Of a DNA stretch of 52,662 nt, positions 1 through 52,662 are shown piece by piece. Below the pieces are notes generated by a model, which saw nothing but the letters and a program-made list of their open reading frames with translations, was not told the DNA's origin and searched no databases. The translations under genes were made by a program, and so were the position numbers. The DNA lies in the NCBI GenBank assembly GCA_034927475.1, contig JAYFPW010000004.1, forward strand, positions 1 to 52,662, read 5' to 3'. Positions within the stretch are counted from its first letter, which is position 1, and each line of letters opens with the position of its first letter. The DNA comes from Candidatus Elulimicrobiales bacterium. GTDB lineage: Bacteria > Patescibacteriota > Minisyncoccia > Phycocordibacterales > UBA5272.

Positions 1-1
1 T

Positions 2-2911
2 GTTTGGTGTAACGATGGAAGCTATGCCGCAACCGCAGCAGCTTGTCCTCAATATAACTACAACCAAGGTGTCTGGTGTAACGATGGAAGCTATGCCGCA
101 ACCGCAGCAGCTTGTCCTCAATATAACTACAACCAAGGTGTCTGGTGTAACGATGGAAGCTATGCCGCAACCGCAGCAGCTTGTCCTCCTCAAGTAGGAT
201 CTACATACTATCCTAACTACTATACTCCTACTGTAATTTGTCCAGATGGATCTAGAGCAGACTATCAATGGCAATGTCCAAGTATATATATTCAACCTAG
301 TTATAATTATCCTATTTATCAACCTCCAGTTTATCAGCCTCCAATAATTACCCCTCCACCAACAGTGGTCGTACCAACTCCTACCTATCAATGTTGGGAT
401 GGAAGTATTGTCTATAATTTAGCTTTATGTCCTCAACAACTTCACACTTGTTGGGACGGATCTAAAGTTCCCATGAATCAAACCTGTCCTCAACAAATGC
501 AAATTTGTTCAGACGGTTCCAAGATTCCTATGAATCATACTTGTCCAGCTCCTATGCAAATTTGTTGGGACGGATCAAAAATTCCAGTTGGACAAACTTG
601 CCCTGTTCAATATCAAACTTGCCCAGATGGATCTAGAGTTCCAGTCACACAAACTTGCCCTGTTCAATATCAAACTTGTTGGGATGGATCTAGAATTCCA
701 ACTAATCAAACCTGTCCTCCACAAATGCAAACCTGTTGGGATGGATCAAAAGTTTACAATTTAAGCTATTGTCCACCACAAATTCAATATCAAACTTGTT
801 GGGATGGATCTAGAATTCCAGTTGGACAAACTTGTCCTGTTCAATATCAAACTTGTCCAGATGGATCTAGAGTTCCAGTAAACCAAACTTGTCCTGTTCA
901 ATATCAAACTTGTTGGGACGGATCAAAAGTTCAGGTTGGTCAAGCGTGTCCTACACAACTTCAAACTTGTTGTGATGGATCTAGATTTACAGTCACACAA
1001 ACTTGCCCTCAACAACTTCAAACTTGTTGGGACGGATCTAGAATTCCAGTCAACCAAGTTTGTCCTCAACAATATCAAACTTGTTGGGACGGATCTAGAA
1101 TTCTCATGACTCAAACCTGTCCTCAACAACTTCAAACTTGTTGGGATGGATCTAGAATTCCAACTAATCAAACCTGTCCACAACAATATAAAACTTGTCC
1201 AAACGGTGAAATTATTCCAGTCAATCAAACTTGTCCTTCAAAACCATTACTTACCTGTTGGGACGGATCAAAAGTTTACGATCTGGGATACTGTCCTCAA
1301 CAATATCAAACCTGTTGGGACGGATCTAGAGTTCCAGCCAATCAAACTTGTCCAACCCAATATAAAACTTGTCCAGATGGAACAAAAGTTTTAGCTACAC
1401 AAACTTGTCCAACCCCAATGCAAACTTGTTGGGATGGATCAAGAATTCCAGCAAACCAAACTTGTTCTGTTCAATATCAAACTTGTTGGGATGGATCAAA
1501 AATTCCGTTTAGTCAGGTTTGTCCAGCACAATATCAAACCTGTTGGGACGGATCTAGAGTTCCGGTAAATCAAGTTTGTCCACAACAATTTAAAAACTGT
1601 CCAGACGGAACAACTGTCCATGTAAATCAAACCTGTCCTCTACAAACTCAAACTTGTTGGGACGGATCAAAAATTCCTCTTAATCAAATTTGTCCAGTTA
1701 GAACTCAAACTTGTCCAGATGGTCAAATAATTCCAATTACTCAAACTTGTCCAACCCAAACTCAAACTTGTTGGAACGGATTAGTTATCCCTGTAACTCA
1801 AACTTGTCCAGCACAATATCAAACTTGTTGGGATGGATCTATTGTTCCAGTAAATCAAACTTGTCCAACTAAAACCAACACAACAGTAATTGTTAAAAAA
1901 GTTGAAGTTAGAGAACATGCTGTTATGACTGACCTTGCTACAAAAGTTACCAGGACTTCTGCTCAATGTAATGGAGTCGGACTTATTTCTGGAAGTGTAA
2001 ATTCTGTAGGATGGTTTGAATATGGAGAGACTATGGAAGTTAACAAAACTACAAACTCAGCTTCCATTGGCTCATCTTCTGAAGCTCCTTTCTCAAATGT
2101 TATAACCGGTCTTAAACCAAATACAACTTATTATTGTAGAGCTGTTATGGCTAATAAAGACGGAACATATAAAGGAAAGGTTGTTTCTTTCAAGACTTTA
2201 GGCGAAACTAAAGTTACCTACCCAGCTCCTAAAGCTCCAGTTAAACAAGCTCCAAAAACTAAAACTGAATTTGTTTGTGCTGACGGATCTATTGCTGTAG
2301 CTAGAACTGTCTTAGTTGGAGAGACAATTAATGCTGGAGGTAAACTGCTCAAAGTTAATATTGAAAGAAACGCTCCAGATCTACTTCAAAACTCAATTTT
2401 AAATTACAGAGTTACGATCAATAATACTTCCGATACAGCAGTCACTGGAGTTGAAGTAAAAGTTGTTTTACCTACAGAAATGACATTCGTTGACGCTACT
2501 ACTACTGGAATTGTAATTAGAGATAATATAATGACAATCCCAATGGGTTCATTAAATGCTGGAGAGGTTAAAACTCTGATTATCCCAGTTAAAGTTGATA
2601 AAGACGCTCCGGTAGGTAAAACTGTGGTTACTACGGTTTATGCTTCCTACGATCTTCCTGTAGAAGGATCACAAATTGTGAGAGATGAAGTTTCAGCTTA
2701 CATGATTGCTAACATTGTAGGAGTTGATGGTAAAACAGCAACCTCTTCAAAATCTTTCATTTCAAAAATCTTCCCTCAAACTCTTCTCGGATGGCTTGTA
2801 TTATTTGCAATCATTCTAGTATTAGTTGTTCTTCTTATGAATATCTTAAAATGGATAAATGATAGAAAAAGAGAAAGAGAAGAAGAAGTAATTCATCATC
2901 ACATTTCTTAA
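2..2911 (+). CDS. Large Cys-rich repeat surface protein (5' partial): about 30 C-x11-C modules, then FN3-like and DUF11-like Ig domains and a C-terminal TM anchor
   Basis: The frame of ORF 365..2911 is open back to base 2 (VWCNDGSYAATAAACPQYNYNQG...). 26 QTCWDGSxxPxxQTCP units; ITGLKPNTTYYCRA (FN3-like); YRVTINN...GVEVKVVLP (DUF11-like); hydrophobic LLGWLVLFAIILVLVVLLM near the C-terminus. Confidence 0.85.
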   Translation, partial: VWCNDGSYAATAAACPQYNYNQGVWCNDGSYAATAAACPQYNYNQGVWCNDGSYAATAAACPPQVGSTYYPNYYTPTVICPDGSRADYQWQCPSIYIQPSYNYPIYQPPVYQPPIITPPPTVVVPTPTYQCWDGSIVYNLALCPQQLHTCWDGSKVPMNQTCPQQMQICSDGSKIPMNHTCPAPMQICWDGSKIPVGQTCPVQYQTCPDGSRVPVTQTCPVQYQTCWDGSRIPTNQTCPPQMQTCWDGSKVYNLSYCPPQIQYQTCWDGSRIPVGQTCPVQYQTCPDGSRVPVNQTCPVQYQTCWDGSKVQVGQACPTQLQTCCDGSRFTVTQTCPQQLQTCWDGSRIPVNQVCPQQYQTCWDGSRILMTQTCPQQLQTCWDGSRIPTNQTCPQQYKTCPNGEIIPVNQTCPSKPLLTCWDGSKVYDLGYCPQQYQTCWDGSRVPANQTCPTQYKTCPDGTKVLATQTCPTPMQTCWDGSRIPANQTCSVQYQTCWDGSKIPFSQVCPAQYQTCWDGSRVPVNQVCPQQFKNCPDGTTVHVNQTCPLQTQTCWDGSKIPLNQICPVRTQTCPDGQIIPITQTCPTQTQTCWNGLVIPVTQTCPAQYQTCWDGSIVPVNQTCPTKTNTTVIVKKVEVREHAVMTDLATKVTRTSAQCNGVGLISGSVNSVGWFEYGETMEVNKTTNSASIGSSSEAPFSNVITGLKPNTTYYCRAVMANKDGTYKGKVVSFKTLGETKVTYPAPKAPVKQAPKTKTEFVCADGSIAVARTVLVGETINAGGKLLKVNIERNAPDLLQNSILNYRVTINNTSDTAVTGVEVKVVLPTEMTFVDATTTGIVIRDNIMTIPMGSLNAGEVKTLIIPVKVDKDAPVGKTVVTTVYASYDLPVEGSQIVRDEVSAYMIANIVGVDGKTATSSKSFISKIFPQTLLGWLVLFAIILVLVVLLMNILKWINDRKREREEEVIHHHIS
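5..188 (+). repeat. 69-bp tandem repeat, about 2.7 identical copies (23 aa unit)
   Basis: tggtgtaacgatggaagctatgccgcaaccgcagcagcttgtcctc recurs at 5, 74 and 143. Confidence 0.95.
389..1866 (+). repeat. Degenerate 57-bp (19 aa) tandem coding repeat, 26 units
   Basis: caaacttgttgggayggatc.. units counted in the translation. Confidence 0.95.
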
Positions 2912-2920
2912 AAAATAGAA

Positions 2921-2950
2921 AATAAAAACTCCCGTTCGGGAGTTTTTATT
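2921..2950 (+). terminator. Intrinsic terminator
   Basis: aataaaaactccc-gttc-gggagtttttatt. Confidence 0.8.
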
Positions 2951-3002
2951 TTTGTTAAATAATGATATATTTTTATAATAAAAATAATTTGTCTAGAATA
3001 TT

Positions 3003-3440
3003 ATGAACAAAGATTATATTCAAGTTAAAGAATCTGAATTAGAAAATATTGCTAAAGATTTTTCTATTCAGTTAACGGCTTTTTTTGAAAATAATAAAAG
3101 AGCCTGTATTGTTTTTTTAAAAGGAGATTTAGGTTCTGGAAAAACTACTTTCACTAAAAAATTAGGAAAAATTTTAGGTATTAATGAGACTATAATTTCT
3201 CCGACTTTTATCTTGCGTAAGGATTATGGAAAAATAATCCATGTCGATGGGTATAGATTTGAAAAAGAAGAAGAAGGTAAATCTTTAGCTTTAGATAAAG
3301 AACTTAACGATTCTGGGAAAGTTGTTTTAATCGAATGGCCAGAAAGATTTGTCGAAGCTATAAATTTAAAACCAGACTTTATTTTAGAGTTTATTTATCT
3401 AAATGACGAAGAAAGAAATATCTCTATTAAAACCATTTAA
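3003..3440 (+). CDS. tsaE: tRNA t6A biosynthesis ATPase TsaE
   Basis: GDLGSGKTTF Walker A, SPTF, HVDGYR and IEWPE motifs. Confidence 0.93.
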   Translation: MNKDYIQVKESELENIAKDFSIQLTAFFENNKRACIVFLKGDLGSGKTTFTKKLGKILGINETIISPTFILRKDYGKIIHVDGYRFEKEEEGKSLALDKELNDSGKVVLIEWPERFVEAINLKPDFILEFIYLNDEERNISIKTI

Positions 3441-3466
3441 AAAATGCTAAAATCAAGACAAGAGAT

Positions 3467-5923
3467 ATGAAAAAACGACTTGTCTTACTAGATTCTCACG
3501 CTTTACTTCACAGGGCTTATCACGCCCTTCCTGGCTTCTCTACGTATGACGGTCGTCCAACTGGAGCTTTATTTGGCTTTGTAAAAATGATTCTAAAAAT
3601 AAAAGATGAATTAAAGCCGGACTATTTAGTGGCTTGTTTTGATAGAAAAGAAGCAACTTTTCGCCACGAAACCTATGAGAATTATAAAGCTCATAGAGCA
3701 AAATCTGATGATGAGCTAGTTTCTCAATTAATAGAAGCACCAAGAATTTGTGAGGCTTTAAATATTCCTGTTTATTCTTTAGCTGGTTTTGAAGCTGATG
3801 ATCTTTTAGGGACCATTGTAGAAAATTTAAAAGAAAAAAATTTTCAAATGAACGGTGATACTTTTGAAATTTTTATTGCTTCCGGAGATTTAGACACTAT
3901 GCAACTTTTAGATAAAGAAGAAAATGTAAAAGTTTATACCTTAAAAAAAGGTTTAGGGGAGACAATTGTTTACAAATATCCTGATGTAGTTAAACGTTAT
4001 TCATTTACCCCAGAACAAATTTCAGACTTCAAAGGGCTTCGTGGAGATCCTTCGGATAATATTATCGGTATAAAAGGTATAGGTGAAAAAACTGCAACAA
4101 CCCTAATAAATCTTTTTGGAAGCATAGAGAATATGTATGATTTAATACATACAGATATTGAAAAATTTAAAAGTATTTGTAAAGAAAAAAAAGAAAATAA
4201 AATTACAGACAGAATTATAAATTTAATAATAGAAGGTGAGGAAGAAGCTCTATTCTCTAAAACTTTGGCCACAATTAAAAAAGATGTTCCAATTAACTTT
4301 ACAATTCCAGAAAAAGTCTGGCTAGAAAGTATTAATGAAGAAGAATTTAATAATATTTGTAAAGAATTTGAATTTCGAAGCTTTAAAAATGCTTTTAGTA
4401 AAAGTGGAAATAAAGTAAAAAATTTACCATTAGACGAAATAAAAATTGGAGGTCTCGATGCAGAATCTTTTAAAGAAACTATTGAAGCAGAAGAAGACTT
4501 AGCGGAGTTAAAAGTTTTAACCAATCTTTGGAATAGCGAAATTACTAATCCAAGTTTAGAGACTATTCTTGAATCAACTTCTACCGATGGAGCAGCTGAA
4601 GCAAAAGAATATTTAGAAGAGGAGTTAAAAAAAGAAAACCTTTGGGATCTTTACACTTTAATGGAAGAGCCTATCATTTCAATTTTAAAAACAATGAAAA
4701 AAAATGGAATTTTACTAGATAAAAATATTTTAAAAGAACAGAGTATAATTTTACATTCCAAATTAGAAAAAATTGAAAAAGAAATCTTTAAAGAAGCTGA
4801 AGAAGAATTTAATATTTCATCCCCAAAACAACTCGGGTATATTTTATATGAAAAATTAAAAATAGGAGAAAAAATAAAAAAGACCGCCGGAGGTGCTTTA
4901 ACTACCAATGCAGCACAACTTGAAAAATTAAAAGAAAATAATAAAATTGTAGCCAATGTCTTAGAACATAGAGAGTTAAGTAAACTTCTTTCGACTTATG
5001 TCGACACTTTACCAGCTTATGTTGAAGAAGACGGGAGAATACGTTCAACTTTTGTTCAATCAGGGACTTCGACCGGAAGATTTTCATCAGAAAATCCAAA
5101 CCTTCAAAATTTACCGGTCAAAAGCGAAGAAGGGTTAAATGTGCGCAAAGCTTTTATTACTGAAAAAGGTTTTAAATTTTTATCAGTAGATTATTCACAG
5201 ATCGATTTAAGAAGTGTAGCTATTTTATCTAAAGATCCAAATCTTTTAGAAATCTTTAAAAAAGGTACAGATGTTCACGCTGGAGTAGCGGCAAAAGTTT
5301 TTTCTATTGATGAAAGCGAGGTTACTAGTGAAATGAGAAGAAAAGCCAAAACCATAAACTTTGGAATTCTTTATGGTATGGGGGTAACAGCTTTAAAAGA
5401 CTCGATGCAAGTTGATAGAAAAGAAGCGCAAGATTTTTATGATGAATATAAAAAGACTTTTAATGTAATGATAGATTATTTAGAAAAAGTAAAACTTGAC
5501 GCCAAGAAAAATGGTTATACAGAAACTCTTTTTAAAAGAAGAAGACAAATTCCTTTGATGAATTCTAAATTACCTTTCTTAAAAGCCCAAGGAGAAAGAA
5601 TTGCTATCAACGCTCCAGTACAGGGAACTACCGCTGACATTTTAAAATTGGCGATGATTGATGTAGATGAATACATTAAAAATCAAGCTTTAGAAAAAGA
5701 TGTAAAAATTCTTCTTCAGATTCACGACGAACTTGTTTTAGAGGTAAAAGCGCAAATTATAGATAAAGTATCGGAAGACTTAAAAAATATTATGGAAGAA
5801 GTTCTAGAAAAAAGATTGGAAGATAAAAATTGGCAAAATATTATGCTACAAGATACAAACGCTTCACTGATTCCACTTAAAGTCGATGTTGAAATAGGAG
5901 ATAGTTTATATGAAGTAAAATAA
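3467..5923 (+). CDS. polA: DNA polymerase I
   Basis: N-terminal 5'-3' exonuclease (LLDSHALLHRAYHA, EADD, GDPSDNI). Family A motifs TGRFSSENPNLQN, DYSQIDLR, KTINFGILYG, QIHDELV. Confidence 0.97.
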   Translation: MKKRLVLLDSHALLHRAYHALPGFSTYDGRPTGALFGFVKMILKIKDELKPDYLVACFDRKEATFRHETYENYKAHRAKSDDELVSQLIEAPRICEALNIPVYSLAGFEADDLLGTIVENLKEKNFQMNGDTFEIFIASGDLDTMQLLDKEENVKVYTLKKGLGETIVYKYPDVVKRYSFTPEQISDFKGLRGDPSDNIIGIKGIGEKTATTLINLFGSIENMYDLIHTDIEKFKSICKEKKENKITDRIINLIIEGEEEALFSKTLATIKKDVPINFTIPEKVWLESINEEEFNNICKEFEFRSFKNAFSKSGNKVKNLPLDEIKIGGLDAESFKETIEAEEDLAELKVLTNLWNSEITNPSLETILESTSTDGAAEAKEYLEEELKKENLWDLYTLMEEPIISILKTMKKNGILLDKNILKEQSIILHSKLEKIEKEIFKEAEEEFNISSPKQLGYILYEKLKIGEKIKKTAGGALTTNAAQLEKLKENNKIVANVLEHRELSKLLSTYVDTLPAYVEEDGRIRSTFVQSGTSTGRFSSENPNLQNLPVKSEEGLNVRKAFITEKGFKFLSVDYSQIDLRSVAILSKDPNLLEIFKKGTDVHAGVAAKVFSIDESEVTSEMRRKAKTINFGILYGMGVTALKDSMQVDRKEAQDFYDEYKKTFNVMIDYLEKVKLDAKKNGYTETLFKRRRQIPLMNSKLPFLKAQGERIAINAPVQGTTADILKLAMIDVDEYIKNQALEKDVKILLQIHDELVLEVKAQIIDKVSEDLKNIMEEVLEKRLEDKNWQNIMLQDTNASLIPLKVDVEIGDSLYEVK

Positions 5924-5928
5924 AAACT

Positions 5929-6657
5929 ATGCTTTATATTATTTTTGGTACCAATTTCAAAAAAAGAGAGGTGGCTAGAGAGAAAATTAGAAAAACTCTT
6001 TCCTCAAAAAAGATTGATTTTGAAGCTCTTTTAGAAGTTCCTAAAATCAATAAAGAAAATTTTACACTTTTAGCAAATTATTTTGGGGGAGCATCTCTCT
6101 TCGGGGAAAAGGTTTTAATAAATGTTGAAGATATTTTAACCAAAGAAGATTCAAGAGAATATGTTTATAAAAATATAGAGGATATGATATACAGCGACAA
6201 TGTTTTTATTTTAGATGAGCCTTTCGCTCTCACTGCTACTTTTCAAAAACTAGAGAGAGATTTAGATAAATTAAATTTAAAAGAAAATCTTTTTGATTGT
6301 AGAGAAACTTTAACCGTAAAAGATGTAGAGCCTTTTTATTTATGTGAGCTTATAGAAAAGAGGGACAAAAAAGCAGCTTGGCAAGAATGGAAAAAGCTTT
6401 ATTTGGAATGGGAGGACTCGGAAGCCCAAGCAATACATGGAGCACTTTGGTGGAAATGGAAGATGATGTGGTCTGCGTATTTAGATGGGGACAGAAACAA
6501 TTTTTTCAAAGTGTATAGATTAAATTCTAAAGAACTTAAATACTCCAAAAAAGAATTAGAAGAATTTGGAAAAGAAATCTCTCTTATGGCTATGAAAGCT
6601 AATAACGGAGAGCTCGATTTAATGAGGGGAATAGAAAAATTTATCTTAAAAATATAG
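5929..6657 (+). CDS. Putative short DNA polymerase III delta-subunit-like protein
   Basis: MLYIIFG start and SLFGEK motif resemble HolA. Shorter than usual; follows polA. Confidence 0.5.
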   Translation: MLYIIFGTNFKKREVAREKIRKTLSSKKIDFEALLEVPKINKENFTLLANYFGGASLFGEKVLINVEDILTKEDSREYVYKNIEDMIYSDNVFILDEPFALTATFQKLERDLDKLNLKENLFDCRETLTVKDVEPFYLCELIEKRDKKAAWQEWKKLYLEWEDSEAQAIHGALWWKWKMMWSAYLDGDRNNFFKVYRLNSKELKYSKKELEEFGKEISLMAMKANNGELDLMRGIEKFILKI

Positions 6658-6757
6658 ATTAAGATAAGACATTTTGACCTTGACAAAATACTATTTAGGG
6701 TGTATACTTATATTCGTAGGTAGGTTTATAAGAATTATTAAGAATAGTAAAAAAAAT

Positions 6758-7222
6758 ATGAAAAAAGCTTTATTTACAATGTTTATTTTAGCATTCGCAG
6801 TAGTTGGGGCTTTATCTTTAGATAAGGTTGAGACAGCTGAAGCTGGATATTGTTACACAAGCGGTAGCTATTTAAATAGTTGTTATGGTAATAATTATTA
6901 CGGAAACGATTATTATGGTGGCTACGGAAATAGTTATGGTTATGGATACGGAAATTATGGATACAATTCATATTTGCCATATTCATATAACTCATACAAT
7001 TCATACTATCCATCAACATATTCATACGGTTCTTATTATCCTTCATACTCAAACTATTCTTCCTATCCATCTTACTATGGGGGTGGCTACACCAATAGCT
7101 ATTATCCTTTCTATACTGGCGGATACGGATACGGAAATAATAGTTATGGATATGGTTATGGATACGGAAATTATGGATACAATAATGGCGGATGGTACGG
7201 TGGAATCAATCTCAGTTGGTAA
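6758..7222 (+). CDS. Secreted Tyr/Gly/Asn/Ser-rich low-complexity protein
   Basis: Signal peptide MKKALFTMFILAFAVVGA then YGYGNY repeats. Own promoter (ttgaca 6680) and terminator. Confidence 0.75.
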   Translation: MKKALFTMFILAFAVVGALSLDKVETAEAGYCYTSGSYLNSCYGNNYYGNDYYGGYGNSYGYGYGNYGYNSYLPYSYNSYNSYYPSTYSYGSYYPSYSNYSSYPSYYGGGYTNSYYPFYTGGYGYGNNSYGYGYGYGNYGYNNGGWYGGINLSW

Positions 7223-7236
7223 TGAAAAAATAAAAT

Positions 7237-7277
7237 ACAAAAACAAAATCGCTCCAAGTGGGCGATTTTGTTTTTGT
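7237..7277 (+). terminator. Intrinsic terminator
   Basis: acaaaaacaaaatcgctc-caagt-gggcgattttgtttttgt. Confidence 0.75.
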
Positions 7278-7323
7278 TTCTAGACTTTTTTAAAAAAATT
7301 TGATATTATTACATAACAATTTT

Positions 7324-7396
7324 GCCCCTATAGCTCAGTCGGTAGAGCAGCTGCCTTTTAAGCAGAAGGTCGTAGGTTCGATTCCTACTGGGGGCA
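7324..7396 (+). tRNA. tRNA-Lys(UUU)
   Basis: Cloverleaf; anticodon loop cttttaa; T-loop ttcgatt; CCA not encoded. Confidence 0.95.
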
Positions 7397-7457
7397 CAAA
7401 CAAAACAGTTTTCTCCTAATTAAAATCTTGCGTGATATAATGTTTGTAATAAAACTT

Positions 7458-7715
7458 ATGTCTACTTTTTGGAAAATTTTTATAGGGTTTTGGGTAATTT
7501 GGCTTATTTGGTATTGGACTGGAGGCCCACAAAGAACTACAAATATCAAGCCTTATGTAAAGTATAACTACGATACTACCCAAATTCACAAGTCAAATAC
7601 AGATTTAGAAACTGGCGCAAGAGAAATGCTTCCAAAAGAGCCGCAAGTTAATTCTGGAGTTCAAATTATTGAAGACAATTTAGCAAACCCTTCTTTCACT
7701 CAGCCGGCTTATTAA
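7458..7715 (+). CDS. Small membrane-anchored hypothetical protein
   Basis: N-terminal Trp-rich TM (FWKIFIGFWVIWLIWYWTGGP); promoter tgatataat upstream. Confidence 0.65.
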   Translation: MSTFWKIFIGFWVIWLIWYWTGGPQRTTNIKPYVKYNYDTTQIHKSNTDLETGAREMLPKEPQVNSGVQIIEDNLANPSFTQPAY

Positions 7716-8615
7716 TTATTTTTGGCAAGTTTTACAAAAGACCGTTGTTCTTCCAGCGACTATTTCTTTTTGTAAAATATTTTTACAGATAACACATTTT
7801 TCTCCAGTTTTTCCATAAACTTTATGAAGTCTAGTATAGTTGCCCCGACTTCCGTCAGCTAAAAGATAATTATTCACAGAAGATCCTCCATGCTCTACAG
7901 CTAAAGCTAAAATCTTTTTTATATTTTTATATAAAGCAGAAATTTCTTTTTCAGTTAAAGTCTTACAGTTTCTATTAGGTAAAACTTTTGAAGCAAAACA
8001 TATTTCATCAGCATAAATATTACCAGAACCAGTCACGACAGATTGTTCAAGAAGGACAGACTTAATATTTTTATTTTTCTTTAAGATCTCTTTTTTAAAA
8101 TAGGCGAGAGTAAATTCTTTCTGAAATGGATCGAGGCCTATATTTTTAAAATGTCCAGACTCTTTTGCTTCCAAAATATTTTTATAATAAAGCACATAAC
8201 CAAACATTCGAATATCATTATAGAAAAGTGTCCCATTGTTTAAGGTAAAAATAATACAAGTATGCTTATTTGGTAAATCATTTAAATAACTTTCTGTAAT
8301 AGGGTGACCTCCTAGAGTTTTATTTTTCTTTTTATCGACAAAGACTAATTGCCCAGTCATTTTCAAGTGAACTAGCAAGATACTTTTGTCATCTAATTCA
8401 ATAATTAAATTTTTGGCTATTCTTTTTATTCCTGTTATTTTTTTGTTAGCAACATTTTTTATAAAAAGATCGGTTTTCTTTTTGGAAGCTATTCTTTTTG
8501 TACCGTTTCCAGCTATAATTTTGGGTTTTAAAATTTCTACGGAAAGTATTTTACTTCCTAAAATTTTTCTATTTAAACCAAGACGAATTGATTCTACTTC
8601 TGGTAATTCCGGCAT
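7716..8615 (-). CDS. mutM: Formamidopyrimidine-DNA glycosylase
   Basis: MPELPEVE, HLKMTG, GNIYADE and C-terminal zinc finger CVIC...FCKTCQ. Confidence 0.97.
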   Translation of the reverse strand: MPELPEVESIRLGLNRKILGSKILSVEILKPKIIAGNGTKRIASKKKTDLFIKNVANKKITGIKRIAKNLIIELDDKSILLVHLKMTGQLVFVDKKKNKTLGGHPITESYLNDLPNKHTCIIFTLNNGTLFYNDIRMFGYVLYYKNILEAKESGHFKNIGLDPFQKEFTLAYFKKEILKKNKNIKSVLLEQSVVTGSGNIYADEICFASKVLPNRNCKTLTEKEISALYKNIKKILALAVEHGGSSVNNYLLADGSRGNYTRLHKVYGKTGEKCVICKNILQKEIVAGRTTVFCKTCQK

Positions 8616-8616
8616 A

Positions 8617-9210
8617 CTATCTTAAATCTTTCAAAATTTCTCTAATGATTTCACTTGCTTGCATATTATTAAATATCTGAGCGTTATTTTGTTTTATGTC
8701 TTTAATAGCATTATTAACATCTTTTTCATTATAACCAAGAGAAATAAGGGCTAATTTTGCATCATTTTCTTCGGAGGCGTCTTCGGTAGTCATTTCTGCT
8801 TTTATGAAATGAGAAAGTTTTCCTTTTAATTCTATAACTATTTTTTCACAACTTCTCTTACCAAGACCTGGTATTCCGGAAAGTAGAGAAGCCTCACCAT
8901 TTTCTACAGCTAAGGCTATATTGTTTACATTTGAGACAGAGAGAATATTTAAAGCAGATCTCGGGCCTATACCAGAAACAGTGATAAGTTTTTCAAACAT
9001 TTGTAATTCTTCTTTTTCAACAAAACCATACAAGTCTATAGCATCATCTTTTACTACAGTATAAATAAAAACTTCCAAAGCATCTTTTTCGTTTTTTGAA
9101 AGTAAAGTATTTAAAGTTGTAAAAACTTTATAACCTACACCAGAAGAAGTTAACAAAGTTAAAGACTTTTCGTTTATTTCTATAATTGTTCCATTTAAAA
9201 AACCTATCAT
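8617..9210 (-). CDS. ruvA: Holliday junction branch migration protein RuvA
   Basis: MIGFLNG, GVGY, LYGF, VSGIGPRSAL, ALISLGY. Confidence 0.96.
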   Translation of the reverse strand: MIGFLNGTIIEINEKSLTLLTSSGVGYKVFTTLNTLLSKNEKDALEVFIYTVVKDDAIDLYGFVEKEELQMFEKLITVSGIGPRSALNILSVSNVNNIALAVENGEASLLSGIPGLGKRSCEKIVIELKGKLSHFIKAEMTTEDASEENDAKLALISLGYNEKDVNNAIKDIKQNNAQIFNNMQASEIIREILKDLR

Positions 9211-9275
9211 AAATATAAGTCAATTCTAACATTTTTAAAAAAAAGTGTATAATATGAATATTAAACAACAAAATT

Positions 9276-9656
9276 ATGCATTATTTTATAACAGCTATCA
9301 CAACAAAATATTTTGACTTCAAATCAAGAGCCAGAAGGTCAGAGTTTTGGTTTGTGGTTTTATTTAATTTTTTAATAACTTCAATTTTCCTATTTTCGGT
9401 TCTTCTTGCTGCTAGATACGGGCTATTTTTCTTATTTGGACTTATTACTGCTCTTTATATACTTTGGTATTTATTTATGATTATCCCAAGTTTTGCAGTT
9501 GCAATTAGAAGGTTGCACGATGTCGGAGTAAGTGGTTGGTGGATTTTACTTAGTTTTATTCCATTTTTTGGCAGTTTAGCTTTACTTGTTTTTTACTTTT
9601 TAGATAGTCAAAGAGGTTTAAATAGGTGGGGAACAAACCCGAAAGGAATTAGCTAG
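9276..9656 (+). CDS. DUF805 family membrane protein
   Basis: RARRSEFW, AVAIRRLHDVGVSGWW, NRWG.P motifs. Confidence 0.9.
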   Translation: MHYFITAITTKYFDFKSRARRSEFWFVVLFNFLITSIFLFSVLLAARYGLFFLFGLITALYILWYLFMIIPSFAVAIRRLHDVGVSGWWILLSFIPFFGSLALLVFYFLDSQRGLNRWGTNPKGIS

Positions 9657-9715
9657 TCTAAAATATAAAAAAAATTAAAAACTCCCGGTTGGGAGTTTTT
9701 AATTAATAACTTTTA

Positions 9716-10264
9716 TTATTCGTGATCGTGATCATGCTCATCACCACCGAAATCTTTTATATTTTCAGGACTAACTTTTCCACAAACACATGTTCCATTT
9801 TCACAAATACAAACTTCTTCCAAATCTTCACAACAAGGGCAATGTTTTTTAACTGCAAAGTAATAAACTATTGCTCCTATGATATTTGCAAACCAGAGAA
9901 CTAAAATCCAAACAGGTTTATAGTCTATGTCATGTTTAACAGCGTGGACAAGCATCCAAATCCAGAAAGCTAATAAAAGGATTGCGAAAATAGCAAAAAC
10001 TAAACCAGCTCCAGCAAAAGCCATCATGGCTCCAGGGAAAACTCTTTCAAATTTATCCATTCTCCAATCGTACATTGAATCTTGGTTGAATCTATTTCCA
10101 TAACCGTATTGATTTCCCGGTCCCCAATTAAATTCTTCAAAAAGCGGTGCAGAGATAGGCAAAATATCTTCTGCTACTGGTTGAGCATTTACAACAGACA
10201 TTCCTCCAATAAAGAGAAAAGCTGCAAGTGCTAAAATACTAATTTTTGATAATATATTTTTCAT
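9716..10264 (-). CDS. Membrane protein with PLDc N-terminal-like domain and Cys/His-rich tail
   Basis: FWIWMLVH..K.VWILVL..NIIGAIVYYF motif; signal peptide; CPCC..CIC..CVC and HDHDHE tail. Confidence 0.7.
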   Translation of the reverse strand: MKNILSKISILALAAFLFIGGMSVVNAQPVAEDILPISAPLFEEFNWGPGNQYGYGNRFNQDSMYDWRMDKFERVFPGAMMAFAGAGLVFAIFAILLLAFWIWMLVHAVKHDIDYKPVWILVLWFANIIGAIVYYFAVKKHCPCCEDLEEVCICENGTCVCGKVSPENIKDFGGDEHDHDHE

Positions 10265-10422
10265 AATGTTATTGTTTGTAATTCTTAATTAATATGTATA
10301 TATTATAAACCAAAAATTCAATTAACAAATATTGACAATAGAGAATAGCTTTATTTTTTCGCAAAAATGTAGTATCATATACTCTAAATTAGAATAAAAA
10401 TATAAAGAATTATTAAAACAAT

Positions 10423-10689
10423 ATGGCAGTAACAAAAACAGCAAAAAGAGCTATTCGTTCAGCAACAAATAGAAAAGTTGTAAATGATAAAAGAAAAAAG
10501 ACAATGAAAGAGACTGTAAAGTCTACTCGTGCTCTAATTTCACAGAAAGATAAAAAAGGATCTGAAAAGAATCTTCCTACAACTTTCTCAGCATTAGACA
10601 AAGCAGCAAAGAGGGGTATTATAAAAAAAGGGACAGCTGATAGAAAGAAATCCAGATTAGCAAAAGCAGTAGCTAAAATTGAAAAGTAA
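10423..10689 (+). CDS. rpsT: 30S ribosomal protein S20
   Basis: TAKRAIR...LDKAAKRGIIKKGTADRKKSRL. Confidence 0.95.
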   Translation: MAVTKTAKRAIRSATNRKVVNDKRKKTMKETVKSTRALISQKDKKGSEKNLPTTFSALDKAAKRGIIKKGTADRKKSRLAKAVAKIEK

Positions 10690-10721
10690 AATGCGGCGCG
10701 GCACAGCCGCGCCGCATTTTT
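10688..10721 (+). terminator. Intrinsic terminator directly before tRNA-Arg
   Basis: aaaatgcggcgcggc-aca-gccgcgccgcatttt. Confidence 0.8.
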
Positions 10722-10793
10722 GCTCTCGTAGTTCAACGGATAGAATTCAGGTTTGCGGTACCTGCGATTGAGGTTCGATTCCTCACGAGAGCA
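10722..10793 (+). tRNA. tRNA-Arg(GCG)
   Basis: Acceptor gctctcg/cgagagc; anticodon arm caggt-ttGCGgt-acctg. Confidence 0.93.
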
Positions 10794-10803
10794 CAAAAAT
10801 ATC

Positions 10804-11289
10804 TTACTTATCCCAAAGTTTATAAGCTAAAATAGCAAAAGCAATAGTCACATTTAAAGACTCTTTTAAACCAAGCATTGGAATTTCTACAATTTTATCT
10901 GAAAGATCTAAAACTTCTTTTTGTATTCCGTCGGTCTCACTTCCAATAATTAAAGCCACTTTCTCTCTTTCAGTTTTTAATTTCTTATAGTCTATAGATC
11001 TTTTATCTTGCTCTAAAGAAATAATTTCAAAATTATCTTTTTTTAACCCTTTTATAACTTCTAAAATATTTTCTCTATATTCCCAATTTATTTCATCTTC
11101 AGCGCCGAGTGAAGTTTTTACAAAATCTTTTCTTTTTTTATTTTGCCCTTCATATTTTTTACTAGATTCAAAAGGAGTAGGGGTTATACCGCAAAGATAA
11201 ATTTTATTAACTCCAATTCCGGAACTGGTTCTAAAAATAGAACCAACATTCAAAGAGGAGCGTATATTGTCTAAAATTACAACCTTCAT
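10804..11289 (-). CDS. TrmH/SpoU family RNA methyltransferase
   Basis: LDNIRS..NVGSIFRT, GSETDGI, IPMLG.KESLNV SPOUT motifs. Confidence 0.92.
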   Translation of the reverse strand: MKVVILDNIRSSLNVGSIFRTSSGIGVNKIYLCGITPTPFESSKKYEGQNKKRKDFVKTSLGAEDEINWEYRENILEVIKGLKKDNFEIISLEQDKRSIDYKKLKTEREKVALIIGSETDGIQKEVLDLSDKIVEIPMLGLKESLNVTIAFAILAYKLWDK

Positions 11290-11351
11290 AAGAATTTGAT
11301 TTTAATATATAAATTAAAAAATTAAAAGCGGATATTAAATCCGCTTTTAAT

Positions 11352-11633
11352 TTAGTTTTTTACTTCTTCAGCTTCTTTCTTTTCTTCTTCGTCCCACTCT
11401 TTTACTTCTTCTCTAACTTTATCTCTAAATTCTTCTTTTTTGTCATCGATTTTTTCTTGAATGTTTTCTTTAACGTCTTCTATTTTTTCTTTAACGTCTT
11501 CTTTAAAATCAACAACTTTTTCTTTTACATCTGCTGAAATATCTTCAATTTTGTCTCCAACTTTTTCAGAAGTGTTTTTTACTTCTTTTTTTGTTTTCTT
11601 AAAAAACTTTTTTATTTTATCCATTAAACTCAT
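11352..11633 (-). CDS. Highly charged coiled-coil hypothetical protein
   Basis: 11-aa periodic DVKEKIE repeats; own promoter and terminator. Confidence 0.7.
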   Translation of the reverse strand: MSLMDKIKKFFKKTKKEVKNTSEKVGDKIEDISADVKEKVVDFKEDVKEKIEDVKENIQEKIDDKKEEFRDKVREEVKEWDEEEKKEAEEVKN

Positions 11634-11724
11634 ATATTTTCGTTATAATTCATTATTAATAAGATTCCTCTAGTAGAGCCTTAGTATAGCATTTTAGGGT
11701 CAAATATGCTATATTTATCCTACT

Positions 11725-11809
11725 GGAAGTGTGGCCGAGTGGTTGAAGGCACCGGTCTTGAAAACCGGCAAGGGGCAACTCTTCGTGAGTTCGAATCTCA
11801 CCACTTCCG
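11725..11809 (+). tRNA. tRNA-Ser(UGA)
   Basis: ccggt-ctTGAaa-accgg anticodon arm; long variable arm. Confidence 0.95.
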
Positions 11810-11880
11810 CTAAGAGAAAGTAGTATTCACCATTTATAAATTTAATGGTGTTTTATCTCTGTGTTTGATATCATATAGCT

Positions 11881-12783
11881 ATGAAAAATAATATACCCAT
11901 AGTCGAATCTGTTAGGGAGAGAGATGTTGATTTACTTATTCTAGAAGAATTTTATTCTGAAACAGGATTTGAAAGACTTTTTTTAAATAAAATAAATAAA
12001 GAAAACTTAAAGTTTCTTTGCGCTTACAGAAGTGTAACAACCTCAGGGTTAGGGGAAACAGATTTACAAATTGAGTTTTTAGATGAAGACAATAAAACTT
12101 TTTATTTACTTATTGAAAACAAAATAGACGCTCCTTTTCAGGAAGCGCAATATGAAAGATATTTAAAGAGGGCCACAGCTCTTTCTGAAGATAACTCTAA
12201 AGTAATTTTAGTTGCCCCAGAAGGGTATATAAAAAATAAAAATGAGTTTGAGTATCATATTTCTTATGAGGAACTTAGTAGGTTTTTTGAGAATAAAAAA
12301 GGTTCTAGGAATGAGTATAAAATGGAAATATTAAGACTTGCTATCGAACAGGAAAGACGAGGTTATCAAATTATTAAAGATGAACAAGTTACCGCTTTTT
12401 GGAAGGAGTATTACATCTATGTAAAAATAAATATTCCAGAATTAGAAATGCCAGACCCAAAGTCTAAACCCTCATCTTCTTCTTTTGTATATTTTAAATC
12501 TTCATGGGTTCCTAAAAATATGAAACTAATCCATAAAATGGAAAAAGGTAATCTAGATTTAGAGTTAAGTGGGCAAGCAGATAAATATGAAGAAATTATT
12601 GAAAAATATAAAGAGAATATAATTGAAGATATAGAAATAGTTGTTACAGGTAAATCTTTAGTGTTCAGGACAAATGTTCCGGATTTAAATCTAAAAAATA
12701 TATTTGAAGAAGAAAGGGATAAAATGGAAGAGTTTATATCTAAATACAATCTATTAAAAAACTGGTTTTTGTCCACGATTTAA
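11881..12783 (+). CDS. PD-(D/E)XK nuclease family protein
   Basis: ERDVD...GETDL...LIENKIDA.FQ..Q..RY motif. Confidence 0.8.
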   Translation: MKNNIPIVESVRERDVDLLILEEFYSETGFERLFLNKINKENLKFLCAYRSVTTSGLGETDLQIEFLDEDNKTFYLLIENKIDAPFQEAQYERYLKRATALSEDNSKVILVAPEGYIKNKNEFEYHISYEELSRFFENKKGSRNEYKMEILRLAIEQERRGYQIIKDEQVTAFWKEYYIYVKINIPELEMPDPKSKPSSSSFVYFKSSWVPKNMKLIHKMEKGNLDLELSGQADKYEEIIEKYKENIIEDIEIVVTGKSLVFRTNVPDLNLKNIFEEERDKMEEFISKYNLLKNWFLSTI

Positions 12784-12797
12784 TTTTTAGGAAAAGA

Positions 12798-13418
12798 TTA
12801 CTTATTTCTGTTTTTCTTTTTTAAATACTTAGCCATTAAAAATATAACCACCACAGATAAAATTATTAAAACTATATTTTTATATTCATCTACAATTTTT
12901 ACAACATTTTCCCAATTTTCTCCTAAAACAGATCCTGCATAAATAAGTAAAGTATTCCAAACCAAAGATCCTAAAGTCGTATAAATTGTAAATTTAAATA
13001 AATTCATTTTAACCATGCCGGCTGGTATAGAGATGAGACTACGAACAATTGGTACACATCTTCCAAAAAATACTGCAAAAGATTCCCATTTTTCAAAAAA
13101 CTTTACAGTTTTATCGACTTCACTTTTTTTAAAACCTAACCTTTTAACATATTTTTTTTCTAGCCAAATATTTAATTTCTCTACATTTAAAAGTACACCA
13201 ATATAATAAAGAATCAAAGCGCCAAGAACCGAACCTATAGTTGCAGAAATTATTAAACCTAAAATAGTTAGATGAGAGCTTTCTAGGGTCGCAGCAAAAC
13301 CTCCAAAAGGTAAAATTATTTCAGAAGGAATTGGTGGAAAAATATTTTCAATTAAAATTAGAAAAAACATTCCAAAATACCCAAATTGATTCATTATGTT
13401 AGTGATAAATATTTCCAT
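12798..13418 (-). CDS. DedA family membrane protein
   Basis: ENIFPPIPSEIILPFGG, FFGRCVPIVRSLISIPAG. Confidence 0.93.
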   Translation of the reverse strand: MEIFITNIMNQFGYFGMFFLILIENIFPPIPSEIILPFGGFAATLESSHLTILGLIISATIGSVLGALILYYIGVLLNVEKLNIWLEKKYVKRLGFKKSEVDKTVKFFEKWESFAVFFGRCVPIVRSLISIPAGMVKMNLFKFTIYTTLGSLVWNTLLIYAGSVLGENWENVVKIVDEYKNIVLIILSVVVIFLMAKYLKKKNRNK

Positions 13419-13480
13419 AAAGTTATTCCTATTTTAACAGAAAAGGGGTATAATAATCCAGTTATTTTAAGTTACTCTAT

Positions 13481-14071
13481 ATGATAGAAACAATAATAGA
13501 AGCCGTAGCGTCTTTTTTGTCTTCCTATAAATATTTTTTTCTTATAGTTACGTCCCTTTTGCAAGGCAGAATGGTGGCGGTTTTTGCTGGATTGTTAATT
13601 AATATGAAAGAGTTGGCATTTTGGCCAACATATTTAATTTTAGTTTTTATTGGTGTAATTTCAGACGCTGCTTATTATTTTTTAGGAAGATTTGGTTCAA
13701 ATTCTAAAATCGCAAAAAAGCATGAAGAGAAAATTGGATATATAAAAAAATTTTGGGACAAACATCCAGGAAAAGTTATTATCTTTGGAAAGGTAACCAT
13801 GGTTTTTATTGTGCCAGTTTTAATTTTATCCGGACTTGTTAAATTCCCTCTAAAAAAACTTTTTAAATACACTATAATTACAGACTTAGTTTTTGTTTTA
13901 GTTTTACTTGGGACAGGTTATTTCTTCGGTAATGCTTTTGGTGAAAATTATAGATATTTAGGAGCTATAGCTTCTCTCTTTGTAATAGGTTTCATTTTTG
14001 TGATTTTTGTATTAAAATACTTAGGTAAAAAGAAAATAAGTGCCCAAACAAATTCTACAGAAAAACAGTAG
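13481..14071 (+). CDS. DedA/VTT domain membrane protein
   Basis: SDAAYYFLGRFG and IIFGK motifs; several TM helices. Confidence 0.8.
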   Translation: MIETIIEAVASFLSSYKYFFLIVTSLLQGRMVAVFAGLLINMKELAFWPTYLILVFIGVISDAAYYFLGRFGSNSKIAKKHEEKIGYIKKFWDKHPGKVIIFGKVTMVFIVPVLILSGLVKFPLKKLFKYTIITDLVFVLVLLGTGYFFGNAFGENYRYLGAIASLFVIGFIFVIFVLKYLGKKKISAQTNSTEKQ

Positions 14072-14083
14072 AAAAATAAAAAT

Positions 14084-14653
14084 ATGAACAAAGATAAATC
14101 TAAAAAAACAATGTTGCTAGTAGCTTTAATTTTAGTAGTAATTTTAGCTACCATCATAACCCGTTTCTTTACAAAAGATAGAACTTGGCCAATTAAGGCG
14201 GAGACAAGCTCTAGTACGGAAATTGTTATACCAGAAAACTGGCTTTCTGGAGAAAGTGAAGGTTTTATATTTAAATATCCAGAAAATTTTGGAACAAAAT
14301 ATATAAACCCAGTTGATTGGCCTATTAAAATTAATATTTCCAAACAAGCATTTTCTTGCCTTGAAGCTGGAAATGAGATTTCACTAGCAGGCGAGACCAA
14401 GTTAGAATCAGTAGGAAATAGAGAATATTGTGTAACAAGAGAAAGTGAAGGAGCGGCTGGAAGTATTTATACAAACTATGCTTACGCTTTTCCTTACAAC
14501 AACGAAACTCTGATTATGACTTTTTCTTCAAGAGCTACACAATGCATGAATTATGACAATCCAGAACAAGCTGAATGTTTAACTGAAAGAGAAAGTTTTA
14601 ACATCACTCCTTTAGTAGATAAAATTGCAAGTACTATTAAGAGTTCAAATTAG
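14084..14653 (+). CDS. Membrane-anchored hypothetical protein
   Basis: N-terminal TM; EGAAGSIY motif; 4 Cys. Confidence 0.75.
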   Translation: MNKDKSKKTMLLVALILVVILATIITRFFTKDRTWPIKAETSSSTEIVIPENWLSGESEGFIFKYPENFGTKYINPVDWPIKINISKQAFSCLEAGNEISLAGETKLESVGNREYCVTRESEGAAGSIYTNYAYAFPYNNETLIMTFSSRATQCMNYDNPEQAECLTERESFNITPLVDKIASTIKSSN

Positions 14654-14686
14654 TTCTTTTCTGTTTTAATAGTATAATTTAAGCAC

Positions 14687-15529
14687 ATGAAAAGAAACCA
14701 AGTTATTTTAATTGTTTTATTAATAATTGCTTTGGCGGCGTTAACTTTTTCGCTTTGGAGAATTTTTAGAAATCCTAAGACACAAAATTTGATTCCTGTA
14801 GCCACAACAACTACAGCTACTAATACAGAGTCTGTTTCTGTTGAAGAGAAAAAAATAACAAATAATACAGATTTTTATGAAATCAACATAAAGTATCCAG
14901 AAGATTCAAGGGATAAAAATAAAGAAATAGAAAGTTTTATTTTAGCTAGCACAGAAAGAAAAAAGGATGATTGGAAAGTTGGCGGAGAGATCTATAACGA
15001 CGAAAAAGCTTTAACTAAACTTTATCCAGACAGAGCCAACACTGCCTATACTTATGATATAACCTATCAAACTTATGAAGCGCCTAGTAGAGGAACGATT
15101 TCGTATGTATTTAATACTTATGAATTTACCGGAGGAGCGCACGGTAACAGTGTTGTAAACACTTTTACTTTTAATAAAGATGGAAAAATCGCTATAGACG
15201 ATATTCTCACTTTAGCAGAAAATAATAACGATATAAAATTAAGCAGAGTCTTGGCAGAGAAAATTAGACAATCCCAAGGTGACATGGTTATAGAAGATAT
15301 GCTTATGGAAGGACTTGGGCTTGCTTACTTAAAAGCGGATGGAAAAACTTTAGATAAAGAAAAATGCAACTGTGATGGATTTTTCTTTGGTTCAAATTTT
15401 CAAAATTTTTATTTAACGGATGAAGGTATCACTTTCTTATTTAATCAATACCAAGTTGCTCCGGGGGCAGCTGGAATAGTTAAGGTAACTTTAGACTGGG
15501 ATTCTTTAAATTCTTATTTAAAAAAATAA
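14687..15529 (+). CDS. DUF3298/DUF4163 (PdaC/RsiV-like) protein
   Basis: YEFTGGAHG, NFYLTDEGITFLFNQYQVAP.AAG. Confidence 0.85.
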   Translation: MKRNQVILIVLLIIALAALTFSLWRIFRNPKTQNLIPVATTTTATNTESVSVEEKKITNNTDFYEINIKYPEDSRDKNKEIESFILASTERKKDDWKVGGEIYNDEKALTKLYPDRANTAYTYDITYQTYEAPSRGTISYVFNTYEFTGGAHGNSVVNTFTFNKDGKIAIDDILTLAENNNDIKLSRVLAEKIRQSQGDMVIEDMLMEGLGLAYLKADGKTLDKEKCNCDGFFFGSNFQNFYLTDEGITFLFNQYQVAPGAAGIVKVTLDWDSLNSYLKK

Positions 15530-15608
15530 AACTCAGTTTTCTTACAAAAAATAAACCCTAAAAAATAGGGTTTATTTTTTATTTTTTTTAGCTTATAATG
15601 CGAACATT

Positions 15609-16535
15609 ATGGCAAAGACCACTCAAAAAAGTAAGCCAAATATAAACCCTTTTGTGACTTTTTTTATTTTTTCTTTACTTTTTTTTATTCCTTTTTTTAT
15701 ATCTTCAATCTTAACCACCGATTATTTAGAAAGAAAAAACGCTGTTTCTTTAGAAGAAGAAGCGATTCATTTTGAAAAAGTTTTAAATACAAATAATTTA
15801 AATAGTTTATACGAAAAAGACAGCGCTTCTTTTAGTTCTAGCTCATTACCAGAAGATAAAGTTGTAGTTTTAGGATATCATCAAGTTCGTAATGTTGAAG
15901 TGTCGGACGGCCCAAAAGCTAGACTCTTTATAACTTCTCCAGAAACTTTTGAAAAAGAAATAAAACTTTTATCTGACGAAGGATATATTTCTATTTCTGT
16001 AACTGAATATATAAATTATTTAAAAAATAAAAAGGAAAATCCTATTCCAAAAAAATCTGTAGTTATTACTTTTGATGATGGATATCTTACACAATACACA
16101 AACGCTTTTCCAATCTTAAAAAAATATGGAATGAAAGCCACATTATTTTTGTATATGGATTGTATAGATAAATATCCAGCTTGTATGACATCTTCGCAAA
16201 TTGAAGAGATGACAGCTTTAGGAATAACTGTAGCCAATCATACTTTAAGACATAGTTTTTTAACTGAGCAAAAAGAAGCTGTAATTAAAAAAGAAGTTTT
16301 AGATAATCAAAATTTATTAGAAAAAAAATTTGGAAAAGAAAATGTTGAAAAAGTTTTAGCCTATCCTTATGGTAGTCAAAATGAAAAAATAAAATTTATT
16401 ATTCAAAATTTGGGATATGTGGGAGCTGTCGGCATTTCAAAAGGGGTTGAAAAAGATGATTCAAATATTTTTAATTTACACAGATATTTGATGGGAAACA
16501 AGACAGAGCTTTTTGAAGAATTATTTAAAAGCTAA
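15609..16535 (+). CDS. Polysaccharide deacetylase (NodB/CE4)
   Basis: YHQV, ITFDDGY, NHTLRH, AYPYG. Confidence 0.93.
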   Translation: MAKTTQKSKPNINPFVTFFIFSLLFFIPFFISSILTTDYLERKNAVSLEEEAIHFEKVLNTNNLNSLYEKDSASFSSSSLPEDKVVVLGYHQVRNVEVSDGPKARLFITSPETFEKEIKLLSDEGYISISVTEYINYLKNKKENPIPKKSVVITFDDGYLTQYTNAFPILKKYGMKATLFLYMDCIDKYPACMTSSQIEEMTALGITVANHTLRHSFLTEQKEAVIKKEVLDNQNLLEKKFGKENVEKVLAYPYGSQNEKIKFIIQNLGYVGAVGISKGVEKDDSNIFNLHRYLMGNKTELFEELFKS

Positions 16536-16542
16536 CTCAACC

Positions 16543-16578
16543 AGTTGAAAACCCCCGAAGATTCGGGGGTTTTCAACT
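16543..16578. terminator. Perfect 17-bp inverted repeat, bidirectional terminator
   Basis: agttgaaaacccccgaa-ga-ttcgggggttttcaact. Confidence 0.8.
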
Positions 16579-16699
16579 TACGTAAACTTCTCTGGTATTT
16601 AAGTTTACTTAACTATTATATAAAATCCAATAAAAAATGCAAATATCCAGCTTAACATTTGTGGAAAAGTTTTAACATGCTAAAATTGGGATAAATATT

Positions 16700-18001
16700 A
16701 TGACAGAGAAAATATTAAGAAAATTAGAAAAATTTATACCTAAAAAACTTTATAAATTGGGACAACCTGTGTATCATTTTTTGTTAGCTATTACTGGTAC
16801 CGTTTTATACGGCTTTCCTGCTAGAAAGATGAAAATGATAGCTGTAACCGGGACTAAAGGTAAAACTTCAACTGTAAATTTTATCCATTCTGTCCTCTCA
16901 GAAACCAGTGAAAAAGTCGGACTTATTTCAACTGCTAATATAAAAATTGGAGAAAAAGATATTCCAAATAAATATCATATGAGTATGCCAGGGAGATTTA
17001 TTCTTCAGAAAATTTTAAAGCAAATGAAAAATGCTGGATGTAAATATGTTGCTTTAGAAGTGACTAGTGAAGGAGTAAAACAATTCAGACATCTAGGATT
17101 ATTTTTAGATGTTGCGATTTTTACAAATCTCTCACCAGAACATTTAGCTTCTCATGGAGGGTCTTTTGAAAAGTATAGAGCAGCAAAAATGAAGATTTTT
17201 AAAAAGACAATTTTCAATAAATTAAAATTAGTTTTAATAAATAAAGATGATGAAAACGCAAAAGCTTTTGAGGAAGCTAGCTATATAGAAAAAATAAATT
17301 TTTCACTAGAAGATGTGTCTAACATAGAAGAAAAAGATAATGGGGTAAGTTTTAATTTTAAAGGTTCAGATTTTAAGTTAAACACTCTTGGTAAATTTAA
17401 TATTTATAATGCGCTCCCAGCTATACTTTTAGGTGAAAAGTTTGGATTAAATTTTGAACAAATCCGTAAAGGCTTATTAAAATTAAATTTAATTCCTGGA
17501 AGAATGGAAGAGATTGATGAAGGACAAGATTTTAAGGTTATAGTTGATTATGCTCATGAAAAATTAAGCATGAATAGCTTACTCAACACAGCAAAGAATT
17601 TGAAAAAAAATGAAGACAATAAAATAATTATTGTTCTTGGTGGGGACGGGGGAGGTAGAGACGAACAAAGACTTTATGATATGGGAAAAGTGGTGGGAGA
17701 AAAAGCGGATATCGTCATAGTTTCAAATTCTGATCCTTATTTTGACGACGAAATGGCTTTAGCTCAAAAAATTGCAGGAGAGGCAGACAAGGCTGGAAAA
17801 ATCTATAATGAAAATTTATTTATTATCGTAGACAGAGGAGAAGCTATTAAAAAAGCAATTGAATTAGCTAAGAAAGACGACATTGTTTTACTTACAACCA
17901 GAGGTTCTTTAAATACAATGAGCATAAAAGGAAAAAAAGTTTTGAGCGATGATAGAGTGATAGCTAGAGAAATTCTTAAAAGTACAATAAATGAAAGTTA
18001 G
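16700..18001 (+). CDS. murE: UDP-N-acetylmuramyl-tripeptide synthetase (Mur ligase)
   Basis: VTGTKGKTS, LEVTSEG, FTNLSPEHL, PGRME, VDYAH, GGGRD. Confidence 0.88.
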   Translation: MTEKILRKLEKFIPKKLYKLGQPVYHFLLAITGTVLYGFPARKMKMIAVTGTKGKTSTVNFIHSVLSETSEKVGLISTANIKIGEKDIPNKYHMSMPGRFILQKILKQMKNAGCKYVALEVTSEGVKQFRHLGLFLDVAIFTNLSPEHLASHGGSFEKYRAAKMKIFKKTIFNKLKLVLINKDDENAKAFEEASYIEKINFSLEDVSNIEEKDNGVSFNFKGSDFKLNTLGKFNIYNALPAILLGEKFGLNFEQIRKGLLKLNLIPGRMEEIDEGQDFKVIVDYAHEKLSMNSLLNTAKNLKKNEDNKIIIVLGGDGGGRDEQRLYDMGKVVGEKADIVIVSNSDPYFDDEMALAQKIAGEADKAGKIYNENLFIIVDRGEAIKKAIELAKKDDIVLLTTRGSLNTMSIKGKKVLSDDRVIAREILKSTINES

Positions 18002-18038
18002 CTAATTTCTTTCAAATTTTTAATTAAATTATAAAATC

Positions 18039-18428
18039 ATGAAAAAATATTTAGGAATAGATTATGGAAGTAAAAAAATTGGTCTCGCCACTTCAGACGA
18101 AGAGGGCAAATTTGCTTTTCCTTTTTCTATTATTTCAAATAAAAATAAAGAAGAAGCTTTTCAAAAGATACTAAATGTTTTAAAAGAAAGAAAGATTGAA
18201 AATATAGTTATAGGCGAAAGTCTAAATTTAAAAGGTGAAGAAAATAAAATTCTAAAAGAGACTAAAGATTTTGCAGAAAAATTAGAGAAAGAAAATTTTA
18301 AAATCTTTTTTGAAAAAGAGTGGCTTTCAACAATAGAAGCTAGAAGATTTGATGATAGAAAAGACGCCGATGATTCTGCTGCTGCTATTATTTTGCAAAG
18401 ATTTTTAGATAAATCAAACAGGGGATAA
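18039..18428 (+). CDS. ruvX: YqgF/RuvX family nuclease
   Basis: LGIDYGSKKIGLA, E.LST.EA, DDSAAAIILQRFLD. Confidence 0.92.
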   Translation: MKKYLGIDYGSKKIGLATSDEEGKFAFPFSIISNKNKEEAFQKILNVLKERKIENIVIGESLNLKGEENKILKETKDFAEKLEKENFKIFFEKEWLSTIEARRFDDRKDADDSAAAIILQRFLDKSNRG

Positions 18429-18466
18429 ATATTTGCAACTTTCTTCCAGCTTGATACACTGTCTAT

Positions 18467-18595
18467 TGTGAGCTTTATTGTTCTTTAAATTTGACCTTAG
18501 GCCTTATGTAGATATTATAGGATAAGGATAAAATTTTGGAGCAAGTATCACACAAATAAAAGCCCTAATTCTTTCTCAAAAGTTAGGGTTTTTTC
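18467..18595 (+). ncRNA. Candidate small RNA (long irregular hairpin plus terminator)
   Basis: ttgcaa(18433)..TGaTACACT(18452-60) promoter; about 86-nt rod-like fold; U-tailed terminator; no ORF. Confidence 0.5.
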
Positions 18596-18645
18596 TTTTT
18601 AAATATTAAAGTGATATAATCAAAAAATAATTTTATAATTGAACT

Positions 18646-18966
18646 ATGATAAACATTGAAGATCTTACAAAAGTAGAAATTAAACTCGGAAGAATTTTGA
18701 GTGTAGAAGAAATTGAGGGGAGTGAGAAGCTTTATAAGCTTTCTGTAGATTTTAGTGAGGAGGTTCCAAGACAAGTTCTTTCTGGAATCAAAAAATATTT
18801 TGAAAAAGATTTCCTTTTAAATAAACAATTTGCTTTTGTGACAAATCTTGAACCTAGAAAAATGATGGGTTTAGAGTCACAGGCTATGATTTTAGCAACA
18901 GGAGAGGAAACTCTCGCTCTTCTTACTCCAACCAAAGAAATGCCTTGCGGTTCTCAAATGAGATAA
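18646..18966 (+). CDS. Stand-alone tRNA-binding OB-fold protein (MetRS C-terminal/Trbp111/CsaA family)
   Basis: GSEKLYKL.VD, RQVLSGI, NLEPRKMMGLESQAMILA. Confidence 0.9.
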   Translation: MINIEDLTKVEIKLGRILSVEEIEGSEKLYKLSVDFSEEVPRQVLSGIKKYFEKDFLLNKQFAFVTNLEPRKMMGLESQAMILATGEETLALLTPTKEMPCGSQMR

Positions 18967-19011
18967 TTAATATATTTTATAGCCTTATGTTAAAATAGAG
19001 ACATAATTGTT

Positions 19012-19338
19012 ATGTCTAACTTTTTTAAAAACAGATTTGAAGAAAAAGATTATATTCCCACAAAAGGGATTTTAGATGAAGATAGACTTTTAGCTGTAAA
19101 TCATATTTGTATTCATGAAGATTGTGTAATTTTAAATGACACAGTTTCACCTTTTGGTTCTATAGATATTGAAGAAAAGACCACTTTTGTTATTGATGAT
19201 ATTTTAGATGTCATTGTGCCTATTATTCAAAGAGAAGAAAACAGAGAAAAAATTATTACTATTTGTGGACCTGAAATCGCTAAAAGAATGCTCGGAAGAA
19301 AACTCGAAGATAGAATTAAAAGAGAGGTTAGCTACTAA
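19012..19338 (+). CDS. Hypothetical protein
   Basis: 108-aa ORF with upstream TGTTAAAAT. Confidence 0.6.
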   Translation: MSNFFKNRFEEKDYIPTKGILDEDRLLAVNHICIHEDCVILNDTVSPFGSIDIEEKTTFVIDDILDVIVPIIQREENREKIITICGPEIAKRMLGRKLEDRIKREVSY

Positions 19339-19410
19339 CTTGCTTTATTTGCCAAAATATTGTATAGTATTTATAGATAATTTTTTGGTATTAATTAAAA
19401 AAATTAAAAA

Positions 19411-19794
19411 ATGGTTCAAACAAAAAAAGAGCAGCTATCTTTTCTCTTTAAGACTTTTGAGAATTCAGTGAGGTCGGAAGATGCAATAAAAGTAGCCAAA
19501 AGAATTAAGACTTTTATAGCAAAAAACAAAAACTTAGCGGAAAAAGCTTTAATGGATTTTCCGACAGCTATTGGTAGGGTAAAATCACAAGGTAAAATTT
19601 CGGAAGAAAATTACAAAACCTTCTTTAAAGAAGTTTTGCCGATCGTTTATAGCATTGCCCATTTTCATTTATCTTTTTGTGAAGAGAGAAGTCTGGAGAG
19701 GTGTGATACAGATTACCCTTATCAGGATTTGCTGGAGAGATTGTTTATGAACAGTTACTATGTTTCCCAAACGGCGTCTCTTCGAATCGCATAA
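19411..19794 (+). CDS. Hypothetical protein
   Basis: 127-aa ORF with promoter and terminator (aaaagccc-atac-gggctttt). Confidence 0.6.
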   Translation: MVQTKKEQLSFLFKTFENSVRSEDAIKVAKRIKTFIAKNKNLAEKALMDFPTAIGRVKSQGKISEENYKTFFKEVLPIVYSIAHFHLSFCEERSLERCDTDYPYQDLLERLFMNSYYVSQTASLRIA

Positions 19795-19823
19795 AAAGCC
19801 CATACGGGCTTTTTGTTTTTTTG

Positions 19824-19895
19824 TGACCCCGCTAGGAATCGAACCTAGATCTAGAGCTTAGAAGGCTCTCGTTCTATCCATTGAACTACGGGGTC
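19824..19895 (-). tRNA. tRNA-Arg(UCU)
   Basis: Reverse complement gaccccgtagttcaatggatagaac..agagc-ctTCTaa-gctct..cggggtca. Confidence 0.95.
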
Positions 19896-20019
19896 TTTTG
19901 TGTAATAAATATAACAGATTTTGACTTTAAAATAAAGTATTAGTTTTATATTTAATTTTTCTTTTATTTTTTAGTATTTTGTAAAAATCCTTTTTTAAGT
20001 TATAATGTGCATACAATTT

Positions 20020-20095
20020 GGGAGATTAGCTCAGTTGGTAGAGCAGCTCGTTTACACCGAGAAGGTCAGGGGTTCGAGTCCCTTATCTCCCACCA
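20020..20095 (+). tRNA. tRNA-Val(UAC)
   Basis: ctcg-ttTACac-cgag; CCA encoded. Confidence 0.95.
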
Positions 20096-20104
20096 AATAA
20101 AGAC

Positions 20105-20914
20105 ATGGCGCTTAAGAAAATAAAAGTATTGTTTGAAAATGATAATCAAATTATTATTGATAAACCAGCTGGAATTATGTCTCATCCAGATGGTAGGAAA
20201 GACGAATATACTTTAGCTGATTGGCTTAAAGATTTTGCAAAGAAAAAGTTTAAGAAAAAATCTTGGCAAGATATTTTAGAAAATATTGGAGATAAAGAAA
20301 GAGAGGGAGTGGTTCATAGGCTGGATACTGGCACAACTGGAGTTATGGTTTTTGCTTTAAATAAAAATTCTTTTATTTTTTTAAAAAAGCAATTTAATTC
20401 TCACACTTCAAAAAAAACTTACAGAGCAATTGTTGTAGGACATATAAAAGAAAATACTGGAATTATCGATGCGGCTATTTCCAGAAGTAAATCTGATTTT
20501 AGAAAGAAAAATACTAAAGACCTTTTTACTAATGATGGAAAAGGGGATGTGCGAGGTCGTGAAAGAAACGCGGTGACTAGATATAAAGTCTTAGCAAGAT
20601 TGCGAAATGAAAAAGGAAGCCCTTTTACACTTGTAGAATGTTATCCGGAAACTGGGAGAACTCATCAAATTCGTGTGCATTTAAAATCTATTCGTCATCC
20701 AATTTTAGGAGATGATTTGTACGGAGTAGGGGAAATTGAAAGAAAAAAGATTCAAGACGAATTTAAAACAAAATTAGGGAGACCAATGCTCCACGCTTAT
20801 TCTCTAAAAATTAAAATTTTAGATGAAAATAATCTACCAACTGAAAAGACTTTTATAGCCGAAGAACATGCTGATATGAAGCAAGTTTTGAAAGAGCTTA
20901 ATTATAAAGCTTAG
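20105..20914 (+). CDS. RluA/RluD family pseudouridine synthase
   Basis: DKPAG, VHRLD.GTTG, TGRTHQIRVH, HPILGD.LYG. Confidence 0.95.
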   Translation: MALKKIKVLFENDNQIIIDKPAGIMSHPDGRKDEYTLADWLKDFAKKKFKKKSWQDILENIGDKEREGVVHRLDTGTTGVMVFALNKNSFIFLKKQFNSHTSKKTYRAIVVGHIKENTGIIDAAISRSKSDFRKKNTKDLFTNDGKGDVRGRERNAVTRYKVLARLRNEKGSPFTLVECYPETGRTHQIRVHLKSIRHPILGDDLYGVGEIERKKIQDEFKTKLGRPMLHAYSLKIKILDENNLPTEKTFIAEEHADMKQVLKELNYKA

Positions 20915-21088
20915 TTGATTCAAAGAGCTTTTTGTGTTAATATGCCTCTATTAAATAGAGATATTTAAGGTAAAAAATCCGAGTTTAGACCTAATTTATA
21001 AGACATGTCCGCTTTCGCTAAAGCTTCAGCGTGACAAAGGTAGTTTCTCACAAATTTTTTGTAAAAGATTTTTTATATATTTTAAAAT

Positions 21089-21514
21089 ATGAAAACAAAT
21101 ATCAAATTATCAAAAGTAGATATGGAAGAAAGAAAAGCTTTAGACTTTTCTTCTGGAGATACAATTAGAGTTTGGAACAAGTTAAAAGATAAAGACGGAA
21201 AAATTCGTCTTCAAGCTTTTGAAGGACTTGTGCTAGCTAGAAAGCATGGCACAGGTATCACCGCTACATTTACAGTTAGAAAAGTAACTTCTGGAGTTGG
21301 GGTAGAAAAAATTTACCCTCTCTATTCTTCAAATATAGATAGAATTGAAATTGTTAGAAAAAATAAAGCAAGAAGAAGCAAACTTTATTATGTAAGAGAT
21401 AAAGCTAAAAAAGATATCAGAAGAAAATTGAAAGCTGATACAAAGTTTGTTAAAAAAGATGGAGTTACCACAACAGAAGTTAAAGAGGAGGTTGTGGAAG
21501 AAGGGGTAGAATAA
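21089..21514 (+). CDS. rplS: 50S ribosomal protein L19
   Basis: GDTIRV, RLQAFEG, TFTVRK, GVGVE, RRSKLYY. Confidence 0.97.
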   Translation: MKTNIKLSKVDMEERKALDFSSGDTIRVWNKLKDKDGKIRLQAFEGLVLARKHGTGITATFTVRKVTSGVGVEKIYPLYSSNIDRIEIVRKNKARRSKLYYVRDKAKKDIRRKLKADTKFVKKDGVTTTEVKEEVVEEGVE

Positions 21515-21600
21515 AAATAAAATCATAAAAATCTCGCGCAAGACGCGAGATTTTTATTTGAATAAAAGTCATTTTTTTGATATTATTATTTTGTTCAAAT

Positions 21601-21685
21601 GCCCGGGTGGCGAAATTGGTAGACGCACTACCTTGAGGTGGTAGCGGGAATTGCTCCCATGCTGGTTCAAGTCCAGTCTCGGGCA
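21601..21685 (+). tRNA. tRNA-Leu(GAG)
   Basis: ctacc-ttGAGgt-ggtag; long variable arm. Confidence 0.95.
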
Positions 21686-21776
21686 CAAATAAGTATTTAA
21701 AAGTAGACTTTCTGGTCTGCTTACTTTTTGTGTTGGTTTTTGATAGTAGTTTTAAAACGTGATATATTATTGGCGT

Positions 21777-22910
21777 ATGAATAAAAAATTATTAAGTTTA
21801 ATATTAGGGTTTTCAGTTTTATTTATTAGTTTAAATGTTGTCGGTGCTCAGAATTGGGAAGGTCCATATGTAAATAAAGAATTGTTTACAGCTGGTGATA
21901 ATGTAAGAGTTGGTGGAGAATTGGTTGGAACTGCTTTTCAAGCCGGAAGAAACTTAACTAGTTCTTCAGTTGTTGACGGTATATTATTTTCCGCAGCTCA
22001 AAATGTTTTTTTAAGTGGACAAAGTGAATATTTATTTTCAGCCGGAAGTTTAGTAAGTGTAAAAAGTAAAGTCGTAAAAGATGCTTTTATGGTAGGATCT
22101 ACCATCATAGCCGAAGAGGCTGATTTTGGTAGAGATGTTTACGCTGCCGGAGAAACCATTTCTCTCTCAGGAAATTTTGCTAGAAATGTTTTATTAGGTG
22201 GAAACATAGTTTCTCTTTCCGGAAATTTTAACGGAGATGTTGTAGTCGAAGCGACCAGTATTGAAATTTTAGATGGTACAAATATTAAAGGGGAGCTTAG
22301 ATACAACGAAAATGCTTCAGTAAAAATTGGGGACAATACAAGTATTGGTTCTAAAAGTACTTTTGTCAGTAAAATGAGCCAAATGGAAAAAGAAAATTCT
22401 AACGGAACTTTCTTAGCAAAGCTTGGAAGTTCAGCTTTTGGTTTTGCAAACGCATTAGTTTTGGGACTTTTAATCATTTGGTTATTCCCAATGCTTTTCA
22501 AAAAGCTTACAGATAGAAATAATAAAATTACTTTTGCTTCATCAGCTAAAAGATTTGGAGTCGGGCTTCTAGTTTTAATAGTAGCTCCAATTTTATTTGT
22601 TATTGGATTAATTACAGTTATTGGAATTAGTGCAAGTTTTGTACTTATGCTAATTTATGTAATCTTAATTCTTGCCGCGAAAGTTTTAGTCGGATATCTC
22701 TTAGGAAGAGAAATTTTACTTAAAGGATTTAAAAAGACCAAAGCTGGAGCTATTGCAAGCCTACTACTCGGACTTTTAATTATTGCTCTATTATCATTAA
22801 TACCAGTAGCGGGTGGAATTATAGTATTTATAGTTCTCTGTCTAGGTTTAGGATTAGGTTTTGATTTAATTTTTCCAAAAAGTAAAGAAACAAAATTAAT
22901 TGAGAACTAA
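21777..22910 (+). CDS. Membrane protein with beta-helical (bactofilin-like) repeats and C-terminal TM bundle
   Basis: Signal peptide; xAGxxVxxxG repeats; about 5 C-terminal TM helices. Confidence 0.75.
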   Translation: MNKKLLSLILGFSVLFISLNVVGAQNWEGPYVNKELFTAGDNVRVGGELVGTAFQAGRNLTSSSVVDGILFSAAQNVFLSGQSEYLFSAGSLVSVKSKVVKDAFMVGSTIIAEEADFGRDVYAAGETISLSGNFARNVLLGGNIVSLSGNFNGDVVVEATSIEILDGTNIKGELRYNENASVKIGDNTSIGSKSTFVSKMSQMEKENSNGTFLAKLGSSAFGFANALVLGLLIIWLFPMLFKKLTDRNNKITFASSAKRFGVGLLVLIVAPILFVIGLITVIGISASFVLMLIYVILILAAKVLVGYLLGREILLKGFKKTKAGAIASLLLGLLIIALLSLIPVAGGIIVFIVLCLGLGLGFDLIFPKSKETKLIEN

Positions 22911-22976
22911 TTAATTTACATTTGCGTTTAGTTTTAAAAACAAGATTTTTGTGTTAAAATGATTCCGCAAATGTAT

Positions 22977-23052
22977 GGTGCCTATAGTGTAATGGTTAGC
23001 ACTAGGGTTTGTGGAACCCTCAGTTCCGGTTCAAATCCGGATAGGCACACCA
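22977..23052 (+). tRNA. tRNA-His(GUG) with A73 discriminator
   Basis: agggt-ttGTGga-accct; acceptor gtgccta/taggcac, then A and CCA; G at -1 (22977). Confidence 0.93.
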
Positions 23053-23056
23053 AAAG

Positions 23057-23090
23057 AAAAACCGAATGATTTTCTGTCATTCGGTTTTTT
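23057..23090. terminator. Bidirectional terminator
   Basis: aaaaaccgaatga-tttctg..tcattcggtttttt. Confidence 0.8.
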
Positions 23091-23103
23091 GTTCAGCTCG
23101 AGA

Positions 23104-23271
23104 TTATTCAATAAGGGCTACGCAAGTTCCTTTTTTTTGTTTTTTCAAGCAACCACTCCCGTTAGGGTTGGTACAATCACAACCTTTGCCTAAGGCAAAA
23201 CGGCAATTTTTGCCTGGTCCAGTTTTTTTTCGGACATCTTTTTTCTCGAGTGCTGTAACGTTTTCGGGCAT
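23104..23271 (-). CDS. Small Cys-rich basic protein (55 aa), not in the ORF track
   Basis: MPENVTALEKKDVRKKTGPGKNCRFALGKGCDCTNPNGSGCLKKQKKGTCVALIE*. Upstream ttgctt..TGgTAGAAT promoter and downstream terminator. Confidence 0.55.
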   Translation of the reverse strand: MPENVTALEKKDVRKKTGPGKNCRFALGKGCDCTNPNGSGCLKKQKKGTCVALIE

Positions 23272-23389
23272 AAGCTAAGTATTTATTTAGTTTAACAAAA
23301 AAAGAACATGAAAACATTCTACCATATATTTAAAAATAAAGCAAGGGTCTTGTCAAACCCGAAATAGGTAAATAAAAATACAAACTCTT

Positions 23390-24142
23390 TTAAATTTTAA
23401 GTTTCTCAAAACCGTCTCGAGTGTAATCATTGTAAGCCAAAATCTCCCAAGGAGAATATTTGTCTATTTTTGATTGATTTTCTTCTTCGTGCAAATTGTC
23501 GGCCAAAATGAAATCTAGAAATCTTCTAAAGGGGGCAATAAATTTTTTGATAGGAGAATATTTCACAAAGGTCACTCCGGCATTATCAGCTGGATTATAC
23601 ATGTTCATTCTTATGTAGTCTTTAACAAGTAAATCTTTCCCAAAAAGCAGAGTTGATAAAAACATCTTTAAAAAAATCCCATGAGTAAAACAGACATTAT
23701 ATTTTTTCCCATTTTTAACTAGATATTTTTGTGTCTCTAGGGCTCTATCTTTCAAATCTTGGAAGTTTTCTTCATCGTAAAGCCTCAAATCTGGGTCGTG
23801 AATACTTTTATCCATAGTATCAATAAAAGCTTTAGCTATAGGATCATCGTAATACATTCCCACAATAATGGTAGGATTTTTTCTTTCAGCCAATAAAGGA
23901 GCGATAACATAATTTTCTCCTTTTATATTTAAATACTTATTTACTATAGCTGCTGTCTCAATAGTTCTTTCATATGGAGAAATAAAAATCTTTTGTATTT
24001 TCATTTTAGTAAGTCTTTTTCCGAGTTCTTCAACTTCTAATTTTCCTTTTTCAGAAAGTCCTCCTTTTTCGTCTTGTCTTCTTCTTTGTTCATTTAAAAT
24101 GGTCTCGCCGTGCCTAATTAGGTAAAAGTATTTATTAAACAT
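23390..24142 (-). CDS. Histidine phosphatase (phosphoglycerate mutase family) protein
   Basis: LIRHGET, SPYERT.ET, LAE, THG. Confidence 0.9.
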   Translation of the reverse strand: MFNKYFYLIRHGETILNEQRRRQDEKGGLSEKGKLEVEELGKRLTKMKIQKIFISPYERTIETAAIVNKYLNIKGENYVIAPLLAERKNPTIIVGMYYDDPIAKAFIDTMDKSIHDPDLRLYDEENFQDLKDRALETQKYLVKNGKKYNVCFTHGIFLKMFLSTLLFGKDLLVKDYIRMNMYNPADNAGVTFVKYSPIKKFIAPFRRFLDFILADNLHEEENQSKIDKYSPWEILAYNDYTRDGFEKLKI

Positions 24143-24189
24143 ATTTTTTTATTTTTACTCTTAGATATATTAGCATAGAAAAGTTTAAT

Positions 24190-24198
24190 TTATCCACA
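24190..24198 (+). promoter_or_regulatory. Perfect DnaA box in a divergent intergenic region
   Basis: TTATCCACA. Confidence 0.4.
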
Positions 24199-24281
24199 TT
24201 AATCTTTTATTTTTAAGTTTTTTCGAAAAAGATAGGATATAATGAATTAGTAAATTAAAGTACAACTTTAAACACAATTTT

Positions 24282-25454
24282 ATGACTATTCAGAATATTG
24301 AAGATGTAATGGAGCGTATAATGAGCCTTAATAGAAATCTGAATGAAGAGTCTCTTAAAACTTTATTATCTGCTAGCGGCTGGGATAGGGAAGACATTTT
24401 AGAGGGTCTTCGTATTTTTAGAGCTACAAACAAAAACACAGTTGCGGCCGCACCTATAGCAAGTCATTCTGTAGATAGAGAAAAAATTGAAAATAATCTC
24501 TCCGAAGAAGCTGTGGTAGAAGATATTGTTCAAGATAAGCCTTACACCTTTAGTTTAAAGAAAAAAGAAGAAGCTCCGGATGTTGCACCTTTGGTAGTTG
24601 AAACAAAAGACGATCCATTAAAAGTAGAAGTATCTTTACCTACAAAGAGTAGAGTGTTAGAAAAAGCAGAAGAGACCGCAGCAGAAGTAGAAAGCTTCAT
24701 GGGTGTTAAGACAGAAAATAAAGAGGCTTCTGTTCCTGCTATCACCATTACTACTGAAAAAGATAAACCTGCAAAGAAAAAATCTAGTAGCAGACTAGGG
24801 GGAATTATTTTACTCCTACTTCTTCTTTTGTTACTTCTTGGAGCGGCGGCGGCTTACTTATTCCTACCGTCTTTTGCTGGATGGGTAAATGAAAAATTAT
24901 CTTTTGGTCCAAAACAAACTATCAACACAAAAGACATGACCAGAAGCGAATGGAATACAAATCCAAATTTAAACCCAAACCAAAATCCGAATAATCCAAA
25001 TTATATAGTACCAACTCCTGTTATAAATATTGTTACCCCAACATCTTCTACTTCCTCTGGAACTCAAATTCAACAAACTACACCGATTCCAATGGTTGTG
25101 TCTGATGCTCAAGTTGGAGAACTTATGCGAGAAATTGAAAAATTAAAAGCTGATCTAAATACATATAAAAATTCTATACCTGAAGCTAAAACACAAACTA
25201 TAGTTAGATATGTTTCTCAGAAAGGTGCGACAGGAGCAACTGGTAGAGGTATAGTTTCTGTTGGAGCATCTAGTACAGGTTTTGTTATAAATTATACAGA
25301 CAACACAAATGAGATTGTCCCTTATTCTACAAGCACATTAACAGACGTTCTAAATTCCAAACAAGTTTGTTTTAGAGATATGAATGCTACGACTAGTAGT
25401 AGTACAGACGCTTGTTTAGATAAAAATACAGTTATTAATTTGTTAAATAGATAA
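24282..25454 (+). CDS. Single-TM hypothetical protein with short collagen-like motif
   Basis: SASGWDREDI N-terminal domain, poly-Leu TM, NP repeats, KGATGATGRG. Confidence 0.8.
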   Translation: MTIQNIEDVMERIMSLNRNLNEESLKTLLSASGWDREDILEGLRIFRATNKNTVAAAPIASHSVDREKIENNLSEEAVVEDIVQDKPYTFSLKKKEEAPDVAPLVVETKDDPLKVEVSLPTKSRVLEKAEETAAEVESFMGVKTENKEASVPAITITTEKDKPAKKKSSSRLGGIILLLLLLLLLLGAAAAYLFLPSFAGWVNEKLSFGPKQTINTKDMTRSEWNTNPNLNPNQNPNNPNYIVPTPVINIVTPTSSTSSGTQIQQTTPIPMVVSDAQVGELMREIEKLKADLNTYKNSIPEAKTQTIVRYVSQKGATGATGRGIVSVGASSTGFVINYTDNTNEIVPYSTSTLTDVLNSKQVCFRDMNATTSSSTDACLDKNTVINLLNR

Positions 25455-25551
25455 TAATTTTTTTAAAAGACCCTTTCTTAACTTAAAAAGAAAGGGTCTT
25501 TTCACATGTTAAAATAGAAAGGTAATTTAATAATTTATATATTTTAATTTT

Positions 25552-26346
25552 ATGAATGAAAAAAACAAAAGAGGATGGATAAAAGCAGCTATAATTTTAG
25601 CTATTTTATTCGCAATTGGAATCATTGTTGTCCAAGGTGTAAAAACTTATACCAACAATATGAATCCTAGAACAGTTGTTATTACTGGTACAGGAAAAGT
25701 CGCCGCTGTTCCAGACGTGTCTACGATTAGCTTTACACTTAGAAGTGAAAGTAAAAATGATAATACAAAAACTTTACAAGAAGATATTTCAAAAAAAGCA
25801 GATTCTGTTTTTGCTAAATTAAAAGAGCTTGGTATTGATGAGAAAGATATCAAAACAACAAACTATTCTGTTAACCCAAAATATGGTTATAGAGATTGTT
25901 ATAGCGCTTCTTCTATTCAACCTTGTGAATCAAGATATGTTTTAGGATATGAAGCTAGCGAAAGTGTAGATGTTAAGGTTCGCAGTACTGAAAACGTAAG
26001 TAAAGTTTTAGATGTTTTAGCCGGGGATAAAATCACCGAAGTTTATGGTCCAAACTTTTCAATCGATGATGTTGAAGCTGTTAAAGATTCTGCGAGAGAT
26101 TTAGCTATTCAAGATGCGAAAGACAAAGCTTCAGTTTTAGCAAAATCTTTAGGGGTTAAAATAAAAAGAATAGTTTCTTTTTCTGATAATAATGGCGTAG
26201 CTGCACCTTATCCAGCAGTTTATAGAGACAGTATGAATTATGCAGCAGGAGCCGTAGAACTACAATCAGCTAAAGTTGCAAATATTGCAGAAGGCCAACA
26301 AGATGTTGTTTCTAATGTTTCTATCACTTTCCAAATCGAAGATTAA
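25552..26346 (+). CDS. SIMPL (DUF541) domain protein
   Basis: ITGTGKV.AVPD, GIDEKDIKT, AIQDAKDKA..LA..LGV. Confidence 0.92.
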   Translation: MNEKNKRGWIKAAIILAILFAIGIIVVQGVKTYTNNMNPRTVVITGTGKVAAVPDVSTISFTLRSESKNDNTKTLQEDISKKADSVFAKLKELGIDEKDIKTTNYSVNPKYGYRDCYSASSIQPCESRYVLGYEASESVDVKVRSTENVSKVLDVLAGDKITEVYGPNFSIDDVEAVKDSARDLAIQDAKDKASVLAKSLGVKIKRIVSFSDNNGVAAPYPAVYRDSMNYAAGAVELQSAKVANIAEGQQDVVSNVSITFQIED

Positions 26347-26489
26347 AAAATATTGACTTATATTCTCAAAAAGGGTATATTTAATACATAATTTTAGAGC
26401 GCCGAGAGGCGTTTTAAAAATGAAAAATTTGTGTTAGAATTTCATTAAAATAAAGATCGAGATAACCTTTGATCAACAATTTAAAAAAT

Positions 26490-26672
26490 ATGAATAGTAT
26501 AGTCAATTATTTAAAATCTGTAAGAGCTGAACTAAGACATGTTGTTTGGCCAACTAAGAATGTTGTGATTAACCACTCACTTTTAGTGATCGCGGTTTCA
26601 ATTGTTACAGCAGTATTTCTTTTTGGATTAGACACACTCTTTACTAGAACACTAGGAGCTTTTATTGGTTAA
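26490..26672 (+). CDS. secE: Preprotein translocase SecE
   Basis: ELRHVVWPT, single TM, upstream of nusG. Confidence 0.93.
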   Translation: MNSIVNYLKSVRAELRHVVWPTKNVVINHSLLVIAVSIVTAVFLFGLDTLFTRTLGAFIG

Positions 26673-26704
26673 TTATTATTAATCTAAATTATTAAAATAA
26701 AAAT

Positions 26705-27250
26705 ATGGCAAAACAAGAACTTGGTGGAGAGAGGCATTGGTATGCTGTACACACATATAGCGGTTACGAAAATGCAGTTCTCCGTAACTTAAAGCAAAGA
26801 ATTACTTCGCTCAGTTTAGAAGACAAAATTTTCGATGTTATTGTCCCTGTCGAAAAGAAAATTAAAGTTAAAGGAAATAAAAGAGTGGAAGTTGAAGAAA
26901 AAATTTATCCAGGATATGTCTTGGTAGATATGATAGTAGATGACGACTCTTGGTATGTGGTGAGAAATACACCTCGCGTAACTGGTTTCGTCGGTAGTGG
27001 AACTATACCTGTACCTCTAGAAAAGAAAGAATTAGATTTTATTTTCTCTAGAATGAAAGAAGCTGAAACAGTTCATGACATTTCTATTGAAGAAGGGGAA
27101 ATCGTTTCTATTATTGACGGTCCATTTAAAGATTATGAAGGAAAGGTTTCTGAAGTTGATAGGGCGAGAGGGAAACTCAAAGTTTTAGTCTCTATGTTTG
27201 GTAGAGAAACTCCACTAGAATTAGACTTTTTACAAATTAAGAAGTTATAA
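26705..27250 (+). CDS. nusG: Transcription factor NusG
   Basis: WYAVHTYSGYE, YPGYVLV, TPRVTGFVG, KOW DGPF, FGRETP. Confidence 0.97.
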   Translation: MAKQELGGERHWYAVHTYSGYENAVLRNLKQRITSLSLEDKIFDVIVPVEKKIKVKGNKRVEVEEKIYPGYVLVDMIVDDDSWYVVRNTPRVTGFVGSGTIPVPLEKKELDFIFSRMKEAETVHDISIEEGEIVSIIDGPFKDYEGKVSEVDRARGKLKVLVSMFGRETPLELDFLQIKKL

Positions 27251-27308
27251 AAAATTTTTGAAAAATTAGAAAATTGTGCTAGAATGCACAAACTATAAGA
27301 ATAAAACT

Positions 27309-27734
27309 ATGGCTAAAGCAAAAAAAATACTTAAATACGTAAAGGTTGAAATTGAAGCCGGAAAAGCTACTCCTGCTCCTCCTCTTGGACCAGCTCTTGG
27401 ACAAGCTGGAGTTCAAATTGGAGACTTTGTAAATAAATTCAACTCAGATACCAAAGACATGAAAGGAAGGCTTCCTGTAAAGATTTATGTTTATGAAGAT
27501 AGAACCTATGACTATGTTATTAAATCTCCAACAGCTTCCTATTTAATTAAAAAAGCAGCTGGTATTGATAAGGGATCTGTTAAACCAAAACTTTCTAAAG
27601 CTGGACAGATTTCTAAAGATAAAATCCGTGAAATTGCTGAAGTTAAAATGAAAGATTTGACCGCAAATACGACAGAAGAAGCAATGAAAATTATCGAAGG
27701 ATCCGCAAGAAGTATGGGTCTTGAGATAAAATAA
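27309..27734 (+). CDS. rplK: 50S ribosomal protein L11
   Basis: AGKATPAPPLGPALGQ, GSARSMG. Confidence 0.97.
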   Translation: MAKAKKILKYVKVEIEAGKATPAPPLGPALGQAGVQIGDFVNKFNSDTKDMKGRLPVKIYVYEDRTYDYVIKSPTASYLIKKAAGIDKGSVKPKLSKAGQISKDKIREIAEVKMKDLTANTTEEAMKIIEGSARSMGLEIK

Positions 27735-27742
27735 GGAAATAC

Positions 27743-27777
27743 AAAACAGCCACGCCTTCGGCGCGGCTGTTTTCTTT
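27743..27777 (+). terminator. Intrinsic terminator after rplK
   Basis: aaaacagccacgcc-ttcg-gcgcggctgttttcttt. Confidence 0.8.
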
Positions 27778-27880
27778 AAAAAATTAAACACATTTATCAG
27801 AATTCGCAAGATTTTATTTTTCTTCCAATTTGCTATAGTTGGGGAAGATTCGTTATTTATTAATTTAAAATATTATTTAT

Positions 27881-28909
27881 ATGGAAACAGACAATTTCTC
27901 TTTAAAAGAAAATGAACACCGTATAGATAATGTTTATACGGTAAAGATTAATCCTCTTTTTATCTCGGTTTTAAGGCAGTCCAGAACTTCTATGTCTATA
28001 ACTGGAATTGAAGAACTTGTGGCCTCTGTAAGAGATAAAGGACAAAAAACACCTGGTGATATTTACGCTTTTCCGAAAAGTGAAGCTGTAAATTATGTAA
28101 AGGAGATGAATAATCTCTGGAACACTAATTATAAGTTAGATGATTTTATTCCTTTTTATATAAAAGAGAAAAAAGATTATTTTTATTTATTTTTAGTAGC
28201 TGGACATAGAAGGTTAAGAGCTGCTTATGAGCTCAAAACTTTTTATGTAGTGAATATTCATTTCGAAAAAAGTTTTGAAGAGGCTATAGAGTGGCAACTG
28301 GCAGAAAATGTGCAAAGAGAAGAATTAAGTCTTTTAGATTTAATCACTTCCGCGACACATTACTGGGTTAAACTTAAAAAGAAAAACCCTAAACTTACTC
28401 TCGCTTCTTTTGCCAAGAAACACATTCATAAAAGTGTTAGCTGGCTCTCGAGCGCGCTTCGTTTTTCACGTTTACCGATTCCAGCTCAAGATCTTATCAG
28501 AAAAACAGATTCTCAGAAAGGGGTTAAGTATAATATTATGCTTGAATTTGCAAAACTTTATGATTTTTCTCTTCTAAAAGAAAAGCCTCTAAGTGCGGAA
28601 ATTTTAATTGCCTATATTAATCACGTTGTTTCTCATAAATACAATTTACAAAAAGTAAAAGAATTTTGTGAGATACGAAAAAGTGAAATACTTGGTCAGC
28701 AAGATTTGTTTCAATTAAAAATTGAAGAGGTAAATAAAAATAGTTTAACAGCTATTAGAAGAAATAAGACAAGTCACATGTCTGAAGCTGAAAGCTATTT
28801 GAAAAGCTCTGAAGTGATAGCTCGTCAGATCACAGAAAATTGTAGAACAAAAGCGGAAAATGTTTTAGAATTAGGATTTGAGTTAGAGGAAATCTTAACA
28901 AGCGAATAA
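27881..28909 (+). CDS. ParB N-terminal domain plus HTH protein
   Basis: QSR..IEELVASVRDKGQ..P, LVAGHRRLRAA, LAENVQREELS, KSVSWLSSALR. Confidence 0.8.
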   Translation: METDNFSLKENEHRIDNVYTVKINPLFISVLRQSRTSMSITGIEELVASVRDKGQKTPGDIYAFPKSEAVNYVKEMNNLWNTNYKLDDFIPFYIKEKKDYFYLFLVAGHRRLRAAYELKTFYVVNIHFEKSFEEAIEWQLAENVQREELSLLDLITSATHYWVKLKKKNPKLTLASFAKKHIHKSVSWLSSALRFSRLPIPAQDLIRKTDSQKGVKYNIMLEFAKLYDFSLLKEKPLSAEILIAYINHVVSHKYNLQKVKEFCEIRKSEILGQQDLFQLKIEEVNKNSLTAIRRNKTSHMSEAESYLKSSEVIARQITENCRTKAENVLELGFELEEILTSE

Positions 28910-28969
28910 TAATATATTCGCTTGTTTTTGTTTTCTTCATATATTTGTTAAAATAAAAGCTATAAAATT

Positions 28970-30733
28970 ATGACTTTGCTAGAAAATATTAAAAAAGAAT
29001 TAGAGAAAACCATTATTAGTTTAGTTCTTATAAAAGAAGGCGATCTTTTAAATTTCGACGTTTCTTTTATCGAGGAAGTTAATTCTAAATTTGGAGATGT
29101 TTCCACAAATTTAGCAATGATTCTTTCTAAAGAATCCGGAGAAGACACGAAAAATATCGCTTCCAAAATTAAAGAAAATCTAGAAAAGAATGAAGACTTT
29201 TTAAAAATTGTGAAAGAAATAGAAATCGCTCAAAATGGTTTTATTAATTTCTTTTTAAAAGAAGAGTTTTTAGTAGAAGAGATAGCTAGAGTCGCAAGCT
29301 TAGATTTTATTAATACAAAATTTACGGATAAAAAAGTTTTAGTGGAACATTCTTCTCCGAATCTTTTTAAACCTTTTCATGTCGGACACTTGATGAACAA
29401 TATTATAGGAGACAGTTTGGTAAAAATGATGAAAGCTAGCAAAGCCGATTTGAGAGTTATGTCTTTTCCGTCAGATATTTCTATTGGCATTGCCAAAGCA
29501 ATTTTTATTTTAAAAAATAAAGAAGGCTGGTCATTTTTTAATGAAGATATTATCAAGACCTTAGGAGAAGCTTATGCTGAAGGAGTTAGATTTTACGAAG
29601 AAAATATTCCAAGAAGAGAAGAGATAAAAAAGATTGCTAGAAATCTTTTTGAAAGAAACGAAGAGACGGAAGACTACCGTATTTACTCCAAAGCTAGAGA
29701 AGTAAATATTGAATATTTTGAAAGAATTGTAGGAATACTAGGAACTAAGTTTGATAACTTAATTTATGAATCAGAAGCTGGACTAAGAGGGGAGGAAATA
29801 GTTAAGTCTCATGTTAACAAAGAAGCCGGAAAAGAAATTTTTGAAATTGGAGAAGAGGGAGCTATAGTTTTTGATACCAAAAGAAGGAAAAATAAAGAAA
29901 CTGAGGAAACAATTAAAAGTGTCTTTATTAACAGTGAAGGCTACCCAACCTATGAAGCCAAAGATCTCGGCCTTTTGGATTTAAAGTATAGATATTTTCC
30001 ATTTGATTATAATTTCTTTGTAACCGACAATGAACAAGTTCCTCATTTTGAAACAGTTCTCGAGGCAGCTAAAGAATTAAGTGGAGATTGGGAGAAAATT
30101 GTAGAAAGAAGCAAACATGTTCCCCATGGAAGATTAAATTTAAAAGGTGAAAGAATGTCTAGCCGTCTAGGGAATGTTCCAACAGTCGAAGAAGTTTTAG
30201 AAACTGTAAATAAAAAAGCTAAAGAAAGAATATCTGAAAAAACTAGTGATATATCTGAAAAGGAAAAAGAATCTTTAATAAAAAACATTTCTCTTTCCGC
30301 TCTTAAAATTGCTATTTTAAAATCTCGCCCAGGATTAAATATCGATTTTGATTTTGAAACTTCATTTAGTTTTGATGGAGCGACAGGTCCATATTTGCTT
30401 TACACCTATGCTAGAGCAAATTCTCTTTTAGAAAAAGTAGAGAATGTTGAAGAGTCTAAAATTGTTATTTCTGAAAATAATTTTCCTCTTGTGAAAAAAA
30501 TTATTCAGTTTGAAGCAGTTTCTAAAAAGGGAATTGAAGAATTAGCACCGCAATCTATAGTTAAATATCTCTTTGAACTCTCACAAGCTTTCAACACTTT
30601 TTATGCGAAAGAAAAAATTATTACTGAGGATAAAGAAACGACTGATTCTAATATTTCACTAGTCAAAGATTTTGTGAAAGTCTTTAAATTCGCTTTAAAT
30701 ATGATAGGAATAGAGGAGGTTTCTAGGATGTAG
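28970..30733 (+). CDS. argS: Arginine--tRNA ligase
   Basis: FGDVSTN, GFINF, SSPN..KPFHVGH, MSSR.GN, GPYLLYTYARANS. Confidence 0.96.
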   Translation: MTLLENIKKELEKTIISLVLIKEGDLLNFDVSFIEEVNSKFGDVSTNLAMILSKESGEDTKNIASKIKENLEKNEDFLKIVKEIEIAQNGFINFFLKEEFLVEEIARVASLDFINTKFTDKKVLVEHSSPNLFKPFHVGHLMNNIIGDSLVKMMKASKADLRVMSFPSDISIGIAKAIFILKNKEGWSFFNEDIIKTLGEAYAEGVRFYEENIPRREEIKKIARNLFERNEETEDYRIYSKAREVNIEYFERIVGILGTKFDNLIYESEAGLRGEEIVKSHVNKEAGKEIFEIGEEGAIVFDTKRRKNKETEETIKSVFINSEGYPTYEAKDLGLLDLKYRYFPFDYNFFVTDNEQVPHFETVLEAAKELSGDWEKIVERSKHVPHGRLNLKGERMSSRLGNVPTVEEVLETVNKKAKERISEKTSDISEKEKESLIKNISLSALKIAILKSRPGLNIDFDFETSFSFDGATGPYLLYTYARANSLLEKVENVEESKIVISENNFPLVKKIIQFEAVSKKGIEELAPQSIVKYLFELSQAFNTFYAKEKIITEDKETTDSNISLVKDFVKVFKFALNMIGIEEVSRM

Positions 30734-30811
30734 AATGACTTGACAAAAGTATATAGATTTGGTAGTCTGAGAGCAGTTAAAATTAATATTAATCTTTTAA
30801 ATATTTTGAAG

Positions 30812-31087
30812 ATGAAACTAGTTCTTTATTTTATTTCTCAAAAACAAAAAAGTCCTCACATTTTAACCATTCTTGGTTGGGACGATTATAATGATCCGCA
30901 GTTTTTTGAATTCAATCAAGATTATGAGAATGTTCATTTGCATGAGTTAAAAGACTCTCCCTCTAAAATTTCAAAGTTGTTTTTAACAACAAGCTACACC
31001 GAAGCTTTAAATTTAAAACAAAAGCTTGAAGCTGATGGTTTTGGTGGCAGTAAAAAACTCATTATCAAGAAAATCGTTGACGATTAA
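30812..31087 (+). CDS. Hypothetical protein
   Basis: ORF with ttgaca promoter and terminator; ATG at 30812 preferred. Confidence 0.55.
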   Translation: MKLVLYFISQKQKSPHILTILGWDDYNDPQFFEFNQDYENVHLHELKDSPSKISKLFLTTSYTEALNLKQKLEADGFGGSKKLIIKKIVDD

Positions 31088-31164
31088 TGGTGAAAGACTT
31101 TTTTAAAAAGACTTCTCGCAAGAGGAGTTTTTTATTTTGTCTAAATATGTTAATATTATGAAAA

Positions 31165-31335
31165 AGTGATGAAGGGGCTAATCACTCCGGAGCTTGAGGA
31201 AGAAATATATAAAATATAAAGTAGAACCTCATTAATTAAGCTATAAATCAAGGTGGTACCGCGCTTGGTACGCCAAAGCGAAAGCGGCGGCGACAATCAA
31301 TCGCCCTTGGCAGAAGTCTTGGGCGATTTTATTTT
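31165..31335 (+). promoter_or_regulatory. T-box riboswitch (Ile, AUC specifier) with intrinsic terminator
   Basis: AAGGTGGTACCGCG T-box at 31250-63; antiterminator CAAGG/CCTTG plus GCG/CGC; terminator aatcgccc..gggcgatt-U tract; ATC at 31181. Confidence 0.9.
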
Positions 31336-31350
31336 ATTACAAGTTTAATT

Positions 31351-31413
31351 AAAAATTTTATTTCTTTCAAATTAGGCCCCGCTTCGCGAAAGATTTTCAA
31401 GAAATAAAATTTT
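31351..31413 (+). promoter_or_regulatory. Structured leader element, copy 1 (shared with ndk leader)
   Basis: aattttatttctt-tc-aaatt-aggccccgc-ttc-gcgaaa-gattt-tc-aagaaataaaatt. Confidence 0.6.
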
Positions 31414-31441
31414 CATCAATCAAATTATTAATTATAAAAAT

Positions 31442-34400
31442 ATGGAAAATAAAAATAAGAATATAAACGAAAAAGAATTGGAGGTTTTAAAATTTTGGAA
31501 TGAAAACAAAATTTTTGAAAAATCTCTTTTAAATACAAAAAGAGAAAAAGGGGATAATAATTTTACTTTTTACGACGGCCCTCCATTTGCTACTGGGACA
31601 CCACATCATGGGCATCTTTTGGCTGGGACAATTAAAGACGTTATCCCTAGATTCCAAACCATGAATGGAAAATATGTTCGTAGAATGTGGGGCTGGGATT
31701 GTCACGGGCTTCCAATTGAAAATTTGATTGAAAAGAAATTTAATTTAAACTCCAAAAAAGATATTGAAGATTTTGGTATCGGTAAATTTAATAAAGCTGC
31801 CGAAGAAAGCGTTTTGACTTATGAAAAAGAATGGAAAGAGACTGTGCCAAGATTTGGACGCTGGGTAGATATGGATAATCCATATAAGACAATGGACTAC
31901 ACTTATACAGAATCTGTTTGGTGGGCCTTCAATGAATTGAATAAAAAAGGATTAGTTTTTGAAGGTCATAAAAGTATGCACATTTGTCCAAGATGTGAGA
32001 CAACACTTGCTCAATCTGAAGTCGCTCTTGGCTACAAAGATTTAACAGATATTTCTGTCACAGCAAAATTTGAATTATTGGATGAACCAAATACTTTTAT
32101 TCTTGCTTGGACTACCACTCCTTGGACTTTGCCAGGGAATGTAGCTTTGGCTATAAATTCTGAAGTCGAATATATAAAAGTAAGAATGGAAAATGGTGAG
32201 AATTTAATTTTAGCTAAAGAAAGACTGGCTGATGTTTTGAAAGAAAATAAATATGAAATAGTCGAAGAATTTTTAGGAAAAGAATTAGTTGGTAAAAAAT
32301 ATAAACCAGTTTTTGATTTTTATCTAAACACAAATCTAGAAAATAAAGAAAACCTTTATACTATTGTCGATGCTCTTTTTGTAACTCTCGATACTGGTAC
32401 AGGGATTGTACATATCGCTCCAGCTTTTGGAGAAGATGACTTAGTTTTAGGAAAAGAAAAATCTTTACCGATAATTAAACACGTTGAACCAGACGGAACT
32501 TTTTCTAAAGAGCTTGGAGAATTTGCGGGTATAAAAGTTAAAACTGCAACCGATAATCAATCTGCCGATATTGCAATATTAAAAAATTTAGCTGAAAGAA
32601 ATTTAATTTTTTCAAAAGAAAAATTGGTTCACTCCTATCCTACTTGTTGGCGTTGCGATACTCCGCTTTTAAACTATGCTACAAGTTCTTGGTTTATTGA
32701 TGTGCCTAAAATTAAAGAAAATTTAATAGAAGCTAATTCAAAAATAAATTGGTTGCCAGAAAATATTCGTGATGGAAGATTTGGAAAATGGCTTGAAGGA
32801 GCGAGAGAGTGGGCTGTCTCCAGAAGTAGATATTGGGGAGCACCTCTTCCGATTTGGAAAGAAATAGATGGTGAAGAAGTGAAAATAATTGGTTCTCTAA
32901 AAGAATTAGCTGAAAATAATTTAGCTAAACCAAAAAATGAATACTATTTTATGCGTCATGGCGAGGCTAAACATAATGTAAATGGAGTAGAAGAGTCTCT
33001 AAGAGATCCCGAAAATACTTTAACTGAAAATGGGATTCTTCAAGTCGAAGAGTCAAAGAAAAATAACGATGTAGAATTTGACGTTATCATTTCTTCTCCA
33101 TATTTAAGAACTAGAATGACAGCTGAAATAATGGCTGGAGATAAAAAAGATGAAATTATAATTGATGAGAATTTTAGAGAAATAGAGCTTGGCTCATATG
33201 GTAATGCGAGAAAAGAAATCATTAGAGCAAAATATGGAGAAGGATTTTTGAAGATGAAGACGAAGCTCAACGGAGATGATGAAAGTTACGGAGAAGTTAT
33301 GCAAAGAGTTATGAGAGGTTTGGCAAAATTAGAAAAAGAATATGAAGGTAAAAAAATCTTGATAGTTTCTCATGGAGCGCCGATCCGTATGGCCATAGCA
33401 GTCGGACAACTTTTAACAGAAGAAGAGATTGTTTATGATGATAAAAATGGTTCAGAAATCTATCCAAATACTGCAGAAATAAAAAAGCTGGAGTGGAAAA
33501 TAGTTCCAAGAGATGAAACTGGAGAAATTAATCTTCATCGTCCATATATAGACGAAGTAGTTTTAAAAAGTTCAAACGGAAAAGAAATGAAAAGAGTTGA
33601 ATATGTTTTTGATTGTTGGTTTGAATCTGGTTCAATGCCTTTTGGGCAATTCCACTATCCTTTTGAAAATAGAGAATTATTTGAAAGAAGTTTTCCTGCA
33701 GATTTTATCGCTGAAGGACTCGATCAGACTAGAGGCTGGTTTTATTCTCTTTTAAATTTATCAATTGGTATTTTTGGAAAAGCTTCCTATAAAAATGTAA
33801 TTGTTAATGGACTTCTTCTCGCTGCCGATGGAGAGAAAATGAGTAAGAGTAAAAATAATTATACCGATCCAAATATTCTAGTTGAAAAATATGGAGCTGA
33901 TGCTTTTAGATATTCTCTACTTTCCTCTCCTGTTATCTGCGCAGAAAATACACCGTTTCTTGATTCTGGTGTCGAAGAAAATTATAAGAAAATAGTTGCT
34001 AAACTAGAAAATGTTTTAAGTTTTTACGAGATGACAAAAGATGAAAACTTGACTACAACTTTTTCCGAAAATTTAGACGAAGAAAAAATTAAAAAGAATA
34101 TAAAAGAAAGTTCACTCGATAGTTGGATATTTGCAAGGTTCAATTCTGTTTTAGAAAATACAACTAAAAACGTAAATGAATATAGACTCGATTTAGCTGC
34201 GCGACCATTTGAAAAGTTTATCGATGATTTATCAACTTGGTGGCTAAGACGATCTAGAGAAAGATTGAAAGGGGAAGGCGAGGAAAAAGAAGTCTCTATG
34301 TTTACCCTTTGGAAAATTCTAACTGAGTTTTCAAAAGTGATAGCTCCTTTTATGCCATTCTTAGCGGAGAGAGTTTATCAGTCTCTAAGTTTAGAAAATG

Positions 34401-34900
34401 AAAAACAAAAAGAATCTGTTCATTTAGAAACTTGGCCAGAAGTCTTTATTGACATAGATAGTGAAGTTTTAGGTGAAATGGAAGAAGTGAGAGAGCTTGT
34501 CACAGAGCTTCTAATGATCAGACAAAAAAATAATATTCCTGTAAGACAACCTCTAGCCACAGCCTATATCAATAAAGATATAAAAGAGAAATATATTAAT
34601 ATCATAGCTGAAGAACTAAACGTAAAGAAAATAGAAAAAGGTGACGAAAACAGTTTAGACTTAGTTTTAACAGAAGAGTTGAAAAAAGAAGGGGAGTATA
34701 GAGAGTTTTCAAGAAAAGTTAAAGATTTAAGAAAAGAAAATAATTTAACACCAAATGATATCGCAATTCTTTTTGTTAAAGCTAATAAAGAAAGAATAGA
34801 GCTTATTAAATCTTTTGAAGAAGAAATAAAGAAAGAGTGTAAGCTTTCAGAAATTAAATTTGAAGAAGGAGGGGAAGAGGAAATAAGTTTGAAAAAGTAG
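31442..34900 (+). CDS. ileS: Isoleucine--tRNA ligase (IleRS2 type) with inserted histidine-phosphatase domain
   Basis: DGPPFATGTPHHGH, GWDCHGLP, WTTTPWTLP, DCWFESGSMP, EGLDQTRGWF, KMSKS; internal RHGE..SHG domain. Confidence 0.96.
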   Translation: MENKNKNINEKELEVLKFWNENKIFEKSLLNTKREKGDNNFTFYDGPPFATGTPHHGHLLAGTIKDVIPRFQTMNGKYVRRMWGWDCHGLPIENLIEKKFNLNSKKDIEDFGIGKFNKAAEESVLTYEKEWKETVPRFGRWVDMDNPYKTMDYTYTESVWWAFNELNKKGLVFEGHKSMHICPRCETTLAQSEVALGYKDLTDISVTAKFELLDEPNTFILAWTTTPWTLPGNVALAINSEVEYIKVRMENGENLILAKERLADVLKENKYEIVEEFLGKELVGKKYKPVFDFYLNTNLENKENLYTIVDALFVTLDTGTGIVHIAPAFGEDDLVLGKEKSLPIIKHVEPDGTFSKELGEFAGIKVKTATDNQSADIAILKNLAERNLIFSKEKLVHSYPTCWRCDTPLLNYATSSWFIDVPKIKENLIEANSKINWLPENIRDGRFGKWLEGAREWAVSRSRYWGAPLPIWKEIDGEEVKIIGSLKELAENNLAKPKNEYYFMRHGEAKHNVNGVEESLRDPENTLTENGILQVEESKKNNDVEFDVIISSPYLRTRMTAEIMAGDKKDEIIIDENFREIELGSYGNARKEIIRAKYGEGFLKMKTKLNGDDESYGEVMQRVMRGLAKLEKEYEGKKILIVSHGAPIRMAIAVGQLLTEEEIVYDDKNGSEIYPNTAEIKKLEWKIVPRDETGEINLHRPYIDEVVLKSSNGKEMKRVEYVFDCWFESGSMPFGQFHYPFENRELFERSFPADFIAEGLDQTRGWFYSLLNLSIGIFGKASYKNVIVNGLLLAADGEKMSKSKNNYTDPNILVEKYGADAFRYSLLSSPVICAENTPFLDSGVEENYKKIVAKLENVLSFYEMTKDENLTTTFSENLDEEKIKKNIKESSLDSWIFARFNSVLENTTKNVNEYRLDLAARPFEKFIDDLSTWWLRRSRERLKGEGEEKEVSMFTLWKILTEFSKVIAPFMPFLAERVYQSLSLENEKQKESVHLETWPEVFIDIDSEVLGEMEEVRELVTELLMIRQKNNIPVRQPLATAYINKDIKEKYINIIAEELNVKKIEKGDENSLDLVLTEELKKEGEYREFSRKVKDLRKENNLTPNDIAILFVKANKERIELIKSFEEEIKKECKLSEIKFEEGGEEEISLKK

Positions 34901-34983
34901 TTACAAGATAAAGACTAAAAAACCTACACTTTTGGTGCGAGTTTTTCTTACAAAACTATTTCTTTTTATGATAGTATATTTTC

Positions 34984-35565
34984 ATGGCGATAGAAAAATA
35001 CACGACAGAAGCTTTTATTCTAAAGCAATACGAACAAGGGGAAAATGATTTAGTTTACAAAGTGTGGACTAAAGATTTTGGTGTCGTATTTGTTTTGGCT
35101 AGATCTATACGAAAAGTAAATGCAAAACTTCGTCCAATTACAAAAAAGAATGATTTTTTAGTAATGACTTTAGTCAAAGGGAAAGACGTTTGGAGATTAA
35201 CCGGAGTAGAAGAATCTAAAGACAGACTTTTAAACAATCAATATTCTTTTGAGATAAAAAAAATAATTTCTGAAGTTGTAGATAAATTTGTAGAAGAGAA
35301 AAAAACTTATAAAAAACTTTTTGAAAAATTAAAAAGTTTTATTTTAGAAGATGCTCTTAGTATTTTTGAAGTATCAAAACTCAAACTTTTGATTTACTAT
35401 TTAGTTTTAGTAGACACCGGATATGCTGATGCGAAAAAAATTGGTGCAAAAGATATAGAAGAATATAAATCTTTTAGTGTGCAAGATTTTTACACTTATT
35501 TAGTTTTAAATGAAAGAGAAGTTAAAGAGCATCTAGCTTTTGTACTAAAAAATAGCATGTTATAA
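34984..35565 (+). CDS. recO: RecO N-terminal domain protein
   Basis: TEAFILK..GENDL..VWTKDFG...ARSIRK..AKL. Confidence 0.75.
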   Translation: MAIEKYTTEAFILKQYEQGENDLVYKVWTKDFGVVFVLARSIRKVNAKLRPITKKNDFLVMTLVKGKDVWRLTGVEESKDRLLNNQYSFEIKKIISEVVDKFVEEKKTYKKLFEKLKSFILEDALSIFEVSKLKLLIYYLVLVDTGYADAKKIGAKDIEEYKSFSVQDFYTYLVLNEREVKEHLAFVLKNSML

Positions 35566-35575
35566 TAATTTTGAT

Positions 35576-36952
35576 ATGAAAATTACTAAAGAAGAAATTT
35601 CAGAAATTCCTGAAGCTTGGGATGATAGTGAATTGAAAGTCAAATTGTCTGAAACAAAACCTAGAAAGAAAATGGATTTTGTTACTAAATTTTTTTTAAT
35701 CTCACTTGGGGCTTTTATTTTAGCTATGGCTGTATTACTTTTTTCAATGTTAAATCAGTCTTCAAATTTTTCTGAAAAAAGAATAGTTGTTTCAGCTGTT
35801 GGTCCTGTAAGCATAACCAGTGGGGAAGATGGAAATATTTCTGTCACAATTGAAAACAATAATAAAATACCAATTAATGAAGCTTATATTATAGCGACTT
35901 ACGATTCAGGAGAAAATTCTTCTGGCGACAAAAATCTTATAAATAGAAGAGTAGACATAGGAGATGTTTTACCAAAATCTTCTGTAACTAAAAGTTTAGA
36001 TTTTAGAGTGTTTGGTGCCGAAGGTATAATTAAAGAGATTCGTCCGGTTTTATACTACAAAGTTCCAAAATCTAAAGCAGAATTTAATAAACAAATTAAT
36101 TTAGTAACAGTTGCTATCAAAACTTCTCCTGTAAGTATAAATGTCAAAAATTTAAGAGAGGTTCATCAAAATCATGATGTAACTTTCACTGTTACTGTTA
36201 GAAATAATACTTCAAACAGAATAAATGATTTAATTGTTTCCGCTAGAAATCCAAATGATTTTATTTACAGCTCTTCATCTTTACCTTTAAAAGACAATAC
36301 ACCTTCTTGGGATATCGGGACTTTGAATGGAAATTCTGAAAAAACTATGACTATGACTGGAAAGTTGATAGGGGAAATTGGTTCTACTCCAGCATTTACA
36401 TTTTTCACTGGAGTTTCTGATCCAGAAAAAAATAATACAGCTACAGATACACCAAACACTTTTGAAAATTACAATACACTAGACAATATATATTCAAAAG
36501 TAGAAAAGACTATTTTAGTTACGGGACAATATTTAGACTTCTTTATTTCTTCTGATAACTCTACTGAAAATTATACAATCGCACCAAATAATAGCCTTAT
36601 TCTAGAATTAGACTATAGAAATAATTTAGCTTACTCTATAGATAGGGCGTATTTTACAGCCTTAGTTTCTGGTTCAGGTTTTGATTTTGAAGACATACAA
36701 GCTGAAAATGCAATATTTTACGGAAATAATCAAAGTATAGTTTGGAGTGAAGATAGTAGTCCCGAATTTATAAGAATACCAGCTTTTGGTACAGGAAAAA
36801 TGTATTTAAATATTCGAGTTAATAATGAGGCGAAAGAAGGAGATGAGATTCGTTTAATTCTAAACGCTAAAGGAGAGAGAAATTACGAGCAAGATGTTTC
36901 AAATAGTCAAGATACGTCGTTCGAAAGGGTTTGGAGAGTTCGTAAGAACTAA
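35576..36952 (+). CDS. Membrane-anchored beta-rich (Ig-like) hypothetical protein
   Basis: One TM followed by Ig-like strands (VTFTVTVRNN, WDIGTL). Confidence 0.8.
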   Translation: MKITKEEISEIPEAWDDSELKVKLSETKPRKKMDFVTKFFLISLGAFILAMAVLLFSMLNQSSNFSEKRIVVSAVGPVSITSGEDGNISVTIENNNKIPINEAYIIATYDSGENSSGDKNLINRRVDIGDVLPKSSVTKSLDFRVFGAEGIIKEIRPVLYYKVPKSKAEFNKQINLVTVAIKTSPVSINVKNLREVHQNHDVTFTVTVRNNTSNRINDLIVSARNPNDFIYSSSSLPLKDNTPSWDIGTLNGNSEKTMTMTGKLIGEIGSTPAFTFFTGVSDPEKNNTATDTPNTFENYNTLDNIYSKVEKTILVTGQYLDFFISSDNSTENYTIAPNNSLILELDYRNNLAYSIDRAYFTALVSGSGFDFEDIQAENAIFYGNNQSIVWSEDSSPEFIRIPAFGTGKMYLNIRVNNEAKEGDEIRLILNAKGERNYEQDVSNSQDTSFERVWRVRKN

Positions 36953-37028
36953 TTTGGAGAGTTAAATTGGCATTTAGTTTTAAAGATTCATCGTGATATA
37001 ATCAGCTTGTTAAAATTTAAATAATCTT

Positions 37029-38078
37029 ATGCCAATAAATAAAATAGAAATAACAGACAAAACAATACTAAGAACCATTTTTTGGGTGTTACTTTTTGTG
37101 GCCTTGTTTTACTTTAGATCAATAGTGTTAGTTTTGTTTTTTTCAGTACTTTTAGCGTCTATTGTAAATAGATTTGCTTCAGTTTTAAAGAGAATAAAAA
37201 TTCCAAGAGTTGTTTCTATAGTCTTATTTTATCTATTTTCTTTAGGGTTAATTATATTTGTTGGCTATTCTTTCTTACCGGCTGGAGTTAAATATGCAGG
37301 CTCTATTCTTTCGAGTCTTCCGGATCTTCTAAACTCTTTTAAAGCTTATAGTCCAGTACCATCTACTTGGTATGGAGATTTCTTATCTTATTTAAGCAAC
37401 TCTGTTCAAGCTATCGATGTAAATGAGTTGTCTTCTCAAATTAAAGATTGGATTTTTAATACCTCTGTTGCAAATTCATCTTCTTTTATTATTACTCTTG
37501 TACATATTTTTATTACAGTAGTGGTTTCTTTTTATATTTCTCTTTCTGAAGAAGGAGTTCAAAACTTTTTAAGACTTGTCACTCCTAAAAAATACGAAGA
37601 GTATATAATTACTCTCTTTGAAAGGGTAGACAAAAAAATGTCTAGCTGGTTCCTTGGTCAAATATTAGTTGCTTTCATTGTGGCTTTGACAATATATATA
37701 GTACTTCTCGCTTTCAAAATACCTTTTGCCTTACCAATAGCTTTCTTGGCTGGTGTATTTGAACTTCTACCATTACTCGGAACTATGCTTGCCGCTGTCC
37801 CAGCTTTATTCTTTGCTTGGAATATGGGAGGATTATCTTTGGCAATCTTAATTCTTATTGCTTTCTTTTTAATTTCTCAGCTTTCTTCTTATTTCTTCTA
37901 TCCAAAAATAGTTGGTAAATTTATCAATATGCCAACAGTGGTTATTATCATAGCCATCTTTGCTGGGGCGGAAATTGGTGGTTTTTGGGGAGCGTTAATT
38001 GCGATACCACTCACGACTATTATCATGGAAATCTTGTCGGATTTTAATGAATATAAAAAGCTAGATAAAAATATATAA
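37029..38078 (+). CDS. AI-2E family transporter
   Basis: WFLGQ, ELLPLLG, YPKIVG, GGFWGALIAIPL. Confidence 0.92.
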   Translation: MPINKIEITDKTILRTIFWVLLFVALFYFRSIVLVLFFSVLLASIVNRFASVLKRIKIPRVVSIVLFYLFSLGLIIFVGYSFLPAGVKYAGSILSSLPDLLNSFKAYSPVPSTWYGDFLSYLSNSVQAIDVNELSSQIKDWIFNTSVANSSSFIITLVHIFITVVVSFYISLSEEGVQNFLRLVTPKKYEEYIITLFERVDKKMSSWFLGQILVAFIVALTIYIVLLAFKIPFALPIAFLAGVFELLPLLGTMLAAVPALFFAWNMGGLSLAILILIAFFLISQLSSYFFYPKIVGKFINMPTVVIIIAIFAGAEIGGFWGALIAIPLTTIIMEILSDFNEYKKLDKNI

Positions 38079-38086
38079 TTTAAAAA

Positions 38087-39589
38087 ATGAAAAAAGAAAA
38101 TTTTTATATCACCACCACTTTACCCTATGTAAATGCGTCACCGCATATTGGTTTTGCGATGGAGATAATTAGAGCCGATGTTGTCGCTCGCTATAAAAGG
38201 CATGCTGGGTACAAGGTGTTTTTTAATACTGGTACAGACGAGCATGGTCAAAAACTTTTTGAGGCAGCAAAGAGCGAAAATATTTCTACCAAAGAATATG
38301 TAGATAAAAATTTTTTAGGTTTCTTAAATTTGATTGAGGCTTTAAATATCTCAAGCGACACTTTTATCCGTACTACAGAAGAAAGACATATAAAAGCGGC
38401 ACAAGAAATTTGGAGAAGATGTGAGGACAACGGATATATTTATAAAAAAAATTATGAAATGAAATATTGTGTAGGCTGTGAATCTGAAAAACAAAATTCC
38501 GAACTCGATGAAAATGGAAGATGTTTAGAGCACCCAAATAGAGAGTTAGAAATTCGTGAAGAAGAAAATTATTTTTTCAGCTTTTCTAAATTAGAAGAAA
38601 AACTTTTAAATTTTTATGAAGAAAATCCTACTTTTGTAATACCAGATTTTAGATTTAATGAAATTAAAAATTTTGTTAAAAATGGTCTTCAAGATTTTTC
38701 TATTTCACGCCTTAAATCAAAAATGGAATGGGGAATACCTGTGCCAAACGATGAAGAGCATGTAATGTATGTTTGGTTTGACGCTCTTACTAATTATATT
38801 TCTACCCTAGATTGGCCAAAAGAAACAAATTCAAATTTTATAGATTTTTGGTTACAAAAAGAAAATGAAAAAAGAGAAGTAATTCAATATTGCGGTAAAG
38901 ATAATCTCCGATATCAAGCAGCGACTTGGCAAGCCATGCTTATGGCTGCCGAAATTCCAAATTCTACAAATATTATTATTGATGGTTTTATTATTTCCGG
39001 AGGACAAAAAATGAGTAAAAGTTTAGGAAATGTTATCAGTCCATATTCTATAATAGAAAAATACAAAGAGGTGACAGATTTTCCAGAAGAAGTTTTAAGA
39101 TTTGTTTTGACTCACGAAGTTGCAAATTTTGAAGACAGTGATATCACTGAAGATTCTATTAAAAATTCATACATCACCTTTTTGCAAAATGGTCTAGGAA
39201 ATCAAGTTAGTCGTATTATGAAACTCTCTAATCAATATTTGGCAAAAGGGGACATCGAAGAAGTTTTAGCAAAAACTGAAGAAATTTCTTTTGCTGAAGA
39301 ATATGAATCACATTTAAACAATTTTAAATTAAATGAAGCTATACATTTTGTAACAAATGAACAAAAAAAGTTGGACGAATATATTCAAGAGACAGCTCCA
39401 TTTAAATTATTAAAAAGTGAATCTGAAGGAGATAAAGAAAATGGAAAGAATATTTTAAAAAATTGTGTGAAAGAGCTTTTAACTATTGCTTATCATTTAA
39501 ATTTCTTTATGCCGAAGACCTCAGAGATAATTTTTGAATTAGTAAAAGAAAATAAAATGCCAGAAAAGCCATTGTTTGGTAGAATTTAA
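38087..39589 (+). CDS. metG: Methionine--tRNA ligase (no C-terminal tRNA-binding domain)
   Basis: YITTTLPYVNASPHIG, TGTDEHGQK, YVWFDAL.NY, KMSKSLGN. Confidence 0.96.
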   Translation: MKKENFYITTTLPYVNASPHIGFAMEIIRADVVARYKRHAGYKVFFNTGTDEHGQKLFEAAKSENISTKEYVDKNFLGFLNLIEALNISSDTFIRTTEERHIKAAQEIWRRCEDNGYIYKKNYEMKYCVGCESEKQNSELDENGRCLEHPNRELEIREEENYFFSFSKLEEKLLNFYEENPTFVIPDFRFNEIKNFVKNGLQDFSISRLKSKMEWGIPVPNDEEHVMYVWFDALTNYISTLDWPKETNSNFIDFWLQKENEKREVIQYCGKDNLRYQAATWQAMLMAAEIPNSTNIIIDGFIISGGQKMSKSLGNVISPYSIIEKYKEVTDFPEEVLRFVLTHEVANFEDSDITEDSIKNSYITFLQNGLGNQVSRIMKLSNQYLAKGDIEEVLAKTEEISFAEEYESHLNNFKLNEAIHFVTNEQKKLDEYIQETAPFKLLKSESEGDKENGKNILKNCVKELLTIAYHLNFFMPKTSEIIFELVKENKMPEKPLFGRI

Positions 39590-39596
39590 TTAAATT

Positions 39597-40229
39597 ATGG
39601 AAGTTAAAAATGAACACGTAGATAAAGTGTTAGAACTTGCTAAGCTTTCTTCACTTTTTTCTAAAACCAAGAGAGCTGTTTTCCATGAAGATGGAGTAAC
39701 TCTTGAATCCGATACAGATCACACTTTTGCTTTAGCCTTAATTACTTGCTCTATTGCCGATACTTTTTATAAAGATAAACTTGATATGGGACTCGTTTCT
39801 CAATTTGCTACAGTTCATGATTTAGTAGAAGCTTACGCCAAAGATACAGATACTTTTTTAAATAATTCTGAAGAATCTCAAAGAGAAAAACATAAAAGAG
39901 AAAGTGATGCTCTAAAAAGAATAGGGGAAGAGTTTAACAAAGAATATTCTTGGGCACATAGAATGATTGAAGAATATGAAAAACAAAATACCAAAGAAGC
40001 TAGATTTGTAAAATTGGTAGATAAATTCTTACCAGAAATAACTAACATCTTTAATAATTTTGCCTATATAAAATCTGTAAATGCTGACAGAGAAAAATTT
40101 TATTTTTTCTATAAAGGAAAATTTGAAAGATTAAAGAAAGCAAATATAGAAGAATTTCCAGAAGTTATAGAAATTTATGAAAATATTTCAAATAGAATGT
40201 ATGATCTCTATGAAGAAGTAATGAACTAA
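39597..40229 (+). CDS. HD domain hydrolase (HD_3/YfbR-like)
   Basis: ESDTDH, VHDLVE, EARFVKLVDK. Confidence 0.88.
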   Translation: MEVKNEHVDKVLELAKLSSLFSKTKRAVFHEDGVTLESDTDHTFALALITCSIADTFYKDKLDMGLVSQFATVHDLVEAYAKDTDTFLNNSEESQREKHKRESDALKRIGEEFNKEYSWAHRMIEEYEKQNTKEARFVKLVDKFLPEITNIFNNFAYIKSVNADREKFYFFYKGKFERLKKANIEEFPEVIEIYENISNRMYDLYEEVMN

Positions 40230-40231
40230 TT

Positions 40232-41107
40232 ATGTCTTCTGATTTATCAAAAATTGAATATATAGACATTCATTCTCATTTACAATTTGAGGGCTATGGT
40301 GAGGAAAGAAAAAATATTTTAGAGAGAATGAGAGAAAATAAAGTCGCAACAATTTGTATTGGGGCTGATTTGAAAGAATCAGAAGCTGGAAAAGTTTTAG
40401 CTGAAGAAAATGAAAATATTTTTTATGCTATTGGACTTCATCCGTATGATAATCTTTCTGAATTTGGTTTTGCTTTTGATAGTCAAAAAGATTATTTTCA
40501 AAAATTGAAAAATCTAAATGGAGAGAAATGTGTCGCCATAGGGGAATGTGGTCTTGATTATTTTTACATTCATAAAAAATTTAAAGATGGAGAAATTTCT
40601 GAAGGAGAATTACAAGAAGAAATTAGTAAGCAAAAAGAAATTTTTAGACGACATATTGAACTTGCCTTAGAACTAGATTTACCTTTAATGCTCCATGTCC
40701 GTCCAAGTGAAATAGATGGAAATAAAGAAGACGCTTATTTAGAAGTTGTAGAAATTTTAAAAGAATATAAAAATGTGAGAGGTGATTTTCATTTCTTTGT
40801 TTCCACTAAAAAGGTTTTAGAAAAAATCTTAAAAGAATTACCAAACTTTAATATTTCTATCCCAGCAGTTTGTACTTTTACAAATGAATATGATGAAGTT
40901 ATAAAAAATATTCCTTTAGATAAAATTCATATAGAAACAGATTCTCCATTTGTTCTACCAAAAAATAAAAGAGGTAAAGCTAAACAAAATGAACCAACTT
41001 TCGTCATAGAAGTTTTTGATAAAATCTGCGAAATTAGAAATATTGAAAATAAAGAAGAATTTAAAGAGATTTTAAAGCAGAATTTTAAAAGAATGTTTTT
41101 GAAATAA
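40232..41107 (+). CDS. TatD family hydrolase
   Basis: IDIHSH, GLHP, AIGECGLDY, LHVR, IETDSP. Confidence 0.93.
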   Translation: MSSDLSKIEYIDIHSHLQFEGYGEERKNILERMRENKVATICIGADLKESEAGKVLAEENENIFYAIGLHPYDNLSEFGFAFDSQKDYFQKLKNLNGEKCVAIGECGLDYFYIHKKFKDGEISEGELQEEISKQKEIFRRHIELALELDLPLMLHVRPSEIDGNKEDAYLEVVEILKEYKNVRGDFHFFVSTKKVLEKILKELPNFNISIPAVCTFTNEYDEVIKNIPLDKIHIETDSPFVLPKNKRGKAKQNEPTFVIEVFDKICEIRNIENKEEFKEILKQNFKRMFLK

Positions 41108-41226
41108 GTATTTAAGACTTACCCTTATAACCAAAGATAGTATTATTTTGTCTCTAAAATATATTTGAAAAATATAGGCTTTTGTGTTATTATACGAACC
41201 TTATTAGTTATTTAAAAATAAAAAAT

Positions 41227-41778
41227 ATGAATGAAAATGAAACCGTGATGCTAGACGAAAAAGAAGTATATGAAATCTCATTTATCTTCGACGGTCGTTT
41301 AGAAGAGGGTAAGGCAGTTGAAAAACTGGAAGCTCTCAAAAAAGATATCGCTTCTCTAGAAGGAAGCTTCATTTCAGAAGAAACTCCATACATGCGTGAG
41401 CTATCTTATGAGATGGTTAGAGTGGTGAATAATGTAAATGTAAAATTTGCACAAGGATATTTTGGTTGGGTTAAATTTGAACTTTTACCAAAAGATTTAG
41501 AAGAGATTAATAAGAAGCTCAAGCTCGATGAAGAAGTTATAAGATTTCTCATCGTCAAAACTACAAAAGGAAATGATATCTTTACAAAAGATATCCCTGT
41601 AATGAAAGCAGATCCTGTCTTTTCAGTTTCTCCGAAAGAAGAAGTTGAAAGTGAAGAAGGAAATGTTGATACAACAGTAGAAGATAATATCGAAGAAAAT
41701 TTAGATGAAGAAAAAAAAGAAGAACTTGAAGCCGAGCTTGAAGATTTAGAAACTTCATCTCCAGAAGTTGAAGAATAA
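41227..41778 (+). CDS. rpsF: 30S ribosomal protein S6 with long acidic tail
   Basis: YEISFI, LSYEM, VIRFLIVK; rpsF-ssb-rpsR synteny. Confidence 0.88.
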   Translation: MNENETVMLDEKEVYEISFIFDGRLEEGKAVEKLEALKKDIASLEGSFISEETPYMRELSYEMVRVVNNVNVKFAQGYFGWVKFELLPKDLEEINKKLKLDEEVIRFLIVKTTKGNDIFTKDIPVMKADPVFSVSPKEEVESEEGNVDTTVEDNIEENLDEEKKEELEAELEDLETSSPEVEE

Positions 41779-41882
41779 AAGTACATTAAAATTATTAAAA
41801 TCAAAAAAGTGTATCGTGATATAATTTACTTATATTTATATAAGTTGTAGGTATTAATTAATTTAAGCGTAAAAATAAAAAT

Positions 41883-42338
41883 ATGTATCTAAATAAAGTA
41901 ATGTTATACGGCAATCTTACAAGTGATCCAGATCTTCGTAGTATGCCAAATGGAAATAAAGTAATTTCTTTTGGTTTAGCGACAAACAGATCTTATAAAG
42001 ATGGAACTGGTGCTAGAAAAGAAGTGGCAGAATTTCACAACATTGTGGCTTTTGGTAAATTAGCAGAGATTTTTGCACAATGGCTTAAAAAAGGCAGACC
42101 AGTTTATATAGAAGGAAGAATTCAAACTAGAAGTTGGGATGACGCAAATGGTGGAGGTAAAAAATATAGAACTGAAATCGTAGCAGACAATTTCCAGTTC
42201 GGGGCTTCTTCTTCAAGAGACGGAGAAACTTCCTCTCCAGCTACAGTAGGCGAGACTGATATTTCTAAAGAGCTTGATGAGCTTGATACCATAGATTATG
42301 GTGATACAGAAATTAATCCAGACGATATACCATTTTAG
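41883..42338 (+). CDS. ssb: Single-stranded DNA-binding protein
   Basis: NKVMLYGNLT.DP, VYIEGRIQTRSW, C-terminal DDIPF. Confidence 0.97.
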   Translation: MYLNKVMLYGNLTSDPDLRSMPNGNKVISFGLATNRSYKDGTGARKEVAEFHNIVAFGKLAEIFAQWLKKGRPVYIEGRIQTRSWDDANGGGKKYRTEIVADNFQFGASSSRDGETSSPATVGETDISKELDELDTIDYGDTEINPDDIPF

Positions 42339-42344
42339 AAAATT

Positions 42345-42551
42345 ATGAAAAATAAAAAACAAGATTATTTCAAAGAAAATAATATAAAAATAGATTATAA
42401 AAGTATTGATATTCTTCAAAAATTTGTTAATCCAAACGGAAGAATTTTGAACAGAAAGAAAACAAATCTTTCTTCAAAAAATCAAAGACTTTTAGCTAAT
42501 GCTATTAAGAGAGCAAGATTTATGGGCTTAATGCCTTATGTGGCTAGATAA
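42345..42551 (+). CDS. rpsR: 30S ribosomal protein S18
   Basis: IDYK, GRIL.R, QR.LANAIKRARFMGLMPY. Confidence 0.96.
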   Translation: MKNKKQDYFKENNIKIDYKSIDILQKFVNPNGRILNRKKTNLSSKNQRLLANAIKRARFMGLMPYVAR

Positions 42552-42613
42552 TCTAGCTAGGCAACTACTGCAATTATTTGCAGTTTTTGTTTTATAGACT
42601 ATTGTCGTTATAC

Positions 42614-42672
42614 AATTTTTATCTTTTTCAAGTTAGGCCCCGCAAGCAAAAACTTTCAAAAGGTAAAAATTT
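42614..42672 (+). promoter_or_regulatory. Structured leader element, copy 2 (shared with ileS leader)
   Basis: aatttttatctttt-tc-aagtt-aggccccgc-aa-gcaaa-aactt-tc-aaaaggtaaaaatt. Confidence 0.6.
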
Positions 42673-42714
42673 CTATCATTTACTAATTTAAAAAGTATTT
42701 AATTATAAAAAAAT

Positions 42715-43326
42715 ATGCATCCAAAAAAAGAAAAAACATTTGTAATTTTAAAACCAGATTCAGTGCAAAGAGGTTTAATGGGGGAAATTATTCAAAGATT
42801 TGAAAGGGTAGGATTAAAAATTGTGGCTATGAAAATGATTTTAGCCACAGAAGAGCAATGTTGGCAACATTATAATAAAGATGACGCTTGGTACACCAAG
42901 ACAGGAAATAGGATTATAGAAAACAGAAAAGCTCAAAATAAACCTATTGAAAAAGAAAATATTGAATATGGAAAAGAAGTAATAGAAGGGTTGGTAAAAT
43001 ATATGACTTGTTCACCAGTAGTGACTATGGTTTTAGAGGGCAATAGTTCTCGCGCTGTAGTAAAAAGACTAGTTGGTGGCACAGAGCCAGCAACAGCTGA
43101 TACAGGAACAATTCGTGGAGACCTCACTTTAGATTCATATTATCTTTGTGACGCTGATGATGGAAGAGCAGTGAGAAATCTAATTCACTGCACAGATCCT
43201 GCGGATGGAGATGGGGAAGCGGAAAGAGAGATATCTGTTTGGTTTAAAGAAGAAGAAATTATAAAGTGGATATCTATTAACGAAAAAATGCTTTACGATG
43301 TTGATTTAGATGGACATTTAGAATAA
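42715..43326 (+). CDS. ndk: Nucleoside-diphosphate kinase
   Basis: EKTFVILKPDSVQRGL.GEII.RFE, GTIRGD, RNLIHCTD. Confidence 0.95.
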   Translation: MHPKKEKTFVILKPDSVQRGLMGEIIQRFERVGLKIVAMKMILATEEQCWQHYNKDDAWYTKTGNRIIENRKAQNKPIEKENIEYGKEVIEGLVKYMTCSPVVTMVLEGNSSRAVVKRLVGGTEPATADTGTIRGDLTLDSYYLCDADDGRAVRNLIHCTDPADGDGEAEREISVWFKEEEIIKWISINEKMLYDVDLDGHLE

Positions 43327-43389
43327 TCTGAGATAAAAATATCTTAACGTCAAATTTGCATTTAAAATTTAAAGATATACAATATAGTT

Positions 43390-43518
43390 AGGATGCTTAA
43401 TGAATTTATCTTTCATAAACATCTATCGGGTGATGAGATATTGGATTTCTGCCGAGGCACTAATCTTTCTCTACCCACTTTAATTTAATTATTAAAGGTA
43501 GATGCCATTAAGTGTCCT
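43390..43518 (+). ncRNA. Putative compact 6S RNA
   Basis: Promoter ttgcat..tacaat; 13-bp plus 10-bp closing stems; 14/17-nt central bubble; apical stem; terminator 43522-43553. Confidence 0.6.
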
Positions 43519-43607
43519 TTACAAAAACTCCACGCAAGTCGTGGAGTTTTTGTTTTATATTTCTCAAAATAACCTAAAAAATAATGTTATAATTTTTACA
43601 TAATGTT

Positions 43608-44990
43608 ATGGCTAAAATAAAAATTCAATTTGCTGGTGGTGCTGGTACACCAACCGGCTCCAACTTTATTTTAAAAGTTGGTAAACGAACAATAATGGTT
43701 GACTGCGGATTGTTTCAGGGAGAAAAAGTTGCTGACGATATAAATAGGGAACCTTTTCTTTTTAATCCAAAAGATATAGATGTTCTTTTTGTTACACATG
43801 GACATCTCGATCATGTAGGTAGAATTCCAAAATTAGTTAAAGAAGGTTTTGAGGGGGTTATCGTTTCCACTTCAGGAACTAAAGATATTGGAGAATATGT
43901 CTTAAGGGATTCTTTAGGTATCCTTACAAAGGAGGCAGAAAGAGAAGGCTATCCACCAATTTATTCTGAAGAAGATGTAGATAAGACTATGAGCTTTTGG
44001 GAAACTAAAAATTTACATGAAGACATGTACATAGATTCTGGTGATTCGGAAATTAGAAAAATAAAAATTACTTTTTATGACGCGGGACATATTTTAGGGA
44101 GTAGTATGGTAGTTTTTGAAATTAAAGGACAGAAAATTATGTTCACTGGAGATTTAGGCAATTCTCCTTCTCCTCTTTTAAGAGACACAGAACATGTACA
44201 AGGTATAAATTATTTGATTATGGAAAGTGTTTATGGGGATAGAGAGCATGAGCACTTAAATGACAGAGTGGAAATTTTAAAAAGTTTAATTAAAAAAACT
44301 ATAGCTAAAAAAAGTGTATTAATGATACCAGCTTTTTCAGTCGAAAGGACACAACAATTAGTTTATATATTTAATAACATGGTTGAAAATAAAGAAATAC
44401 CTTTAATTCCAATTTTTTTAGATTCTCCTCTAGCTATAAATATTACTAAAGTTTATAAAAAACATGAAAAAGAGTTTAATGAAAATGTAAGAGAGATAAT
44501 TCAAAGTGGTGATGATATTTTTGCTTTTGCTGGATTAACTATGACCAAAACTCCAGAAGACTCTAAGGCTATTAATGATGTTCCTGGTCCAAAAATAATA
44601 ATAGCTGGAGCTGGTATGAGCAATGGAGGAAGAATAGTGCATCATGAGGCAAAATACTTACCAGATCATAGAAACACACTTCTTTTAATTGGTTATCAAG
44701 CTAATGGAACTATGGGTAGAAGAATTCAAGATGGTGCAAAGGAGGTGACTATTTTTAAAGAGAAAATACCAATCAGAGCTGAAATAGTAAATTTGTCAGG
44801 ATTTTCCGCCCATAAAGATTCTAGTGATTTGCAAGATTTTGTTGGAAAAATGAGAGGAAGCTTAAAAAAAGTTTTTGTTGTTTTGGGGGAACCAAAAAGT
44901 GAAAGTTATTTAGCGCAAAGGTTGGTAGAGCAATATGGAGTAAAAGCCAAAGTGCCTATTTATAATGAAACTGTCGAAATAACCTTATAA
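43608..44990 (+). CDS. MBL-fold beta-CASP metallo-hydrolase (RNA-processing nuclease family)
   Basis: VDCGLFQG, THGHLDHVGRIP, AGHILGS, MESVYG, AGMSNGGRI, FSAHKD. Confidence 0.93.
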   Translation: MAKIKIQFAGGAGTPTGSNFILKVGKRTIMVDCGLFQGEKVADDINREPFLFNPKDIDVLFVTHGHLDHVGRIPKLVKEGFEGVIVSTSGTKDIGEYVLRDSLGILTKEAEREGYPPIYSEEDVDKTMSFWETKNLHEDMYIDSGDSEIRKIKITFYDAGHILGSSMVVFEIKGQKIMFTGDLGNSPSPLLRDTEHVQGINYLIMESVYGDREHEHLNDRVEILKSLIKKTIAKKSVLMIPAFSVERTQQLVYIFNNMVENKEIPLIPIFLDSPLAINITKVYKKHEKEFNENVREIIQSGDDIFAFAGLTMTKTPEDSKAINDVPGPKIIIAGAGMSNGGRIVHHEAKYLPDHRNTLLLIGYQANGTMGRRIQDGAKEVTIFKEKIPIRAEIVNLSGFSAHKDSSDLQDFVGKMRGSLKKVFVVLGEPKSESYLAQRLVEQYGVKAKVPIYNETVEITL

Positions 44991-45012
44991 ATCTATGTTA
45001 TAATATTGCTAT

Positions 45013-45636
45013 ATGGATTCTAATAACAATAATACTGAGAAAAAGATCGTAATTTGTGTTTCTGGAGCGGCCGATGTGGCTCATTGTGGGCCAGAAGTTT
45101 TGGAGTCAGCGAGAGAGCTGGGTAGAGAAGTGGCTGAACAGGGACATGTTTTAACAACTGGAGCAACTAGCGGTTTTCCTCATGCTTCAGCTTTAGCTTA
45201 TCAAGAAGCTAAAGGCTATTTGTCTTTAGGTTTTTCACCTGCTACAGATGAGAGGGAGCATACTGATTTATATTTCTTACCACTAGATGGATGTGATTTA
45301 ATAGTTTATACAGGTTTTGGTTTTCCAATGAGAGATATTATTTTAACTAAAAGTTGTGACGCTATGGTTGTTGGCTGTGGAAGAATAGGGACTATACATG
45401 AATTCACTGTAGCGTTTGAATCTAATATACCAGTCGGAATTTTAGAAGGTCCATGGTCTACAGATGAAGTGATTCGAGATATTATTCGTAATAGTAACCG
45501 CACTAATCCAAAAGTTATTTTTGACTCCAATCCTAAAAGGATAATTGAAAGGTTGGCAGAGATGGCAAGAGAAAATAAAGACAGAAGAGAACTCGGAGAT
45601 GTTGAAATGTTTCAAGAAATTAAAGCTAAAGTATAA
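45013..45636 (+). CDS. LOG/SLOG family protein
   Basis: ARELGREVA, TGATSG, GCGRIGTIHEF..A. Confidence 0.82.
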   Translation: MDSNNNNTEKKIVICVSGAADVAHCGPEVLESARELGREVAEQGHVLTTGATSGFPHASALAYQEAKGYLSLGFSPATDEREHTDLYFLPLDGCDLIVYTGFGFPMRDIILTKSCDAMVVGCGRIGTIHEFTVAFESNIPVGILEGPWSTDEVIRDIIRNSNRTNPKVIFDSNPKRIIERLAEMARENKDRRELGDVEMFQEIKAKV

Positions 45637-45637
45637 A

Positions 45638-45670
45638 ATAAAAAAACCCGCAATTGCGGGTTTTTTTATT
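45638..45670. terminator. Bidirectional terminator
   Basis: aaaaaaacccgc-aatt-gcgggttttttt between convergent genes. Confidence 0.8.
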
Positions 45671-46010
45671 TTACAGATTCTACAACTTTTTGAAATACTT
45701 CTGGATGATTTTCTGCAAGGTCTGCTAAGATTTTTCTATCAAGACCAATATTTTTCTTTTTTAAAGCATCTATAAACTTGCTGTAAGTTGTACCAAGTGG
45801 ACGAAGAGCTGCATTCATTTTTACATTCCAAAGCTTTCGCATATCATTTTTCTTATCTCTTCTGTGTGCAAAAGCATAAACACCAGCTTTTCTTAAAGCT
45901 ACTTTCGCTTCTTTTTCTTTTGTGCTTCTACCAAATCTATATCCTTTTGCTTTTTTAAGGACACTTCTTCTGTGTTTATTTGCAATTTTACCTCCTTTTA
46001 CTCTAGCCAT
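45666..46010 (-). CDS. rplT: 50S ribosomal protein L20
   Basis: MARVKGG, AKGYR, YSKFI, LDRKILADLA. Confidence 0.97.
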   Translation of the reverse strand: MARVKGGKIANKHRRSVLKKAKGYRFGRSTKEKEAKVALRKAGVYAFAHRRDKKNDMRKLWNVKMNAALRPLGTTYSKFIDALKKKNIGLDRKILADLAENHPEVFQKVVESVK

Positions 46011-46032
46011 ATATTTTTACTTAAATTAATAA

Positions 46033-46224
46033 TTATTTTCCAAGTCCTGGAAGGAATCTCCTTTTTACTTTATTGGTCATTTGAAATTCTGACATTTTTC
46101 TTCCAGCAAGTTGTTTAGTTCTGCTTTGTCTAGAATTGAAATGGTTAAAGCCAGGCTTCCTTCCTAAAACCTTTCCTGTTTTTGTGACCTTTAGTCTCTT
46201 CGCAAGAGATTTATTTGTTTTCAT
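46033..46224 (-). CDS. rpmI: 50S ribosomal protein L35
   Basis: MKTNKSLAKRLKVTKTGK; between infC and rplT; true start at 46224. Confidence 0.92.
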   Translation of the reverse strand: MKTNKSLAKRLKVTKTGKVLGRKPGFNHFNSRQSRTKQLAGRKMSEFQMTNKVKRRFLPGLGK

Positions 46225-46249
46225 AATAAGTCTTGAAATCTTATCATAT

Positions 46250-46813
46250 TTAGCGCACTTTTTCAAGTACAGTCATAAATTTGTTACCAATTTTTTTAAC
46301 TGGTTCAGCGAGTTTGTATTCACAAGGTATAATCGCCAATATTCTATCCATACGACTTCGCAAAAAAGCCTCCTCTAAATACTTAGTACGGCCTTTCATT
46401 TGTAAGTCTATTTTTACCCTATGTCCTTCTTTTAGCCATTCAGCAGCTCTTTTAGCTTTAATTAAAATGTCGTTGTCACTAATTTCCACGCTAATTTGAA
46501 TATTTTTGGTTTCACTATTTGTTTGTTTCGCTTTTACTTCTTTTTTCTTTTTGCTCACATCGTAAGCATGTTTTCCATAATCAGCGATTTTACAAATAGG
46601 CGGATTGGCACTAGAGGAGACTTCTATTAAATCTAGACCAGCTTCTGAAGCAAGTCTAAGAGCCTCCTCTTTTTGTAAGACTCCAAGATTTTTTCCGTGT
46701 TGATCTATAACCCGCATCTCTAAAGCGCGTATCTGCCCATTGATACTTACTTTGTTTGGATTTCTTCTTTGAAAATTTCCTGAATTAGGATATCTTTTTG
46801 CTTTTAGATTCAT
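46250..46813 (-). CDS. infC: Translation initiation factor IF-3
   Basis: INGQIRA, GLDLIEV, PPICKIADYGK, WLKEGHRVK. Confidence 0.95.
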   Translation of the reverse strand: MNLKAKRYPNSGNFQRRNPNKVSINGQIRALEMRVIDQHGKNLGVLQKEEALRLASEAGLDLIEVSSSANPPICKIADYGKHAYDVSKKKKEVKAKQTNSETKNIQISVEISDNDILIKAKRAAEWLKEGHRVKIDLQMKGRTKYLEEAFLRSRMDRILAIIPCEYKLAEPVKKIGNKFMTVLEKVR

Positions 46814-46920
46814 TTATGAAAAGTATTATAGCATAATAAACACATTTGAAAATAGGGGTATATAAAAAGAAATGTTAAGAAAAGTCTTTACAAAAAACAT
46901 GAAGTTGTTAAAATATATAT

Positions 46921-47025
46921 GTAGGTATAGCCAGTGCTTTAGGCGCTGAAAGCTATACTAGACTAGATATATAAGTTGAATATATAAGTTGGAAAAGCAG
47001 ACCTCGCGGTCTGCTTTTCTTTTTC
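46921..47025 (+). ncRNA. Candidate small RNA (hairpin, two AUAUAUAAGUUG copies, terminator)
   Basis: tttaca..TGTTAAAAT promoter; hairpin 46924-46959; direct repeat 46967/46980; GC-rich terminator 46992-47025. Confidence 0.45.
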
Positions 47026-47044
47026 TTTTTTTAATATCAGTTTT

Positions 47045-47380
47045 TTAGACTTCTTTGTTTATTGTAGGCGTAGTCTCTGAAGGAGATGCTGTAAGGACTC
47101 TCACTTTTCTTTTTCTGTAAACTATGAGATAAACAATCTCTAAAATACCAAGAGTATTTAAAATGAGTATAAAAATAAACCATCCTTTATGTCCATTTTT
47201 TGCTGATCTCCAGAGAGCGAGACCTTTCCAGATAAGAGACCAGATAGCCAAGATTAAAAGAACTAAAAAAAATATACCGATTGTTTTTTCGTCTAATTGA
47301 GGGAGATTGGTTTGTCGAGACATCATTTCCTGCATTAGAGCAATCTCTTGAGGGGAGAGATTTATTCCTGTTGTTTCCAT
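47045..47380 (-). CDS. DUF5652-like small membrane protein
   Basis: WSLIWKGLALWRSAKN..KGWFI..LILNTLGILEIVY. Confidence 0.85.
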   Translation of the reverse strand: METTGINLSPQEIALMQEMMSRQTNLPQLDEKTIGIFFLVLLILAIWSLIWKGLALWRSAKNGHKGWFIFILILNTLGILEIVYLIVYRKRKVRVLTASPSETTPTINKEV

Positions 47381-47447
47381 ATTTTTATTTATATAATTTT
47401 ACTTTTATATGAGTAAATTATATCACGCAAAAATAAACACAATTTTG

Positions 47448-47835
47448 TGGAAGTGGGGGGAGTTGAACCCCCGTGCAAAAAGATTTTATAAATGACTCTA
47501 GTTTCATATCTTATTTTTTACTTTTCGTCTAAACATATAAAACAAGAAAAATTGTTTAGCTTATCTTTTTAATTTTTCAAAAATTTTCAGAAAAGAAAAA
47601 AGAAAATTTTCTACACACATTCTTTATATTACCCAAAGCTTTACGATGTGTAAATAAAACTGGATACCAAAGCGGCTAAATTAAGCGGCTACTGGAACAA
47701 ATCCAAACGCCATAAATGGTGAAGGAATTGCCTTAGATGCATTTTTTGCAACATAGTTTGAAAAATTTTAACGATATATTTTCATTATCGGAAACCACAC
47801 TTACAAAGTGCTTTGTGTCGAATCCTGACACTCCC
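47448..47835 (-). ncRNA. ssrA: tmRNA
   Basis: 5' GGGAGUGUCAGGAUUCGAC; 3' T-arm GGGGGUUCAACUCCCCC plus CACUUCCA with the G3-U pair; tag ORF ending in VAA*; smpB nearby. Confidence 0.93.
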
Positions 47836-47865
47836 ATACTTATATTATATCATTTTTGAGATAAT

Positions 47866-47894
47866 TTGACAATACGTGTTAAACATACTATAAT
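47866..47894 (+). promoter_or_regulatory. Consensus sigma-70 promoter of the DEAD-box helicase
   Basis: TTGACA-N17-TATAAT. Confidence 0.85.
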
Positions 47895-48032
47895 CCTATC
47901 AATAAGTTAATCTCTTTATTCTAAGTTTCTTATTTGAAGGAACTAAACATCATTTATTTTGATCTTGAAAGGAAAGTGGAGATCACGAGTCCGGCTTACA
48001 ATTTTTAAAAACTAAAGGACCGAAAAATAAAT

Positions 48033-49478
48033 ATGTTTACAAAAAATAGATCACGACGAGATCGTGATAATAAACCTTCTTATAAAAGAGAAGGTTTGAA
48101 AGAGGGTATAAAAAATAGTGTAAAAAATAACGCGAAAAAGAATATGAAGTGGGACGCGAAAGAGAGTGTTGGTAGAGCTACTTTTAAAAAGGATTCTGAG
48201 TATAAAAAGAAAGAAAATTTATCTAAAAAATCTTCTTTTGCTGGCAGCCGTAGCTCGGGTGGATTTTCGTCTAATGCAAAACCAGAAAAGCGATCAGAAA
48301 GTAGAGATGGTGCCAGAAGAAATTTTCGTGGTAGTAGGAGCGGCGGAAGAAGAGGAAAGAAAAATTTTGTTTTTAACGACATTACAAAATTTATAAATAA
48401 ATCTAGTATAAAATTTGCTAGAAAAGTAGAAGATATTTATATGCCAGAAAATACTTTTCAAAGTTTTAAAATAGACGAAAGATTAAAGAGTAACATTTTA
48501 GAAAACGGATATATTTCTCCGACTATTATTCAAGACAAATCTATTCCAAGCATACTTGAGGGTAAGGATTTTGTTGGGATAGCGAATACTGGTACTGGAA
48601 AAACAGCTGCATTTCTTATTCCACTTATTGACAAAGTTTTAAAAAATAAAAAAGAAATGGTAATTATACTCGCGCCGACTCGTGAGCTTGCGGTACAGAT
48701 TAATGATGAATTTAAAATTTTTTCAAAAGGATTAAAACTTTGGAGTATTCTCGCAGTTGGAGGTATGCCTATTTACAATCAGATAAAAGATTTTCGTTAC
48801 GATCATAATTTTATAATCGGTACACCAGGCAGAATAAAAGATTTGATAGATCGAAAGGTGATGAATATAAAAGAATTCAAAACAATTGTACTTGATGAGT
48901 CAGATAGAATGCTTGATATGGGGTTTGTAGATGATATGAAATATTTAATGAAAGAAATGTCACAGCCAAGACACGTTGTTTTCTTTTCAGCGACAGTTTC
49001 GCCAGCAGTAAATAAAATAATAAAAGAATTTTTAGTAGACCCAGTATCTGTCACAGTCAAGACTCGTGACACAGCGGAGTCTATTGATCAAGATGTGATT
49101 TACGCAATGGCAAAGCAAAAAACTAATGTACTTCATGAGCTCTTGGAAAATCCGGAATTTGAAAAAGTTTTAATTTTTGTGAAGACAAAGCTCGGCGTAG
49201 ACAGGTTAATGAAAAATCTAAAAGAATTAAATCATTCTGTAATCGCTATTCACGGAGACAAAAGGCCGAGAGAGAGAAATTTTGCAATCAAAAGTTTTAA
49301 AGAAAATCATGTAAGCATTTTGATAGCTACAGATGTAGCAGCGAGAGGACTTGATATTCCAAATGTCTCTCATGTAATAAATTATGATTTACCGGCGACA
49401 TATGAAGACTATATTCACAGAATCGGCAGAACTGGACGTGCTGGGAAAACAGGAAAGGCTTTAACTTTCGTGGAGTAG
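48033..49478 (+). CDS. DEAD-box RNA helicase with basic N-terminal extension
   Basis: Q motif, ANTGTGKT, PTRELA, TPGR, DESD, SAT, ARGLD, HRIGRTGR. Confidence 0.95.
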   Translation: MFTKNRSRRDRDNKPSYKREGLKEGIKNSVKNNAKKNMKWDAKESVGRATFKKDSEYKKKENLSKKSSFAGSRSSGGFSSNAKPEKRSESRDGARRNFRGSRSGGRRGKKNFVFNDITKFINKSSIKFARKVEDIYMPENTFQSFKIDERLKSNILENGYISPTIIQDKSIPSILEGKDFVGIANTGTGKTAAFLIPLIDKVLKNKKEMVIILAPTRELAVQINDEFKIFSKGLKLWSILAVGGMPIYNQIKDFRYDHNFIIGTPGRIKDLIDRKVMNIKEFKTIVLDESDRMLDMGFVDDMKYLMKEMSQPRHVVFFSATVSPAVNKIIKEFLVDPVSVTVKTRDTAESIDQDVIYAMAKQKTNVLHELLENPEFEKVLIFVKTKLGVDRLMKNLKELNHSVIAIHGDKRPRERNFAIKSFKENHVSILIATDVAARGLDIPNVSHVINYDLPATYEDYIHRIGRTGRAGKTGKALTFVE

Positions 49479-49514
49479 AAAATAAAATCACTTTATTTGT
49501 AAAGTGATTTTATT

Positions 49515-49946
49515 TTACATAACACTCTTCTTTTCTCTTTTAAACTCTTTCAATTTTAAAGTTTCTCTTTTGTCAGATTTATTTTTTCTTTTACAAATTC
49601 CAAACTCTAATTTTAAAAGTCCATGTGAGTCATAAATTTTGAGAGGGAGAAGAGAAAGTCCTTTTTCTGTTTCAGTAGCGAGTTTTAAAATCTCGGATTT
49701 TTTAAGAAGTAGCTTTCTGGTTCTATCATTTTTAGTTTGTTTATCTTTTTCAGAGCTTTGATAAGGCTGTACACTCATACCTACAATAAAAGCTTCACCA
49801 CCACGAATAATAATTTTTGCTCCATCAATTTGGGCTTTAGAATTTCTGATAGCTTTGACCTCATTTCCAAAAAGCTCAAGACCTGCTTCCATCTTGCTTT
49901 TTACTTCATAATTTAAATTTATTTTTTTATTTTCCACTAAAGCCAT
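49515..49946 (-). CDS. smpB: SsrA-binding protein SmpB
   Basis: ENKK...Y, EAGLEL.G.EVKAIR, RTRKLLL, DKRE. Confidence 0.93.
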   Translation of the reverse strand: MALVENKKINLNYEVKSKMEAGLELFGNEVKAIRNSKAQIDGAKIIIRGGEAFIVGMSVQPYQSSEKDKQTKNDRTRKLLLKKSEILKLATETEKGLSLLPLKIYDSHGLLKLEFGICKRKNKSDKRETLKLKEFKREKKSVM

Positions 49947-49985
49947 ATTTTTTACATTTTAACACAATTGTGTTAATATTTTGCT

Positions 49986-51980
49986 ATGACAAAATTTGAC
50001 TTAAATGACTTAAAATCTCCTTTAAAAAACACAAAAAATAAGAAAAATAACAAAAAGAAAAAACCTGTAAATCTTTTTTCTCAACTTTTTAATATTTTTA
50101 TTTTTATAATTCTTATAGTTTTAGCTTTCTCTTTATTTTCAAATTATTTTGGATCTAGAAAAGACAGGGAAGAAGTAAAAGTTCCGATGAGTGAGCTTGT
50201 TAAAAATATTCAAGAGACACCAATTTCTGTAGCGGCTGAGGCAATTGAGGGAGCGACAACATCTTCTACATCACTTAGAAATATTTTAATCGACGGAGAT
50301 AAAGTTTATTTAGAAGTTGGTACTGGTACAACATTTGTTTCTCAAAAAGAAAGAAATGAAACCTTTTTAGATATTTTGAAAAATTACGAAGTTTCGTCTT
50401 CAACTTTAGAGAACTTAAACATTAAAGTAAAAGAAGAAAGTAAAATAGATTTTCTGACTTTGTCTTTTATATTTTTACCAATTTTATTTTTTGGAATAAT
50501 GCTTTGGAGTTTGCTTCGTGGAGTGAAAGGTGCAAATATGAATGCACTTTCTTTTGGAAACACTAGAGCCAAACTTATCGATCCAAATGACAATAAAAAG
50601 AAAATTACTTTTAAAGATGTGGCTGGAGCCAAAGAAGCAAAAGAAGAACTTGAAGAAGTGGTGGACTTTTTAAAAAATCCAAAAAAGTTTTTAGATATTG
50701 GAGCAAAGATACCAAAAGGCCTTCTCCTTATGGGCGCACCAGGAACTGGAAAAACTTTGCTTGCGAGAGCTGTGGCAGGGGAAGCAGGTGTACCGTTTTA
50801 TCATTTATCTGGAAGTGAATTTGTTGAAATGTTTGTCGGAGTAGGAGCAAGCAGGGTGCGAGATTTATTTAAGGAGGCTAAGAAAAATTCTCCGTCAATT
50901 ATTTTTATCGATGAAATTGATGCTGTTGGTAGAGCGAGAGGTATTGGTCTTGGTGGCGGGAATGATGAAAGGGAGCAGACTTTAAATCAGATTTTGGTAG
51001 AGATGGATGGTTTTGAGCCAAATGAAAAATTAATTGTAGTCGCTGCGACAAATAGGCCAGATGTTTTGGATAGGGCACTTTTAAGACCAGGAAGATTTGA
51101 TAGAAGAGTGACTATAGATTTACCAGATAGAGAATCGAGAGAAGAAATTTTACAAGTTCATGTAAAAGAAAAACCTTTAGCAGAAGATGTGAATTTGAAA
51201 GTTGTAGCCGAAAGGACTCCTGGATTTTCCGGAGCAGACTTAGCTTCTATAATGAATGAGGGAGCTATTTTAGCCGCAAGAGAAGGAAGGAAAGCTATTT
51301 CTCAATATGACTTAATACGAAGTATTGAAAAAGTTATGCTTGGTCCTGAAAGAAAAACTCACATTCTTTCTCAAAAAGAAAAAGAAAAAACTGCTTATCA
51401 TGAAGCTGGGCACGCATTAGTTGCTTCACTTCTTCCAAATGCAGATCCAGTTCATAAAATATCTATTATCTCTAGAGGTCATGCCGGAGGATATACTTTG
51501 AAACTGCCTTTAGATGATAAAAAATTAAATACAAGAAAAGATTTTATCGATGATATCGCTATGGCTTTTGGCGGATATGCAGCTGAGCTTGAAGTTTATG
51601 GAGATTTGTCTACTGGTCCCTCAAACGATTTGCAAGTTATTACTTCCATGGCGCGAGATATGGTGATGAAATATGGAATGAATGAAAAAGTTGGACCAAT
51701 TGCTGTAGAAAATGACGAAAGAAAAGTTGTCTATGGAAATCTTTCTGATTCAAAAAATATTATAGGAGATGATTTGGCAAATACTGTCGATGAAGAGATT
51801 AAAAAAATATGTGAAGAAGGTCTAAACACCGCGAAAGATATTGTAAAAGAAAAAAGAAATGTTTTAGATTATATAGCTAAAGAATTAATTGAAAAAGAAA
51901 ATTTGGAAAGGGAAGAGTTTGAAAAAATATTAACTTTACACGGAATAAAAGTTAAGAATAAAGAAAATTTTTCCAATTAG
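49986..51980 (+). CDS. ftsH: ATP-dependent zinc metalloprotease FtsH
   Basis: Two TMs, [31 protein letters not shown]. Confidence 0.97.
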
Positions 51981-52134
51981 TAAATTTGAATAAAAGTTAT
52001 TTTTAGAGAGCTTTATAGAATAAACATAGAGCTTTTATTTTTGCTAAAAAGTTTTCCCCATAACCTATATTATTCAAGCTTTTCATTGTTATTTATACGA
52101 TATAATATAAGTGTTAGTCTATAGTATTTTCGTT

Positions 52135-52662
52135 GTGTATTTTTCAATAAAAAACAAAAGAATAAGAACAATTTTAAACAAAGTAAAAATTTTGGTCTTT
52201 TTTGCTCTCTTTACCATTTTCATTACAAATTCTTTTGCCGCTATAGACACACAAAAACTTTCTTTTTGGGATTCTTTTTCTATAAAACTATATTGTTCTG
52301 TAAACACCTTCTTCAATTCTGATAATGCTAAGTGTGCTACCAATATTTATAATGGAGATATAGTCAACAATGAAAATACTGTTAACAGCTTAAACAATCA
52401 GATTTCTAATCTTCAAGAACAGGTTAACGTGTTAAACAATGTGACTTTAATAAATACACCAACCTCAACTGTTACCACTATCCCTCCAACCCCCACTATT
52501 CCCTCCAATTCTCCTTCCATCAAAACAGAATACATCTCTCTCATAGGTCCTATGGGTCCAGTTGGCCCTATGGGTCCCATGGGTCCAAAAGGAGAAAAAG
52601 GAGATACAGTGTATGTAAACACATCTCCTTCTACTTTTACTTATGTACCAGTAGCTTCTACT
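52135..52662 (+). CDS. Secreted protein with collagen-like motif (3' partial; missing from ORF track)
   Basis: Open frame from GTG 52135 to the window end; signal peptide; PT-rich linker; GPMGPVGPMGPMGPKGEKGD. Confidence 0.75.
   Translation, partial: MYFSIKNKRIRTILNKVKILVFFALFTIFITNSFAAIDTQKLSFWDSFSIKLYCSVNTFFNSDNAKCATNIYNGDIVNNENTVNSLNNQISNLQEQVNVLNNVTLINTPTSTVTTIPPTPTIPSNSPSIKTEYISLIGPMGPVGPMGPMGPKGEKGDTVYVNTSPSTFTYVPVAST

Follow-up and report, generated by a model that had tools for sequence, protein, structure and literature searches.

Two copies of one hairpin in the window

The genes ileS and ndk of the stretch of DNA analysed here (52,662 nucleotides, in the following referred to as the window) are each preceded by what appears to be the same hairpin, and this raises the question of whether the two leaders share a functional RNA motif or carry copies of a dispersed repeat. 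A previous sequence-only reading had put forward the former (a translation enhancer, a substitute for the SD sequence or a riboswitch-like element) and had named a small dispersed REP/MITE-like repeat as its last alternative.

Copy 1 (positions 31351..31413, plus strand) is located between the terminator of a T-box and the start of ileS. Its pairing spans positions 31352-31413 and comprises an AT-rich outer stem, AAUUUUAUUUCUU/AAGAAAUAAAAUU, a UC/UC loop, an inner stem of five base pairs, AAAUU/GAUUU, and the core AGGCCCCGCUUCGCGAAAG (AGGCCCCGCTTCGCGAAAG at 31374-31392). Copy 2 (42612..42672, plus strand) resides between the rpsR terminator and the start of ndk and pairs from 42614 to 42671. 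Here, the outer stem AAUUUUUAUCUUUU/AAAAGGUAAAAAUU is also AT-rich and has one U.G pair, a UC/UC loop leads to the 5-bp inner stem AAGUU/AACUU, and the core, AGGCCCCGCAAGCAAAA, is found at 42635-42651. The cores of both copies follow the pattern RR-CCCCGC-N2-4-GCGAAA. Folding energies are -13.8 kcal/mol for copy 1 (z -3.4 against shuffles) and -13.6 kcal/mol for copy 2 (z -3.3). On its own, the 9-mer AGGCCCCGC is not significant: it occurs twice, and at least two occurrences arose in 27 of 100 shuffles. It is the likeness of the whole elements that is significant, as measured with a covariance model, R1, that scores copy 1 at 76.6 bits (E 2.8e-11) and copy 2 at 60.8 bits (E 3.6e-8). All sequence details on which the pair had originally been recognized were confirmed.

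Leaders and neighbouring genes

The ileS leader contains a divergent T-box (31160..31335, plus strand) with the box GGTGGTACCGCG and a terminator stem at 31300-31327, which is followed by a T run. The match to RF00230 is weak (19.3 bits, E 0.037); box and terminator are kept in 12 of the 14 ileS leaders of the genus. Since copy 1 lies 3' of the T-box, a read-through ileS transcript would carry it. RNA evidence consists of contigs, with runs X18, X16 and X19 covering parts of the stretch; one RNA-library contig runs across 31188-31530, i.e. through leader, element and ileS start, and has no joint at the copy. The rest of the leader (31414..31441, plus strand) ends with TAATTATAAAAAT before the ATG, and ileS itself follows at 31442..34900 on the same strand (Pfam tRNA-synt_1, 4.9e-130, and Anticodon_1). 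Upstream of copy 2, we find rpsR (42345-42551, plus strand; Pfam Ribosomal_S18, 1.1e-22) and its intrinsic terminator, a terminator-like site at 42567-42593 on the plus strand, while ndk is encoded downstream (42715..43326, plus strand; Pfam NDK, 4.1e-35).

It is true that both leaders end with TAATTATAAAAA(AA)TATG, as had been pointed out before, but this ending is not part of the repeat. A sequence similar to 31414..31441 precedes ileS in the relatives G008 and G007, where the repeat is missing, and the ending therefore belongs to the generic A-rich start context of the genome, which features 40-62% A at positions -11..-2 and 77% T at -1 (371 long ORFs).

Known families of RNA do not account for the hairpin. 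At gathering thresholds, Rfam reported tmRNA and seven tRNAs only for the window, and in a search of positions 31000-31500 at E<=10 the sole overlap with the element was MIR1435, on the minus strand and with 18.7 bits, the cut-off being 94. A riboswitch or other known RNA was rejected for this lack of Rfam support. The idea that the hairpin replaces the SD sequence was abandoned because SD is lacking genome-wide: an SD core is present in 11 of 371 long ORFs and missing from the other 360, and CCTCC is absent from the 3' tail of 16S rRNA. Pairing of GGCCCC with rRNA, another suggestion of the sequence-only reading, was rejected as well, as the 16S gene contains no GGGGCC and a single GCGGGG, and as the GG of the core is not conserved across the family. 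Promoter-like sites occur in the copies at chance level (2 against 1.9 expected; 0 against 1.2) and neither copy contains a terminator-like site, the real terminators being situated upstream at 31300-31335 (by eye) and 42567-42593; a promoter or terminator within the element was dismissed on these grounds. Identity of the hairpin with an intrinsic terminator was rejected in addition because copies also reside inside genes and ribosomal protein operons.

A family found in one genus

When the genome and its relatives were searched with R1, homologues beyond the two initial copies were indeed found, adding up to 80 matches (E<=0.01) in 12 of the 15 genomes of the genus, with 0 to 18 matches per genome. 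Copies are numerous in G008 and G012; the count of 18 for G012 is probably inflated by the near-duplicate contigs C48 and C63. The genome studied here (G000) carries six copies; the four that had been missed are located before rplL, rplJ, ychF and a gene for a PD-(D/E)XK nuclease. G005, G007 and G010, all of them sufficiently complete genomes of the genus, have none. The elements are about 63-85 nt in size, non-coding, palindromic and dispersed, with stems of up to 22-23 bp, such that the whole element constitutes an inverted repeat.

R1 detected no copy in 66 genomes across seven other genera of the family and none in 100 other genomes of the order. A loose pattern led to 50 viral loci, none of which passes R1, and a viral or plasmid carrier was rejected accordingly. 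In a wider genome scan, the loose pattern gave at least 121 loci and was judged too unspecific to be useful; among the 80 loci listed, five pass R1, with the same scores as copies known from the genus. A strict pattern also matched in G041, but the surroundings of this match are GC-rich and of a different kind, and we discarded it as fortuitous.

Placement and orientation

The 80 copies comprise 46 in sense orientation upstream of a start (6-101 nt before the co-oriented start), 14 in coding sequence, 10 antisense copies, five at convergent gene ends and five that remained unplaced. Judging from our own reading of N-termini, many genes downstream of copies are presumably translation genes, and copies are found between genes that we take to form ribosomal protein/translation operons (rplJ/rplL, rplK, rplB, rplV, rplR, rplO, fusA); L10 and L12 were confirmed by Pfam. 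The frequent position before translation genes is consistent with a use in expression. It is conceivable that a mobile repeat has been adopted by the host as operon punctuation, with the long AU-rich duplex acting as a processing or stabilizing site (a double-strand-specific RNase might use it, for example) and thereby uncoupling adjacent cistrons. Copies kept at the same site in several species with their pairing preserved would suit such a role, too. However, processing in ligA, pheT or the ELP3-like gene would cut these mRNAs, the better duplex forms on the strand that is not the mRNA (see below), and close relatives with the same operons range from 0 to 18 copies. Operon punctuation therefore appears a rather improbable explanation.

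The 14 copies in coding sequence are flanked on either side by at least 20 codons of open frame. They are distributed over seven sites, use two frames and are all free of stop codons. Their host genes, confirmed by Pfam, are ligA, an ELP3-like radical-SAM gene, pheT and genes for a class-V aminotransferase and a class-II aaRS as well as recJ; in ligA, the inserts add +69 and +57 nt, both multiples of three. A conserved and maintained hairpin inside essential genes could also point at an intervening sequence that never reaches the protein, i.e. a tiny intron or an element of translational bypass. Removal or bypass would require neither the lack of stops in 14 out of 14 copies nor inserts of the lengths seen in ligA, though. 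Furthermore, the copies make use of two frames, carry no splicing signature of a known kind and match neither a ribozyme nor an intron in Rfam, and the RNA-library contig passes over the ileS copy without a joint. An intervening sequence is, in our view, exceedingly improbable.

The orientation of the copies is biased. Intergenic sites are occupied 30 times in sense and eight times in antisense direction (p 4.7e-4), and all seven in-gene sites are sense, which random selfish insertion alone does not predict. Random orientation had been proposed as the sign of a mobile repeat; this sign is not borne out by the 30 to 8 ratio, but the in-gene copies and the insertion polymorphism still mean a mobile repeat. 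For eight out of nine antisense copies, the genes on either side run in the direction that prevails locally, and replication and transcription are therefore inseparable as causes of the bias.

Insertion polymorphism and decay

In the ileS leader, the element is present in our genome alone among 14 genomes, and in the ndk leader it is present there alone among 13, i.e. the same leaders lack it in 13 and 12 relatives, respectively. In G006 and G008, which are most closely related to our genome (86-91% protein identity), terminator and ATG are 18-33 nt apart. The lineage has acquired both window copies, in the leaders of ileS and ndk, by recent insertion.

Similar differences are seen within genes. 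Site 2 of ligA measures 138 nt in G012 and G014 versus 69 nt in 12 others, and site 1 of the same gene 141 nt in G012 versus 84-87 nt in 13 others. The ELP3-like gene carries R1-scored copies at one site in G002, G004, G014, G012 and G011 and no insert at that site in five of ten aligned orthologues. Recent duplication is apparent in G012, where the loci C63:207, C37:2275 and C45:283 carry the same element including the stems while their flanks differ, and one copy is inverted at the same site between two species. Presence and absence together with these duplicates suggest that the repeat moves. Other copies decay in place: the one before the PD-(D/E)XK gene of our genome has the core GAACCCTGCTTCGCAAAA, and the ELP3 copy of G011 and others score at 34-42 bits. 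Inspection of filled and empty sites by eye (ileS, ndk, ligA) revealed AT-rich, diverged flanks in which no clear target-site duplication is readable. Both 22-23-bp arms are absent in the 12 empty sites at ligA site 2, and an origin of the stems from an inverted target duplication was rejected for this site. Neither a parent nor an autonomous element was seen among the 80 contexts. The search for transposases covered the Y1 family (IS200/IS605/RAYT-type) only; none of the 15 genomes of the genus contains PF01797 (Y1_Tnp), with controls positive in 6 of 14, and a Y1/RAYT partner was rejected.

These observations bear directly on the original proposal of a cis-acting RNA in mRNA leaders, a sense hairpin that would be bound by a protein or the ribosome at its conserved loop and in this way raise or control the translation of SD-less genes. 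The 46 copies shortly before co-oriented starts, the intergenic orientation bias and the combination of covarying stems with a conserved core all agree with this idea, and so does the ileS copy, which lies within the transcript. Nevertheless, a leader RNA fails both in conservation in orthologous leaders (ileS 1/14, ndk 1/13) and in confinement to 5' UTRs, with 14 copies in coding sequence, 10 in antisense orientation and five between convergent ends. In addition, six genes carry the element in a genome in which 360 of 371 long ORFs lack the SD core, the cores decay in place, Rfam offers no match and the mRNA strand has the weaker fold in almost all copies. We consider a leader RNA unlikely.

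The element looks more like selfish DNA than like dedicated regulatory RNA, and among the alternatives originally listed it is the small dispersed REP/MITE-like repeat that is backed by the data. Probably, we are dealing with a genus-specific family of small, non-coding, palindromic dispersed repeats, a gene-less and presumably mobile DNA hairpin resembling the palindromic elements of Rickettsia. Copies land or survive in short spacers before start codons and in permissive places within genes; in the latter case they are kept free of stops and at lengths that are multiples of three, and may be translated as extra loops of 19-23 residues. Any influence on the expression of ileS or ndk is expected to be a side effect and not the reason for the presence of the element.

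Maintenance of the stems and strand asymmetry

Pairing is well kept within the family. In a set of 13 copies, 83.3% of cells are paired versus 63.4% in shuffles, and changes on both sides occur in 17 of 23 pairs, a value reached by none of 500 shuffles. When copies at the same site were compared with each other (37 comparisons, 17 sites), 171 of 303 changed stem pairs had changed on both sides and were still paired, while 83 had changed on one side. For ligA, G012 and G014 differ by eight double stem changes and one single change, and such compensated changes in coding sequence could reflect host-level selection on RNA structure. At ELP3 and ruvX, one and the same site is occupied by different subfamilies depending on the species, so that some of the compensated changes may be due to replacement or re-insertion and not to evolution in place. 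Overall, the hairpin retains its pairing over time, copies at the same site in different species being distinguished mainly by compensated changes, although some copies decay.

The two strands are not equivalent. The fold on the mRNA strand is the weaker one in 76 of 80 copies, stem cells contain 65 A.C versus 19 G.U combinations, and A.C occurs at one stem position in 30 of 80 copies. On the complementary strand, CCC/AAA turns into G.T and UC/UC into G.A pairs as judged by eye. Most imperfections of the stem, when read on the strand opposite to the mRNA, are wobble or G.A pairs. Together with an orientation bias that runs parallel to the prevailing direction of the local genes, this asymmetry would also suit a DNA-level site of the host, i.e. 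a hairpin or cruciform bound by a host protein in replication, repair or chromosome organization, for which the fold of one strand matters. Yet G005, G007 and G010 have zero copies and the element therefore cannot be essential, positions are irregular and copies decay in place, making a host site very unlikely.

With regard to the mobile hairpin, the selected fold may well form on the strand complementary to most mRNAs, where the conserved imperfections would turn into G.U/G.T wobble and tandem G.A pairs. The apical core, CCCCGC-loop-GCGAAA, would then be the recognition site of a putative trans-acting enzyme, and the orientation bias might have arisen because the stronger hairpin is selected against, either in mRNA or on the template of the lagging strand.

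Comparison with known repeats

REP/BIME repeats with RAYT (Y1) transposases are imperfect palindromes that are recognized as single-stranded hairpins and exhibit orientation bias and strand-specific structure. REPs are extragenic. The hairpin described here resembles them in being an imperfect palindrome with orientation bias and strand-specific structure but differs in that the 15 genomes of the genus lack a Y1 transposase domain and 14 of 80 copies reside inside genes. Bacterial MITEs include Correia/NEMIS, ERIC and RUP. A typical MITE ends in inverted repeats that are conserved and correspond to those of a parent IS, and it is accompanied by a target-site duplication. Our element shares with MITEs that it is small (63-85 nt), non-coding and dispersed (80 copies in 12 genomes), that copy number differs among relatives and that terminal inverted repeats are present, inasmuch as the whole hairpin is an inverted repeat. 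In contrast to typical MITEs, its best-conserved part is the centre and not the termini, and no parent element was seen in 80 contexts. In general, bacterial MITEs have been described as short hairpin-forming sequences that lack genes, are dispersed and lie for the most part between genes, close to gene starts, where they are co-transcribed with their neighbours (PMC10969869), and our element agrees with this picture.

The closest analogue appears to be the palindromic elements of Rickettsia; we regard our family as an analogue of these and not as a member. According to the same source, these elements are small palindromic repeats of about 150 bp in a reduced genome that encode no transposase and are found in intergenic regions and, unusually often, in frame in unrelated housekeeping genes, to which they add a peptide segment; they are described as encoding a conserved peptide (PMC10969869). 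The two have in common an in-frame palindromic repeat with the frame kept (14 copies at seven sites in our case). They are set apart by size (about 63-85 nt here versus about 150 bp), by the phylum of the host and by the core: a relation in sequence seems unlikely, and instead of a conserved peptide we find two frames in use and a short apical core on a variable paired stem. Furthermore, only one of the genera searched harbours our hairpin family, and no genome has more than 18 copies. Among the papers listed in searches of open-access and bioRxiv literature, none reports such elements from Patescibacteria/CPR; the listed hits on Patescibacteria concerned CRISPR, TIGR, viruses or metagenome surveys.

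An undescribed mechanism of maintenance or transposition is indicated by three observations, namely that the stems evolve by compensated changes, that the fold is strand-asymmetric and that Y1 transposases, the sole family searched, are absent. As a tentative possibility, the hairpins of these ultra-small bacteria may represent a mobile element of a kind not yet described that spreads and stays paired via a strand-specific, single-stranded folded intermediate and without a recognizable transposase. The apical motif would be recognized, the drifting stem would be continually re-symmetrized and copies would be flipped in place. If this is true, proteins and leaders would be reshaped by such elements in genomes that have next to no other spare DNA. 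In annotation, it is advisable to mask the motif as a repeat instead of listing it under riboswitches or leader elements, and to treat the additional loops of LigA, PheT, the ELP3-like enzyme and other proteins as repeat-derived. The genomes concerned measure about 0.5 Mb and leave almost no space between genes, and yet they carry and tolerate a hairpin repeat in genes that are essential.

Hairpins preceding ileS and ndk

The roughly 60-nt elements that precede ileS (copy 1, window 31351-31413, + strand) and ndk (copy 2, window 42612-42672, + strand) fold into long hairpins (31352-31413 and 42614-42671), which in both cases are more stable than those of shuffles (z -3.4 and -3.3, respectively). 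In copy 1, a symmetric UC/UC internal loop separates the 15-bp AU-rich outer stem from an inner stem of 5 bp (AAAUU/GAUUU), followed by the apical part AGGCCCCGCUUCGCGAAAG, whose CGC and GCG are able to form a three-pair mini-stem. Copy 2 has the same architecture with different stem letters and the core AGGCCCCGCAAGCAAAA. The sequence-only reading had thus described the stems, the UC/UC loop and the shared build correctly.

Gene identities at both loci are backed by Pfam. Copy 1 is flanked on one side by a divergent T-box leader with its terminator (31160-31335; RF00230, 19.3 bits; GGTGGTACCGCG box; terminator 31300-31335) and on the other by the ileS start, copy 2 by the rpsR terminator (42567-42593) and the ndk start. 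The T-box leader, which at 19.3 bits would escape the Rfam threshold, is kept in 12 of 14 ileS regions of the genus (G006 and G003 are without it), and its AUC-containing 'CTAATCACTC' may be an Ile specifier. In the IleRS protein (window 31442-34900) an inserted His_Phos_1 histidine-phosphatase domain (aa 502-653, 8.4e-30) separates the two halves of the catalytic domain.

Promoter-like sites occur in the two copies at chance level and a terminator-like site in neither. A 361-nt contig from a metatranscriptome library matches window 31188-31530 without differences or joints; it begins in the 3' portion of the T-box leader, takes in the hairpin and reaches into ileS, as would be expected if copy 1 and ileS are co-transcribed. 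DNA in the library is also possible, and contigs give neither ends nor strand. In two RNA libraries from one study, contigs start at 31187/31188 and finish near 31523-31537, and these common ends could be due to the assembly or to a stable RNA fragment.

A hairpin family within the genus

The source genome, G000, contains a third perfect core on a different contig, where it separates rplJ from rplL. A strict core pattern yielded 15 matches in seven of 61 related genomes (G000 counted) and three when reversed as a control; the match in G041 was set aside for its differing GC-rich context. Thirteen copies align nearly gap-free (alignment A2), with 83.3% of cells paired in the proposed structure as compared to 63.4% in shuffles, and 17 of 23 pairs changed on both sides, which none of 500 shuffles attained. 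Further homologues, the existence of which the sequence-only reading had left to a covariance search of this genome and other Patescibacteria, were found with model R1 built from A2: the 15 genus genomes (G000-G014) contain 80 matches at E<=0.01, distributed over 12 genomes with 0-18 per genome and six in G000, the total of 18 in G012 being probably an overestimate that includes the near-duplicate contigs C48 and C63. R1 found no match in seven further genera of the family (66 genomes; E<=0.001, stricter filters), in 100 other genomes of the order or in 50 viral loci fitting a loose pattern, nor did the element match any existing Rfam family, a possibility raised in the same reading. The core consensus is RR-CCCCGC-(2-4 nt)-GCGAAA; the loop GG that had been taken as invariant varies across the family.

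Locations and empty sites

More than half of the copies (46 of 80) reside 6-101 nt upstream of a co-oriented start, 14 are in frame inside coding sequence, all of them sense, ten are antisense to both flanking genes, five lie between convergent gene ends and five remained unplaced (contig ends, no long ORF). Start-proximal copies precede ribosomal-protein genes (rplJ, rplL, rplK, rplB, rplV, rplR, rplO), ileS, ndk, fusA, lepA, typA, gatA, aspS and alaS, and further gyrB, ychF, xth, ruvX and a PD-(D/E)XK nuclease gene, while the neighbours of antisense copies include efp, rplC, ksgA, gyrA and, in three genomes, an NYN-domain gene; hosts outside the Pfam-checked set were named from N-terminal sequences. 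Copies were counted as inside a gene when the open frame comprised at least 20 codons on each side. These 14 copies occupy seven sites, located in an ELP3-like radical-SAM gene (G002, G004, G014, G012 and, decayed, G011), ligA (site 1 in G012, site 2 in G012 and G014), a class-V aminotransferase gene (G013, G004), pheT (G001, G014), a class-II aminoacyl-tRNA synthetase gene (G012) and recJ (G014). The core is read at offset 2 in ELP3 and ligA site 1 and at offset 0 in ligA site 2. Since the frames are open and insert lengths are multiples of three, the inserts are predicted to be translated. In PheRS beta of G001 (pheT, L048:6-1754), an NlpC/P60 domain (aa 357-457, 1.7e-9) is found beside the in-frame hairpin repeat.

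Upstream regions of ileS from 13 and of ndk from 12 other genus genomes were compared with those of G000, and an R1-type hairpin is present in G000 only. In G008, whose IleRS N-terminus is 86% identical, the distance from the terminator T run to the ATG is 24 nt; for ndk of the nearest relatives, the rpsR terminator and the ATG are 18 nt (G006, 91% identity) and 33 nt (G008, 90% identity) apart. On sequence grounds, both window copies are insertions of the G000 lineage. Hairpin elements of other types, with different cores, are found at the equivalent positions in G009 (ileS) and G014 (ndk). The G009 hairpin (L116), in which the stems are AT-rich and the core is GC-rich and includes GGCTTCGGCGTAGGGCCCCTCTGGGG, follows the T-box terminator and precedes the ileS start, a position like that of copy 1.

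Site 2 of ligA measures 138 nt in G012 and G014 versus 69 nt in 12 others, and site 1 measures 141 nt in G012 versus 84-87 nt in 13 others; as sequence-level evidence of empty sites, these lengths bear directly on copies inside genes. Ten orthologues of the ELP3-like gene were aligned, and the hairpin site is empty in five of them. Both arms are missing from the empty ligA sites 2, which rules out that the arms are an inverted copy of the target. In G010, the sequences that match ileS, ligA and ndk (L070, L121, L135) hold in-frame TGA codons (four in ileS, two and one in two ligA pieces, one in ndk; zero in all other genomes), and TGA may be read as sense there or the matches may be misbinned.

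Signs of movement and decay

In G012, a near-identical element, with about 22 bp of its stem included, recurs at three loci (before ruvX, after an NYN gene and before nusG) within unrelated flanks; the stems thus move with the element. Upstream of a clpC-like gene, G011 and G003 carry the same element (>90% alike) in opposite orientations (sense and antisense, respectively) next to a shared right-hand flank, which we read as a putative flip in place via recombination between the arms. Decay is seen in the G000 copy before the PD-(D/E)XK gene, which has the core GAACCCTGCTTCGCAAAA, and in the G011 ELP3 copy and others, which score 34-42 bits with R1.

The family is probably a gene-less palindromic repeat that is spreading or has recently spread within the genus. 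The dispersed REP/MITE-like repeat, offered as an alternative in the sequence-only reading, is the option that finds support here. The element would persist where it is least harmful, in short spacers before starts and in permissive protein loops.

Orientation, strand asymmetry and stem pairing

Orientation relative to genes, which might have been random for a mobile repeat, is biased, with 30 sense and 8 antisense intergenic sites (p 4.7e-4) and 7 and 0 intragenic ones. The element has on average 1.54 open frames in sense and 0.94 in antisense orientation (p 0.035 for 7/7), and stop codons thus explain part of the intragenic bias. For eight of nine antisense copies, flanking genes run along the local majority direction; orientation may follow either transcription or replication.

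RNA folding of the 80 copies gave the more stable structure for the complementary strand in 76 (mean -23.8 versus -17.8 kcal/mol for the sense strand). Stem cells of the sense strand comprise 65 A.C and 19 G.U, 30 of the 65 A.C cells being at one outer-stem position, and each A.C would turn into G.U in the opposite strand. As judged by eye, the conserved CCC and AAA flanking the mini-stem would become three U.G pairs and the UC/UC loop a tandem G.A on the complementary strand. From these conversions and the folding energies it follows that the complementary strand tolerates the conserved imperfections examined and that the mRNA usually has the weaker fold. The relevant fold may be the one on the strand opposite to most mRNAs, and the apical core could serve as a handle for an enzyme.

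Same-site copies of different species were compared on the R1 alignment (37 comparisons at 17 sites, those within a site being non-independent): 414 stem pairs are unchanged, 171 changed on both sides with pairing retained, 49 changed on both sides otherwise, 83 changed on one side (14 to G.U, 16 to A.C, 53 to other mismatches) and 23 contain a gap. At ligA site 2, within coding sequence, G012 and G014 differ by eight compensated pairs and one single change. The ELP3 and ruvX sites harbor different subfamilies in different species, and part of the compensation signal may therefore stem from copy replacement instead of in-place evolution. Judged by the aligned copies, palindromy is restored or selected in either case.

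Compensated stem changes, orientation bias and position before starts would also be compatible with host use at the RNA level, be it as a cis-acting leader RNA or as a host-adopted repeat acting as operon punctuation or processing site. We consider these two possibilities, even taken together, unlikely: insertion polymorphism with empty leaders in relatives, copies inside genes, antisense and convergent copies and in-place decay argue against regulation as the element's purpose, and leave the functional regulatory RNA motif initially suspected unsupported.

Start context

Both leaders end in TAATTATAAAAA(AA)TATG, as previously noticed; this ending does not belong to the element and represents the ordinary start context of G000, where 371 long ORFs have 40-62% A at -11..-2 and 77% T at -1. 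A 4-mer SD core occurs at -20..-4 in 11 of the 371 versus 23 in a background window, and the 3' tail of the 16S rRNA (C4:123678-125200 of G000) is without CCTCC. Translation starts in G000 appear SD-less. As the SD is nearly absent genome-wide and the element is found at six genes only, it is no SD substitute, contrary to an earlier idea, and the envisaged complementarity of GGCCCC to rRNA finds no counterpart in the 16S gene, from which GGGGCC is absent.

Relation to known repeats and sister elements

For Rickettsia palindromic elements, a MITE review (PMC10969869) gives a length of ~150 bp and frequent in-frame fusion to genomic ORFs. The hairpin studied here would work alike in residing in frame inside genes and is best regarded as an analogue, not a member: its size and host phylum are different, its centre is conserved, its paired stems drift and more than one frame is used. 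It resembles MITEs in size, copy number and inverted repeat; no parent element was seen in the contexts of the 80 copies, and filled and empty ileS, ndk and ligA sites, compared by eye in AT-rich, diverged flanks, gave no clear target duplication. The family does not qualify as a REP/RAYT system: a Y1 transposase domain was detected in none of the 15 genus genomes and, by the same search, in six of 14 control genomes. Among the papers listed from the open-access and bioRxiv literature, none reports such elements in Patescibacteria/Candidate Phyla Radiation; those listed for palindromic repeats in Patescibacteria were CRISPR, TIGR, virus and metagenome-survey studies.

A sister hairpin family with the core TTCTTAACCCTAAAGGGCTCCGACAAA and the same AT-rich stem design is present in G001 (G001:C36:2001-2072, L101) and also at the ELP3 site of G001 (L019) and, decayed, of G003 (L017), a site used by the studied family in other species. 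A third kind, a GC-rich palindromic element with the in-frame reading '...TSPTPPKEGLQTREQESKGNPLLGRGQGE...', occupies the ELP3 site of G008 (L018), and similar sequences are found before ndk in G014 (L132) and inside ruvX in G012 (L014). The ELP3-like proteins of G009, G005 and G007 (L023-L025) share a 39-residue insertion (VRPKN...SYKKLL) at about aa 345 that is missing from seven other orthologues.
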